DNA of 62,378 nucleotides, the filler included, from Ionaspis alba (Eukaryota), in assembly GCA_964255285.1 (NCBI GenBank). It is 22 parts of 22 records of this genome, joined end to end, with 100 filler letters (N's around TTAATTAATTAA, not from the genome) between each part and the next. Parts side by side here need not be neighbours in the genome. Positions count along the whole stretch, not along the records: positions 49,166 to 51,852 come from CAXUUL010001265.1; 21 more parts are not named here. One strand, 5' to 3'. Shown piece by piece: positions 1-62,378 of this stretch. How positions within the stretch are numbered: the first letter of the stretch is position 1; each line of letters starts with the position of its first letter. The notes below the pieces were generated by a model, which saw nothing but the letters and a program-made list of their open reading frames with translations, was not told the origin of the DNA and made no database searches. The position numbers were made by a program, and so were the translations under genes.

Positions 1-1348
1 CTCCCACTCCCACCCCGGCGGCGGTCTCACATCCTCGAAAAACCTCGTCCCCTTCACCCTCTCCCCCGCCACCCGCGCCGGCGCACTCGGCTCCCACGCA
101 CTCGGGCTGAAAATCCACGCTTCCCATTCCGGCGCCGCGACGAAGGTCTCGTACCCGATTCGTCGCTGCAGCTCGAAGATCTCGACTTCGCGCTTCTCCG
201 GTGGCGAGTCCATGATGATGTCACGGGCCATCCAGGCGTCGAGGTAGGAGCGGGCGGTTGTGGTTTTGGGTGAGATGTGGGTTGTGTACAATTTGGGTGT
301 GAGTAGGGCTTGGGTGGTTGGGTGCGTGAAGATGAGACCTGCGTAGCCGGCGATGAGGGCGAGAAGACGCCAGGGGAGGAGGTGCGAGGTTAGGAATAGG
401 AGGAGGGTGGTGATGAAGAGGATGAGGAAGATGGTTGTGGAAAGGGGTTCGTTGGAGAAATTTGTGGAGGGTGTTACGTTTGCAAGGATGCTGTCGTGGA
501 TGGTGGAGAAGTCGTCCATGCTGTTTTGCAGGTCGCGCATGTTGCGGAAGAAATCTTTGGACATTTCGGCGGCAGGCTTGATCGTGCGGGCGGGCGCGAG
601 TGGGGGGCCGCTGAGGGAGTATTGGGGCGTTGGGAGCGGAGAGGGTGGAGGTGGGTGTCGGATTAGGTAGGAGGGGACCAGGAGGAAGAGGAGGGCGATG
701 GCGGGGGGAAGGACCGAGAGGAGGTAGGGGTCGAGGCAGACGAAGGTGTAGACGGCGAGGAGGGAGAGGGTGTGAGAGGTTTTCTTCCAGGTGAGGAGGC
801 GGATTAGGCGGTTTTGGAAGACGAAGACGACGCCAATTCTGTATTGATTGTGAATTAGCGCCTGGACGACTTGTTATGAAGGAGAGGAATCTTGTACCTG
901 GCGTTGAATCGGCGGAAATTGTTGGTCATAAGAGGGAGACTGAAGCCCGGTCGATTGATATATTTCGTCGACCTCATATCGGGCTCATAAGAAAACGGTC
1001 CCAGATCCTCGGACGGGATGACCTGTTGTAGAAGCCTGGAGCGCCGTTTAGCACGCCATTTCTTGAACGAGAGCTTCATCTTCTTGAGCTTCATGTTGGT
1101 GGAAGCAAGCTCACGAACTTTGAGAAGAGCCGGTCCTGCAACGATTGACTTTGCGGTGCAGAGTCGCTCTTGCTACCGCCGTCTGCATCGTGCTGGAATT
1201 TATCCTTCAGCCTGGAAGCCGATAGCGACTTCTTCAGCCTCTCGCGTTTGCTTTCGCTGTCAGATGACACGACGTCGCTGCCTGGGGCGAGCAGGACGGG
1301 CAGAGGTTCTTTGCGGTTGGCAACGCTGTCGGAGTTGTGGTCGGCCAT
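1..1348 (-). CDS. Pex24/Pex28/Pex29-family integral peroxisomal membrane peroxin, 3'-truncated
   Basis: ATG 1348; GT-AG introns 1036-1118 and 839-897. Spliced product reads LQDRLFSK|LLQQVIP...RPGFSLPLMTNNFRRFNAR|IGVVFVFQNRLIRLLTW...KDFFRNMRDLQNSMDDF...EIFELQR...FFEDVRPPPGWEW, matching the Pex24p domain. Runs off the window start. Confidence 0.85.
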
Positions 1349-1949
1349 GCTGGTTGGGTTGAGGGAAGTTTGTCACATGGGCGGTACTGTTTGCCTCGTA
1401 CGGATGCTTGGACGAGGCATCTGCAAAGCTACGTAGTAGCTGTCATGTTCTCTTGCAAGTCAAGGCAATGGTGGGATATTCTTATGGATTCCCATCCAAA
1501 AGTGGAATGTGACGCTGCCAAGCGAGGCAAGGCTGTTTCTTCACGGCCATCCTCTTACATGTGAAGACTGATTATTTTGGGTCCATTGCTCCCACGGTCA
1601 TGAGATACATACAATATACTTGAATTCCATGAGGAACTGCCCTATCTACTTCAGCAACTGTCGTGTGATAGTTGTTCTCAACCGAGGCAGACCGCGGAGT
1701 ATTCGCATGCCCGTCTCAAGACGTAATTACAGTCAGTATCTGCTGGAATATACTATTGCTGATCCGCGCCTTCGATTACCATCCTTGTCCCTTTGGCTGT
1801 ACTGTCTCGTCCACTCACGCTTCCATTAAGTCACAAAGTATCGACCTTCACACTCACCTCTTTGTATCCCATATGTTACTCAGTAACCTTAGATCCCGTC
1901 TCTTCGTCTCTTATTTTCTCCCCCGATATGCTCTCTTTGCTTCCAAATC

Positions 1950-2955
1950 TTAATGGCACTCCTTGGCCACATTCTCCATTGCCTTCACATACTCCTCTAC
2001 CTCCTTCGCCCCCTCGAGCGTGAAGTCCCTTCGTTTGCCCTCAATGGCTACATGCGGGACGCTATCAATTCCATTCCCTGCTTGCTCTCGGATCAACATC
2101 TTCACATCCATCAAGCCCTCGCTCTCATCCTCAATGAAAGCTTTCGCCTCCACCTCAGGAATTCCAGCCTCTTTTGTGGCTTTCAGCAGCGTCTCGCCGG
2201 ATGATGGGTGCAGCGCTTGCTCGAAATATTGAGAGTACAGTGCTATTGGTCAACTTAGTCTCAGTACCTCTTTCTACTGTTTCAACGACAACGAAAATTC
2301 AAGGGCAACGCCTTCCAAACGCTGACTTGGCAGGAAGAGCAGTCATACAGTTGACCAGTTTATCAGCAACTTCAGGCCCCTTCTCTTCCTGGAAGTGCTG
2401 GATCACGCGATGTGCTTGCAAAGTGTTCGCCACTGTACCATCAAAGTGAAAGTCGATGCCAGCCGAGGTGCCGTACGCGGACATAAGGGTAGTATACATT
2501 TTCATTTTCTCGTCTGAGTTGCCGTATTTGGACTTCTTGTACCTAGATGAGAGAAGATCATACCAAATATCAGAATAAATGAGAGAATGAGCTAGGATCT
2601 CGGGTTGAGGAGCGGAAAGTATAGAGGAAGAGACTGGGGAGGAGGATTGAGCGCTACCATTCATATTTGTCTTCGCCTTCTTGACTAGCTTCAGGGTAGA
2701 GTTGATATGGGAGGAACTTGATGGTGAATGAAACATCTTTAGAGGCTGGACCATCTCGAAATTGGCGGAGCGCTAGGATGGCTTCAGCATATGAACGTTG
2801 GAGGTAGCTCTGGTATTCAGTAACGTAGTAAGTAGTATCAAAGATCAAGAGAAAGATTTAGGCATACCCTCATCAAGCCTGTATCATTGTTTCTTTGTGA
2901 GTCGAGTAGATCTAATCGTACAGCCATTCAATCTTACCTCTTCTTTGCGAGATAC
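1950..2955 (-). CDS. DSBA-like thioredoxin-domain protein (FrnE/2-hydroxychromene-2-carboxylate isomerase-like), 5'-truncated
   Basis: Exons 2955-2938, 2878-2868, 2781-2658, 2542-2349 and 2242-1950 join in frame: YLAKKR|LDE|AILA...FLPYQLYP...GIDFHFDGTVANTLQAHRVI...GIDSVPHVAIEG...LEGAKEVEEY. The CPW motif region would lie beyond the contig end. Confidence 0.85.
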
Positions 2956-3055
2956 NNNNNNNNNNNNNNNNNNNNNNNNNNNNNNNNNNNNNNNNNNNNT
3001 TAATTAATTAANNNNNNNNNNNNNNNNNNNNNNNNNNNNNNNNNNNNNNNNNNNN
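2956..3055. other. Artificial contig linker N44-TTAATTAATTAA-N44 (first of 21)
   Basis: Identical 100-nt spacer with stops in all six frames. It recurs at 5933, 8905, 11865, 14824, 17775, 20680, 23576, 26469, 29339, 32206, 35065, 37880, 40681, 43481, 46276, 49066, 51853, 54570, 57243 and 59825. Contig lengths between linkers decrease monotonically (2877, 2872, 2860 ... 2482). Confidence 0.99.
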
Positions 3056-4335
3056 TATTCGGGAATTTTTTCTCACGACTGTGCCACAATACATTCAGTG
3101 AGGGGAAGATCGATTGCATCATGCCCTTTCCAAGCGAAAGAGTTTCTACCGTTCGACCTCATTCACGATTCGAATTTCACTTATTGCCCTGACACGTTCC
3201 TAGGGCTTCCTTTGCTCTTTGCCGGTAGAATCTACTTCTAATTCGAGCGGGGCTTGACCGAGGCGGGTGCAATCTCCGGCATACTGCGACGCTTGTTGTG
3301 TACACTGTTGGGGTGTTTTGGAGATTGCGAAAAAAACTTTGGTGATGGAGCTTTTGTATAGGGCTCAGTTCTTTCTAATGTATGTTACATAATTTGATGC
3401 TTATTGAAAATTCGGAGATGATGTCCATGTGTCGTCGTCCAAAGCCTTCCACTAGTGAAAGAATATGTATTTAGGAATACCATGGTGATTGCCGCATCAA
3501 CGCTGCCAAGTCGTCGGCGAGGGACGTCGTCAACTTGGGGTGTATTGCAAGGCCCGCCAGGTCTGGGATTAGAAGGTTCCTGGCTTGCCGGTAGGCGGCG
3601 CGGCTTTGTCGCATGCAGCCCTGTTACCACTTGAACTTCGAAGATGGTGTAGTTTCGATGCCGCTTATCTATATGAACGCGATGATTCACATTCCGTGAA
3701 AAACGTCTGCCAAGCCCGCGCTGAAACTATCATTCCAAAGGTCATCTAACCCCAAATCCCGGTTCATTCCTTCTATCCAAGCTTTCTAATTTGTTCTCAT
3801 CCTTCTTGCTCAAACTTTATTCACCTTTATTGTTTCCTTATTCTACACCTACATAGCGAATATAGCTACCTTATGGCTTCCTCAGCCAATAGAGAACCCA
3901 GCTCCAATTGAACCCTGGAAATGTCCAATTGAAGCTGGAGAATATTTCAAATCCAAAGCTCATTCATAATCGAATCCGCATGGTTTAGAGCTGGTATAGA
4001 AAAACCAAAACTATTCGGTTTGATTTTATCATGAAGTACTAAGTGGCCTGGATCTGGAAGGGTTATTGGATATAGACGACAATCTTCTGACAAATGTTAA
4101 AATGCCGCGGCTAATAGTACACTTCCTCTTAACTTCTTCACAATCACCCAAAGACCCTGGAATGCGAAAATCTCCAAGGTATTGCATTTTTACGCATTAG
4201 AGAACACTACAGTTTCCACATATGCATGGAATCTACTATACTTAGAGGCTTAGAAGTGCTATGTAAAGACGGTACATTAAGCGAGTAACCGCCAGAGTCA
4301 GTTCCGCAACGGCTGAAATATCCGATTTGACTCCG

Positions 4336-5000
4336 CTAGCGCCCCTCAATGTTCGCAGCCACGATATCGTGGAAAGTCTGGTCGATTGTTAGCATCAATT
4401 TGTTTAGCCAGAACATCCCTAATAGAGCGAGTATACCATGGTGTAAGCCGCCGCCTCTAATCTTAGCAATAGAGGAATTGCCTTCTTGTATGCTTCTGTC
4501 TCGGTCGAGCTCTTGAAATCATCCCTGCTTCTCCATCCGCGAACAAGAACAAAGCACCTAGCTTTTTCCTCTGACACACCCACGTGTTTCACCTCCCCTT
4601 CCATCCAACCATACGAGCAGCCGATGTTCCCCACAGCCTGCGACAAGAACGTCTCATTGAACTGCAAGAAGGCTGCTTGGACATCTTCCTGAAACTGGGA
4701 CGTAACGCGTGAGGAGGGGAAGTAGTTTCGAACCATCTCCACAACATTGGCGGATGCTGTTTCCCCAGGTTGCCAAGGAGAGCAGTGAAAGGTTATACGT
4801 GAGGGTTGACCGGAGGCCAAGGAGGTGATTGCTGATGGCAGTGCGCTCTCGGATAAAACATGGATTTGAGCAGGCTCGGACTCCGCTCTGATTAACATAA
4901 AGGGTTGAGTAGAACTTTGTAGGGTATGTTGTAGGTGATGAGCTGCCTCTGGGAACATAGCAGCGTCGATATCAAACGCTGTGATCTCGACGGTTGACAT
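4336..5000 (-). CDS. ABM (antibiotic biosynthesis monooxygenase)-like dimeric alpha-beta barrel protein
   Basis: ORF from ATG 5000 plus intron 4378-4436 (GTATAC...CTAAC...CAG) and last exon TFHDIVAANIEGR*. The motif GWMEGE...CFVLVRGWRSRDDFKSS..TEAYKKAIPLL is typical of fungal ABM-domain proteins. Confidence 0.6.
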
Positions 5001-6032
5001 TGCGAATAATCAATAGATAAAATAAATGATTCTTTGGAAATATCGTCATTGAATGGACTCATGTACAAGCACGAGGGCAACTCGGACTCCTTTAAGCAGC
5101 GTAATGAATCTCACTTCTCTAATGTAGATTCTGGGCTTCTCGTCAGGCTTTAAAAGTGATCCGGGGATTTGGTTGTCGGACTTCTATTAGAAATCCGTAC
5201 TCCGAACGGACTCCGAGCGGACTCAGTTTTTCCGTAAATCCCGTCGAACTCCGATTTACGAGAGTCAGTTGCTTAACCACGAGTTAATATTATAGGAACT
5301 GTATCTCCACACGGGGTTTCTTTTTCGATTGACTGAAAGGACTTCAAAGAATTGTGTCAACATTCAGAGTCCCGACATTACGATCTTTTGCATATCCTTC
5401 AATCCACACAATTGGACAAAAAGGACATCAAATACATAAATACACGATGCACACCCAAGATGCAGGAGTCATTGGTTCAATGTACCTGAAGAAATAGAAT
5501 ATCCAAAGATTGGACTCGCGCTTCGGCAACATCATTCATTCATATGATAAGCCGGGCTCCAGATTCGACGGGAAATGCTGCTGGCCTCGGCTCCGGCGTC
5601 TCGCCGCGAGACAGGCACGTTGACACCTTCCTCTCAATGGTCTTTCTGCAATGCAAATATCCTCGATCCAAGAATTCCATTAGCATATACGTACATCACG
5701 TGCTAGATCATTGTGAACTGTTTCTGGACGTTGCGCTGACCGAGCCTCATTCCGTAGGGTCATGTTTAATCTCCGGCTGATAATTTCCTTTACCTCGGCA
5801 TAATTCATCCACTTTCACCAACATGCTGAAAAATACTGCAAGCACAAGTATCTTTGAGTTCGCCAAAGCCAATCTCGAGCGCAATCTCACCATCACGCCC
5901 CACACGTCACCCACCAACGGCTGCGGCTTTTCNNNNNNNNNNNNNNNNNNNNNNNNNNNNNNNNNNNNNNNNNNNNTTAATTAATTAANNNNNNNNNNNN
6001 NNNNNNNNNNNNNNNNNNNNNNNNNNNNNNNN

Positions 6033-8733
6033 ATCCCGCACCCCCCAGTACCTCACTCGCGCCACTAACGCCCCTAACCCTCTCCTCCGCACTACCCGCT
6101 CCCAACCTCCCGGCCACATACGCTCTCAACTTCCCCACCAGAACCTTCATAACCGGATGGGCGACCTCCTCCGGCCTCCTCGCCTCGCTCAGCACGCGCT
6201 CGATAGTGCCTGCCAGGGAAGTCTTGGTAGAGGGCGGAAGAGCGTGTGCGGCTTCGATGATGGAGAGGTAGGCGGTGCTGTCCGTGTAGGCAGTGCTGTC
6301 AGGGAGGGCGAGCATGCGGAGGGCTTCGGCGCGCCAGAGAGAGCGGACGTCGCGCTTGAGGAGGTTTTTGGCGGTTAGAAGGATGGTGCTTGTCGTGACG
6401 GTGCGGAGGACTTCGGCGCGGATGCGGGTTATGCGGGCGGTGTCGAGGGAGAGGGTTTCGGGGATTGTGGATGGAGGGTGTGGGGCGAGGGCGATGAAGA
6501 GGTCGGTTAGGGCTTGGGTGTAGATTTTTTCTGGCAGTGGGTTAGGTTGTGGAGAGTTGGAGGATGGGGAGGGAGAAGCGCGCCTGGGAGAGGACGCTAA
6601 GAGCTTGGTTCGGGCTTGGCGCCACCAGGTGGTGGTGAGGGGGAGGTGGCCTGTTGGGTGGTCGTCGTTGAAGTGCTTGCATTCGTAGTCCGAGGCGCTT
6701 TCGATGAGTTTCGGTGCGGCCATTAGGAGGAGCCAGTTGGCGTGGTCGAGGAAGAGGAGGGAGAGGACGCGGAAGGTGTGGGCGAGGCGGGCGATGAAAT
6801 CGGGGTTGCGGTCTAAGGCTAAGGCTTTGACGTCGGCGTCGCGGGAAGGCGAGCATAGTTTGGGGAGGATGGTGTTCACGAATGAGAAGAATTTCTCGTA
6901 GGAGAAGTTGCCGGCTTTGACTTGGTTCTCGATGACTTTCGAGTCTAGGGACTCGGAGATGAGGACGTGAAGGGAGTTCCCGGGCGTGAGTAGTTGCAGG
7001 AGCCTATCGCGGACAATGTCGGCCATGGAAAGAATCCATTGGTCACCGACGCCGGCTTGGATATCTGCTCGCATGCTGTCGAAGACTGCCTGGTTGTGCT
7101 TGGCATTAGTCTCCGTAATTGCTGGACTGACTTCGATGCGCCAGTCTTTGCTAATGGCTAATTCGTGGACGACGACACGATTTTCCGGCATAGGGCTAAT
7201 GACTTTCCTCAGCTCACTAGCTTGTCGAGAAGATGATCTCGGAGGGGAGTCTAGCACATGGTGTCCAGATACACTGCTGGAGGATGCCTCGAGAGCACCA
7301 GAGGTTTCTCGAGGTCTGGTATCTCCTGCAGCCTTGCGCTTTGCTTGCTCCCTTCGTCTCGCTCGCACAGCATCCCTGACTAACTTCAAGGCCTTCTCAT
7401 TGCCGGCCAGTCTTTTCAGCCGAACGAGCAACATTGTTTGATTTTGTCGGATGCCTTCGTTGTAGTCGTCTGCGACACCACCCAGTGTGTCATTCTTGAC
7501 CGTCTGCCAAATGTTATCCAGCTCAACAAATTGTGCGACCATAGTGTCAATCAAAATGGAAGCATCGTGATTCTTCCAAGCTGTCATGGCAGCTCTGAAA
7601 GCATTGAATGACTCAAGGAGGGCAGCAAGTTGAATAACCGAGGGAGAGAAAGTCTTTCCCGGTTGATAAGTCGACAGTACGACTTCGAATGACAGGAGAA
7701 GATTTTTGGCTTTTCTGCTCAGATCCTGCTCCTGTTCTCCGTCTGCATTGAGTACGGATTCTGGAATCCCAAGGATGAGCAAAGTGGAGAGGAACACTCG
7801 AACAGCGGTATGCTCGCCAAGGCCACCTCCTTCAGCGTCTTGAAGTCCACATAGCTGCAATATTCCGGCTGTAGCAGATAGAACCTTCTCCGAGCCCAGC
7901 AGAGTTGAGACTTCATCGAAACTTGAATTCTTTATCTGCTCAACATCGAGACCTAGTTGAAGGTAATCCGACACAATCTGTCTTCGATTCCGATTCCGCC
8001 ACGCTTTCTGTATCATCCTTGCTGCGGCTTCGTCGGTCCTCGGTTTCCAATTCTGAACGGAAGCACTCTTCTCTTCTACCGAAGGTAAAGTAGCCACTCT
8101 GTTCCGTCTTAGATTCTGTTTATATAATATTCTTCGCCGCTCTACATCTGCAAGTTTCTCCTCCATATTACCCTTCAGCTTCAAATGCTCCGCAGCCTTC
8201 CTCTCTTTCATCTCTTCTGCCACCTTCTTGGCTCGCTTGACCTCCTCTGCACAATTGGCTGCCACTTGTGCCAAGTATCTCTCACGGGCTTGTTGAGCAG
8301 CCATGGCTCGATCTTCTCGAGTAGTGGACATTCTTGGAGCAGCTTTAGCCAGCGCTGCACGCAGTCTGACCTTTTCAGCATGCGCAGCTTTGTCTGCCAA
8401 TCTTGCTTTTCGACTCTCTATTATAGAGGCACGTCGTAGATGTTGGGCAATATGTGTGCTATAGGGTCCACCATGGGCAGACCGGTTGCTTCTGTTCGAG
8501 TGCAGGGAAGAGAGTGAATTTCGCCTCGAGGAAGCAGCTGACGATTTTCGGCGAGCTGCGGAGGGACGACAGAAGCGGGCAGCGATGTGGGCAGGAATGG
8601 AGTATGCATTTGACGATTCGTTATCAGAAAACATCGTAACGTCTTGAGTGTCTTGAGTGTCTTGGTAGAATGTATTGTTTGAGGACTCCGGATCCAGGTT
8701 GTCGAGGTGGGGTGGTAGTGACTGTTGGCGCAT
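6033..8733 (-). CDS. Tcp11/SOK1-family protein with IQ motif, 3'-truncated
   Basis: About 900-codon intronless ORF with an N-terminal coiled coil, IQ motif AARMIQKAWR, and Tcp11-like segments (NRVVVHELAI, LPKLCSPSRD, IPETLSLD). Confidence 0.85.
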
Positions 8734-9004
8734 GATGTCTTTGCTGTTTGCGGTGAATGCACCGTCTTTCTAGCAGTCGAATGCACGAACAAACTGAGAA
8801 GCCAATAGAACCCAAGGTTCCCTACTGACAAGTTGTATTTAAAGTATATCTAAAGTGCTGTGTTGTTCTCCGTTTGCGGAAACCGTTGTGGTTGACAATA
8901 AGGCNNNNNNNNNNNNNNNNNNNNNNNNNNNNNNNNNNNNNNNNNNNNTTAATTAATTAANNNNNNNNNNNNNNNNNNNNNNNNNNNNNNNNNNNNNNNN
9001 NNNN

Positions 9005-9146
9005 GGTTGAGGCGCTGGATGCTGAGGCTGGTGGGGGAGAGGAGAATGGGAGGGGAGGTCTGGGAATGGGGAAGGAGATTGAGGGAGGTAGGGTGTTTGT
9101 TACTAAGCATGAGGTGCTGATGTTGAGGAGGTTGATGGGTGGGTGA
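9005..9146 (+). CDS. 3' end of an unidentified gene (fragment)
   Basis: Open frame from the contig start, VEALDAEAGGGEENGRGGLGMGKEIEGGRVFVTKHEVLMLRRLMGG*, with the G/T-rich composition seen at other 3' gene ends here. Confidence 0.4.
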
Positions 9147-10728
9147 ACTCGGTGGATGGAGGTGGTGAGAAGAGGGAGTCGGGGTCTTGAAAGTGGCTTT
9201 TGGATTGCGTGCTTACTTGATAGGGGGATTCGTTCTTGATTTTAGATTCTGGAGAATGCTATCCCAGTGATTTACTGAGAAGAACGTGACAAGGCAGTGG
9301 TTGTTTCTATTCACTGGATTACGTAGCTATTTGTTTACGTACCACCACCGTGCTTCTATCAAGTGCACAGATCAATCAGCATGTCCATCTTTTCCCTGCT
9401 GGCAGTCGCACGAACTCGGACTTGATGTGTGGCTGGGGCCTTGACTGCGCCACGGCTAGCCCTTTCCCTGCATTTTCGAGTTGCACAATCAAGACACTCC
9501 GACGATTCCCCAAAGTTTCTGACTGTCGAATCGGAAGTGGAAACCAGGAAGGTGTGCAATTACGGAAAGGGTTGGATCTTGCTGCTTCCCAAGTGACGAG
9601 ATGCTGAGAGGTACAGGTGGGCCGGATTCCGAGCTGGCGTGCTTGTGGCAGGAAGTATCATTTGTGGGTATAGCTGGCTTAGGGACACCAGCAACGAAGG
9701 TGTATTGATTGAACCGCTGTTTCCCCAATTCAACAGAAGCTTGCTTGTTGCATTTTCGAGACCAAGAACATCCTCACCGTGATCTCGCAATCTTTGACGA
9801 TGATGTTGAATCTCCAATTCCTTGTTCCAACCATGGACTACTGTTACCTAGACAGGCAGTGCACAACAGTTTGATTGCCCTCATCTCACTGCTCTTTGAT
9901 AACAACCAAGGCACAATAGCCCCCGCAAGCCACCTTTGGGCCATGCTTTCTCTGTATGTACGATGGTCCCAGACCAGCATAGTGGCCGTTAGGAAAGGCA
10001 AAAAGCATGTTGCAGATAGGGCATGCGCATAAGTTAGTTGGTGTAGGTTGGTGGGAAAAGCTTATGAGTCCAGAAGGTTCTTCCCACTGCGTGCTGCCCG
10101 AAGCCAACCAATGGTGTCGCTGTTCATGGGATAATGCAAAACCTGTTCCTGCGGGGGGCCGAGATGGATCGAGGCCATCGCGTGGGTGTCAAACCTTGGG
10201 AGACGGGGACATACCACCCGGGGATGGACTGGATGGATGGGGAGCATGGGGAGGGATGCAGAGGGGACCGATCATCCTGGTTGATTGTGGCTTGCACCTT
10301 TTTCGCTGTCGCCTCTCCACTTTCTTCGTCTTGCCTTGTCCTTGCGCTGTCTCTACGATCTGCTCTTCCCCTCTGAGTATCATTTGCTCTTTTCATCGCA
10401 CGACATCTTCACGTTCGTTACCTTTTACTCTATATATATGATACATATTGTTCCGATTGGAAGAGTTGTTGATCCTCTGCCCTTCATTCAATTGAATGGA
10501 GATCATGGAGCCTTATCGAGTGAAAAGAGCTTCGCTGATGCCCGAAGATGCCATGATCGTGAACCGGTACTTTCGCTCCCCCTTATAGTCATTCCGTAAT
10601 CCATTTAGGAACTACAGACTGACGAAGGAATTTCTCAAAGACATGCAGGACAGGTCTACGATCCCGCAATCCAGGGCTATAGGCCACAGCGAACGTCTCT
10701 GCCAAACGTAAATGGGAATGGCCCGATT

Positions 10729-11864
10729 GTGTGGAATTCCGACTCGAGATATCTTCTCTCGGAAGCATATCCGGAATCGCGGAGATCATCTGTCTCTTCG
10801 TATGGAAGTTTCAGCTCTGCTCAATCGACCTACTCGATGGCACCAACATCGGCTACGTCAATTGGTTCGAGGAGATCATCCTTCACGATCCAGCAGCGGT
10901 CGCGCTCGACGCTTCCACCGCCACCAGTCTTCAAAAGACTGCCATTCGAGATCTACGAGTGCATCTTGCGACAATTGAGAATATCGCATCTGGGTCCCAA
11001 TAGCCAGAGCTGCGATACGTGCTATCTGAGGGATCTCTTCAATCTTGCTCTGGTTAGCAGGCCATGGGACAGAGCTGTGCGTGCTCAGCTGTAAGTTCTG
11101 ACGATTACCAAAAAGATATATGAAAATAGGCTGAATGTCGAATTACAGGTATGACCGGATACACATCGTTGGGCAAGACTCCCCGGCGCAGGTCAAGAAA
11201 TACAAGATGAAGACAGGCGTCCGCTTAAAGTTGCTGAGACGAACCCTACGCGAACGACGACTCCTGGCGAACCTGGTTCGCGAACTGAAAGTCCCCAATC
11301 TTCTTCTGGAAGGTCAAACTTTCAGCACCGAAACCATCGATCTTGTCGCCTCGGTTGTGATGGCATGTCCGAATCTGGAGAGACTGATTGGCTTCCACCC
11401 AACCTACAACCACACCTTCGACCGCCTCACGCACGCACTCTCAACCCGCAAGAACCTCAAAGAGCACGTCTGGATCATCGGCGAAAACGCCGACATCACC
11501 GCCCGGTCTCAAGTCCAGCTCCCACCTGGCCTCATGGACCGCGAGCAAGCCGAATCCTTCCTAGAATACCACGAACGCTGGCGCCACCTTGAAACCCTCT
11601 TCCTGCACTCCCTGCCCAACGCCATCCTCGAACACGACATCATAACCACGACCCTCTCCTACCTCCCCAACCTCCAACACTTAACGCTCTCCTCCTTCGA
11701 CCCCGACGACTTCAACGACTCAACACTCGCGCACCTGCCTCCCCTCCTCTCCCTCCGCCTCGAAAACCTAACGGGCCTAACCGACTCGGGTCTCTCCCGC
11801 CTCGCCTCCTCCTCAAGCGCCCGCTCCTTAACTTCCCTCTCCCTCCTCCACCTCCCCCTAACCT
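10729..11864 (+). CDS. F-box / leucine-rich-repeat (RNI-like) protein, 3'-truncated
   Basis: F-box-like FKRLPFEIYECILRQL...DLFNLALVSRPW. Intron 11091-11148 (GTAAGT...CAG) joins AQL|YDRI in frame. C-terminal LRR-like repeats (LPNLQHLTLS, LLSLRLENL). Confidence 0.8.
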
Positions 11865-12359
11865 NNNNNNNNNNNNNNNNNNNNNNNNNNNNNNNNNNNN
11901 NNNNNNNNTTAATTAATTAANNNNNNNNNNNNNNNNNNNNNNNNNNNNNNNNNNNNNNNNNNNNTTTCAGTATTAAAAACTATATTATCATTGCAGCTAC
12001 TCGCACGTTAACAAAGGTCGAGGGTCGAGCTGGTGGGGACATTTAGGGGTGAGCCTATCTGAGCGCTCGCTAAACAACTACGGGAACTGCATAGCTTGGT
12101 ATTCTGTAATCCGGCTAATTGTGCCTACGTACTTCGTCAGACCGTTGCAGGCTTGGGGTAACAATTACGCTCCATATAGCATGGTGCTCACGACCCATTT
12201 GCTTGCCCAATACATTCAATCGTAGTCTAAAAATATCGACCTAACGATCAGTAGTGAAGATTTTCCTCCTCGCTCACTTGATACGGATTCATAGTAGACG
12301 ATGGGAACCGGCAGCTACACCCCGTACTTCTCCACAGAGGCGGGTTGAGAAACCGAACT

Positions 12360-14823
12360 TTATGTAGTCGGCCTAACAGTCCATGTCTGAGCCTCGAAGT
12401 TGAGCAAAGTGCCTTGCAATCTCCAGGGGTCAACATAGACACGCATGTCAATGTCGGATGATATGAGATTGAAGACGCGCATAATGAGATAGATCTGTGT
12501 TGGACGCCCGTCCTCCTTGATTTGAAGGTTCTTCATCTAGGGGACCAGTATCAGCCAAGGCGTTAGATATTTCAATGGGCTTGGACTTACCCGGTTATAC
12601 TGCCACTTGCTCATGAAAAATCGGGTATCACAGCCCAGAGTGGTCGTTTTGACCTCAATGAAATACTCGATAGGCTGGAAACTCTCCCGATTACTGCGTT
12701 GCAGCGTGGAGAAGCCACCAAAACAAGTGGTCCGCAGATACTCGGTGAACACTCCATCCTGATCAATGTATACGAAGTCCGCTGTCTCACGGCCTGTCCA
12801 ATCTTCCAGATCTTGATATTTCGGATGCACCTGAGTCTCGCGGCGTATTGTACTCTGCCAGTTCTGGCGGCTGAATCCTTGCAGATTCAGTCTCGAGAGG
12901 GTCTCAAATACCTAGGAAAGGAGCGTTAGTTGGTCGACGTCTTTTTCCACATTCTGATGGTGCATACGTAGAGTTCGCCAGCAGCGCCAATCTTCTGGTC
13001 ATGGGCCATTTGATCCCTGTCCCGTTCACCAAACGTTGCGTCCCTATCGAAGTTCTTGCCATGCTCGCCGTTCTCTGGAAGCGATTCTCGAATCTCTGAT
13101 AAATTCCACAACCCAACTCTATCTTCATGGTTTGGCCTGTTAACGCGAGTAATGATGTGCTCAAGCAGATCGCTGTATCGATTTGTCGTTGCCGGAGTCC
13201 CAATCCCATTGGCAGTTCGCCACCTAGGCGGACTCGGATCGCCAACGGAGCCCGGGGTTCCGGAAGTGCTTCCATGTTCAGGTCGTGAAGAGGCTTCTTC
13301 TCTTGGTGGCTTGGTAATCCACGGCACAGGAGAGATATCTTGCTCCTGCATTAAAGCATCAAGCGTCTCAATCTTATTACTAAGTATCAAAGAGATTGGA
13401 AAGGCTCCTCCCTCGGAGCTGATGCCCAGTATTTCGGCCAAGAGTTTTGGTAGCTGGGAACGATAGCATGTCTGTTGTTGAACATGGTCATTCGGGACAT
13501 AGAGTTTTAGCTGACCGTCTAGGATCTCAGAGTGAAGATACACCCTGTCGCTATTTACCGTGACCCGCCTATGCTTTAGGTTGAGAACCAGACTGGTCGA
13601 AATGCTGTCTGTCGTGTAAAGTTTCAACTTAGATAATTGTTGAAACAGATCTGTGTTCCCACGCAGAGCTTTTGTACTCTTGAACTTTGACGCACAGCTA
13701 CTTCAAGTTAACGTCACTTATATCTTCAAGTATGACGCGAAACAAATCATGCAAATTGTGGATACGAGGACACTGTGACAGCAATTCGATTCTTACCAAA
13801 ACAAAGCATAAGCTCTTGCTCTCAGTCTCTGACTGAGTGCTCGGTCTTCCAACGCTGCTTCGTTAACAACTGATGCTTCCTTGACAGCACTTGACAGATA
13901 TCGGTCAACCAGACCCAAATGGCGGAAGAGAGAGTCTAGGATTTGCGACTCATCCAGGGATAAATCCAGTACTGGCAGATGCCCTTGAAACGCTGTTTCG
14001 AAGCGAGCATGATCTGGAATTACAAAATCATCATCGATGCCTGCGAATGCGGATGTATTGCTAAGAGCTTTGATAGACAGAAACTGCACTTTTTTGAGGC
14101 CTTCCAGAGCTTTCGACAGCTTGTCATCGACTCCATTCCTCGCTACCGTCGTTCCAATGTCGATAAGCATTTGTCGCATTTTTCCGACAGGAGGGTGCTG
14201 CTTTTTGGCCAGACTTGTCAATTCTCTCACTAGCATACTTACGCTGGCGGTCTTGACGTGCAGCTCCTTCACGAAGAACCGCTCAAGATCAGGGTACAAG
14301 GTGCCGATAACTTTGAACTCAGAGATTGAGAATGGACTCGCCCAGAGACAGGACGATGACGCGAACCACTTTCCACCGGCGAGAACAAGTCCTGGCTCAT
14401 CGAATTTCCGCCTGCATTTGTTAGTATTCTCCAAATAGAAACCAGCTAGTTTACACACCTAACCAGCTCCCAATCTGTATCTGACTGGACAGTTGCGTCC
14501 AGGTATCGATAGATCTCAACAGCTTTGCTGGACTTGGCATCGGTCGAGAGGCTTGTCTCGTTTTTTACCATTTCCAGCTCATCGAGTGCGTCTTCGATAA
14601 CAGCATTGCGGACTCCTAGAAACACGGGGAAAAAAGTGGCAAGATTTGGTTCAGTACCATAATGCATCTCAAGCGGCTCCACAATTGTGAGGAAACTGGG
14701 TGCCTGCCAAACACATTCGTCTGGTTCTTTCCATATGCCAGTTCTGCCTTTTCGAGGACAGTATACGGCGTCGTTCATTGAGAAAAATTCCCTTTGCAGT
14801 TGTCAGGTCATTGTCTCGAAAAC
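12360..14823 (-). CDS. C-terminal part of a large protein ending in a DUF3883/NO VEIN-C PD-(D/E)xK nuclease-like domain (sacsin/NOV-like), 5'-truncated
   Basis: Four introns (14412-14458 with TACTAAC, 13698-13796, 12912-12967, 12537-12590) join five exons in frame to TAA 12362-12360. Motifs: KIGAAGELYVFE, NWQSTIR, ETADFVY, YFIEVKTT..CDTRFFMSKWQY, YLIMRVFNL, YVDP. Confidence 0.75.
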
Positions 14824-15117
14824 NNNNNNNNNNNNNNNNNNNNNNNNNNNNNNNNNNNNNNNNNNNNTTAATTAATTAANNNNNNNNNNNNNNNNNNNNN
14901 NNNNNNNNNNNNNNNNNNNNNNNCCTCTTCCACTTCATATTTCTCTACAGTTCTTTTGACGACCGATCGTCCACCAGCCAGCCAATTGGAGCGAAGAAAA
15001 ATATCTCTGTGGCGCATTCGCGCTCAACGGTCTTTCCGCCAATTCAAGACTCTCTGCCGGACAGCACGAGTCCCTTCTTGACATCGCGACACCAAATCCA
15101 GTAATACAACTTTCACA

Positions 15118-16896
15118 ATGGCTCACCACGGTGAAGCCGACTCCTACTATGCGGGAGGAGGACCGCCACCGCAACAGAAGCAACAATATCCCATGCAAAA
15201 TTACGGCAACGACAATCAACTCAACTACCAAGGTGGATATCCACAGAACGGTCAACAGCAGTATTCGCAGCCTCCGCCAAACTATGGCCCCGGTCCAGGT
15301 CCTGGACCAAAGTTTGGTGGTGATGGTGCAGCCGATGGAAAACAGACTTTCGAGCAGACTTTCAAGCTCGAGAAACCAAAGTACAATGATCTATGGGCTG
15401 GTATACTGGTACGCTCACTCCCAACAACATTCCCAATCGACCGCAATGCTAATGTACGCAATGCACTCCACAGCTCATCGCAACCTTCCTCGGTTTCGTC
15501 GCTGTCTCCGGCCTCTCAATATCAGGTTACTCCTCCAACAAAGGCTACAACGGCGGCGGTATCTACGGCAATGCGCAAAACTTTGCCTTGAATACCAATA
15601 CCATCGTCCTCTTCGCTTTCGTCCTCGTCCTCGCCTTCGTCGCTTCCTGGGGCTACTTCACCCTCGCCCGCGCCTTTACTAAGCAGTTCATCTGGATCAC
15701 GGGGATCCTGAATATCGTCCTCGGTGTCGTGACCGCCATATACTACTTCACGCGCCACTACTACTCCGCCGCGATCGTCTTCGCCATCTTCAGTATCTTC
15801 AGCATCATCTGCTTCATCAGCTGGTATGCCTCCTTTTCTCCTCTACCACCCTTCCCCACCATTCTTGCCCTGCATCTGCTGACCCACTTCTCCTAGGATC
15901 CCCCGCATCCCCTTCAGCGTCCTCATGCTGCAAACAACCATGGACGTAGCCAAACACCACGGCCACGTCTTCACCGTCAGCGCACTCGGCGGCCTCGCCG
16001 CCTTCGCCTTCGGCGCCTGGTACTCCATCACCCTCGTCGCCATCTACGTGAAATACAGTCCCAACAACCGGGGCACCAACCCCGCTTGCGCCACCAGCGG
16101 TGGATGCTCCTCGGCAAAAGTCATCGGCCTCATCGTCTTTATCACCTTCGCCGGTTACTGGATCACCGAATGGATCAAAAATACCCTGCATAGCACGGTC
16201 GCGGGCGTGTACGGCAGTTGGTTCTTCTGCGCTGGTAAGCCGGGTGGAATGCCGAAGGGCGCCACGAGAGGTGCTTTCAAGCGCGCCATGACCTACTCCT
16301 TCGGCAGCATCAGCTTCGGCTCCCTCGTCGTCGCCATCATCAACATGATCCGCCAGGCTTGCAGCATCGCCCAGCAGAACGAAGCTGCTGGGGGAAATGG
16401 CGTTGCCGCTTGCGCCTTCTGTGTTCTCGGCTGTCTGATCGGTATTATCGATTGGGCCGTGCAATTCATCAACCGTTATGCCTTTTCCCATATTGCGCTT
16501 TACGGGAAGGCGTATATTCCTGCGGCGAAGGATACGTGGACTATGATGAAGAATCGGGGTATTGATGCTTTGGTCAATGATTGCCTGATTGGACCTGTTC
16601 TGACTATGGGCTCGACTTTTGTTGCTTATTTGACGGCTTTCCTCGCTTTCCTGTATCTCGAGTTCACGAAGCCCGAGTATAATAGCTCGGGCTCTTACAC
16701 CGTCCCGGTTGTGGCGTTCTCGTTCTTAATCGGCTTGCAGGTGTGCCAGATTTTCATGACGCCGATTGGTAGTGGGGTGGATACTTTCTTTGTGGCGGCG
16801 GCATGGGATCCAGAGGTGCTGGTGAGGGATCATCCGGATTTGTATGCTAGGATGATTGCGGTCTATCCCAAGGTGCAGCAGAGTATTCATGCTTGA
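15118..16896 (+). CDS. PNS1: Pns1 choline-transporter-like (CTL/SLC44 family) membrane protein
   Basis: Complete gene with introns 15409-15473 and 15824-15896. Motifs KPKYNDLWAG, WIPRIPFS, TYSFGSISFGSL, FINRYAFSHIALYGKAY; multiple TM helices. Confidence 0.95.
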
Positions 16897-18350
16897 GTTC
16901 GGGGAGATTCTGGGTTTTGGGGGAGCCGGAACGCGGGTAATGGGGTGGAGGGGGTATGTCTATAGAAAAGGGAAAGGAATAGGCTGACGGTTTTTGTTTC
17001 GGGGAGGATGCCATGGTTTCTTTTTCTCATTCTTTTCTTTGAGCGTTGCAATGGTCGGGAATAAGATACCTACTTGAGCTGGATGAGGCTCATCAAGCAC
17101 ATTACGTTAACGAATTAACAAAACTTCGTTCTGTTTCATTTTACTATTAATTCATCCATGCGAACCACCACTGGGACATCGAACTGTGTAGATCCTGGAG
17201 TGCTCACCATTTCACCCTCAATTTGTGACGTGGACTATACATTGGTTCTGACTGATATCGGAACTTCGTGAATTACCCTGTCTAGAAGAAGAGAGCGACG
17301 CGACTTGCCCAATGATCATTGTGTTTCGCAAGGGAGGTCCTAGACGATAGTGATGGCCTTTCAGTAACGCCCTCCTCCAAATGGAAGTAATGTTGTTTGA
17401 GGAGTAGATGGATGATGAGGCAGTTGCCAGCTTTGGAAAAGCTTGAATCAGCGCGGCTTGTTCTTGCAAGGGTGATCGAGCAATTGCAACAAGTTGAACT
17501 TGTGGAAGCAGAAGAACAAATAAGGCGATGGGTACGTAAAGGTTGATGTTGTCTCTAGGCAGGAGCTTCCCAGCTGTTGGCGTAGCAGTCGGCTTCCTGA
17601 GTCCGGTTGAGAGAGTCGGGAGTGATATTGTCTGAACTCGGCTTGGTGAGCGGGGGTTTACTGATTTTGATCGATGTTGAATCAATTAGAGAGTGAGCTC
17701 CTTTCCTCAGCTGGAGATTTAGAAAGAAAACCAGTTGATAGAATGAGCACAGCTTCGAGGTTAGTGCCTGTTGANNNNNNNNNNNNNNNNNNNNNNNNNN
17801 NNNNNNNNNNNNNNNNNNTTAATTAATTAANNNNNNNNNNNNNNNNNNNNNNNNNNNNNNNNNNNNNNNNNNNNCGAATGAGAAGAGACCGTAATTCTGT
17901 GAGGCTAATCAGGTGAAAGGGACGTTTGGGTATAGGGCAGGCTTTGGGAAGAAGCCATTTTAGGAGACCAGGAAGGTCTTAGAAAGATGTAGATCAAAGT
18001 AGACCAGCATCAACGGCTGTTTCCCACTTCCGATGCCTTCGAAAATTAATCGGAAGGCTCAATAATGAAATGGCCGAAGGACTGATACCAGAGCACAGGA
18101 TTGAAGACAGCCCAAGGGGAGGCTAGATGCCAAGAAAGGATGCGTGTGAAAGCAATCTATTGGCTGCTCTCAATCCAAGACCACACTTTCGGCGAGAGCC
18201 ACATATCTTGGTTTGCAGGATCACTACACGACGAACCATTTTTGCTTTCCAATGTCGCTCAGATTAGAGTCAGCAGTTCGCGGCCTTCGGTTATATGATC
18301 TGGTTGTTCTTCATACACAAGTATTGGTATTCAATATCAACTATCCAGTC

Positions 18351-20233
18351 CTATTGCTTCCTTAGGGACACTCTGCACGGAAACCCGTCAGCCGGGTGAG
18401 CTCCACCCGACGAAACCATATACGCCCTCTCCCCAGCCACAGTCTTGATCCCTTCCCTCGGATGGAGCTCATCCCACTCCTCGTAAGCAGGATGAATATT
18501 GAACTCGCGTAGCGTCATCACAAGCACGACTCTGATATCTAGCGTGACTAACGTCTGACCAAGACAATTTCGCGGACCAAATTCGAAGGGACGCCAAGCA
18601 CCTTTGACAGGATACAAGGGATCCTCGGGGCCGACCAACCACCGTTCAGGTATGAACGAATCAGGATCTTTCCAATACTTCGGATTTCGTTGAAGGACAA
18701 TGTGGAGTATCCAGATATTAGTGCCCTCGGTGGGATAGCGAATGCCTTTAGAATCCGTAAGGTCCACTCCTGGATGGCCACCACGCAAGGCCGATGCTGG
18801 AGGGAAGAGGCGTAGGACTTCTTTCAAGACTGCTAAGGTGTACGGAAGCTGGTTGAGGAGATGAGGCTGTTCACGCATCAGAGTCGTGACCTGAGCTATA
18901 TCGGTGCCGAACACCTCGTCATGCTCTGCACGGATTCTTGCTAAAGCAGCAGGATGTTTGGACAGGAGATAGAAGCAGTAGCAAATCGCGGACGAGGTCG
19001 AATCGTGGCCTGCGAAGATAAATAGCCGAATCTGTGTGATCGCCCAAGACTTAAAGCTTCTATCCATGCTTTTCGAAGGACCTTTTGAGGCTTTGTCTGA
19101 CATATAGCTATCAAGTGCGAGATCGATGATGGAGCGGGACGGCATTTCTTCACTCCCCTCCTGCCGTTCTGCATAGCGGTTGTCAAGCTCTTTTGAGATA
19201 TAGCTGTTCATCCGCCATCCGTTGTACCATTGCACTAGCGGACGAACTGGATTCCACCTTATGAATGGGTTCAATTCATCGTTCGTACAGTGCCACGAAA
19301 TCTGACTTCGCATAGCAGATGCCAAAGGATTATAGGCCCGCTGCGAGTGGAATCGCGAGTTCCTGGTTCCTGTCAGCAACCCTCCCGTGTTACAGGTTGA
19401 GCGGTCGAAACGGTGTGACATGGTGCAAGGTACCAAGATACCATATTAGCAATCAGAAGCGACCCTCAGTAGCGAAACGATTCACTTGCCGAGCTAAGGA
19501 ACAAGTAGAACCAGGAGCAAACTCACAGAGTCACAGCACCAATGATGTCCATGGTGAACCATAACGTCATTTCATCCAAAGAGAATAGATCTCCTTTGCG
19601 GGTGTGTTCCCTTAGTATACTAACGTAGACCTCTGCTTCCTCAATAATGTGTGAGACATGTCCCAGAAGATAATTTGCATTGAATCCAGGGGCAAATAGA
19701 GCATGTGAACGCTTCCACTCAGGGCCGTTCATCGTGAACAGATTGTCTCCACCGGCAAATGGATGGAAGAATGGATATAACACTTCCGGTTTGGAAAGAT
19801 CATACTGTTGGCATGCTTGAATGGCTGGAGAAGGCGATGAAACCACCAGAAATGGACAACTGAATGGCCACAGATCGATGTAGAACATTGAGTCCGATGC
19901 GTCAAATTGCTTGGAAAGTTCTCCGAAGGTATATGGCTGCATGGAATTTTTCGGGAATAGCTTGAGGAGACGAGGAAGGCAGAGCAGGTGGCCAAATATT
20001 GGATTCCAAGGCGGCATGGGCTACGCAGTCATAAGATTCACGTCTTGGAAGAGAACAGAGACATATAGGTTTCAATGAAGGTAGGGTCTTCATACCATGC
20101 CCAGCTTACGAAGCTTATAAAATGGACGTCGTGCATGATATCCTTTGATCAAAAAGTACAGTAGACCGCTAGTATATGCAACAAAAAAGAGAGCCAGCAG
20201 CTGGCCGGAACCGAGTGCGAAAATGATGTTCAT
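18351..20233 (-). CDS. Cytochrome P450 monooxygenase, StcS/VerA(AflN)-like
   Basis: Complete: ATG 20233, introns 20021-20095 and 19363-19526. N-terminal TM and proline hinge PMPPWNP, I-helix FAGHDSTS, ExxR (KEVLR), PERW, heme motif FEFGPRNCLG, C-terminal PADGFPCRV. Confidence 0.92.
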
Positions 20234-20779
20234 GGTGGAGAAAAGGCAGTAGGACTGGCAGAAGCACCAGCTGCCACTTCAGAAGAACTGGGAGGAACGC
20301 AAGACATGTTTTATAGCAGGATTGAGAGATGATTTTCTAAGGAACTCTTAGCTGTCATTACGCCGCAGTCTTAACGGAAGAAGGAATATCTAATTGGAGG
20401 GATTGACGGCGCCCAAGCAAGCCACCAACCCAGCTCCCAAATCGCGTAAAAGTAAGCGCATGTCGGGATTACTTTGTGCCGCGATTTTGCAAGGAGTCTC
20501 ATACAAAAACAAACAAGCTCAAGAAGTGACCGACACAAAATCAGGTGAAGAGAGATCAGGAGCAATCACTCTCTCGAAGACTCGAGTATTAGGTTCTTCG
20601 CGGAAAACTTCCTCGACTGCAATCCATCCAAAAATAGGGCTCAGCCTTAACACGCGGAAATCGCGTTCGCTAGCCAGATNNNNNNNNNNNNNNNNNNNNN
20701 NNNNNNNNNNNNNNNNNNNNNNNTTAATTAATTAANNNNNNNNNNNNNNNNNNNNNNNNNNNNNNNNNNNNNNNNNNNN

Positions 20780-21935
20780 GGGTTGAGGTGGGGAAGGGGT
20801 GTGTCGTTGAGGTTGTTGTTGCTGATGTTGATGCTGTTGATGTTGCTGGTGCTGCTGGTTTTGCTGGTGCTGTTGATGCTGGTTCTGCTGATGTTGTTGA
20901 TGCTGCTGCTGCTGCTGTTGTTGCTGTTGAGCACGCTCGTGTTGTGGAAACGCAGGTGGCACTGACTGCCGTCTTTGATCTTGCATGTATGTCTGTTGCA
21001 TTTGCGCGGGTGGAGCCGGTTGTTGAGGGTATTGATACTGGGAATGCTGATTGGGCTGCTGTCCGGGATGTTGTGCGCCTTGCATACCCTGAGGATTGTA
21101 CATTGATGGATTTTGGACATATGCGAAGCCATTGGGAGCAGTTGGCGCGAGGCTCACATGCTGCTGCTGCTGCTGTTGATGATGAGGTGCGAGATTTGAA
21201 CTTGGTCTTCGAATATTGTTTCTAGATGATGGACGTGATCCGATCTGCGGCTGCGGAGTATGCTGACGATTATGGAATGGTATGACCCCATTTGCCATAG
21301 GTGGAGATGCTGATGGTCCTTGACTCATGTGTCTGTATGGTTGATTTTGGAGATGGGAAGGTATGTTATGCTCGGTAGGTATCTGATCTTCTTGAGTCGC
21401 TGTCTCATCCACATCTTCATCGTCATCATCGTCCACGTTACCCTTTCCACAGAAGTCTGCCGGTCCTTTGTGCTCATGAGGTTCACCATACTAGCAAAGA
21501 TATCAGTCTCGGGATCGAAGCCGGTGCGCGAGGAAGCACAGGTAACGACTTACATAATTGGCACGTTGTATCGTTTCAGTAATGTTGCCGGAAGAAAATT
21601 GGTAAAGCTTTTTATTGTGACCGAAAATGATGACCGCGACATCGACCGAGCAAAGGACTGAAAGCTCATATGCCTTCTTGAATAGACCGCCCTTGCGCTT
21701 CAAAAAGGTTCTGTATATCCGTGACCGTTAGCAATGTCTTCATGCACACTGAAATTAGGAAGAGCGCGCGTCGAGCCATTGCTGGCATCCTTGACTCTCC
21801 TTCGATCCAGGAGCAAAAACGATTCCAGTTTCTTGAGACAATGGTAGAGGTAGGTTAATTATCGCGAAGGAGGTCTTACACTGAGCGATTCCTATCGTCC
21901 TTGATAGCCTTGATCTCAATCTTGCGTCTACCCAT
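20780..21935 (-). CDS. RLM1: MEF2-type MADS-box transcription factor (RlmA/Rlm1), 3'-truncated
   Basis: [48 protein letters not shown]...|[10 protein letters not shown] with introns 21711-21879 and 21491-21553, followed by a Q/P-rich region. Confidence 0.92.
20810..20930 (-). repeat. Coding CAG/CAA/CAT trinucleotide repeat (poly-Q/H tract) in RlmA
   Basis: Encodes [40 protein letters not shown] close to the contig break. Confidence 0.9.
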
Positions 21936-24771
21936 AATTGCGACGACCGAACAAGAACAAATGAAAAAAACGTCGAGGAAAGTCGAGCTTCGAACTACTC
22001 GAACCCTAATCAGCAAAGCCAAACCATTTAATGACCATTGAGAGCCAAACGAGTGTAACACTTACCAAGTCTCTCTTGAAAGTCTGGTCGAGTCGCGATC
22101 GAGTACCGTCGCGTTTGTCTTTATACGGAACCCTTTCACGAAGAGGGAGACGACCCCAACCTCTTAGATGTCAGGTCCCGTTGGACGCAAGGAAAGCCAA
22201 TCTAGCCTGTCAACACACAGTCCAAGGTCCGATGAGGTCGCGGACGTGGGTTGGCGTGCAGAGATGCAAGCCTGTGGTGGTCCTGGGTGTTCCTAATAAT
22301 AGCAAGATCGCAGAAAGTGGGTGAACCGATGGCTGGGGGGGAAAAGTTTGGCTTCCCTCTCCTCTGGGATTCTCCTTCTTTGCTTCTGACAAAGGCAGTC
22401 TAGACGGGAATGGGTCAAGCGTGAAACAGATTCTAAGAACTAATTACCGCTTCAGGTCTGGCTTGTCCACTTTAGCTCCAGATAATTGTAAAAATAGATC
22501 CCGACATGGTACATTTAACGTCCTTTCTGCTGTGGCATAATCTCGCTTCCAACACTGGTGCTCATGTCAACGCTACCAACCGTCTCTCCTCCCTACTGAG
22601 CCGCATCGCTCTCGGTGCGGCTACTTGCCGGTTGGAGCAGGAGGATGTCGTTGTTGTTTCACGGATGAGGTCAGATTCCCAGTCAAGCTGGCCGTATCTG
22701 GATATGGAATTCGGATTTGGAAGGCTGTGTGAAACCTGACTCGACGCTTCTGTCGACAGCGAGCCTCTTTGGGCAATCCACAGGATTTCCACCGTTGCTT
22801 CGAGGGATTGGCCATTGTTGGTGATCTATGCACTACTGACAGCTCTCCAATGGCACCTCCCCGAGATCAACACTCAGTTCCAGACGGCTGGAAGGAGCTA
22901 ACAATTCTATCCTCCTAGTGCAAACAAAAATATGACGACAACAGCTGTCTGATCATTGCTGATCGTCCCCACGCAGGATAAACCCGTGCAGTTACCAGCA
23001 ACCGCTTGACCATCGTAGCCACTCCCTCATTCCATTAAGAACTATTCTCGTGCTTCCCTGCGACCCAGCCGACAGGCGACAAGGTGACAATGCAGACTTC
23101 TTGAAACCCCACCGACCACCCGCTCCAGGCCTCCTCTATGCGACCCGGGCGTCTAAAGATTAAAGGATTCAAACCAAAAAAGCGTGGGATGCGGCTCCCC
23201 ACAGGACCCTTGAAGCGAAAGGCGGCGGATCGGAACAAATCGATTCTATTCATAGCGCCCACGTTCCTGTCTCGTTGCCCCTCCTCCCCTCCAAGAAGAA
23301 AACGTGCCACATTGCTACACACACATTGACGTTATCTGCCTGGGCTTTCAGGTTCCTCGAATGAGAAACATGCACCCAACACTCGGAGCATGACCCGACT
23401 TGCTCTTGACCCTCATGCTCTACTCACGTTTTTCCTTTTCAAATCCTGCATGATGACCTCGGAAGGGCTGCTTGCCGCGCTACACAGAGCACCAGAATAG
23501 CAAAAGTCTCGTGAACAACGAATCTCTCAGACATTCTTCTTCTCAGCTCCAGTCTGAGCATTACGCGTCCCTCACNNNNNNNNNNNNNNNNNNNNNNNNN
23601 NNNNNNNNNNNNNNNNNNNTTAATTAATTAANNNNNNNNNNNNNNNNNNNNNNNNNNNNNNNNNNNNNNNNNNNNTTTCTAGGAGAATTTGAGTTGATGT
23701 CGAGTAGAGTTCATCCTTCAAACGCGACCATTCCTGTTCCTGTCAACTCAACCAACTTAAAGTTGACTTAGCGCCCTCCACACTCCCCTTTCCGGACGAT
23801 CTCACGATCCCGCGATCCCTTTACCTTTCGTCTCAGCAACAGCCATTTCGCCCCTGAAGGTTTGACTTGAGTCCTCTGTGTTCCCCCTGCACCTCCCTTG
23901 TGATCATACATGCCGGGTCTGCAACGCTACTGCCGAGCCGTTGACCACGTCTCTCTTCCTCTCTACCGGTCCAGTGAACTGACTATCCCGTGTGTCGACA
24001 AGCGCTTTCATCTCAACATCCACGAATAGACATGATGGTCCGTGCACCACTCCATCAACCAATGGGCAGAAGGCCGAGGTCATCTCCGTGACGACTTCTC
24101 CCATGCCTGTGGGCTATCACGCTTCGTCAACAAGCTCGAGGTTGACTGACCCCTTTAGCAGATGCTTGTGCATCGGACAGGCATGTTTCGTGTGGAGAAG
24201 GGATGAGCTTCTATCCCGACCATTGGTCGACCTGGTTGTCGATCTCGTTCGAGACCGAAGCCTCTCGTTCGTTAGAAGCTCTGAGTGCGAGCGAGCTTGG
24301 TCTCGCAAGAGAGGGGGCCGAATGGGCCTGTCATGTCATATCGCTGTAGTCGCCGTCGTCGTCGCTGCACTTCGTAGATACCTGCACTCCACGCTCTTTG
24401 ATTGTTGCTCTTGCGCTGTCGCTCCCTTTGTGTTTTGTGAACACGTCCTATCGCTCTCTCCCGCGCCTTAAGTCAATATACTCTTTGCTAATTGCGGCTT
24501 GCCATCTATTGAGACTATCGTTGTGCTTGAATTGTGAATACTTATATTATACCCTAATCCTAATACTTAATCACACCGGGCTCTTCGGCTACTTCTGGCT
24601 CTATCGCCGTGTCTCACTGAGCCTCGAGGAGACGATCCCGCTTCATTCGAAACAATCAGCCTCCATATGCTACGACAATAACCAGCAAATACCTACAGTC
24701 GGCGGGTACTCAATTCCCAAAGCTGCGCAGATTCAAGCACACGTCTGGGTCATCATAGAAAAGTGACCACC

Positions 24772-26468
24772 ATGGGTGCCTTTGGTTCGACTAACTTGGC
24801 GACCATATTCGGGTATACTTCAACGGAAACATTGTTCATGATTGGCTTGATTGCTGACTATATCCCAATAGCACCGTGCTTGGATCAGCACTCGTCCTGA
24901 CTGTTCTCGTGGGATTGTCCCGTCGATATTGGAAGAACCACAAGTAAGAGATTCATATCATTGAGGAAGATTTACTAATACACTCCTGGTTAGCCTACGG
25001 AAGCATACCTCCAACGATCTCGAAGCAGGACGAGGACGAGCCATCAAGAGAGGGTTCAGGAAAAGCTTACGTGGGGAGGGAGACCTATTCGGAGTCAGAG
25101 CGATCGAGTCTGGATACTATGGAGGAGTCGCACAATCGAGACCAACATCACGAGCTGGAAGTCTTCACTCTCCACAAGGATCACAATCCTCCACTTTGAT
25201 CGGGAGCCGCATGTCTCCAAAGCTGGTGCATGTGTCACAAAACAGCAGCGTCATCTCCCTGCCGATCAGCCCCAGAATCGCATCGCCTCTCAGACAGACC
25301 ATCACCGTAGATGGAATCAGCAGATCCCAAGCTCCAGCCCTCGTCGCAAGACCTGGCAAGAGCAGACTCAGAGCTTGGGAAGTGGAAACCACAGTACCTC
25401 GACCCTCGACTGCCAATTCAGATATCGGCGTTGCGAATACAAGAGCGCCTTCTCCCACATCTCCAGTATCATCACGCCATCAGCGCGATGCGAGCGATGA
25501 CGGTCCACCTCAGCTGGACCTTGGCATGAGCGATTTTAGAGCTTCCTTTAGATCCATCTTCCCTATCCAAGACTGGAATGCAGATTCTTCAGGAGATACG
25601 GAATCTAGACGATCTATATCATATTCCAGACCACTTTCGCAAAAACGAAGATCACGTTCCGTCGGCGACTTTTCTGTTCCGCAGAGCCCTTTGCCTGTTT
25701 ACAATGGCGAGAAGAGCTTCTTCGCAGGGACTACGCATGATCGATCTGCTAGCAAAGACACCAATAGAACCGAGTCAAAGGTCAACTTAGAGCTGGCCGA
25801 TTTAGGTAACTCATTCCTTCACTCAAGACCACTCCATCTCTCTAACCCACCACCTCCACAGAACCCACTCAATCCCCCAAACCAATCAACCCCCGGACCA
25901 CCGTCGGAAACTGGGGTCCCGAAATCTTCCAAGAAATTGACAAAACCCTCCAAGTCTCCCGCTCCATCACCACCTCCCCGGACAAAGAATCCCAGCATAG
26001 TCATAGCTCCTCCTCATCCTCCAGCTCCATCTACAGCCTCCACGACGACTTCGACCTCCTACCCCGTCGAACAGGATCCCCGGATTCGCAGAATACTTAC
26101 TCCTCGTCCAAACCGTTTGTCGTGAAGACGTCCGAGACTATAAATGTGCAGAAGATGGGTGCCAAGTATCCGGCTCCTACGAAGGCGCTTCCGACGCTGC
26201 CGGCTATGCATGCTTCGAAGGCTTCGGTTGTTTCGATCTCGAAATATAAAGCTTACAGACCTACTTCTACGGCTACCACTCCAGCCACAACTACATCCAC
26301 ACCCGCAGCACCTCCTCCATCAACGACGACATCCACACCCCGCACCCGCGCCCCCTCAGACGCCCTCTCCGACCTCTACGACTCCTACCACGACCCCTCC
26401 AAGCCCTCTCACCCTCCTCTTCACCACCATCACCGCAAAAACCCTAGCCGCTCACTCACACCCTCAAC
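24772..26468 (+). CDS. Uncharacterised single-pass membrane protein with a long S/P-rich tail, 3'-truncated
   Basis: ATG 24772; introns 24813-24871, 24944-24993 and 25806-25861 give a continuous frame: N-terminal TM (TVLGSALVLTVLVGL), then the conserved-looking GDLFGVRAIESGYYGGVAQSRP motif, then a disordered tail. Confidence 0.7.
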
Positions 26469-26568
26469 NNNNNNNNNNNNNNNNNNNNNNNNNNNNNNNN
26501 NNNNNNNNNNNNTTAATTAATTAANNNNNNNNNNNNNNNNNNNNNNNNNNNNNNNNNNNNNNNNNNNN

Positions 26569-27381
26569 TGATATTCGAAAGTTACAAACCGATAGGACGT
26601 AATGTCGGGGGCGTAGAAGGCAAGGACGGCTTCGAAGGTTACGGCGTAAGACGAGCCCCCCATATACCCTTACCTCTACTTACCACTAGACAACCAAGAT
26701 CCCAAAGAACGGCATTTTGAGCCTCACCAAAGAAGCAGCAGCCTTCTCCCACCCTATCATTATCGACAACCATATGCCAATCCTCCGAGCCTTCACAAAA
26801 GCCATGACCGCAGCTGGAGCCACATTGCTCAGCTCCCTCTCCCGACCCTTAACGTTGACGGCGATGGCACTCTCGATAGTTTTCACCGCCCTAACGTGCC
26901 ATCCGCAGACGTCGTCCGTCTTCTTAAATACCATTCGCAACCCATGCACAAGCACGGTGTCTTTCATGCGTCCCATACAGACCTTGGGAGTTTGACTCTA
27001 CTTTTCAGCCGTCAACCCGGCCTACAATTCTTAGCACCCGACTCGGAAGAATGGGTCTGGGTGGCGCCCAAGGAAGGGCACGCCGTAGTAAATGTAGGCG
27101 ACGGTTTGTCCTTGCTGACCAATGGACTGTTCCGCTCGTGTTTGCACTGGGTTGGGCCTCTACCTGGACGGCCGTCTGGGGTTAGGTACAGCTTTGCATA
27201 CTTGGTCAGGGCGGAAGATAAGACGCCTATGACAGGCGTGAAAAGTGCGAGTTTGCCAACGTGCCGAGAGGGCCAACCGGTCTTGACGAGCGGGGAATTG
27301 CTTTCGAGAAAATTTGGGCCGACTGGGTGGGGGACTTTGGGGGTGGAGGGCGAGAAAGTCGTGAGAGGGGAAAAGAGCTGA
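26569..27381 (+). pseudogene. 2-oxoglutarate/Fe(II) dioxygenase (IPNS-like), frameshifted and 5'-truncated
   Basis: N-terminal part (YKPIG...DGFEGY|...LLSSLSR) and catalytic part (VRLLKY...HTDLGSLTLLF...GLQ...VNVGD...CLH...RYS) are in different frames. The switch is at about 26846, with no intron signals there. Confidence 0.65.
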
Positions 27382-27469
27382 GTGTAGGAGGGATTGATTA
27401 TCGAGGGGTTCTCCAGATGTGTTTCACTCAATGTATCCTGTTTATTTGGCTTCCTCAATGGTTTTTAAC

Positions 27470-28585
27470 TCACTGCGTATCAGGAGGCATAAAATCTATA
27501 TGCCGTTTCTGCTTCTGATCCTTACCTTTGCTGTGGTACTCATCGACGTTCCCAGCACCGACAAATCTCATCACCCACTCAGTGACTTTTTTGACCTTTG
27601 TAGTCTGCGGATCCGTCGTGATGTCTCCATCTAGCTCATGAGCTCTGTACACACCAGCTTCGTCCTTCCTATCCAGGACATTCCGATACAGTAAATCAAT
27701 CTTGGTCAGATCCTTTCTTAAGCTCTGCCCATATACGTTGGAGCGAAAGCTGCTCAATGCCACGTTGCGCATGAGGACAACATCTTGCGGCCTTAATCTG
27801 CTGGCAACTGCCTTCATACTCCCGCCCTCCAGGCCAGTTGGCTGGAGCCATAGATTGATACCAAATCCTGCCTTGGTTTCGTCCCCAACCGTCATTTCAA
27901 CGAGTTCCACCATGCGTCCTCCTCGGCGAGTCTTAATGCTCCGTGGTTGTGGCATAGATATGATGCCAACAACTAGGTTGACTGTCATGGTCTGAGGATT
28001 GATAGATCGAAGGTATCCAGCACTAGGTATGTTCTTGAGGTCACACAAATGTCCTACCACTGGTCTCGATTGAAAAGGAGAGCCCTGGGGAACCTGAGAT
28101 TCCAATTCACAGAACGAAGGGTCTGAAGTGGCCGTCATAAACGAAGTCTCGTTAGAACTCTCAAAACCCATGATTTGAGAACTTTGAACATCTTCGTGAG
28201 CCATGAAGGATTGTTCATAGAACTGTGTCGCAATCTCTTCGGCGCCTGCCAGTGCTACATCTGTGTCCTGAGAGGCTGCGGAAGATTCAAAAGACAGGTT
28301 TCTTGTGTCTAAGAAAGATGTCTCGTCTGGACCGAAACTGGAGTCATATCCTACTACGTCTGCCTCGAACTCTTCCTGTTGTGTTAGTCCGCTTCGCAGA
28401 CGCTTTAGAGCCAGCGGAATAGATCGCCATGTTGGACCTGTATCAGTGACTGGGTCGGAGGGCTTCATTGCTCTTGACCTGTTGTTAGTAAAGCAGGGTA
28501 AAAGTGGAGTAGTCAAGTCCTCTGTTCTCCACTGCAAAGAGCCTGCTTCTGGAGCTCCAGTGAACATTATAATCTTGCTGAGCAT
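27470..28585 (-). CDS. OB-fold nucleic-acid-binding protein resembling the SHLD2 (shieldin) first OB domain
   Basis: Intronless ORF, probable ATG 28585. Acidic/Ser-rich N-half, then TVNLVVGII...RSIKTRRGG..VELVEMTVGDETKAGFGINLW...LRPQDVVLMRNVALSSFRSNVYGQS, an OB-fold pattern. Confidence 0.7.
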   Translation of the reverse strand: MLSKIIMFTGAPEAGSLQWRTEDLTTPLLPCFTNNRSRAMKPSDPVTDTGPTWRSIPLALKRLRSGLTQQEEFEADVVGYDSSFGPDETSFLDTRNLSFESSAASQDTDVALAGAEEIATQFYEQSFMAHEDVQSSQIMGFESSNETSFMTATSDPSFCELESQVPQGSPFQSRPVVGHLCDLKNIPSAGYLRSINPQTMTVNLVVGIISMPQPRSIKTRRGGRMVELVEMTVGDETKAGFGINLWLQPTGLEGGSMKAVASRLRPQDVVLMRNVALSSFRSNVYGQSLRKDLTKIDLLYRNVLDRKDEAGVYRAHELDGDITTDPQTTKVKKVTEWVMRFVGAGNVDEYHSKGKDQKQKRHIDFMPPDTQ

Positions 28586-28956
28586 GATGATAGGAAAGCT
28601 TTTATCTAAGTAACGTGTGCAATTGTATCTTTGCATGCACCTCTATGAGGATCCAATGAAAGTAAATGTTGGCCTGAGGTCCACACCGACAGGTCCGTAC
28701 GCGTACGTACTCGAGTAAGGCTTTCTCAGTGCTTACGCAAGCTTGGTAAGAATCATGCCCCGGAGTCAGGGGGAGCTGGACCATATCTTAAAGACATTCT
28801 CTTTCCTCCAGCGTTTTTGACCTAATGCTATCGCGTATTAAGTCGACCTCTAAACCACGAAGAGGTGCACCACGGGCTTGTTGACAGCGGAATTGCTCCG
28901 CGCAAATACGGATCGGAGAAAATTACTTGGCACCCTCCATCATGCGCAACCCAACC

Positions 28957-29316
28957 ATGACCTCCACTCTTTCTTCCCTCGTTCGCCGCGGCGCCGCCTT
29001 CCTAACCCCGAACACCTCCTCGCAGAATCTCGCAGCAGCCAATGGCTTTGTCACAGCTCCCGAGGGTTCCCTTTTCTCAAAAGTCGATCCCGAGGTCGAT
29101 GGCGAGGATTGTGACCACGACTGCGAGTCGTGTGAGATCCGGTATCCGGCAAAATGGAGCATCGATGAGGACGAGAAGTTATATGGTCATGTGAAAGGAT
29201 GGGCCACTCATATGCTTGTGGCAACAGGAAAGACAGACTGGGTGCGGGATGTGGAAGATGAGAAGGGGAGTGTGATGGAGGCGGTGGGCAAGAGTGGGAT
29301 AAAGCCTGGCAATGGA
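28957..29316 (+). CDS. APD1: Apd1-like sucrase/ferredoxin-family protein, first exon only
   Basis: DGEDCDHDCESC...LYGHVKGWATHMLVATGKTDWVRDVEDEKGSVMEA; GTATGC donor at 29317, then the contig ends. Confidence 0.8.
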
Positions 29317-29935
29317 GTATGCTTTCTTCTTCCCTTCCNNNNNNNNNNNNNNNNNNNNNNNNNNNNNNNNNNNNNNNNNNNNTTAATTAATTAANNNNNN
29401 NNNNNNNNNNNNNNNNNNNNNNNNNNNNNNNNNNNNNNTCTCTTCGGGACAGGCGAACATCGTCAACGCTCAGAGAATTGCGAGGAAGAAGAACCATCTA
29501 GCACTGTATCTCACTACGGGCTTTTGAAAGAATCTGAGAGATACCTAAGACTAGCCAATGGGCGTTTGTAGTTTCCTGACTTGCTTACATTTCCCATCGC
29601 ATTCTTGCATTGGTTCGTCGATAGCGATGTCTCACTTGTTACCTTTCCGTATTCGGTCGAACGAAACTCAAACACAATGAACGACACGAACAAAGGATTT
29701 CTCCCTCCCATCCGCCCAAAATATCCCCACAATCACCTGAACCAAAGACATCAACTTCGTCAGAGAACAAAGAAACCAAAGACACGATGATGCGCAAACG
29801 AGCAATGGCCCAAGTTACAAAGAAGCTCTGTTTCGTTACATTCCAATTATTCCCCTCAACCCCTACGATTATCGCCTTTGCAGTCAAAGAAACGACAACT
29901 GCTCTCAGCGCGATAGCCAATGTGGTTCTCTCTCC

Positions 29936-32205
29936 ATGTTCGGCCACCGAGTCCTACCGCCACTCCCTCCTCAGACTGTCTCCTCTTCCACGAATCTTCC
30001 AGCTACAAGACAGGACACTCTGCTGCAGCACAGGATCATGACGAGTGATAAGCCCCAGAGCTCTGTGGAAAGATGCATAAATCGACGATCTTCCCAGAAT
30101 TCATTGTCGCCAGCTGATAACCACCTTCCCAATTCCCCTGGTAAAGAGTCAGCGGAAGGTCTTCAGATCTCCTCTCCAGGTGCAATACGAGTGTCAGATC
30201 GCTTGATCCGTAAGCGCACATCGTCGTTGGCTTCGGCCGAAGACACGGGGAATTCAGAGAGGACGTTACCACCGATCTCGGCATCAACCACTCTTGCACA
30301 AGCTGGGGATTCGCCAAGTCAAGTCTGTCTGTGTCAACCTGACCCTAAAGTTCCTCGACCACGGAACGGTATGTAGCTATTTTGCTGAGCCTCGTCGTGA
30401 ATTATGTTGATCGCTCAACTCAATGCCCGATCTCATTCACCATGAATCAACCGTACATGGCTGACAAGAATCCCTCCCCAGCTTTCATCCTGTATCGTCA
30501 ACATCATCAGGCCAACGTCGTTGCACAGCATCCTGGATTAGCTAATCCAGAGATATCGAAAATCATTGGAGATCATTGGAGGTCTTCTCCATTAGAAGTG
30601 AAGAACCATTGGAAGATACTAGCCGAGGTGAGTCGACACAATCACCTAATCGTATCATGTAGAATCCTTGACTTATTCAGCTTAGGAAGAAAAACTTCGT
30701 CACCAGAGACAGTACCCAGACTACCGCTATCAGCCTCGACGGGCCGGACGCAATTCAATTTCCAATTCCGCATCAACAAACAGCACCGAAAAATCACGCT
30801 GCTCGAAGTGCGGCGGTAAGAGTATGTCCACACCCAACTTGTCCACACCGGGTACGGCAACTCCAGGAACCCCGATAACCGGATACGGCTCATTACCGCT
30901 CAGCACTCCCTCTACGGGAGGTAGTGGGAGTCGCTTCATGCGATTGATGGGAAGTCCGCCCGTGCCACAGCCACCCGGTTTCCGGCAACGTCCTGCAATG
31001 CCGGGCCATGGAAACCCAGCTCTACAGCTCTTGACCTCGCGAGACCGTCGCCCCGATGACCCGGCTTCTCCAATGAGTCCAGATGCCAAACGTCTTCGAT
31101 TTGGCAATGGCTCACATGCACCTTCGCGTGTTGGCAATGGCCAAACGACACCCTTTCCCTCCAATAATCGTCGAGAATCCCTACCAAGACCCGACTTCAT
31201 GCCCAAGAACCAGTTCGCAATGGCAGCTCCTCCACGTCCGCTCCACACCCACAATACCTCCCATGACAACTCCCTTACCCTCCCACCTCTGAAAACAGGC
31301 AGCGTATCCGAAGCCTCCACCCAAGCCAAATCAGTCGAAGCAATGATCATGTCTATCTCTTCGATCAACAAAATCAAAGTCCTCGCCAAGATCTGCCCTC
31401 CCCTCTCCCCACCCGGACCCATGTCCCCACCTCATTCAACCCGGGGACCCGTGATCGCCATCGACGGCGCTGACGACGAAGCCGTCAAGGCCCTCACCAA
31501 ATACCTCACCAATTTCTTCTCCAAAGACCCCGAGTACCACATCCGTGTCTGGGACAGTCCGGCGCTCGATCCCCACAACAGCGAAACCTCCTTCGCAGCC
31601 TACCTGCAGCTTATTACGCACTGGCATTCCATTTCCACCGAGATTAGCAAGTACGTCACCACTCTCCCATCACCGCGTTCGCCATCGCCCATATCGCCCA
31701 AGACCAAGCTGCCGCCGGAGTTTGAAGGGCGTATGACACGGTCTGCAAACCAGAATGCGGGTGCTGCCGCGGACAACACAGGCTTCAGGAATCCGCCCTC
31801 TCATCCGTTGCAGTCTACTTCCTCGCCTCTCCCGGTCGCTATCATCCCAGGTTTCCAGCTCACTCTTACCGATGCCGCCGCTTCCACGATCCCCATTACG
31901 GATGCTTATGCCCCGATCGATCATTGGCAGTGGATGGCGACGCTGTGGCGTGGGGTTGTGGGACCGGATATCACTATTGTCGTCAAATCCACCGGAAGCG
32001 GGAATCCGGAAGCTAACAGCGCGAATGGGGTGTCGAGTCCTAGAGATGATGGGGCTAAGGGTCAGGGGCCTGGTGTCGAGGATAGGTTGAGAGATGCGAG
32101 GGCGATTGTTGTGAGAGGTGAGGGAGGAAAAATTGGGGAGAAGGAGTTGAGGAGGGTAGGATTCGAGGTTGGAGAGTGGGTGAGGGGGTTGGCGGAGGGG
32201 AGAGG
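29936..32205 (+). CDS. MATA-type HMG-box transcription factor (Rox1/Rfg1-like), 3'-truncated just before the end
   Basis: CLCQPDPKVPRPRN|AFILYRQHHQANVVAQHPGLANPEISKIIGDHWR...WKILAE|EEKLRHQRQYPDYRYQPRR with introns 30369-30481 and 30628-30685. Long C-terminal region including DAYAPIDHWQWMATLWRG. Confidence 0.88.
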
Positions 32206-32464
32206 NNNNNNNNNNNNNNNNNNNNNNNNNNNNNNNNNNNNNNNNNNNNTTAATTAATTAANNNNNNNNNNNNNNNNNNNNNNNNNNNNNNNNNNNNNNN
32301 NNNNNGTCTGTGCTTCATTCATGACTTTCCGACCGGCAACTGTATGAGAGCTCAACAATTCAATACGCGTCACTGAGCACACATCCTGTCTGACACTCTG
32401 TCTGAGACCTGCAGCACACCTCTTGTAGACTCGAGCACTGCCATCTCCCACCACATTAGATACG

Positions 32465-34807
32465 ATGGCAGACTACAGTTATGGAGGCTCGGACGAAGAA
32501 AATGCGGAGCTGAAGAAGCTCAACACTGAAGTGGTTGGTATACCTGCAAGCCCTGCGCCGGTTCTTACTGACACTCTGTACAGTTAGAAGACCCAGATAG
32601 CTTTGAAAACTGGGAGAAATTAGTGCGCGCAGCAGAGACCTTGGAAGGAGGTCTCAATCGGAACTCGAACCCACAATCAATAGCTGCTACCAGAGACATC
32701 TACGACCGCTTTCTCGCCAAGTTCCCATTACTCTTTGGATATTGGAAGAAATATGCGGATCTGGAATTCTCGATTGCTGGGACAGAGGCAGCAGAATTGG
32801 TATTTGAATGCTGCATGACGAGGCCGGATCAAATATGCTGATGGAAGCCAGGTGTATGAACGGGGGGTAGCGAGCATTACAAACTCTGTTGATCTCTGGA
32901 CAAACTACTGCGCCTTCAAAGTCGAAACCAGTCACGATTCCGAGGTCATCCGAGAGTAAGTAGAGAAAGATGTACTTTCCTTCCCATAACCTCGACACCT
33001 ACAGCATGGCTTCCCACGACATGGGGGGCTGCCAGAGGCTCTTCAAGCTTTGCTTGTCGATGGGTGAGAAAGTCACAACCAGCTCTACGAGATTGCTTCT
33101 CACATTAGACACTCAGGCGATTTCTTTTCCTTCAATCCCAGATTGACCACTTCCACGCCATCACTGTTTTCACCCGAGAGTAAAGTTTGATGGATTTTGT
33201 CGGGATGATCCCATATATGCATGTTTGCTGCCCTCTCTGCCTTCTCCTTGCGATATGATCCCTGTCCCATGTTGCGATGCATTACTGACAATAGATACCT
33301 ACAGACTCTTTGAGAGGGGAGCTACATGTGTTGGCCTAGACTTTCTTGCTCATCCATTTTGGGATAAGTATCTGGAATTTGAGGAACGTTTGGAAATGAA
33401 CGACAAGATCTTTGCCATATTGGATCGAGTCGTGCATATTCCGATGCACCAATATGCCAGATACTTTGAGCGCTATCGCCAGCTTGCACAATCACGACCA
33501 GTGACTGAGCTGCTTCCTCCCGATACACTCGCGCAGTTCCGTGCCGAAATCGACCGGGAGAATCGAGATGTAGCAGCTATGCAACAAATGAATGTTGAGA
33601 AAGGAGAAGCGGAGATTGAGCGAGACCTGAGAACCCGTATCGACAATTTCCATCTCGAAATATTTGGAAGAACTCAGACTGAGACCACGAAACGATGGAC
33701 TTACGAGTCGGAGGTCAAGCGTCCCTACTTTCATGTCACGGAGCTTGATGAAGGCCAGTTGGTCAACTGGCGAAAGTACCTTGACTTCGAAGAGATTGAA
33801 GGGGACTATCTGCGAACAGCATTTCTCTACGAGCGTTGTCTTGTAACATGCGCATACTACGACGAATTCTGGCTTCGATATGCTCGCTGGATGCTAGCTC
33901 AACCAAGCAAAGAGGAAGAGGTCCGCAACATATATCAGCGAGCTAGCATGCTGTACTGCCCGATCTCACGCCCTGCTGCTAGACTCCACTATGCATATTT
34001 CGAGGAAATGTGTGGTCGAGTGGAACTCGCAAAAGACATCCATCAATCCATTCTCCTCAATCTTCCTGGGCATATCGAGACGATAGTGTCACTAGCCAAC
34101 TTGTCACGTCGATACGGAGGTCTGGAAGCAGCTATCGCGGTCTACAAAGCTCAAATTGATTCGGCCGAATGCGATATCTACGCCAAAGCTGCACTTGTTG
34201 CAGAATGGGCTCGGCTCCTTTGGAAGATCAAGGGGTCCGTCGAAGAAGCTCGTCAGGTCTTCCAAAAGAATCAGCATTGGTACCTAGATAGCCGACCATT
34301 TTGGATCAACTATCTGATGTTCGAGCTGGAACAACCCACAAGTGCCGAAACGGAACCAGCGCAGTATCAGCGGATCAAGCAAGTCCATGAAGACATCCGG
34401 AGAAAGAGCCATCTGCCGCCTCTTACCATGAAGGATCTCTCGCATTACTACATGGTATATCTCCTTGAGCGAGGATCCAAGGATGCTGCCAAGGAGTACA
34501 TGATGCTTGATCGAGAAGTCAACGGGTAAGCTATTGGTTCATGGACCTCTGTTGGAGGTTCCTGTGCTGACATCACTGTACTAGACCCTTCTCAGTCCAA
34601 GCCACCATGAAAGCCAAGCTGGCTGAAGACGGCAAGACTGCAACGACCGATCGACGCCTGATAATGGAGAACGGGCACCCAGGAGTCGAAATCGACGAGG
34701 GAGCTATTCGGAGGGGCGAGAATCCATACACCAAATACTATCAACAGCAAGGCGAGCACCCTCTACCAAGTGGGAATCAGGTAAGTTTGAACCACTACAG
34801 CGCCTAA
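32465..34807 (+). CDS. PRP39: Pre-mRNA-processing factor 39 (U1 snRNP HAT-repeat protein)
   Basis: ATG 32465; introns 32534-32583, 32800-32851, 32956-33304 and 34526-34584 splice in frame. Motifs YDRFLAKFPLLFGYWKKYADLE, VGLDFLAHPFWDKY, VKRPYFHV, LYERCLVTCAYYDEFW. A further donor (GTAAGT, 34781) could extend the C-terminus. Confidence 0.95.
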
Positions 34808-35164
34808 AGCGTTTATGTTAAGTCGAAAATTTAGCCGCAACCGCTACGCTACCAGTAGACTTCAAACATCTCGTGGATCTACAAAGACCACAACGACTAG
34901 AATCTCATGGATCTTTCGGTCAATGCGGAGCTCATTATCGTGGATGTGATCCCCAAAGTGTTTGTCACGTGTGCTGGAGGAAATTTAAGTGTTGTGTATC
35001 ATAACCAGGGCTGGCTTTCTAAATGAAGATTCTGGCTTCACAAAACGCATGCAGGGAGGATCTGNNNNNNNNNNNNNNNNNNNNNNNNNNNNNNNNNNNN
35101 NNNNNNNNTTAATTAATTAANNNNNNNNNNNNNNNNNNNNNNNNNNNNNNNNNNNNNNNNNNNN

Positions 35165-35465
35165 GCTATGGAGGGTGTGGGGGAGGGGGAGGAGAGCGGA
35201 GATGTGGGGAATGGTGAGTTTTGTTCTTTTCGGGACTTGGGTTCTGCGTGTGAGAAAGGGAGGGGTTTTTTTTGACAGGTTGCTGACGGGATGCTTTCTT
35301 TTAGTGGGCTTGTCGCGGAAGAATACGCATGAGGAGGCGAGTGTGGAGCGGGGGGATGACTTGATGGCTACGAAGACGGTTACGAATGGGCGGTTGTTCA
35401 CTGAAGATGAGTTGGCGAACGCGATGACGCAGAGTACGTTGAAGCCGACTAAGACCGTTGTGTGA
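35165..35465 (+). CDS. 3' end of an unidentified gene (fragment)
   Basis: A probable intron at 35214-35304 (GTGAGT...CTGAC...TAG) gives ...ESGDVGN|VGLSRKNTHEEASVERGDDLMATKTVTNGRLFTEDELANAMTQSTLKPTKTVV*. Confidence 0.5.
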
Positions 35466-35916
35466 ATATCTACGATGTTGGCGGATATAGGGGGGTGGTG
35501 GTCTAGCTTAAGGGTTGGATATGATGGTCTAGTTTGAGGATTGGATATGATATGGAAAGGGGGGGGCCTGATATATTTTGTGTAGGAGGTTTGTCTGATA
35601 TGGGACCTCGGATATTGTGTACATCGGCTTTCTCTTTTGGACCTTCATGGTGGGAAAAGACTGTAAATATACCACTTGATTGCTGTCTGAATCCTCGTTA
35701 GAAGCATGTAGGCACACGCTGAGACTCTCAGAGAGAGTAACAGACGAGATGATCGACAAATGAGCATCATAAGAGTCATAAAGGAGAAATCTCGTAAATT
35801 TTCTAAAGTCAGGCTAGCTTTTGTGTTTATGATCCATGACTTCCATGACCTCGTATAGTTCATTGAGACAGTCTGAACAGCTGTATGATCCTTGTCACAT
35901 TTAATGACACAGATCT

Positions 35917-37869
35917 CTAACAAATAGCATGAGTCTATTACAGTCAGTGATATGCCCATCCCCAAGGTGGTAGTAAAGACATACCTTCCCGCTCTTCCCT
36001 TGCAGCGAATGCTTCTCCTGCTTGTATGCTGGATGATTGTGCTTGGACTTTCCGCTGGCCGTTGCATGCTTCTTCACATGACTAGAAATAGCGTCAGTCA
36101 CGACAAAAACACAGCATGGAGATGTGACCGACGAAGTATGCTCCTCCAACTTCTTCTGATCCATTCCCTTGAGAGTCTCAACAGCCAATTTGATATCGGC
36201 TACCAAAGAATCGCAACGACTTCTGCTAAAGTCCTCCCGAACAACAACTCTCATGAGCTTGAGCTTTTCACTGTGAGGGGCCATTGTGTAGGCCGGGACG
36301 ATCCATCCTCTTTCTCGAAGCTGATGCGCTACCGCAAATTCGTCAAATTGGTGCTTGTGCTTGGGATCTAGTCTGAAAGCCACGAGTGGGAGACCTTCAC
36401 CTTTGCCCTTGCTGCGAAGTGCGTCAGCTAAGCCCCGCTCATTACACCTTATGCCATACCTCAGAATGATGAAACCCATCTGCTGCAGACAAGCAGAGAG
36501 ATAATCAGCGGTACGTGTGAGATTCTTCATGATGGCTCGGTATCCGCTCTTGCCAAGGCGAATGAACTGGTAATACTGTCCAAGTACTTGGCTAGCACCT
36601 TTGGAAAAGTTGAGTGTGAAGGAGGCTTGATCTGCACCAAGGTAGTTGATGTTGAATACTAGCTCTTTTGGCAGGTACTCTATAACAATTAGTCGACGAT
36701 CGTAGTAGCCACATAGACGAGCTGCACATACCAGGCGAGCGCCAGATCACCCAGCCAACACCAGGATAAACCTAGGCTCCGTCAGTCTCCAGACAGTAAT
36801 TCATGGCGACAGATGCAGTTACCAAGCCATATTTGTGGCCCGACACGTTGATTGAAATGACTTTCTCGAGGCGGAAGTCCCATTCCAAGTCTGGCACAAC
36901 GAAAGGAGCAACGAAGCCTCCACTTGCGGCGTCGACATGGATAGGGCAGTCGATATTTCTCTTGATGAGCAGATCATTGATAGCCTTAACGTCCTCATAT
37001 TCACCGGTATAGGTAGTTCCAATAATGGCGCAGATACCTACATAGATTGATTAGCGGCTGGCACTATGCTACCACGATTCGACGAAGCTTACCGATTGTA
37101 TTTTCATCCACAAGATTGACAGCCTCCTCGGGATCTATGACATACCTCTTCTCAGTACAGTAGACATATTTCTCCTCGACTTCGAAGTATCGTGCAGCCT
37201 TCTCCCAGCAGACCTGTACGGCGGAATTCATGACAATGTTTGGCTTCGAATAATCCTTGCCAGCGGCCTTCCTCTTGTTTTGCCAACGCTTCTTCATTGC
37301 AAGAGTCCCGAGCATGATGGCTTCACTGCTTCCAACAGTACTGGAGACGTCTTTTAGAAACGCTACTTGATCTCCTACAGGAAATGACTGACCTGGTACC
37401 CATTGCATTGTCGTCGTCAGAATGTGTAGGCGCGTGGTAGAGACGTGCCAGCATGGCACAGCATCGATTTTGAATGTCCGCGGTCTGCGGATATTCCTCG
37501 TAGTCGATGAAGTTCTTACTCAGGGCATCTGTCATAAGATCTTCTGCCTCCTTTTCCATATACGTGGTGACGAAGCTGCTTGAGATCAGTATGGACAAGC
37601 TAGGGTAGAAGAGCGGTCTACCTTGCAAGATTGAGGGTCGGATTGCCATCCAAGCTAAGGTGGTCTTTGATCATACGGTAGGCAATCTCCTTTGGCATTT
37701 CTCCGTCGGGCATGCAATGGTTCGGGAGCTCACAGCCTGCGAATCTTGAACCATAAACGGAAGCGGTGATTTCCTCTTCGGGAGGTTCCTCGAATTTGAC
37801 ATTCTGCAAGCCATCCACCAGTGGTGCTTTGACTTCGCTATCATTAGGGATGCTGGCTAGGTGCACCAT
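35917..37869 (-). CDS. GAD1: Glutamate decarboxylase (PLP-dependent, group II)
   Basis: Complete nine-exon gene with eight GT-AG introns that splice in frame. [28 protein letters not shown] lysine motif [10 protein letters not shown]; ends THAIC*. Confidence 0.96.
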
Positions 37870-39335
37870 CGTGACTTTTNNNNNNNNNNNNNNNNNNNNN
37901 NNNNNNNNNNNNNNNNNNNNNNNTTAATTAATTAANNNNNNNNNNNNNNNNNNNNNNNNNNNNNNNNNNNNNNNNNNNNTGATACTAGAGTGGAAGGATT
38001 TGGGTTGGTACTTAGTTGCATCAAGTAGGCATAGCACGCTTGGATTGCGAGATCTCTCGCCATAGAGCTTTGAATAGACGATTTTAACGATTATCAGAAG
38101 TTCATCTAAGTTCTCGGACCAGTACACTTGGTTGGAAGCAATTGTGATATGAGAGACTTCAATATTATCATACCCTGAACTGAAAGCCCAGTGCCCTTAT
38201 AATGCGAAAAGAAATCCAGCATCAAAGCCTCGGAACGATTCATCATTTATGCTTGCGTTGGATCGTGCTTCCACTCGATGGAGTCCGTTCTGATAACTTT
38301 CGCAACAAGTCGTATCTGGATGATCTCAGATAAGGTGCTGAAAAGAGAACCCGGAAATCTTCACGACTTTCCTTGTTAGCGGCCCTCAATTCCGCACAGA
38401 GGATCTATGTTCGGGAGTTCCGGATAGCTTAATGATTACGAATGTTTCCTTCATATGTACAGATCTCTCTTGCTCGCATCATTAGCCCTGTCATACTTAT
38501 ATTGGATCATCGAGACCATCATGGAGATCACAACCCTTCGACCCATCGGCTGTGCCCCGTCCCTCCACATCTTTCTCGACCGTCCCATGTCATGCCATCT
38601 AGTGGCTTGCACAAGAGGGAAGTTTTCAGCTACGCCGCAGCCAATGATCTACATTTCGGCCCATAAACTAGGGCGATGTCAAATCGATCCTGGGAGAAAT
38701 GACGTCAATGCGTCGACATTGGTAATACATTCGTGCTCAGGCTCCAATAATAATGCCATCCATCTATGAACTGCAGGATTGAGGATGAGAGACAGCAGTG
38801 GCACGATTGAAGAAGGTGAAATACATACTCATAGCGTATTGGTTGGATAGATTACTGCACTTTAGAGCAAAGGCTCTATGACTCCACATACTGAAGTTCT
38901 CCTTCACCACCATCAATCTTGTGCTACGGAGCACAGATGCCTAATGCAACCGATTTGACAGGCTACCTCCGACGTCAATCGGACAGCCACCTACACACCA
39001 GGTGTCCCCGCCGCTACCATGCAATCCCAGAAGAAGAAGGCGACGAGAGGCGTCAGCTAGAGGAAAACTCCAGGAAAGGAACAAGATGTGGACACACCAT
39101 TACATACTCCATTTATATGCCTAGATGCGCCTCAATTCTACTTAGTGACGGGATGTCATCATGCGTACCTTGCAGTAGACCATTATTACTACTTACGTCG
39201 AGCTCTCTTCTGGTTCTTTCAATTGACTTTCAGACCTACATTGCAGCTGCATTTGTATAACCATCTCTTGCTTCATTTGTATTATTTGGCACTGGAACAT
39301 CTGCAAGTCGTTATCTGCCCAAGCGCACCACACAA

Positions 39336-40680
39336 ATGTCGTCCCTCATGTCGAACACAATGTCTATGCCACGAAGTCCCCAAGTAGGACCTGACAAGAG
39401 ATTCCTGTGGGCTCGACCCAAAATATCGAAGATGGCTTCCGGCAAAAGCCACAAGGTCTCCTTCTCGGGCTCCTCCAAATCCAGCCATGACCAAGGCCCA
39501 TCAGATACCTCAAACTCCTCAAGATCATCTTCTCCCTCACAAACGACACCTTCTGCAGCCTTATGGTCACCTCGTCCCCAACTCCAACGCGAACCAACCC
39601 AAAATTGGCTGCACATAAACCGAAAGAGCGAAGCCCTATGGCAGTAAGCATTTCCACCTCCCTCTACCCGCCAAAACCTAACCCATTACTAACACCTAGC
39701 CACAGAGAAAATATCCCCTCTCCGACCTCCCCTCTCCCGCGCCCCTTCCTAATCTACCACCCCTCCTTCCTCCACATCCTCGGCGCCAACCCAACCCTCT
39801 CCCTCCTCCTGCACGACCCGCGCGGAGCCTATTTCCACGAAGCCGGGATCTACCTCTCGGCCACAAAAACTCTCTTCCTAACCTCGAACCTTCTCCCGGA
39901 CTCCTCCCCCCTCGCCGCGTCCTCCGCCCAAAAAACAACTCTCATAACAAAACTAACCTTCCACACCCCCACCGACTTCACGCGTGACAAAGTCCGCACA
40001 CCCGACCGCTCCTACCTCCCGAACGGCGGCTGCTACCACCCCCAAACCGGCGCCCTCATCTTCTGCGCGCAAGGCTCCCGCTCCGAGCCCGCAGCCCTCA
40101 TATCCATGTCCCCTCGGGCCCCGCACCGAACCAGCACCCTGCTCAACAATTTCCACGGACGGCCATTCAACAGCCCCAACGACGTCATCGCCACCAAAGA
40201 CGGCGCGCTGTGGTTCACAGACCCCATCTACGGCCACGAGCAAGGTTTCCGCCCTCCCCCCCAGCTACCGCAGCACGTCTACCGCTTCGATCCCGCAACC
40301 GGCGACATCCGCGTCGTGGCGGACGGGTTTGGCCGCCCCAATGGCATCTGCTTCGCCCCGGACGAGCGCACGGTGTATATCACAGACACGGATTTCATCC
40401 ACGGCGACGGCTCCACCGACCCGACACGGGCCGCTACCATCTACGCATTCACGCTCTTCCGGGTTCCTGTGTCGAATGATCCTACTGCGGCACCGGCGCC
40501 CTTTTTGACGAATAAGCGCGTCTTTGCGTACGTGGATTCGGGGGCGCCGGATGGGATTAAGTGTGATACGCAGGGGAATGTGTATGCGGGGTGTGGAGAT
40601 GGGGTTAATGTGTGGAATCCAGGGGGGACGTTGATAGGCAAGGTGCTGGTTGAGGGCGGCGTGGCGAATTTTTGTTGGGG
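39336..40680 (+). CDS. SMP-30/gluconolactonase/LRE-family lactonohydrolase, 3'-truncated
   Basis: Intron 39644-39705. FHEAG, PNGG, NNFHGRPFNSPNDV, WFTDP.YG, RPNGICF.PD, PDGIKCD..GNVY beta-propeller motifs. Start codon uncertain (39336, 39360 or 39432). Confidence 0.88.
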
Positions 40681-41481
40681 NNNNNNNNNNNNNNNNNNNN
40701 NNNNNNNNNNNNNNNNNNNNNNNNTTAATTAATTAANNNNNNNNNNNNNNNNNNNNNNNNNNNNNNNNNNNNNNNNNNNNACCATAGTGGTGTGTTGTTA
40801 GCTGTGACAAAGAAAGGTGCTGGCAAGTGCTTTGGGAGTGGGAAGAAGATAGACAGGATTCGGCAACGAAGGAAGATTTTTGGGGTTGTCGTCGTCGAGT
40901 GTTGACCCTTATTGTAGTCGGTGCTTACGTAGCTATTGAAGAACATATTGACATTATTCTATGCATTAAAATATCAAGTTGACCTATTGACAGTCGTAGA
41001 ACAATAGAGCACTCTCAATACTGTGGAGCTTAGTATAATACATGATATGGTATTGGCTCTTATATACACTACTGTACAGCACGTATGTCTTGGTTGCACT
41101 ATTGTGATGCAAAGGGAAATGAGGAGAAGCCTTTCAACATATTTGGGGCCTCCAGCTGTGAATATGGTTCTACCTAAAGCCCTACACGCAAGGAAGATAT
41201 TCAACTCTGTGTGCTCTCATATATATCTTTTCTTTCTCGATGCATTGGGCCTTTCTGTCGTGGAAGATATCAAAGAAGAACGTAGTTCAGAATCTCGAAC
41301 CAATTGCCCAATCACCGTATATCGCTTGCAACCGATCTCCCTCGCTAATCTACACCTCCGGACGCCACAACCGTTTCCATTCTGAGACGACTCAGGACTC
41401 CACCTCGCTCCTATTTGCGTGTTCGTTCTTTACCATCTCAATTGACATACAACTCTTCACGAGTTGACTCTACTCTTCAAA

Positions 41482-42059
41482 ATGCGTTTTATCTTCTCTC
41501 TCCTTGCCCTCCCCCTCATTCTGTCCACCACCTTCGCCGCCGACAATGCTGCCGAACCTAAAGTCCTGACCGAATATACACATACCGTGACTTGCACGCG
41601 CAAGTCCAAGCGCGGTGACAAGGTCGATGTCCATTACCGTGGGACGCTTGCGAGCACTGGAAAGCAATTCGACGCTAGCTACGACCGCGGACAGCCACTA
41701 TCATTTGTGGTTGGGCAAGGGGCTGTCATTAAAGGGTACGTGTTGCGTGTTGCGTTTCATTGGCCATCGGACAAGGTTGATAGAGAATGAGCCTGTCATC
41801 AGAGTGGCTTGCTAATGCGAGTAAATCTCCCAGATGGGACGAAGGTCTTCTGGATATGTGCATCGGTGACAAGCGGAAACTGACCATTCCGCCGGAGTTC
41901 GGGTACGGCCAGAGAGCCATGGGACCAATCCCGGCTGGGAGCACTTTAGGTTTGTCTTGCCCACATTTCGGCATTGGAAGTGACTGTGCTGACCCATCGG
42001 CTGTAGTCTTTGAGACAGAGTTGATGGGTATCGAAGGTGTGAAGAAGGATGAGCTATAG
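41482..42059 (+). CDS. FPR2: ER-luminal FK506-binding peptidyl-prolyl isomerase (FKBP13/Fpr2 type)
   Basis: Signal peptide; VHYRGTL...[10 protein letters not shown]...[29 protein letters not shown]...|VFETEL; introns 41736-41833 and 41950-42006; C-terminal KDEL. Confidence 0.95.
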
Positions 42060-42316
42060 ATTTCTGTCCTTGAAGGGCCATTCTGTTGATAGGCACGACG
42101 TAAAACAAGAGTGATAGGTATACTCTTCGGAGATCTCATGAGTAGATTTGGCACGTGAGAGCGGGATAAACAAAACCACTCTTTGCTCATCAATGGTCTA
42201 TCATATATCATGATTTATCTTGCATGCCTCCACATGAACGCTCCTGCACCAGACTCCGTCTTTGGTATTAGAATTATCGTCAAAGTACCAAATTCTTCGC
42301 ATCGCTCCTCATTCCA

Positions 42317-43411
42317 TCAATCCATCTCCTCTAAGTCAAGCTCTCCTTGCCCCTTGCTCCCGGCCTCGTCCCCATCTCCAACCATAATGCCCACCAAACA
42401 TTCCCCCAAGATCCCCTCCCAGTTGACCCAAGGATGTACCTCCCCAAACAGCCGCTCCGCCTCCCCCATTTTCCCGGCGCCCCTCATCAGCTCCCCCTTC
42501 CCACCTGGGTGAAACTCGAGATAAGGGGTCACATTGTAAACCTTACCCTGCCACGTACTCCACGCATCTCTTCCCTTTCTACCATCGTGTTTTCGAAGCA
42601 GCGACGGCGTAATGCGGATGAGATGTTGTGGGAGCTGGGCACCACGCAGGAAAGTGGGTGTGGGTGGGTTAGAGGTCAGGTGCGCCCAGTCGAGAGGGGA
42701 GTGGCCGGGCGTTAGGATGACTTTGCGGGAGGGCCGTTTGGCCGCAGGGAGGATTGAGGCCGTGGCAGGGAGAGATGAGGTCTTCGGAGCCGAGAGGCTC
42801 GAGGGTGGTATGCGCAGGCTTGATGCTGCGGAGGGCGGCGGGTTGAGAGGGTTTGCGGTCTTAGGAAGTGGACGCAGAGCGGAAGGCCGTAGGGGTGGAG
42901 GCATTAGCAGAGTCGATGGTGCGTTCCGGGCTGTTTTTGGTTTAGGAAGTGGTCGAGCTGCAGGTAGTGAGGTGGCGGGAGAGCTCGTAGGCTCAGGGTT
43001 CGTGTCTTTACTCAGAGTTACGGATCGTTGAGGCTGTGGAACAATGCGCTTGCTAGACCCTTTTGCTCTCGTGTGCCTATCTCCCATATTCTCGTCACCG
43101 CTATCTAAGGCAATGCTGGGGAAAACGTCTCGTGCCTGTGGATGCTGGGGTCTAGCCTTCGGCGTCGTTGCTGGCGAAGCATCATCGGATCTTTGCGCAT
43201 CGGCTACTATATCTTCTGCAAGTATACCGCCAATCGAAGTCGTCTTCTTGTCGACTGAATGGGTCCGCAAGATTTCCTCGCCATGTTCTCGCGCGGGCTC
43301 GATTTCTCTCCCCCGCCATCGATCGATAAGTCTCTGCCACCTCGGGGGTGAGCGCGCAAGCACGAAAAACGTGAAGGAAGCAACTAGTATTCCGAGTCCT
43401 ACGAGGACCAT
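42317..43411 (-). CDS. Cytochrome b5-like heme-binding protein, Irc21-like, with N-terminal TM
   Basis: KVILTPGHSPLDWA, GKVYNVTPYLEFHPGG, HPWVNWEGIL..CLVG; probable ATG 43411. Confidence 0.85.
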   Translation of the reverse strand: MVLVGLGILVASFTFFVLARSPPRWQRLIDRWRGREIEPAREHGEEILRTHSVDKKTTSIGGILAEDIVADAQRSDDASPATTPKARPQHPQARDVFPSIALDSGDENMGDRHTRAKGSSKRIVPQPQRSVTLSKDTNPEPTSSPATSLPAARPLPKPKTARNAPSTLLMPPPLRPSALRPLPKTANPLNPPPSAASSLRIPPSSLSAPKTSSLPATASILPAAKRPSRKVILTPGHSPLDWAHLTSNPPTPTFLRGAQLPQHLIRITPSLLRKHDGRKGRDAWSTWQGKVYNVTPYLEFHPGGKGELMRGAGKMGEAERLFGEVHPWVNWEGILGECLVGIMVGDGDEAGSKGQGELDLEEMD

Positions 43412-43580
43412 GACAAGGTGACGAAAGACAACGGTTGACGGTGGCACGGGTGGCTGAATAAACCATGGGATTATGCTACCNNNNNNNNNNNNNNNNNNNN
43501 NNNNNNNNNNNNNNNNNNNNNNNNTTAATTAATTAANNNNNNNNNNNNNNNNNNNNNNNNNNNNNNNNNNNNNNNNNNNN

Positions 43581-44256
43581 AGAAGTGACAAGCTCAATGT
43601 CTTGGTCAATAATGCTGGCATTATGGCCGCTCCCGAAGGCCTCAAAACTGCCGATGGTTTCGATGCTCAATTTGGCACGAATCATTTGGCGCATTTTTTG
43701 TTCTTCTGAATGGTGAGAAATACTATGCTGGCCTCCTCCACCCCACAGTTCCAGCCACGCGCTGTCAATGTGTCTTCTTCAGGTCACCTTGCTGGCGAAG
43801 TACAATTTGGAAACTATGGCTTTGAAAGTGGTAACTACAGTCCTTGGGCAGGCTACGGACAATCCAAGACAGCAAACATCTACATGACGAACGAGATAGA
43901 AAACCGGTACGGGGCGAAGGGACTCCATGGGCTCTCACTTCATCCTGGTGGTATCTGGACTGGACTGCAGAAGTTCGTTTCAGAAGAGACAATGAACCAG
44001 TGGAAAAATCGACCGAACATTGACAAGATAATGAAAAGCCCCGAGCAAGGTGCTGCCACGTCGGTATTGGCTGCAGTGGGTAAGAAGTACGATGGGACGG
44101 GAAGACTTTATTTGGAGGATTGCGATACGGCGGAGGCCGCCACAGCAACCGCCAGCACGGCTGGAAGCCAAGGCTAGTGCATATGCCTTTGATAAGGAGA
44201 AGGAGGCGCAACTATGGACAGACTCTTTGAAGATGGTCGGATTGTCCGAGGAGTGA
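43581..44256 (+). pseudogene. Short-chain dehydrogenase (retinol-DH/WWOX-like) pseudogene, 5'-truncated
   Basis: LVNNAGIMA...[17 protein letters not shown] and the YGQSK catalytic motif are intact. There is an in-frame TGA at 43707-43709 and a frameshift at about 44175 that moves AYAFDKEKEAQLWTDSLKMVG into another frame. Confidence 0.8.
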
Positions 44257-44624
44257 ATGAAGGCTTCTTCAACATGAGGCGCTCTCACTACCATCATTGT
44301 ACTTACGCGACGAGATCCATGCATTCTCGGAAACACTTAACATTCATTCGGTCCCGTAGCAAAATTAATGTATTAATTATACACGGTAGTATTCAGCCCT
44401 GACTTCAGGATAAGCGTCAAGGCTTCGTCGACCTTGCGGCAGTGGTAGGCTATATGATCATAGCCCTCCCGACGCTTTAGCAGAGTTGTTGTGCCGGCAG
44501 TGACGGATAGGGTAAGAGCATGGCATCCCCTATGTAATCTGAAGTTGAACCAGACAAGCCTTGGTAGTTCAGAGAGAGCTTGCAAGTAATCCTTGAGCAT
44601 AAAATACTCTCGGGATAATTACCA

Positions 44625-46163
44625 TCAGTCGTCCACTCCTTCTCCTATAGCAGCCTGCTTAAGTGCGAGATCTCCGCGTAGACTTTGGATTTTGACATTG
44701 AGTTTATTTTTCAGAATTGGATTGGTCAGCCTGTTAAGTTCGACGAGTTGACCTTGGATTGCCGCTTGGAGGTCTTCAATCTCTTCTCGCTGTCGTTGCA
44801 GATCAGCCTGTTGCTCAAGCACAGCTTCGTCGACCTCGCTCTCCACATCAGCATCTTCGTCGGAACCACTGTCATCGTCCCCACTGTCATCTCTCCCGGG
44901 TGTTTCGACATTTGGAGTTGCAGCCTCGGAATCCGAGTTTATCTGCATCTCCATGGAACTAACAGGGGCTGTCACGGATGTCGCGCTCGCCGAGGCCGCT
45001 TCAGCATCGTTTTCCATCATCGCTTTTTCGAGATCGGCCTCTAACTCGTCCTGATCCATCTCAAATGCCTCAGGATAGGCTCCCATATCTTCATCGCCTT
45101 CCGCATCCTGCTCTCCATATTGTTCTTCGCCCTGCAAGCCGTAGCCAACCTCTTCCTCGCTCTCCCTCGCGCTCTGACCCTTGCTGAGGCGATCTAGATC
45201 AAGCATCTCATATTTGCTTTCGTTTGATTGTTCATCCATTGCCAGAAGTCTCTCTACCTCCTGTTCGACGGCTTCGATAGTCTTGTTACTCACCCTCTTT
45301 CGGAACCTCCGCTTCCTTACCCATCTCATAGGAGGTGTCAAACCATGCGCGTACTGGTACGTAGTCTTGTCAAGCTCTCTCACTGGAAGCGGATACTCTA
45401 ATGCCTCAGCTTCACTTTTGACAGGGCCGAGAACCAGGAGCATCTGACAAATATCAGCGGTCTTCCACCATCCTCTTCTATCCCAGCTCTTCATGGCCTC
45501 GACAACACAAGGTAGGTCAACAAGAGTCGCGGCGTAAATATGTCCGCGAATAATCAAGACTGCTCTTCTGCCTTGTGACTGTAGAAACTTGAGTCGAATA
45601 TCTGCACCTCCTTGCATCTTTGGACCCCATCTATTCTCCTCGATTGCCCTCCGTAAGTACTCACAATCGTCGCCAGGTTGCATGCGGAGAATAAATTCTT
45701 CTTCAATAGCTGGGTCGATCTCGCGATCCGAGGCTTCGCTGTCATATCCTACACCAAGAGGGCGATGAGGTGGCTTGCCTTTGGCCCTCATCTTGATGAA
45801 AGGTGTGGTTGGAGTTCTCGAGCTCAATTTGAGCTTGAGACTGGCTGTCGGTAGAGCAGGGGATGGTTTCCCGACAGTGCCAACATCACTGGCGCCTGTA
45901 CCATTGTCCCTCTTCCGCTTCTTTCCTGTCGATAGCTGAGATGGACGTTCTTTCTTCGCTTTCTTGGGTTTCGATGCCGTGGCTACACTAGCTACGGGGA
46001 GCTGAGGCGCTTCAGTAGTTTTCGGCGTAGACGAGAACTTGAGTTTGATCTTTGGAGTAGTTGTCGTTGTGCTTGAAGGTGTAGCTACGGCTGGGGTATT
46101 ATTCGGCGCCGGAGGAGGACCTGAGGCCGATAGCTTGAGCTTTAGAGTCGGCCGTTGAGACAT
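44625..46163 (-). CDS. TAF7: TFIID subunit TAF7 (TAFII55 N-domain)
   Basis: GYDSEASDREIDPAIEEEFILRM, YAATLVDLPCVVE, KTADICQML, HGLTPPMRWVRKRRFRKR; acidic region and C-terminal coiled coil. Confidence 0.95.
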   Translation of the reverse strand: MSQRPTLKLKLSASGPPPAPNNTPAVATPSSTTTTTPKIKLKFSSTPKTTEAPQLPVASVATASKPKKAKKERPSQLSTGKKRKRDNGTGASDVGTVGKPSPALPTASLKLKLSSRTPTTPFIKMRAKGKPPHRPLGVGYDSEASDREIDPAIEEEFILRMQPGDDCEYLRRAIEENRWGPKMQGGADIRLKFLQSQGRRAVLIIRGHIYAATLVDLPCVVEAMKSWDRRGWWKTADICQMLLVLGPVKSEAEALEYPLPVRELDKTTYQYAHGLTPPMRWVRKRRFRKRVSNKTIEAVEQEVERLLAMDEQSNESKYEMLDLDRLSKGQSARESEEEVGYGLQGEEQYGEQDAEGDEDMGAYPEAFEMDQDELEADLEKAMMENDAEAASASATSVTAPVSSMEMQINSDSEAATPNVETPGRDDSGDDDSGSDEDADVESEVDEAVLEQQADLQRQREEIEDLQAAIQGQLVELNRLTNPILKNKLNVKIQSLRGDLALKQAAIGEGVDD

Positions 46164-46375
46164 TTTTTTGATATTCCAGAGATTCAGCTAGATGAGAAGG
46201 GAGGTCTCGAAGATTACCATGTCAGCGGATCGCCGTTGATGGTCAGGCTGTTGTGATGATTGAATAACGGTGTTGNNNNNNNNNNNNNNNNNNNNNNNNN
46301 NNNNNNNNNNNNNNNNNNNTTAATTAATTAANNNNNNNNNNNNNNNNNNNNNNNNNNNNNNNNNNNNNNNNNNNN

Positions 46376-47118
46376 TACTCTTTCTACATTTTCGACCGTC
46401 ATGGTACGTTTCTCTTCTTCCGTTGCCGCGCCCCAGCTGTCCACTGCTAATCAGATTCTCAGCGGAATGCGTCTACAAAAAGAAATGGATCCCACCATCC
46501 ACACTCAAACCGCCGGATATCATCAATGGCGCTCCCAAAGGACGCGTGCTGAGCGCAGAAGATGATGCGAAGCTGATCTTTGGGACGATCTTCTCGCTCA
46601 GGAATATGGTGAGGAAGCTTGGGGGGCCGGAAGATAAGTACGTTTCGGGAATACAACCCAAGTCCTTTCTAGTGGGATTGTAGAGGAGGTCCGGAAAAGG
46701 GAGGGTGATGAGATTGGGCGAGGAAGCTGATGTGTATCCGAATAGCTTTATCTCCTACCGAACAGGGCATTACAAGCTACACTACTACGAGACGCCTACT
46801 TCTTTAAAGTTCGTGATGGTTACGGACACGAAGACGAATAATTTGCGGATTGTGCTGCATCAGATTTACGTGGGGCTGTATGTGGAGTACGGTATGTTTG
46901 GGCTGGGGGTGAGGCCTTCTTCAACAGACCGTGGATGCTGATCAATTATAGTGGTCAAGAATCCTTTGTCGCCAGTGGAACATACGGGTGGCGTCGGGGT
47001 CAATTGCGAGACATTTGAACTTGGCTTGGAGCAATTCATTGTGAGGATCAACGCTTCTCTGTTTCTCGAGACAAAAGGCTTACTAGTTCTGTTGTAGAGT
47101 GGGACTTTGCAAGGATGA
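46376..47118 (+). CDS. BET5: TRAPP complex subunit Bet5/TRAPPC1, missing first codons
   Basis: YSFYIFDRH|AEC...DDAKLIFGTIFSLRNMVRKL...YRTGHYKLHYYETPT...LYVEY|VVKNPL; introns 46404-46462, 46638-46745, 46892-46951 and 47041-47097 (last acceptor less certain). Confidence 0.92.
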
Positions 47119-47195
47119 GATATTCCTTGCTGTACAGCTTGAGTTGGCTGACCAAAAGACGTCCACAATAAAACAGGACGCAGAATAGCCGAAGC

Positions 47196-48208
47196 TCAAT
47201 AGAAGGACTCCACCATCGTATCCTTATGCGTGGTGTTGATCTCACTTGGCCCCATACCCTCGCCCAGCCGAAAGACACTCTCGATCACACTCAGTTCCGT
47301 CGCCGTTGTGTCCAGTCCTGTCACAGCCATCCAATCATTCACCACCATACCTGCACCAACAACCGGCGAGCCCCGGTTCACACTTCCAGCGACTAGCGGT
47401 ACTTGCAGGAGACTTGAAAGCTCATCTTGATCTTGAATCGAAGTTTTCGGATGCACGATACCACCTTGGTTTGAAAGAGACATATATGATCCGGTCAGGA
47501 CATTGTCAGCGATGGTTTGGCGGAAGACCTCAACTCCGAGGACATCGGCGATTCTGGAGAGGATGCTTGTCAGGACCGCATAAGCTCGTGGCATTGCAAA
47601 TCACCCGCACTCACATCTCTTCCGTTTCCCTTTCGATATCAGGATGCACCAGAGCCACGTGGTCATTACAACATATGACATTGCCAAGCGCTGATAATCG
47701 CTCTTCTATCCTCTGGATCTTGACATTATCTGGAATGGAATTTCGCAGATGTTGCAGTTCCTGGTCGGTTGTGGAGGTTGGGACGAGAAGACCTTTGCGA
47801 TTTCTTCAAAGTCAAGCTGTCAGCATTCTGTGTGATGCGCTTCGTTACACAGGATCAAGTGGGGCATATCATACCCGGCAGTCAGCCTTCCAACTATCCT
47901 AGTTCCTGCGATTGTGGCATGGCATATTGGGATGACGTCCTGTAGCTCTGCTTCGAAGACACTGTTGAGATAGATTTCAATGTCAGCCAAGTCATTTCAC
48001 ATGCTTACATCTTTGTGACTATGCTCCATACCTATAGAAGTTCTCTGAGGCGCCAATGGCGACAATGGCGTATGAGTTTGTGAGTGTAGAGAAGACACCG
48101 ACTCTGGGGAGACACGATCTTTGTCAGTCTAAAGTACTAGGAGCTGGTGGGGTGTATGGAGGGGTAAATCTACTCATTCGAATTTTCGAATTGTGCGCGT
48201 ACAGCCAT
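47196..48208 (-). CDS. TIF6: Translation initiation factor eIF6
   Basis: [16 protein letters not shown]...; introns 48104-48173, 47962-48031, 47804-47874 and 47554-47614; [28 protein letters not shown]. Confidence 0.97.
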
Positions 48209-49165
48209 GATTGCGGTTTGTGTTGGGAAGTCCTGGGTAAGGTTACTTGTAAGCGACAGTACGGATTTGAAGCTGTTAGAAGTAAGTTGTGGTCGCAAAT
48301 GCTGTGTAGAATGATCGCAATAGTACAGAAGGATGTTCTGTAGCTTTATGCGTGCCTGAAATCTAGGGCAATAGCGGGATGACGATTGGTGAACAGGGGC
48401 GAGAGCACCAACGACGAGTCATCCGTAGCCGATTGACTCATCAATTTTCACTGACACTCCTTTCTATTTTCGAGGAAAGAAGGTCTCACCACATAGAGAG
48501 CTATTGCCGCTATCATGCGTCACTACTTCGATTCAGGCCGTGTTACTCATTGGTGGCATCCAATTGTTGATTGACACAGTATTGAGCAGACCCGTGAGCT
48601 TATGTTTCAAGTGATTCTTTTCCTGATACGTTCCTCTGGAGACTGTCGTCGCATACCTGCATCTGCTCCACGTCCGCAGGCAGTCTGAACGCCGAGGTCT
48701 CACAGAATGATTGTGCAACTTTGAAAAATTGGAGATCGACCCGGTATGAAGTAGTAGAGGCTTCGGCGAGCAGGGGGTAAGCCTGACTGCACAAGAAAGC
48801 TATGGGTTTGATAACTCTTTTGGAGCTTCTCAATCCTTTGATGTAAAGGAAAATATTGGAATCCTCGACAAGAATCAAAAGAGCACATGAGTGGCACACC
48901 CAAAGTCGGCTCCAGACCCGTAGAAATAGCCAAGAAAATAGATATGGTTATAATTACAGTAGTGATTGATGAAGAACGTGGTAGTAAAGAGAGCCTTCGT
49001 TTCGACTCAATTTGACCTCGCTTACGTTCGAAAATAAACAATTCCTTCCATCTTCAACGTCGTCTNNNNNNNNNNNNNNNNNNNNNNNNNNNNNNNNNNN
49101 NNNNNNNNNTTAATTAATTAANNNNNNNNNNNNNNNNNNNNNNNNNNNNNNNNNNNNNNNNNNNN

Positions 49166-49980
49166 ATCTCAATCACAAATCTCTCGAACTCCTGGCCCCT
49201 AAGCTGCAGCCACCCCTCCAGCACGCTCCGCTCCACCTCCCGATAGCTATGGCCCACCAGTACGGCTATCCGCACTCGCATTAACTCTTCGAAGCCGCTG
49301 ACATCGGCCGTTAGATCGGCATAGAGGTCGTCGCTATCGAGGGTGGTCCAGAAAGCTTTGTAGTTCGCTTGTTCGAGGAGTGTGTTCAGCGTGCTGAGTT
49401 TCTGGACGGCTTCAGAGAGCGGGGCATCGCCTGCGGCAGGGAGAGCGGAGGATGCGGCTGAGGGGTGGAGGATGTGTGGAGGGAGGAGGTGAAGGCAGAG
49501 GGAGAAGTCGGGGCCAGGGAAGACGGTGAGGGCTTTGACGAGGATGTTGGTGGTTGTTTCATCGCGGGTGAGGTGGGGATTGAATTGGTAGCTGTGCGAT
49601 TGACACTTGGGTCAGTGTTGGTTTCCCTATGTTGCTTGAGGGTACAGCGGAGGATCTTGGGGGTGGATCAGATAGAGCTAATAAAATTGGCTTCAGGAAC
49701 GGGAGACTGATTCATGGTCTTTTCCGCTCGGTCAGGTAATAGGAAACGTTAAGTTCGATCATCATTGAGATGATGTTCCTGCTTTGAAGAATGTAAGGGA
49801 TAGAACCTACAGCTTCAGAAGTGCCAGATTTGCATAGCAGTCGTATGTGCGGTCCTCGCATTGTTGTGCAACATAGTCTTGGAAGACAGCGGTGGTTTCG
49901 GGATTATATCTATCGAGACCGTTCAAAATCGCATCGATGTGCTCCGGCCTATCCGGCGCATAGTCGAAAGCAATCCCCAT
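49166..49980 (-). CDS. Translation initiation factor 3 subunit K (eIF3k), 3'-truncated
   Basis: [20 protein letters not shown]...[19 protein letters not shown]...[20 protein letters not shown]; intron 49592-49810. Confidence 0.93.
49668..49765 (-). ncRNA. Intronic box C/D snoRNA (double guide) in eIF3k intron 1
   Basis: C box ATGATGA (49765-49759), D' CTGA (49735-49732), D CTGA (49671-49668). The D' guide ACGTTTCCTATTA is complementary to conserved LSU rRNA UAAUAGGGAACGU (one G-U pair). The D guide TATTAGCTCTA is complementary to conserved SSU rRNA UAGAGCUAAUA. Confidence 0.85.
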
Positions 49981-50394
49981 CTTGATACCTTCACAAGAGT
50001 TCTCTTGACCAATTGGGAATAATTCGACATCGGTATGGTGCGATAGGGCTGGAATTTTTAGGCGAGGCGGAAATTTGATGTTGTGCAACAATAAAAAACA
50101 TTTTCATCAACGTTCTTCAGCCTCGTCATTGATTTCAAACTTGAATCATCTACGATCTGTCTACCGAAATGTTCTAAGTCAAGCACGTATTCCAACCAAC
50201 TAACAAGGAATGCTAGGCACAAAAAGCTACCAAATCTAAAGCGCCGGGTATCAAAAAAGGGGAGCCAGAAAATGTTCTATCAGGCAGCAAATCATGTACC
50301 ATCGCTAATATGCAGCATTCAACCCAAAGCCCGAGACCACTCCTGTTGATACAATAAAGCCATAGAAGACTTCGACGGTACGAGCTCTTCCAAG

Positions 50395-51707
50395 CTACAC
50401 TTTCACCTGTTGTCGATGAGGCAGTATCCCCGGATTGCCGAGACTGTCCGGATAATGTGCCATCTTCGATTGTACCTCGCCTGATCGTCGAGGAGCGGGA
50501 TCAATTTGGGTTACCGCTGCCCTTTCATCGTGTGGGTCACTCTGGAAGTGCGAAACATCGTTAGAATTGCCACTGGCCTCCGGCATCTCACCGCCTGAAG
50601 CTGGAGGCACGATCTTCAGGCCTCCTAAGACCTGCCCCAAGTCTTGTAGGATACCCACAAACATCATGTGCAGTTCACAGAAGAATCTGTCGTCTCCAAC
50701 CAGCTCAGTGATGCCGTTCGGTCTCACGTTCGCTGCACCTCGTCGTGGATATCCATCTGGATCTAACGCACGCCCGGTTAGAAAGGACGACACAGGGGTG
50801 ACGTGTCCTCTCTGTGGTGGACTGTCGTCTTCTGCTGATTCTCGTGTCGCGACTTCCTCCGCCATCTCCACGACGTTTGCCGCGATTTGCTCAAAGCAGC
50901 TCCAGAGGAGAGGGCAAGCTTCGATGGCTCGCTTGCTGTCAGATCCAGCAAGAGCGATCAGGGCATAGTATCGCTGACGACCTCGAGCATGTGTATCTGC
51001 CAGCCGGAAGACGTAGGCGATGGTGTATCCTGCTTCTGGATCTCCAAACCACAATGGCCCAGACGTTTGTCCTCGGGGTAGTTGTTCACCAGAAAGAGTT
51101 CTGATGGTCGCTCTTCTTAGGGTTGAGAAAGTCTCAGATTCCACTGGGCTCGAATTGGAAACATACTCCAACTGGTGGGTGTGGCATGAAGTTTCCGAGC
51201 CAGTGGATTCAAATGATGAAGAGCCTGCGGGAGGACGGTATGAATCTTCGGATGAATCAAGATGATCGAGCCCACACGCATGAACCTCCTCTTTAGTACG
51301 CAGCGACGGGCGATCGCCTTTCCCCTTCGCCAACAGGACCGATCCTCCAAGAGTATCGACTACCGCCTCTTCAGGCAAACTCGCACGGCAGCTTGCGCAT
51401 CCATCTCCATCGCCTACTCCATGTGCTCCACCTAAACCGCTCAGAGGGCGGCCTTCGGCACGCAGCGGAGAGTATGCTGGGGTGTGTGTCGCACGAAGAT
51501 CGTCAGAAAGTCCAGGAGACGTCGCCGACTGAAGCGAAAAACAGGCTGAGCACGACGCAGCCAGAGCCTGCGTGCAAAGAACAGAGGTAGGTCCGTGAAG
51601 CTCACAAAAGTGCGCAAGAGAGAGCTGGTCTTGAGGGTCAGATCTCAATGCGGTTCGAGACAGCAGGAGATGCCTTTGAGGCAGGCGCAACTCACGACAA
51701 AGTCCAT
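50395..51707 (-). CDS. LST7: Folliculin/Lst7-like protein (longin domain)
   Basis: MDFV|LSLAHFCELHGPTSVLCTQ with intron 51625-51695; IRTLSGEQLP, WFGDPEAGYTIAYVFRLAD.HARGRQRYYALI. Confidence 0.88.
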
Positions 51708-52571
51708 GGAGGACAGGAAGACGCTGAAATCAGGTCAGCACCAAGACCCTAGTGCCACATGACCTTCCGTTGTGAAGATGACCGGATTGCGGGTTGAGGA
51801 TTGCGGGAACTAGCTGACGGCGGTTTGCGCCAGTCCACCAAGAACTTTGGAGNNNNNNNNNNNNNNNNNNNNNNNNNNNNNNNNNNNNNNNNNNNNTTAA
51901 TTAATTAANNNNNNNNNNNNNNNNNNNNNNNNNNNNNNNNNNNNNNNNNNNNCTCAAGCCTTTTCGGAGCCGAGCGGCGCCCGAACAGATGGTGGAGGCG
52001 GCTGACTAATGCAGGAAGTGGTTATTATTCTTTTGATCGTGATTGGGTGGTTGAGTTTTGCTGGAGGTGCTGCTTCACGTGGCTCGTTCATGGCAACCCT
52101 TTGTTCCGGCCATTGGAAGTGCGTCGTACCTCGATATCATCTCCTCTGGGATTGTCTCGAGTAGAGTGATAGCTCTCTCTATTGTCCGTGACTGTAGCGC
52201 AGAATCAAATGTGAAATCGAATGTGCTAGAAAATCCAAAAGTTCGAAAAGCGACCGCTGCAAAACGCTTGCGAATCTTCGAATGTGGGGAGAGCGGATGG
52301 GATCGGCAGGTAGTTGCTCGATCCCTGTCTGCCCGTTGGCCATCGCACATCGGACATGTCCCCACCCCGCCTTGCCACCAGCTTATTTCTTCGTTCTACA
52401 CAACCCACCTCTCACAACTCCATTATTAGCCCTCACGATATACTGAATTCTCACCATCGGTTTCTGTCATCAAATTCAAATATTCATCCTCCGTACATTT
52501 GAAAGATTTGGCCAAGCTGTCAAACATAAACTTTTCTATCTGAAGACTGTCTGAAACTTTAATTTGTCAGA

Positions 52572-54161
52572 ATGGTCGCAAACGATTCTCCTTCCACGGG
52601 CACACTTCGATATGACGAGAAACCTGTCTATACAACGTCCAACGGGTGTCCTGTCGCCGATCCAGAGGTAACCAATTCCTATCCTCTTAACTTTACTCGG
52701 ATATTGATTCACTTGGCATCATAGAGTTCACAACGAGTTGGTCAAAATGGCCCTCTCCTCCTTCAGGATTTCCACCTGATCGACCTGCTTGCTCACTTCG
52801 ACCGTGAACGTATCCCTGAGCGAGTCGTCCACGCCAAGGGAGCTGGAGCTTACGGAGAATTCGAGGTCACTCATGATATCAGCGATTTGACATCACTCGA
52901 TATGCTCAATGGCGTTGGCAAGAAGACTAAGTGTGTGGCACGTTTCTCCACCGTTGGAGGAGAGAAGGGATCTGCAGACTCAGCTCGTGACCCTCGGGGC
53001 TTCTCTGTCAAGTTCTATACCGAGGAGGGCAATTGGGACTGGGTCTTCAACAACACTCCTATCTTCTTCCTTCGCGACCCGTCCAAATTCCCAATCTTCA
53101 TCCACACCCAAAAACGTAATCCGCAAACTAATCTGAAGGATGCTACCATGTTCTGGGATTATCTTTCAACCCATCAGGAGTCTGCCCATCAGGTCATGCA
53201 TCTCTTCTCTGACCGTGGCACTCCATATTCCTACCGCCACATGAACGGCTACTCGGGCCATACCTACAAACTCACCAAACCCGACGGCACCTTCAACTAT
53301 GTCCAAATTCACTGTAAGACCGACCAGGGCAGCAAGACCTTCAACAACGCCGAAGCTGGCAAGATGGCGTCCGAGAACCCAGACTGGCATACCCAGGATC
53401 TCTTTGACTCCATCCAAAAAGGAAATTACCCATCCTGGACCTGCTACCTGCAAGTCCTCTCCCCCAGCGACGCCGAAAAATTCCGCTGGAACATCTTCGA
53501 CCTTACCAAAGTCTGGCCTCAAGGTGAAGTCCCCCTCCGCCCCTTCGGCCGCTTCACTCTCAACCGCAACCCCGAGAACTACTTCGCCGAAATCGAGCAA
53601 CTCGCCTTCTCGCCATCGCACATGGTCCCCGGCGTCGAGCCCTCCGCGGATCCTGTCCTTCAGTCTCGGCTGTTCTCTTACCCAGACACCCACCGCCACC
53701 GCCTGGGCGTCAACTACCAGCAAATCCCCGTCAACGCCCCTCTCCGCGCTTTCAATCCCTACCAGCGCGATGGCATCATGGCCGTCAACGGTAACTACGG
53801 CGCAAACCCCAACTACCCCTCCACCTACCGCAACCTCTCCTACAAACCCGTCAAGCCCTCCCAGGAACACGAGAAATGGGCCGGTGCGGCCGTCGCCCAG
53901 CAGATCCCTGTCACGGACGAGGACTTTGTCCAGCCGAACAAGCTCTGGGAGGTTCTGGGAAGGACTCCGGGCCAGCAGGATAATTTCGTGAGCAATGTCT
54001 CGGGTCATCTTTGTGCGGCGAAGGAGCCGACGAGGAAGAGGACTTATGAGATGTTTTATCGTATTAATAAGGAGTTGGGCGCGAGGATTGAGAAGGAGAC
54101 GGAGAAGATTGCCGAGCCGCCTATGAGTCAGGCGGCGGGGAGTGCGCAGGCGAGGCTGTGA
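52572..54161 (+). CDS. Small-subunit monofunctional heme catalase, peroxisomal (Cta1/CatC type)
   Basis: Complete; intron 52668-52724; FDRERIPERVVHAKG, heme-ligand RLFSYPDTH, C-terminal PTS1-type ARL. Confidence 0.97.
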
Positions 54162-54965
54162 GTTTGGGTTGGTGGGATGATGTGGAAGAGGTGATGGGGG
54201 TAGTGGCGGAGGTTGAAGGTGGGAATTGGTGGATGGTGATCGAGATTGATGATCTGGTAGTCAGATTGCTATCATGCACTTGTGCTTCGATGTACTTTTT
54301 CTCTCTCTTTCTTTCTACCAGTCTGTCATTTACTAAGTTGGATGGCATTGTGGATGTAGATAGCGTGCTGAGAATGAAGTCATGGATCACTGAAAATGAA
54401 GCTCCCTGATAAATGTGATTAGAGACAGGGACGAATGCACATATGCTCTGATGTGTTAAGTGAACCTTGAACAAACGAACCACAGTATTTGACTTTGGAA
54501 TTCATGCTAATTACCATGTATTCCCTAACGCGAACGGCCTTTCCCAAGCCACTGATTGATACATGAGAANNNNNNNNNNNNNNNNNNNNNNNNNNNNNNN
54601 NNNNNNNNNNNNNTTAATTAATTAANNNNNNNNNNNNNNNNNNNNNNNNNNNNNNNNNNNNNNNNNNNNCTTACTGACCACCCGGGCAGATTACCCAGAT
54701 CCTGGCAGCCAATGCAGAAAGGAAAGTAAAATATACATTGCTCACTGATCCCGGTTACCACGGATTATTACGCAGTCTCGTATCTGACATGCATTTCATC
54801 TTCCAATTCCTCAAAATTGCAATGATACCACACTTTCTGTGCGGTGATGCTGACGACCGCAGTCCGTGAACCATTTCCATATTTGTTGAGGCTGTGAAAC
54901 GTTGGAGACGAGCATACTATAAAAAGAATTGTTTCCCCCAATTCCTTTTTCCACAAACTGCATTC

Positions 54966-57242
54966 ATGGCTGCCACGGCTACTTGCCATGAACGCAAGCC
55001 CTTCGCCATGGCAAACAGCCGTGCAGAAGAGCCAGCAATCACGCGCAGCAGGAAGAACACTGCCAATTCGAATTCACTCCGTTTGCAACTTCCGCCGAAT
55101 GACCTCCAAACAACCATTGAGTCAGATAATGCCGATTCCGATCGCGATGAATACGACCTACGGGAAGACGAGGTCCAGACGGTTTTGGGTGTTAGCATTG
55201 GCAAGGAACAGACTCGAATCCAGTCACCTACCACACCTGCTGCCGAGAAAGTTGCTGCACTTGATAACATGGGAGGGTGGGGATTCTTCGATGGGGCAGA
55301 CGATGCAGAGCAAGAGGAATTGTCACGGAACACAATACAGAACTCGCGCCAGGCTGGAGAATTAGATGTTGGAGCAGGCACGCACGAAGTTCCATCCTGG
55401 GTGTCTCCGAGGCTGGCTCTCCCTTCGCCTTGGGTATCGGCGCCTAGGATCTTCGAAAAGACTACCGATCGTAAGAAATCGAATGGCATATCTCCAAACA
55501 GGTCCAGAGCGTCGACCGGTCCTACGGGCAAACTGTCGGATCTGAATATCATGCGGTTTTTGTCCTCGTTTGGCTTCTCAACAAACAACGAGACAAAGTC
55601 TTCCAAGGACTTTTCCTTGCCTAAGCTATCGTCTATTCTGGGCACGAGCAAGGAAATTCAGAACGATGAAGAGCGATCTGGCCGAGCTGGAAGATCGAAT
55701 TCGCTGTTTACACCGAAATTTCCTTGGACGAATTCTAGCCAGAGTGGCAAGGGTCGGAAATCGGGAGATGTGACCCCTCGAGCGGATTCGAGGCTGGGAC
55801 AGTCGAGGCCACATAGCAGGACAGAGTCGTTTATATCGAGGCCGACTCAACTTCTGACACGCAAGAGTGACCCGAACAGTATCCGATCTAATGAGACTCT
55901 GGAGATTGGTCATAACCGGTCTAAGAGTCTACGTCGTGTGGCATCAGATCAGAGTCTGCCGTCTCATTATTCACTGTCGCATGTATCTTCCCTTGGTGAT
56001 GACAGCCGTTGGGACAATGTACAAGGACAGGTCAATAGCAGGATGAAGGCGATCAAGGATAGTTTCCAGGACTCCAGTCTCAAGCTTCCGAGTATGCCTA
56101 GTATCAATCTCAGTGCATTTCGTCCCGATTTCACGCATAGACGAGGTTTGAGTGATAGCAGTGGCATGAAGAGCTCGAGCGGTGATCCTGCAGGGGACGA
56201 GGGATCCACTTTGCGACAGAGAAATAGCACTACCACTTCTGGAAGTTCAAAGCCAAGTCAGAAATCACCCAAATCGCCTCATCGCCATCTGGATGAAGCA
56301 TTGGAGCATTTGACAGGCGACATAGTGGTCATGGGAGGCTACCGCGGATCAATCTTACGATCAGCCACGCCTCCTCACCGCCAGCTTTGGGTCCCCGTCA
56401 AAGTAGGCTTGAACATCCGTAAAGTCAATCTGGAGGTCGGCTTGGAACCAGAAGACGAAGAGAACATGGAAGATCATATTTACGCCTCTGGAATGCTCAC
56501 CCACATTGGCCCGGTAGACATCTCACGTCGTCTGCTCAAACGACTTCGGCACTGCAAGAATGCCCGGGAAGGAAGATTGCGCGTCCACGACTATGGCTAC
56601 GACTGGCGTCTGAGTCCCCATCTGCTCAGCGCCAAATTGATCAAATTCCTCGAACGTCTTCCTTGCAATCAACCTGGCGTCTCGCCTCTCGACCGCGGTG
56701 CAACGGTCATCGCTCATAGTCTTGGGGGTCTCATAACCCGCCACGCTGTGAATCAACGCCCTGAACTCTTTGCCGGCGTCGTCTACGCTGGCGTTCCGCA
56801 ACACTGCGTTAACATCCTCGGGCCTCTCCGCAACGGTGACGAAGTGCTTCTTAGCTCGCGCGTCCTCACAGCACAAGTAAATTTCACACTCCGGACGAGC
56901 TTTTTGCTACTCCCAGAAAGCGGCCAGTGCTTCATCGACAAAGAGACCAAAGAGTCCTACCCCGTCGACTTCTTCTCCGTCGACACTTGGAAAACCTACG
57001 CCTTCTCGCCCTGCATCGCGCCCGCCCTCCCTGCACTCTGCCCCCCAGAGAAAAAGACCCTTCTCGGAACCGTCTCAAGCAGCCTACCATCCTTGCCCTC
57101 TCTCCCATTCAAATCCTCGGGCGCTACCACACCTCCCGCCAAAACCGCCTCAAACGCTGTAGCAGACACCGCCGCAACAGCAGCCACAAAACTCGACGAC
57201 GTTACCGAGCCCTCAACCCACACTCTCAACCCCCAAATGCAC
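54966..57242 (+). CDS. Alpha/beta-hydrolase of the LCAT/phospholipase-like group with a long disordered N-terminus, 3'-truncated
   Basis: VVMGGYRGSILR, YGYDWRL, nucleophile elbow IAHSLGGL, YAGVP; intronless ORF to the contig end. Confidence 0.82.
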
Positions 57243-58061
57243 NNNNNNNNNNNNNNNNNNNNNNNNNNNNNNNNNNNNNNNNNNNNTTAATTAATTAANN
57301 NNNNNNNNNNNNNNNNNNNNNNNNNNNNNNNNNNNNNNNNNNTCTCATATTTCTATGGCTTTCTGGTCGCCTTCTTCTTGTATTGGGGTTTCTCTGCAAT
57401 GTTTCCAACCAAGAAATAGATGATTGACTCGCCTTTTGTAATCAAGCTCCATGAGACAGGCCATTCATTGGAGAAACATGCACAGATCTCAGGTGAAAGT
57501 TGTGATAGACTCGAGCACCGGTGAGTGCAGCATAGAGCTTTTGGCCTCAAGCTAGCCCTCAGATTTCAGATTTCCACAAGGCTGCGTGTTATCCTTCACG
57601 GTACAGAAAGAATCCGTAGATCCAAAAAAATGGGAGAATGGAACGTCATGCGCGTCATAGGGACGACCCCAGTCCCGAACAAGCAACACGATACGCTATC
57701 TAAGCCGACAGTGTTGTGGATCTCCTCAACGAGCAAGCTCATCTTGAAATACTAACTGCGGAGACAAGGGGAACTGGAAAAGGACATCAAAGAATTGGAG
57801 GAAGAATCTTAGAAGGAGAAAAGGAGAAGAACAATGGAGAGAGAGAAATATTGAAAGGAGACAATGCAATTGTACTAGGTGAAGAGACAGAGAATGCTTA
57901 GGATAACAAAGAACAAAGAAGAGGGATGAACAAAGATACCCATTCCCCGACAGGGAAGTCCTCATCTTGACATTAGACCAAATAGAAAGTATCCATCATG
58001 TTTTTCTCACTTGCACATTCGAAACTTGGCCAACCTCCCGAATATCATTCAACAACTAGAT

Positions 58062-59042
58062 ATGGTGGGAAAGAAGGATTCGCCAGGGGCAAGCCTCTCC
58101 GTAACTACTGCACATGGGAAGACGGAGCAGCATGCACAACCCATCCGAGAACAGTTTGAGCCGCCAGCAGTATCTCCGGTGTCGTATGTCCTTCACGCCA
58201 GCCTCTACTATGTTCTACCTTTACTCTTCTTTACAAATTTGATCATTGCCGGCTCGATCATCATCAGCTATTCCGTATTCGCTGCGCAACCCGTTCCACC
58301 AACCTTTATCACTACGATTTCCATTATATTTGCAGTACTGATATTTGTGGCTCTCGTAATCTTTATCACCATCAGGTGGCGAGCTTCACACAACGACAAC
58401 GACATCGAAAAGCTTGCCCCCAGGAGTCGCACAAGAAGTCCGATAGAGCCGGGTCCGAACCCAGCTTTGGGAGCGATGGGCGTCCTCAAAGAAGCGAAAG
58501 CAGTCAGAGGACCGAATCCAGTGAAAGGAAAGCAAGCAGTGGCCAAGGCGGAAACAGTGAAGCAACCACAATCAGTTCATACACCTAGGACTCATCCGTG
58601 GATGTTTGACACGCAGCCTTTGCCGCGGGATCAGCCGCCCAAAACTTTGACGCGCACACCGAGTACTGCTAGATCAAATATCACAAAACCTAGTGGTGGA
58701 ACTTTTGCTGAAAGACAACGGGCGAAGAAATTGAGGTTCGTCGACGACTCGCAACAAGCTGCAATAATTCCTGTAACCTTGCAACCAGTTGCCATGAACC
58801 GTCCCAATTTCCATCATCCCTTCCGGAGTCAGCCTTCTGGACTCGATACGCTAGTGCATGGGTCCGGGCAGCCATTGCGAGATCGTCAACATGTCACGAC
58901 AGTGCCATCGGACGTCCAGGACCCACTGGTGTCGCATATGCTTCGAGGAAGTCTGGAATCTGGGTTAGGTCAGGAAGCTGTCCTGCACGACAATCTTCTT
59001 GAAGACTCAGGAGGTCGCCGGCTGAATCGACGAGGCCTCTGA
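58062..59042 (+). CDS. Hypothetical protein with two TM helices and a P/basic cytoplasmic tail
   Basis: 326-codon ORF from ATG 58062 with two long hydrophobic stretches. No family recognised. Confidence 0.55.
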   Translation: MVGKKDSPGASLSVTTAHGKTEQHAQPIREQFEPPAVSPVSYVLHASLYYVLPLLFFTNLIIAGSIIISYSVFAAQPVPPTFITTISIIFAVLIFVALVIFITIRWRASHNDNDIEKLAPRSRTRSPIEPGPNPALGAMGVLKEAKAVRGPNPVKGKQAVAKAETVKQPQSVHTPRTHPWMFDTQPLPRDQPPKTLTRTPSTARSNITKPSGGTFAERQRAKKLRFVDDSQQAAIIPVTLQPVAMNRPNFHHPFRSQPSGLDTLVHGSGQPLRDRQHVTTVPSDVQDPLVSHMLRGSLESGLGQEAVLHDNLLEDSGGRRLNRRGL

Positions 59043-60129
59043 AAGGCGTGACCGTCAGCGTCTCGGCTCAGCAAAAGAGAACGCCGTGGTCAGAGGAGTT
59101 TGAGAGAAATATGATAAACGCAGAGAGCAGGAGCATTGTATGAATATCGAACATAGAAATACCAATACTGTGGATTGGCTCAATCACACAGTTCGTTGAT
59201 CAAGTACTTCACACCACATAGTCCCCCCAACAAGCTGTATTCTTAGAGAATCGTGACACACGTAGGAATAGACTCAAACAAGCCAGAGGAAGTCGTTAAA
59301 GTGCGGCTGTGATAAGGCTATGCGGCAATCCACACAGAAGCCTCATTCCAAGCCATGTTTCAGCCACCTATCGAACGAGGCTCAATTAATCCCACAAGTT
59401 TGATGCTCTCCATGTAAGGATCGGGAATGAATTCAACCGCCCAAGGCTGTGCCATACATGCGCAATCCTTCGATTCTGGCACAGCGATTTCAGCCACCGA
59501 GAATTCCCTCTCATTGGGTATTGTGAGGAAAACTTTGCAATGATCATGGTTCTTGAGACCATCAGGACCATGCGAGACTGTGGGTTAGTGCTGGAGGAGC
59601 TGGCCGCGGCGTCTTTCAATATGGCATTCTCTGAACACCAGGCTATGCTTTGTTGGTAGCTCTTGACTGGGTAGTGAGGGTTATATGAAACCCACGTTGT
59701 CCTCCGTGTCGTGCTTTCCGCTCTTCTTTACATACTACTATTCTTTTCCATCTTGCACGGCGACGAACGACAATTATTCGCTTCCCAAATCCAAAGCAGA
59801 TTCTATACGGGTTTCAGAAGACAANNNNNNNNNNNNNNNNNNNNNNNNNNNNNNNNNNNNNNNNNNNNTTAATTAATTAANNNNNNNNNNNNNNNNNNNN
59901 NNNNNNNNNNNNNNNNNNNNNNNNCATTTCTCGAGGTGTTGCGCAGCCGACTCTTCAGAAATCAAAACACCAAGCCATAAGTACGATATTCTACCGCAAG
60001 ATCACACCACTCTAACCGCAACCCAGCGCCCTCCACGAACCCATGACTCCAGACGTCTCCAGCCTATTACCAACGCCTCCACAAGCCGGAAATGACCTCA
60101 GAGCTTCGGAACTGCGTGCGGAATCAGCA

Positions 60130-60479
60130 TCATATCCACATGGTCTGGGAGCCGAACGACAACATACCGCCCTGCTTTGGGGCGCTAGTGCCAGCGTTGC
60201 TGAAGCGCATTTCCCACTCGGCCAGCCAGACCTTCATGGTCTCAACACGATCTGCTGGACTAGTCATATGGCTGGCGACTAGTGTTTGGTATCCGTCAAT
60301 GTCTTTGACATAGCGTTGGATGTTGTATACGGGTACGCCGCGTGGCGAGAGCTCCGTCTGGGAATTGTTGTAGTGTTGGGGGTTCTTGGGACTAGATGCG
60401 AAGCTCAATTAGTATGCAGTTCTATGATACTGTTACGAATTCGCGTAGGGTCAGGGTAAGGGGTTGGGACTCACGCCAT
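60130..60479 (-). CDS. Small hypothetical protein (about 92 aa)
   Basis: ATG GC|GTGAGT donor, TACTAAT branch site and AG at 60404-60405 join to the ORF FASSPKNPQH...VWLAEWEMRF...WI*. The acceptor is an atypical GAG. Confidence 0.45.
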
Positions 60480-62378
60480 GTTGTATTGGGAAGCGAGATG
60501 ATAGTCGGAATTATGTAATCAGCCAAGCATTCGTTCAATTATATGGAACAGACTACTTTGCTCGAAGATGAGAGGAGAATTGTGCTGGAGAAAAGAGAGG
60601 GATGCTTGGGAATTATTTAAATCAGCCAGAAAGGATTGAGTTGGACAGTGCTTCAAGGCACCGCATAATGGATAATAACAGTAAGGCAAAGCCTGTAAGT
60701 AAATTTATCTGATCGAGCTAACCTCCTTTCAGGTCTAGCTTTGTCATCCTTTGCGTTCTTTTGTGTCATTATCCTCCCGCATGATCAGATTGTGTTCTGA
60801 CCTAAGATTTTTCAGCCAGTAATCCTTCCGCGACCCTGGCCTCTTGCACCCTCGATGCGCGGGTCCAGGACTGTAAGCTGCAGGATCTTGGGCAACAAAG
60901 GGATTGCCAGCACCGATAGGCTGATTGAGTTGCTCTCGGACAATATCCGTCGTGGTGGGCTCGAGTGAGTGACACACGCACGAGGTGTCATACTAGCTGC
61001 TAGCCTTTCCAAGTAGGAGTGTCCAAAGTTCCAAGTACGTGTGCGAGTTGTCAAGCTCAAGGCTAACCAGCGGAAGTGGGATATGTACCGGAGGCATGGC
61101 TCTCCGGAGGATCCCACCCACGGCTGATCTTGCTTCTTTACGAATTTAATAGATTATCCGTTGAAAATTTTGGCGCGAGTAAGGTCTCTATCAGTATAGG
61201 AGGCTAACTCAAACTTCCTCCTGCATACAGCATTCCTTAGGTATCAAATACGGAGAACTAGCAGAGTAAACACTAGAAACTCGTTTTGCGCGCAAGCATC
61301 GCAAAACGTGGTCGGAGTAGACTGGAATTTCGTTCTGCTTCCATGGGTAGTGTACTCAACTGTGACGCCATTCATGTCATATAGGTATACAATAGGGTCC
61401 AGTTTCAACTGTGGCCCCCTTCTTCGCCCCATCTTGCCCTATATTGCCTTTAGGAGCTACGATGTGTACGGATTAGCTTGTTTCGACTTCAGCTGAAAAA
61501 GAATAATATGGAAGGAAGTGATTTGACCTGATTGGTCGAAGATTGGTTGCTAACGGATGATGGTGATTTATAAGTGAGAAAGCGGTATGCTGGTTTTCAT
61601 CTGACAGCCGTAGATTAACCGTGGAAAGAAGGCGACGCAACCACGCTGTTTTACCTGTCTAGGGCTTCGGGGCTTTGGCCGAGGGCAGCATGATCTCCGC
61701 GTTTGGCCGGGGAAGTCGACATGTACGAGTCGTTTTCCGGCACAACCATGCAGGGGTAGGACTCGATCAGTCGAAAGCCTGAGATAGCGGTCCGTTTTGT
61801 TGTTTGATCCGACTATCATGATACTGCACTTTTGGAAGAGATTGTGGAAGACGTCTGCTGTTGCTCAAATTTCCTGAATCACGTTTACCATGCCTCAGTC
61901 TTGTTTGCTAGAACCCCTGTAGTACGACGCCTAACAGTGAGAGTTAGGACTTTAGCCTAAAAGCACGGCACATCAACACCGTATCGTTTTAGACCATGAT
62001 ATGGCAAATCCCGATCCTTGGCAGGTCGGCTACGGGTCCGGGGTTCTTCTGGTCGTGCTGAGCTCAAGCGATGAGCTATACGCTTTTGGGATTAATGGAT
62101 TTGGCACGTGCACCCGCGATCTCTCGGTCGCGTTTGGAACAAAGGTTAGCATTGATCTAGTCTCCACAATACCTTCTCCTCCATTGAATTACAGTATGTG
62201 TCGGCAGCAATACCCTAGCACCAATCATGGAGACCCAAGACGACAGCTTGGACATCTCGCAATTGAGGGCGATGGCCCTGGGCTTGGATGTCGAGGTATG
62301 GAATCCTGGTCCTAGTCGTCACGGTTATGCACATCAGTTGACGCCATCTTCCCTGTAGTTCGACGCGTCCATCCCAGC

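Follow-up and report, generated by a model that had tools for sequence, protein, structure and literature searches.

The sequence comparisons presented here indicate that intron 3 of the PRP39 gene of Ionaspis alba is not an ordinary intron: its position, its unusual length and a set of internal splice-like signals are all conserved among related fungi. We consider it probable that this intron is regulatory and dates back at least to the ancestor shared by the sampled Pezizomycotina. The persistence of its internal signals across very distant moulds, truffles and lichens suggests that it is probably an old switch to dead-end transcripts. The window (the whole stretch of DNA that was analysed, 62,378 nucleotides) contains the complete gene, identified as PRP39 by the Pfam matches HAT_PRP39_N and HAT_PRP39_C, and its product matched mouse PRPF39 in the PDB (6g70, 3.7e-46). 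The elements of the gene that define the productive junction are given below, with conservation counts taken from an island alignment of 58 distinct intron sequences from related fungal loci.

32465 to 34858, + strand: PRP39 gene from its ATG to its TAG, with six exons and five introns (sequence reading, Pfam, PDB and orthologue proteins).
32852 to 32955, + strand: exon 3, whose end reads ...ATC CGA GA; the translation agrees with orthologues up to ...SEVIR(E).
32956 to 33304, + strand: intron 3, 349 nt; a long intron stands at the same place in relatives.
32956 to 32962, + strand: outer 5' splice site GTAAGTA; GTAAGT in 54/58, GTRAGT in 57/58.
33283 to 33289, + strand: outer branch site TACTGAC, with the A at 33288; CTRAC conserved in the alignment.
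33302 to 33304, + strand: outer acceptor CAG; junction confirmed by orthologue proteins.
33305 to 34525, + strand: exon 4, encoding HAT repeats (Pfam, PDB and orthologue proteins).

Annotated orthologues read ...SEVIRE/LFERG... across the boundary between exons 3 and 4, which confirms the junction 32955>33305 and with it the intron of 349 nt. The remaining four introns of the I. alba gene have about 48-62 nt each. Among 73 related fungal loci, all but one (72) had an intron of 320-547 nt at the same PRP39 codon, and their introns 1 and 2 measured about 44-91 nt; the single relative devoid of intron 3 (L042) indicates that its loss is tolerated. The loci with the conserved intron range from Pezizomycetes-like to Lecanoromycetes and Eurotiomycetes-like, as judged from protein identities: 99-100% identity to a Tirmania protein for L073 and L074, 93% to a Rasamsonia protein for L029, L030 and L035, and 92.5% to a Xylographa protein for L001. 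Inside the intron, the 58 distinct sequences share short islands that are near-invariant, namely the donor GA/GTAAGTA, TTTCCTTCCCATAAC..CAG, GG/GTGAGA, CTTCTCAC and, 13-14 nt further, TCAG/G. Intron 2 of the same loci, used as a control, keeps only GT, branch and AG, and its most frequent donor hexamer appeared in just 11 of 73. The internal elements are the following.

32975 to 32990, + strand: island E1, CTTTCCTTCCCATAAC, a pyrimidine tract with the branch-like CCATAAC, upstream of acceptor A; TAAC in 47/58.
33002 to 33004, + strand: internal acceptor A, CAG/C; AG at the aligned column in 40/58.
33005 to 33063, + strand: candidate internal exon A, 59 nt; length conserved (median 57.5 nt), body not.
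33064 to 33069, + strand: internal 5' splice site A, GTGAGA; GT 58/58, GGTGAG 57/58, GTGAGA 50/58.
33064 to 33116, + strand: internal mini-intron b, 53 nt; 52-66 nt in 58/58 sequences.
33096 to 33103, + strand: island E3, CTTCTCAC, a branch-like site with the A at 33102; TCTCAC in register in 47/58.
33113 to 33116, + strand: conserved internal acceptor B, TCAG/G; AG 54/58, CAGG 47/58.
33117 to 33222, + strand: segment B', 106 nt; use of the GT at 33223 would make it a second candidate internal exon (alignment).
33187 to 33194, + strand: island E5, TTGATGGA; about 80% conserved columns.
33220 to 33228, + strand: island E6, CATGTTTGC (GTATTTGC in one clade), which holds the GT at 33223 (alignment).

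Internal donor A sits in a conserved island, CGATGGGTGAGAAAGTCA (33058-33075), and varies less than the donor of intron 2, which is a constitutive one. Island E3 is the exact complement of GTGAGAA (33064-33070), while E1 is complementary to 33060-33073 at 11 of 14 positions. The TCTCAC of E3 was shifted by two bases in 7 more sequences, and the distance from its branch A to acceptor B was 11-17 nt overall and 13-14 nt in 45 of the 58. Acceptor A is more variable, being missing at the aligned column in 18/58 and absent from a clade of about 10 sequences. The exon bodies were poorly conserved (column identity of about 10-30%) and the signals flanking them strongly. Segment B' starts with a pyrimidine-rich stretch; at its other end a GT was found within 4 nt of the E6 position in 56/58 sequences, and judging from the alignment the GT at 33223 could act as a weak 5' splice site closing the segment.

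An earlier note on this DNA had parsed the intron into two poison cassette exons, A (33005-33063) and B (33109-33179), and all the sites that it named are indeed in place (GTAAGT at 32956, CAG ending at 33004, GTGAGA at 33064, TAG ending at 33108, GTAAAG at 33180 and CAG ending at 33304). By itself, a parse of a 349-nt stretch into short GT..AG units is not beyond chance, and it is the comparison with PRP39 orthologues that separates the two exons. Exon A is supported because both of its borders are conserved, the CAG at 33004 (AG in 40/58) and the GTGAGA at 33064 (GT in 58/58), as expected of a cassette exon at the level of sequence. Exon B as originally drawn has to be given up, its GT at 33180 being present in 1/58 and its AG at 33108 in 3/58, and the conserved acceptor ends instead at 33116. 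The same note regarded the internal sites as copies of the true ones. Matching flanks do exist, 13 of 14 positions at the donors (TCAYCCGAGAGTAA) and 10 of 11 at the acceptors (GAYACCTACAG), but copying found no support: the best local match, the donor 14-mer, was equalled in 6 of 300 shuffles, and the acceptor likeness is peculiar to I. alba, since no more than 2 of 58 relatives reach 4 or more matches over the 5 bases. An origin by tandem duplication was rejected.

As plainly observed as the conserved position, length, islands and spacing are the consequences of alternative processing for the reading frame. Unspliced intron 3 gives an in-frame GAG TAA, a stop right at the donor; a stop follows GAG directly in 57/58 sequences, and retention leads to a stop in 58/58. 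Inclusion of exon A alone brings a TAG at position +33 of exon 4 and that of A with the originally claimed B a TGA within B, both as the earlier note had predicted. Segment B' alone gives a TAA within B', and A plus B' a TGA, also within B'. In fact, every non-canonical outcome tested in the window (including A, B', A+B' and A+b+B') ended in a premature stop. Among the relatives, A+b+B' inclusion produced a stop or a frameshift in all 56 scorable sequences, and exon A alone did so in 49 of 58, the other 9 being in frame and open according to what is a heuristic count.

The explanation that we favour, and hold to be rather probable from the sequence evidence, is that intron 3 acts as an ancient module of unproductive splicing, through retention, internal exons or both. 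The productive mRNA would require the strong outer sites (GA/GTAAGTA ... TACTGAC ... CAG) to be joined over some 350 nt, when introns of these fungi usually have about a sixth of that length. The interior would offer three units of ordinary intron size, a (~49 nt), b (52-66 nt) and c (~75 nt), with borders that are conserved but apparently sub-optimal: CCATAAC..CAG, GTGAGA with CTTCTCAC..TCAG, and the weak GT in CATGTTTGC. A fraction of the transcripts would then keep the whole intron, with the TAA at the donor, or include exon A, B' or both. Such forms would carry a premature stop more than 1.2 kb ahead of the normal one and would encode no more than the N-terminal ~130-180 residues, with the C-terminal dimerisation part missing; the output of Prp39 would accordingly fall, probably through nonsense-mediated decay. 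We infer that these isoforms are present in I. alba and are degraded there. Their ratio to the productive form might be set by the activity of Prp39 or of the U1 snRNP, as a negative feedback. The internal donor would be able to pair with E3 (GTGAGAA with TTCTCAC) or with E1, and could in this way be hidden or exposed.

Evidence at the RNA level is indirect and comes from 181 short PRP39 N-terminal proteins of relatives. In 65 of them exons 1-3 were contiguous and the protein ended at the TAA of the intron 3 donor. They come partly from gene models (in Botrytis, Erysiphe, Paecilomyces, Rhynchosporium and Xylographa pallens among others) and partly from transcript assemblies, and some may be artefacts of gene models or derive from lineages without introns 1 or 2, which do exist (e.g. 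L001, L002, L024, L061, L042, L069). For I. alba itself, the contigs of the one run, X1, were colinear and without joints. In practice, gene prediction programs frequently break up PRP39 or cut it short at intron 3, creating "genes" of 130 residues in several annotated genomes. Continuations resembling the use of an internal acceptor were found in only 3 of the 181: P0171 and P0205 continue R-D..., fitting CAG/C, and P0152 continues R-E-H-V-F-L..., fitting TCAG/G and then the pyrimidine-rich run. No locus of the same species as any of these three was present among L001-L079. The difference, 65 against 3, favours retention, with the proviso that open-reading-frame catalogues cannot measure isoform ratios. 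It is also an argument for a variant of the explanation just given, differing from it only in which isoform matters. According to this variant, the spliceosome engages the internal sites chiefly so that the outer ones cannot pair; the regulated product is an RNA that keeps the intron and is possibly nuclear, and inclusion of the internal exons hardly ever occurs. The conservation of splice-site islands rather than exon bodies fits it as well, and a decoy-exon model exists for SF3B1 intron 4 (PMC6097662). Against it, an exon-included isoform efficiently degraded by nonsense-mediated decay would also be rare in assemblies, and altogether we regard this variant as unlikely.

We have also analyzed the folding of the intron. 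RNAalifold predicts for E2:E3 a helix of 6 bp without covariation, the pairing being invariant. The pairing E1:E2 exceeded shuffled sequences weakly (8/500 and 3/500), an excess that relatedness alone can produce. The fold of the whole intron 3 was no better than that of shuffles (z = -0.87). Separately, a helix of GCTGCCCTCTC (33227-33237) with GAGAGGGGAGC of exon 4 was strong in the window (-25.5 kcal/mol, z = -3.9); it was discarded as a conserved element, as z was below -1.64 in only 3 of 58 relatives, with a mean z of -0.33. Regarding the complementary islands, one could speculate that intron 3 works as a gauge of the U1 snRNP, dating back to the first Pezizomycotina. GTGAGAA would be masked by CTTCTCAC, which would mimic the 5' end of U1 snRNA and be at the same time the branch site of the mini-intron, with the upstream pyrimidine strand E1 as alternative partner. 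Under high activity of U1 or Prp39 the U1 snRNP would win the masked site, the internal exon would be defined or would act as a decoy, and the transcript would become unproductive, with less PRP39 as a result. We find this version doubtful. Conserved regulation of the cassette type is thought to be rare in fungi, and, were the gauge real, it would represent a structured splicing homeostat spanning fungal classes.

Fungi are known to have nested and twin introns, and the internal units might be a constitutive help to splicing, free of any regulation: mini-intron b would be removed first and, together with the E1/E2/E3 helices, this would shorten or fold the intron for the joining of the outer sites by a spliceosome that works through intron definition. 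Unit b does have a complete set of signals, canonical spacing and a tight length of 52-66 nt, and the minimum-energy fold in the window loops out exon A through E1:E2. However, removal of b regenerates no splice site, because the resulting junction would read GG/GC. Nor does such help account for the long intron itself, when its neighbours are short and one lineage does well without it, or for the many transcripts and models stopping at the donor. We consider it quite improbable, though less so than the two readings that follow. A ratchet point of recursive splicing (AG/GTRAGT) was rejected, since the conserved acceptors read CAG/CA and CAG/GC.

Long fungal introns often host snoRNAs, and the intron might then harbour a small non-coding RNA of this or another type, or else the alternative start of a shortened protein. 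The second possibility draws on E6, which holds an ATG in many relatives and is where gene callers start proteins of the MFAAL... type. The conserved islands are, on the contrary, short and similar to splice signals, and no Rfam family matched 32956-33304 at E <= 10, the only two weak matches being elsewhere in the gene. E6 was rejected as a conserved alternative start, with an ATG in 28/58 but an open, in-frame one in just 11, and we hold either role to be very improbable. Finally, hardly any credit can be given to the view that the intron is long but ordinary, its cryptic sites being due to chance and the parse a coincidence of low-information fungal splice signals. Short GT..AG parses are easily found, the "copied" flanks are of modest, lineage-specific significance, and Neurospora splices random sequence (PMC4408805), but the conservation data already contradict such an origin, given near-invariant islands in 58 distinct sequences of very distant fungi, unlike intron 2, conserved segment lengths, and protein identities of 50-87% that argue against close kinship of the loci.

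Animals and plants offer well-known cases of splicing factors subject to regulated unproductive splicing. To our knowledge, in filamentous fungi it has been documented for very few genes and without conserved intronic sequence, and our literature search turned up no description of such an intron, a poison exon or retention in a fungal PRP39 gene. In lichens, moulds and truffle relatives alike, intron 3 has kept its internal splice-like signals, the distances between them and the complementary strands. It therefore offers a defined and mutable element for studying how a spliceosome working by intron definition chooses among nested sites, and allows asking if U1 snRNP abundance is under feedback control in fungi.

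Several known systems resemble it in part. Stwintrons carry an inner intron in the midst of a splice signal of the outer intron, and the inner one has to be spliced out first. As in those of filamentous fungi, we have here an intron within an intron in Pezizomycotina, but this class was rejected for PRP39: the outer donor GTAAGTA, branch TACTGAC and acceptor CAG are intact, unit b lies 108 nt from the donor and its removal creates no new site. The U1 snRNP proteins U1-70K, U1C, LUC7L and U1A are balanced by unproductive processing of their own pre-mRNAs; they are components of the same particle, although none is a case of fungal PRP39 and the mechanisms differ. Closer in organism are N. crassa srp2 and the SRSF5 orthologues, in which a long intron is retained; an NMD mutant stabilises the retained form (Lareau and Brenner 2015, PMC4379411). 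There too a fungal splicing-factor gene has an unusually long intron at a fixed position, with a stop in the retained form. That paper describes the srp2 intron as not notably conserved among Aspergillus species and as lacking a poison cassette exon (PMC4379411), whereas PRP39 intron 3 has internal islands conserved across classes and internal exon-like units. In SF3B1 intron 4, decoy exons promote intron retention (Parra et al. 2018, PMC6097662). It shares with our case a cryptic internal exon whose splice sites look functional and which lies within an intron of a splicing-factor gene, a retained one in SF3B1, where inclusion is rare and retention common. The known cases are mammalian introns longer than 1 kb that depend on exon definition, unlike the 0.35 kb PRP39 intron of fungi that use intron definition, in which any decoy activity would be putative.

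A further parallel is the PRPF39 gene of mammals. An NMD-coupled exon in metazoan PRPF39, invoked by the earlier note, is confirmed for mouse and human, where an NMD-inducing alternative exon and its flanks are conserved between both species (De Bortoli et al. 2019, PMC6582350). Autoregulation is not known for the mammalian exon or for the fungal intron. Both belong to the same gene family, in both a stop-bearing internal exon lowers or would lower the functional protein, and the truncated product would be devoid of the C-terminal dimerisation part. The difference is that the fungi conserve the islands of splice signals and not the exon body, and that whole-intron retention seems in them at least as common.

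The joins between the contigs of the window (about 22, of 2.5-2.95 kb in decreasing size) are 100-nt linkers, N44-TTAATTAATTAA-N44. The window is therefore not one chromosome stretch, and adjacent genes in it are not true neighbours. The gene analyzed here is located as follows:

Contig with PRP39, 32306-35064, + strand: single gene
PRP39 intron 3, 32956-33304, + strand: between exon 3 (ending at 32955) and exon 4 (starting at 33305)

Exon 4 is matched by Pfam HAT_PRP39_N and HAT_PRP39_C and by mouse PRPF39 (6g70, 3.7e-46), and the nearest proteins to this PRP39 are from lichen-forming fungi (Xylographa opegraphella, 90%). Annotated orthologues read ...KVETSHDSEVIRE|LFERGATCVGLDF... across the exon 3/exon 4 junction, which places the productive junction at 32955>33305 and gives intron 3 a length of 349 nt; the remaining four introns are of ~48-62 nt. 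The contigs of sequencing run X1 are colinear with the genomic sequence. Two versions of the exon-4 stretch 34022-34154 were found in this run, with 6 differing positions and depths of 93.7 vs 46.5, as if the sample contained two alleles or two strains. The preceding contig carries a long, Ser/Pro-rich open frame (30686-32205, + strand) with a start, ...KLRHQRQYPDYRYQPRR, that presumably resembles the end of an HMG-box DNA-binding domain and has no bearing on the intron finding.

We scanned exon 4 against metagenome contigs and obtained 79 loci, i.e. 80 sources with the window contig, 73 of them containing both exons 3 and 4. In 72 of the 73, a stretch of 320-547 nt sits between exons 3 and 4 and the codon concerned is always the same; introns 1 and 2, where present, measure ~44-91 nt in these loci. 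The exception, a 2287-nt locus (L042), lacks introns 1 and 3 and keeps intron 2; it may come from a lineage in which the regulatory intron was lost, or it may be a transcript contig that was only partly spliced. Protein identity of the loci to the window PRP39 was 50-87%. Two loci (L073 and L074) were 99-100% identical to a Tirmania protein, three (L029, L030 and L035) matched Rasamsonia at 93% and one (L001) Xylographa at 92.5%, genera that we take to be Pezizomycetes, Eurotiomycetes and Lecanoromycetes, respectively. On this taxonomy, such a spread places the origin of the long intron 3 near the base of Pezizomycotina. Besides, the intron 4 gap was 314-440 nt, vs ~55 nt, in L001, L002, L024, L027, L028, L073 and L074; some lineages have gained or kept a second long intron at this position. 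In two database proteins (P0012 and P0075) intron 4 is read through in frame (...REVNG, 17-23 extra residues, PFSVQ...), indicating that its retention would leave the frame open in some relatives.

A MAFFT alignment of 58 distinct intron-3 sequences showed that the bulk of the intron is unalignable, short islands being the exception.

Conserved elements of PRP39 intron 3 in 58 sequences
Outer donor GA GTAAGTA (cut after GA): GTAAGT in 54/58; in-frame stop directly after GAG in 57/58
TTTCCTTCCCATAAC, then ~15 nt on CAG before C (acceptor A): AG at the aligned column in 40/58
Internal donor GG GTGAGA (cut after GG): GGTGAG in 57/58; GTGAGA in 50/58
CTTCTCAC: in register in 47/58; two-base shift in 7 more
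TCAG before G (acceptor B): 11-17 nt past the A of CTCAC, 13-14 nt in 45/58; AG in 54/58
Island TTGATGGA: conserved
CATGTTTGC (GTATTTGC in one clade): GT within 4 nt in 56/58
Outer branch CTRAC and outer YAG: conserved

Segment lengths are conserved despite the divergence of the sequence between the islands, with medians of 49.5 nt for the first unit (a), 57.5 nt for exon A, 55 nt (range 52-66) for the mini-intron (b), 119.5 nt for the following segment (B') and 75 nt for the final unit (c). Intron 2 of these loci served as the control: it kept only GT, branch and AG, and its donor hexamer was highly variable (the commonest form in 11/73). Conservation of the internal "pseudo-donor" of intron 3 thus exceeds that of a constitutive donor in this gene.

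The earlier note had read two poison exons, A and B, into this intron. All the splice sites that it named are present in the window at the coordinates given. By itself, a division of this 349-nt sequence into short GT..AG units is within what chance allows. The likeness it saw between inner and outer flanks is real (13/14 positions for the donors and 10/11 for the acceptors), but an equally good local match arose in 6/300 shuffles and the acceptor likeness appears in only 2/58 relatives. What separates the two exons is conservation: the borders of exon A (33005-33063) are kept among the 58 sequences, whereas those of exon B are not (AG at 33108 in 3/58, GT at 33180 in 1/58). The observation is partly confirmed and its interpretation partly supported, and the deep conservation of intron 3 raises its interest above what the original evidence alone implied.

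The conserved second acceptor ends instead at 33116, which delimits a putative internal mini-intron (33064-33116, 53 nt) that carries the full set of splicing signals. Downstream, the sole conserved GT lies within CATGTTTGC, at 33223; used as a donor, it would end segment B' at 106 nt, leaving 82 nt for the final unit. This candidate is plausible as the donor closing B', since constitutive intron 2 donors in this set include the equally weak GTTTAC, GTTTTT and GTATTT.

Leaving intron 3 unspliced produces an immediate stop (GAG TAA). As the earlier note had predicted, exon A alone leads to a TAG at exon 4 +33, and exon A plus its exon B to a TGA within B. With the revised segments, a premature stop follows in the window from retention, A, B', A+B' and A+b+B'. 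Retention gave a stop in 58/58 sequences and A+b+B' a stop or frameshift in all 56 that could be scored; with exon A alone this was so in 49/58, the other 9 being open and in frame (by an acceptor heuristic).

The first 131 residues of the Xylographa protein, and also P0205, served as queries against public proteins; with cluster members added, this gave 181 proteins shorter than 350 residues. Exons 1-2-3 were contiguous in 65 of them, ending ...IRE at the intron-3 donor stop; 31 more start past junction 1, with exons 2-3 joined and the same end. Intron-derived insertions, as expected of genomic read-through, appeared in 34, and 51 ended otherwise. Among the 65 are annotated 130-residue "genes" of Botrytis cinerea B05.10, Erysiphe necator, Paecilomyces variotii, Rhynchosporium graminicola and Xylographa pallens, and Logan/JGI contigs of ~0.9-6 kb. 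This suggests that RNA with introns 1-2 spliced out and intron 3 kept is common in relatives; the truncated proteins might also be gene-model artefacts, or derive from lineages without introns 1 or 2. Three proteins continue beyond exon 3 in ways that read-through cannot give. P0171 (...VIRDFHST) and P0205 (...LVRDTWIATT, on 6 contigs) require C or T after the donor, and the conserved CAG before C supplies one; what P0152 (...IIREHVFLSLAPST) resembles most is the pyrimidine-rich 5' end of B' translated after TCAG before G. Ab initio models from Monilinia (P0242) and Xylaria (P0249) take internal exons in frame, demonstrating only that predictors accept the internal sites. Prokaryote-style callers start many fungal PRP39 "proteins" (P0002, P0003, P0011 and others) at an ATG in a conserved intron island (MFAAL...), so that the same artefactual N-terminus recurs across public protein collections.

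RNA structure in intron 3 is possible according to the folding models. TTCTCAC (33097-33103) is the exact complement of GTGAGAA (33064-33070); the two are paired in single-sequence folds of most relatives (some with 10-11 bp of pairing) and RNAalifold predicts a 6-bp helix, both arms being invariant and therefore giving no covariation. The internal donor island (33058-33075) is also complementary at 11/14 positions to the island at 32975-32990. This helix is in the window's minimum-energy fold; on the alignment it is paired in 72.9% of cells vs 40-52% in slid registers, and it beats shuffles weakly (8/500 and 3/500), an excess that relatedness alone can yield. Taken as a whole, the intron is no more stably folded than shuffled versions of it (z = -0.87). 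In the window, GCTGCCCTCTC (33227-33237) is complementary at 10/11 positions to GAGAGGGGAGC at the start of exon 4 (33312-33322; duplex -25.5 kcal/mol, z = -3.9), a helix that would place the outer branch and acceptor in a loop; being window-specific and kept in only 3/58 relatives, it was rejected as functional.

The best-supported reading of these sequences is that intron 3 is a conserved unproductive-splicing module. Part of the PRP39 transcripts would keep intron 3 or engage its internal sites, and all such unproductive forms would be truncated after ~130-180 residues. The internal exons may be included, or may act as decoys favouring retention, and Prp39 or U1 activity may set the isoform ratio. 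Among other readings, intron 3 of the window is neither a stwintron nor a case of recursive splicing by definition; the conserved island at 33220-33228 was rejected as a start codon on the relatives' sequences, and no Rfam family matched the intron.

Our literature search found no published description of fungal PRP39 intron 3. Decoy exons that favour intron retention have been described for SF3B1 intron 4 (PMC6097662). Two precedents fit the unproductive-splicing reading. Mammalian PRPF39 has an NMD exon giving a product without the dimerisation part (PMC6582350). In Neurospora crassa, the account of srp2 includes a long NMD-sensitive retained intron; it is reported there as not conserved in sequence (PMC4379411), whereas the islands of PRP39 intron 3 are conserved.

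Follow-up and report, generated by a model that had tools for sequence, protein, structure and literature searches.

A predicted two-guide box C/D snoRNA in the first intron of fungal eIF3k genes, related to plant snoR18, Neurospora crassa CD32 and human U44

Box C/D snoRNAs follow the fifth-nucleotide rule, by which the target base facing position 5 upstream of the D or D' box becomes 2'-O-methylated. Those encoded in introns are released by exonucleolytic trimming of the spliced and debranched intron, an established pathway in which processing is optimal with one snoRNA per intron and about 60-100 nt between it and the 3' splice site downstream. The organisation of snoRNA genes in tandem clusters is typical of plants. 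To our knowledge, S. cerevisiae has no eIF3k, the host gene of the element described below.

In Arabidopsis, the snoRNAs AtsnoR18a and AtsnoR18b, which by their guides correspond to plant Z102/R77 (Rfam family RF00359), have two targets, 25S Am2935 for the 5' guide and 18S Am162 for the 3' guide. Am2935, found in the context CACCCACCA[Am]UAGGGAACG, was mapped by RiboMethSeq, and according to a plant review it has been mapped only in Arabidopsis and has no human or yeast equivalent. Am162, given in the context UAAUUCUAG[Am]GCUAAUACG by the Arabidopsis RiboMethSeq study, is tabulated as human Am166, again with no yeast equivalent. In N. crassa, the snoRNA CD32 (EU780956; CD_32) carries a D guide that its authors pair 11/0 with 18S rRNA and assign to 18S-Am161, with Arabidopsis snoR18 and human U44 as its homologues. 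The N. crassa paper describes CD32 as intron-encoded on chromosome VII and names no host gene in the text and supplements consulted, and the main text of 'The fungal snoRNAome' (2018) treats Nc_CD_32 as a double-guide family traced only in Sordariales. Another N. crassa snoRNA, CD17, directs methylation of Am154, the equivalent of the human Am159 (U45) site, via a different guide.

Here we report the analysis of an intronic element found in a 62,378-base stretch of DNA (the window, meaning the whole stretch that was analysed). The element is very probably an intron-encoded two-guide box C/D snoRNA of about 100 nt, predicted to methylate one adenosine in 18S rRNA and one uridine in LSU rRNA. 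We read it as a snoRNA because its boxes follow the canonical order, both guides lie directly beside their boxes, and the arrangement is conserved at one and the same location, intron 1 of eIF3k. In the literature on eIF3k, snoR18, SNORD44 and Nc CD32, no report of a fungal eIF3k-hosted snoRNA was found.

The element and its host intron

The host gene was identified as eIF3k because exon 2 matches the Pfam family PF10075 (62.7 bits) and all five PDB sequences that it matches are eIF3 subunit K, aligned over chain residues 53/54 to 123/124. The joined translation of exons 1 and 2 of the window likewise matches the eIF3k exons of at least 29 metagenome loci. Among catalogued sequencing runs, a single one, stored as contigs and of unrecorded kind, contains this DNA, and no RNA run is listed for it. 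The coordinates of the gene, of its first intron and of the parts of the snoRNA are collected in Table 1. In the 3' part of the gene (49065-49165, minus strand), two N runs stand around TTAATTAATTAA, with stops in every frame; together they look like a linker between joined contigs, so that eIF3k is cut at this point and the sequence beyond it may come from another contig.

Table 1. Features of the eIF3k locus and of the intronic snoRNA in the window
Feature	Position	Strand	Remarks
eIF3k exon 1	49811..49980	(-)	ATG at 49980; 170 nt; ends within codon 57
eIF3k intron 1, snoRNA host	49592..49810	(-)	219 nt; GTAGGT donor, CAG acceptor
Box C/D snoRNA (predicted), extent of profile match	49665..49767	(-)	model R1, 65.3 bits; mature ends may differ
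C box AUGAUGA	49759..49765	(-)	read from sequence
D' guide ACGUUUCCUAUUA	49737..49749	(-)	positions 2-14 upstream of D'; 13 contiguous LSU pairs
D' box CUGA	49732..49735	(-)	read from sequence
Internal hairpin between D' and C'	49697..49729	(-)	9-nt loop CAUGAAUCA at 49716-49708, with conserved UGAAUC
Putative C' box UGAAGC	49690..49695	(-)	degenerate UGAUGA
D guide UAUUAGCUCUA	49673..49683	(-)	positions 2-12 upstream of D; same guide as in Nc CD32
D box CUGA	49668..49671	(-)	read from sequence
Branch-point motif CACTGAC	49611..49617	(-)	branch A 56 nt past the D box
eIF3k exon 2 onward	49166..49591	(-)	ended by an N run at ~49165

The preliminary description of this locus had proposed a double-guide box C/D snoRNA at 49668-49765, about 98 nt long, with a perfect C box and with D' and D boxes each preceded by an antisense element, and all of this was upheld by the boxes, by both guides, by the conservation and by the profile match reported below; the distance from the start of the C box to the end of the D box is exactly 98 nt, and each CUGA follows a guide complementary to rRNA. 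As in other RNAs of the class, a RUGAUGA C box is found toward the 5' end and a CUGA D box toward the 3' end, and the internal pair consists of a canonical D' box and a degenerate C' box. The antisense elements beside D and D' pair over at least 10 bp, that is, 11 bp with 18S and 13 bp with LSU, as judged against rRNA from other organisms and the Rfam consensus. The D guide UAUUAGCUCUA is followed by one unpaired U and then by CUGA, and the element that ends at the D' box is 15 nt long. In most copies of the family described below, in long and short forms alike, the D guide is preceded at a distance of a few nucleotides by a UGAAG-like motif, which we infer to be the C' box. The positions of UGAUGA that matter are U, G and A together with the second G, and the UGAAG-like motif keeps these.

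The window copy has no recognisable terminal stem, either in its sequence or in its minimum-free-energy fold; in some relatives (for example, L040, L110 and L004) 3-5 complementary bases can be seen by eye in the terminal flanks. The whole element folds no better than its shuffles (z = -0.45), as is expected for the box C/D class, and RNAalifold returned no consensus structure for the full alignment. Just upstream of the snoRNA, the motif AUCAUC is complementary, in inverted orientation, to GAUGAU of the C box (49758-49774, minus strand), and the minimum-free-energy fold of the window copy pairs the two, an arrangement that would hide the C box before the intron is processed.

The host intron contains one snoRNA, whose D box lies 76 nt before the 3' splice site, a spacing that fits the optimum for intronic box C/D snoRNA processing given above. 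The median of this distance in the family is also 76 nt (range 62-103; 28 of 30 copies resolved by pattern). From the D box to the branch motif there are 56 nt in the window and a median of 57 nt over the related loci, among which a single outlier of 15 nt is probably a mis-called motif. The position of the intron, after codon 57, is identical in the 25 related loci with both exons, and the length of the host intron ranges from 152 to 293 nt in 26 related loci.

Conservation in related eIF3k introns

We scanned a metagenome collection with a 16-mer that spans the D guide and D box, leaving the C box, the D' guide and the D' box outside the query. The scan found at least 113 loci. Many of the matches to the 16-mer must be due to chance, because a RUGAUGA motif within 130 nt upstream accompanies only 43 of the 115 matches listed. 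Of the 113 loci listed, 29 have eIF3k exons around the match, as found by tblastn with the N-terminus of the window eIF3k; these copies were ascertained through the D guide, and their number covers snoRNA-bearing introns only. Both exons were found at 25 of these 29 loci among the matches listed, and exon 2 alone at the other four, which lie at contig ends. The identity of exon 1 to that of the window varies from 48 to 95%, and the 16-mer match always falls inside the intron after codon 57. Every locus classed as fungal-type among the matches listed is one of these 29.

The window copy was aligned with 26 distinct copies (27 in total), leaving out the truncated L042 as well as L039 and L098, which duplicate L027 exactly or almost exactly. 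The C box has the canonical RUGAUGA form in 20 of the 27 aligned copies and differs from it by one letter in seven. The D' box is CUGA in 18 copies, CCGA in eight and AUGA in one, and the spacers around the D' guide are not alignable. The preliminary description had looked to orthologous eIF3k introns for conservation of the boxes and guides, and most of the 27 copies do keep them. A profile built from the 26 other eIF3k-intron copies, with the window excluded (model R1), matches the 62,378 bases once over both strands, at the snoRNA, with 65.3 bits and an E-value of 2.2e-19 under a rough calibration. Against the same model, loci that share only the 16-mer reach 15.5-18 bits and plant relatives 17.9-22.9 bits. 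Because the element is conserved in at least 29 independent eIF3k loci and is the single R1 match in the window, it is not a chance arrangement; both its R1 match and its location after codon 57 of eIF3k assign it to the fungal eIF3k-intron snoRNA family.

The D' guide keeps at least 13 contiguous pairs with LSU rRNA in 24 of the 27 copies, 21 of which have the identical 13-mer. In the D' guides of L091, L104 and L107 there are five substitutions in total, all of them C-to-U or U-to-C changes opposite a G, which swap a G-C for a G-U pair or the reverse and leave the pairing intact, and in five copies the duplex is extended to 14-15 pairs. We regard this pattern as evidence that the D' guide is probably under selection for pairing with LSU rRNA. 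In the remaining three copies the guide is gone or changed: it is lost in L050, interrupted by an insertion in L026 and replaced with a different element in L089. All three retain the C box, the D guide and the D box, and since they lost or changed the D' guide, it is dispensable in some lineages. Judged by eye, weak pairing of the replacement element of L089 with the LSU target stretch may be possible in the register used by plants.

A hairpin is found between D' and C' in 18 of the 27 copies. In its 9-nt loop (columns 20-28 of the alignment), UGAA is invariant and the following UC nearly so among the 18 hairpin-bearing copies. The 4-bp inner stem is paired in 93.1% of cells vs 77.5% in shuffles, three of its four pairs show compensatory changes on both sides, and the observed covariation score was reached by none of 500 shuffles; registers slid along the stem give 38-58% pairing. 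No extended complementarity of the UGAAUC loop was seen to the rRNA stretches at hand.

Several other loci found with the 16-mer differ from the eIF3k-intron copies. L060 and L061 (one contig, three copies), L032 and L077 hold snoRNA-like genes in tandem that share the D guide, whereas their D' element is another one, conserved among themselves; they score below every Rfam gathering threshold and are probably U44-type genes of another eukaryote. Four tandem RF00359 copies (57-83 bits) are found within 1.3 kb at L031:512-1793, and in L065 one RF00359 copy lies between two copies of RF00358 (snoZ101). The AT-rich contig L037 carries a short snoRNA at 1198-1266 that has the same D guide and an AUGAAUC motif and lacks the LSU guide; about 1 kb away, at 2215-2303, there is an snR60-type snoRNA (RF00309, 63.6 bits), a cluster context and not an eIF3k intron.

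Predicted rRNA targets of the two guides

Between the D guide and the 18S sequence published for Arabidopsis and N. crassa there are 11 Watson-Crick pairs, and position 5 of the guide (U at 49676) faces the adenosine numbered Am161 in N. crassa, Am162 in Arabidopsis and Am166 in human. It equals the D guide of Nc CD32 (Am161) letter for letter, with nearly the same unpaired lead-in, and not that of Nc CD17 (Am154). The selected base had been given in the preliminary description as the bracketed A of UAG[A]GCUAAUA, and the Arabidopsis context of Am162 agrees with that choice; the equation of this site with human Am159 has to be replaced, because the CD32, snoR18 and U44 assignments make it the equivalent of Am166, and the equivalent of Am159 is Nc Am154, the CD17 site. 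The SSU target is an already known methylation site, mapped in Arabidopsis and tabulated for human as Am166, and its methylation in the present organism is a prediction.

For LSU rRNA we used a eukaryotic LSU fragment (L114; RF02543, 129 bits) together with the Rfam LSU consensus and its structure line. This fragment belongs to a contig of the viral collection (L114:1-431) whose first ~225 nt are from the eukaryotic LSU 3' domain and are followed by AT-rich sequence of coding appearance. The contig may have arisen as a chimera or represent an element associated with rDNA.

With the LSU stretch UAAUAGGGAACGU, the D' guide forms 13 contiguous pairs, 12 of them Watson-Crick and one G-U. Opposite its position 5 (A at 49740) stands the U that corresponds to yeast U2935, which is the base that had been proposed before, the bracketed U of CUAA[U]AGGGAACGU just 3' of the A-loop hairpin. 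The yeast number follows from the tabulated numbering, in which Arabidopsis Um2922 and Am2947 correspond to yeast Um2921 and Am2946, because the fungal target is the next base 3' of Arabidopsis Am2935; the equivalent position in Chaetomium thermophilum, by offset, is 2894. According to the Rfam structure line, the target U is the last of five unpaired bases that link the A-loop hairpin to the next helix strand. It is absent from the predicted-site lists for N. crassa and A. fumigatus and from the Arabidopsis, human and yeast tables, and the comparative tables list neither of the two predicted sites for S. cerevisiae, in line with the preliminary description. The equivalent of LSU U2935 is a plausible new methylation site next to the A loop, as predicted from the position of the guide.

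Mechanism, alternative readings and relation to described snoRNAs

According to the proposed mechanism, the snoRNA would be transcribed within the eIF3k pre-mRNA, and the core box C/D proteins would bind to its C/D and C'/D' motifs. After splicing and debranching, exonucleases would trim the eIF3k intron and release the snoRNA. The D guide would then pair with 18S rRNA, allowing fibrillarin to 2'-O-methylate the adenosine equivalent to Am161/Am162/Am166, and pairing of the D' guide with LSU rRNA would direct methylation of the U equivalent to yeast U2935. For a more extended proposal we see about even chances, namely that fungi with this element carry a 2'-O-methylated LSU U, that the output of the guide is tied to eIF3k splicing, and that the hairpin is a new accessory element rather than a spacer.

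The LSU U is absent from the methylation lists for N. crassa, A. fumigatus, Arabidopsis, human and yeast, the sequence of the C' box is degenerate, in plants it is the adjacent A that is methylated, and the LSU guide is missing in three of the 27 copies, all of which would suit a real snoRNA that methylates through its D guide only, with the D' element pairing with pre-rRNA in a folding or chaperone role or directing methylation of the neighbouring A as in plants. We consider this unlikely, given that 26 of the 27 copies have a canonical D' box (CUGA or CCGA) whose spacing from the guide does not vary and always sets position 5 opposite the U, that the changes in the D' guide always preserve pairing, and that the UGAAG-like C' motif is kept in most long and short forms.

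The remaining two readings concern the identity of the element as a whole. The preliminary description had combined a U45-like guide for the equivalent of human Am159 with a new guide pairing specific to Pezizomycotina, and the paired 18S stretch does lie only 7 nt from the Am159-equivalent site, for which N. crassa has a snoRNA, CD17. However, the published pairings put the exact guide of the window on Nc Am161 and a different guide on Am154 (the U45A/C site), Arabidopsis Am162, which has the same context, is tabulated as human Am166, and the pair of guides also occurs in plants, where Z102/R77 (RF00359; AtsnoR18a/b) joins the same SSU guide to a guide for the same LSU stretch. Unless the numberings are wrong, the N. 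crassa and Arabidopsis assignments refute this combination, which we find very improbable. We give almost no credence to a conserved intronic element that serves eIF3k itself, in splicing control or autoregulation, and yields no stable snoRNA: the strictly conserved intron position and the covarying hairpin would be in keeping with such a role, but conservation falls precisely on the snoRNA boxes and the two rRNA-complementary guides, the N. crassa relative CD32 was cloned from cDNA as an 82-nt RNA, and plant relatives co-immunoprecipitate according to the snoRNA table of the Arabidopsis study.

The two-guide box C/D snoRNA, as the preferred reading, would add a well-supported and widely conserved snoRNA that lies below the curated threshold of every Rfam 15 family. 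If correct, it links the fungal family to plant Z102/R77 (snoR18) and human U44, predicts one ribose methylation beside the A loop in filamentous fungi, and points to a stable snoRNA host relationship with eIF3k; the general understanding of box C/D snoRNA function is unchanged by it.

The comparison of the whole window with Rfam, a check proposed in the preliminary description, gave no match at the curated thresholds and none at E-values up to 1; a sub-threshold similarity was seen to one family, RF00359 (snoZ102_R77), the only one that touches the window (24.3 bits against a gathering score of 40; E = 0.25 for a 501-base stretch), and its alignment to the window copy is correct for the 3' half only. 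None of the nine fungal copies tested reaches the gathering score of any Rfam family. Nine plant-type loci are found among the matches listed, and all five of those tested match RF00359 at 57-98 bits.

The human snoRNA SNORD44 (U44) is a single-guide snoRNA hosted in the non-coding GAS5, unlike the window element. Compared by site assignment alone, it has the same 18S site, and for the D guide of CD32 it is the homologue that the N. crassa paper lists from human. CD32 itself shares with the window element the D guide with its unpaired CCAA(A/U)UU lead-in, the 18S target and the intronic origin, and it was cloned from cDNA. In contrast to the window element, its D' guide is complementary to 18S rRNA (Um167) and not to LSU, and with 82 nt it lacks the UGAAUC hairpin. 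N. crassa CD17, a Pezizomycotina snoRNA related to human U45A/C, resembles our element in having two guides, one for 18S rRNA 7 nt upstream of the present site and one for LSU rRNA close to the A loop (26S-Gm2875), but both of its guides and both of its targets (Am154 and Gm2875) are different. The A. fumigatus orphan Afu-199, of ~80 nt, is placed in intron 1 of Afu7g02320, with its host listed as 'Unknown' elsewhere; it was considered as an orthologue of the eIF3k-intron snoRNA, and no link was established. The eIF3k-intron family may be catalogued under another name elsewhere in 'The fungal snoRNAome'.

The plant snoRNAs are similar to the window element in layout. RF00359 has the same order of C box, LSU guide, D' box, C' box, SSU guide and D box; its D guide and D box, UAUUAGCUCUAUCUGA, are identical to those of the window, with the same 16 bases in the consensus; and the LSU stretch to which its D' guide is complementary is also the one targeted in the window. 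In the plant copies, the 5' guide ...UUUCCCUAUUGG is followed by one base and then by a UUGA-like box, which places position 5 on Am2935. The UUGA-like D' box of plants is one nucleotide further from the guide and selects the A, whereas in fungi the next U would be selected. The two groups also differ in that plant genes occur in tandem clusters (four copies in L031) and the fungal copies in the eIF3k intron, and in the internal hairpin that is added in many fungal copies. What is fungus-specific is the eIF3k host and the predicted one-nucleotide shift in the register of the LSU guide. This comparison of sequences suggests that a two-guide ancestor with SSU and LSU targets may predate the split of plants and fungi, the LSU target having probably shifted by one nucleotide between the kingdoms, and the window element belongs, as a fungal branch, to an ancient family with U44, snoR18 (Z102/R77) and N. 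crassa CD32 among its members.
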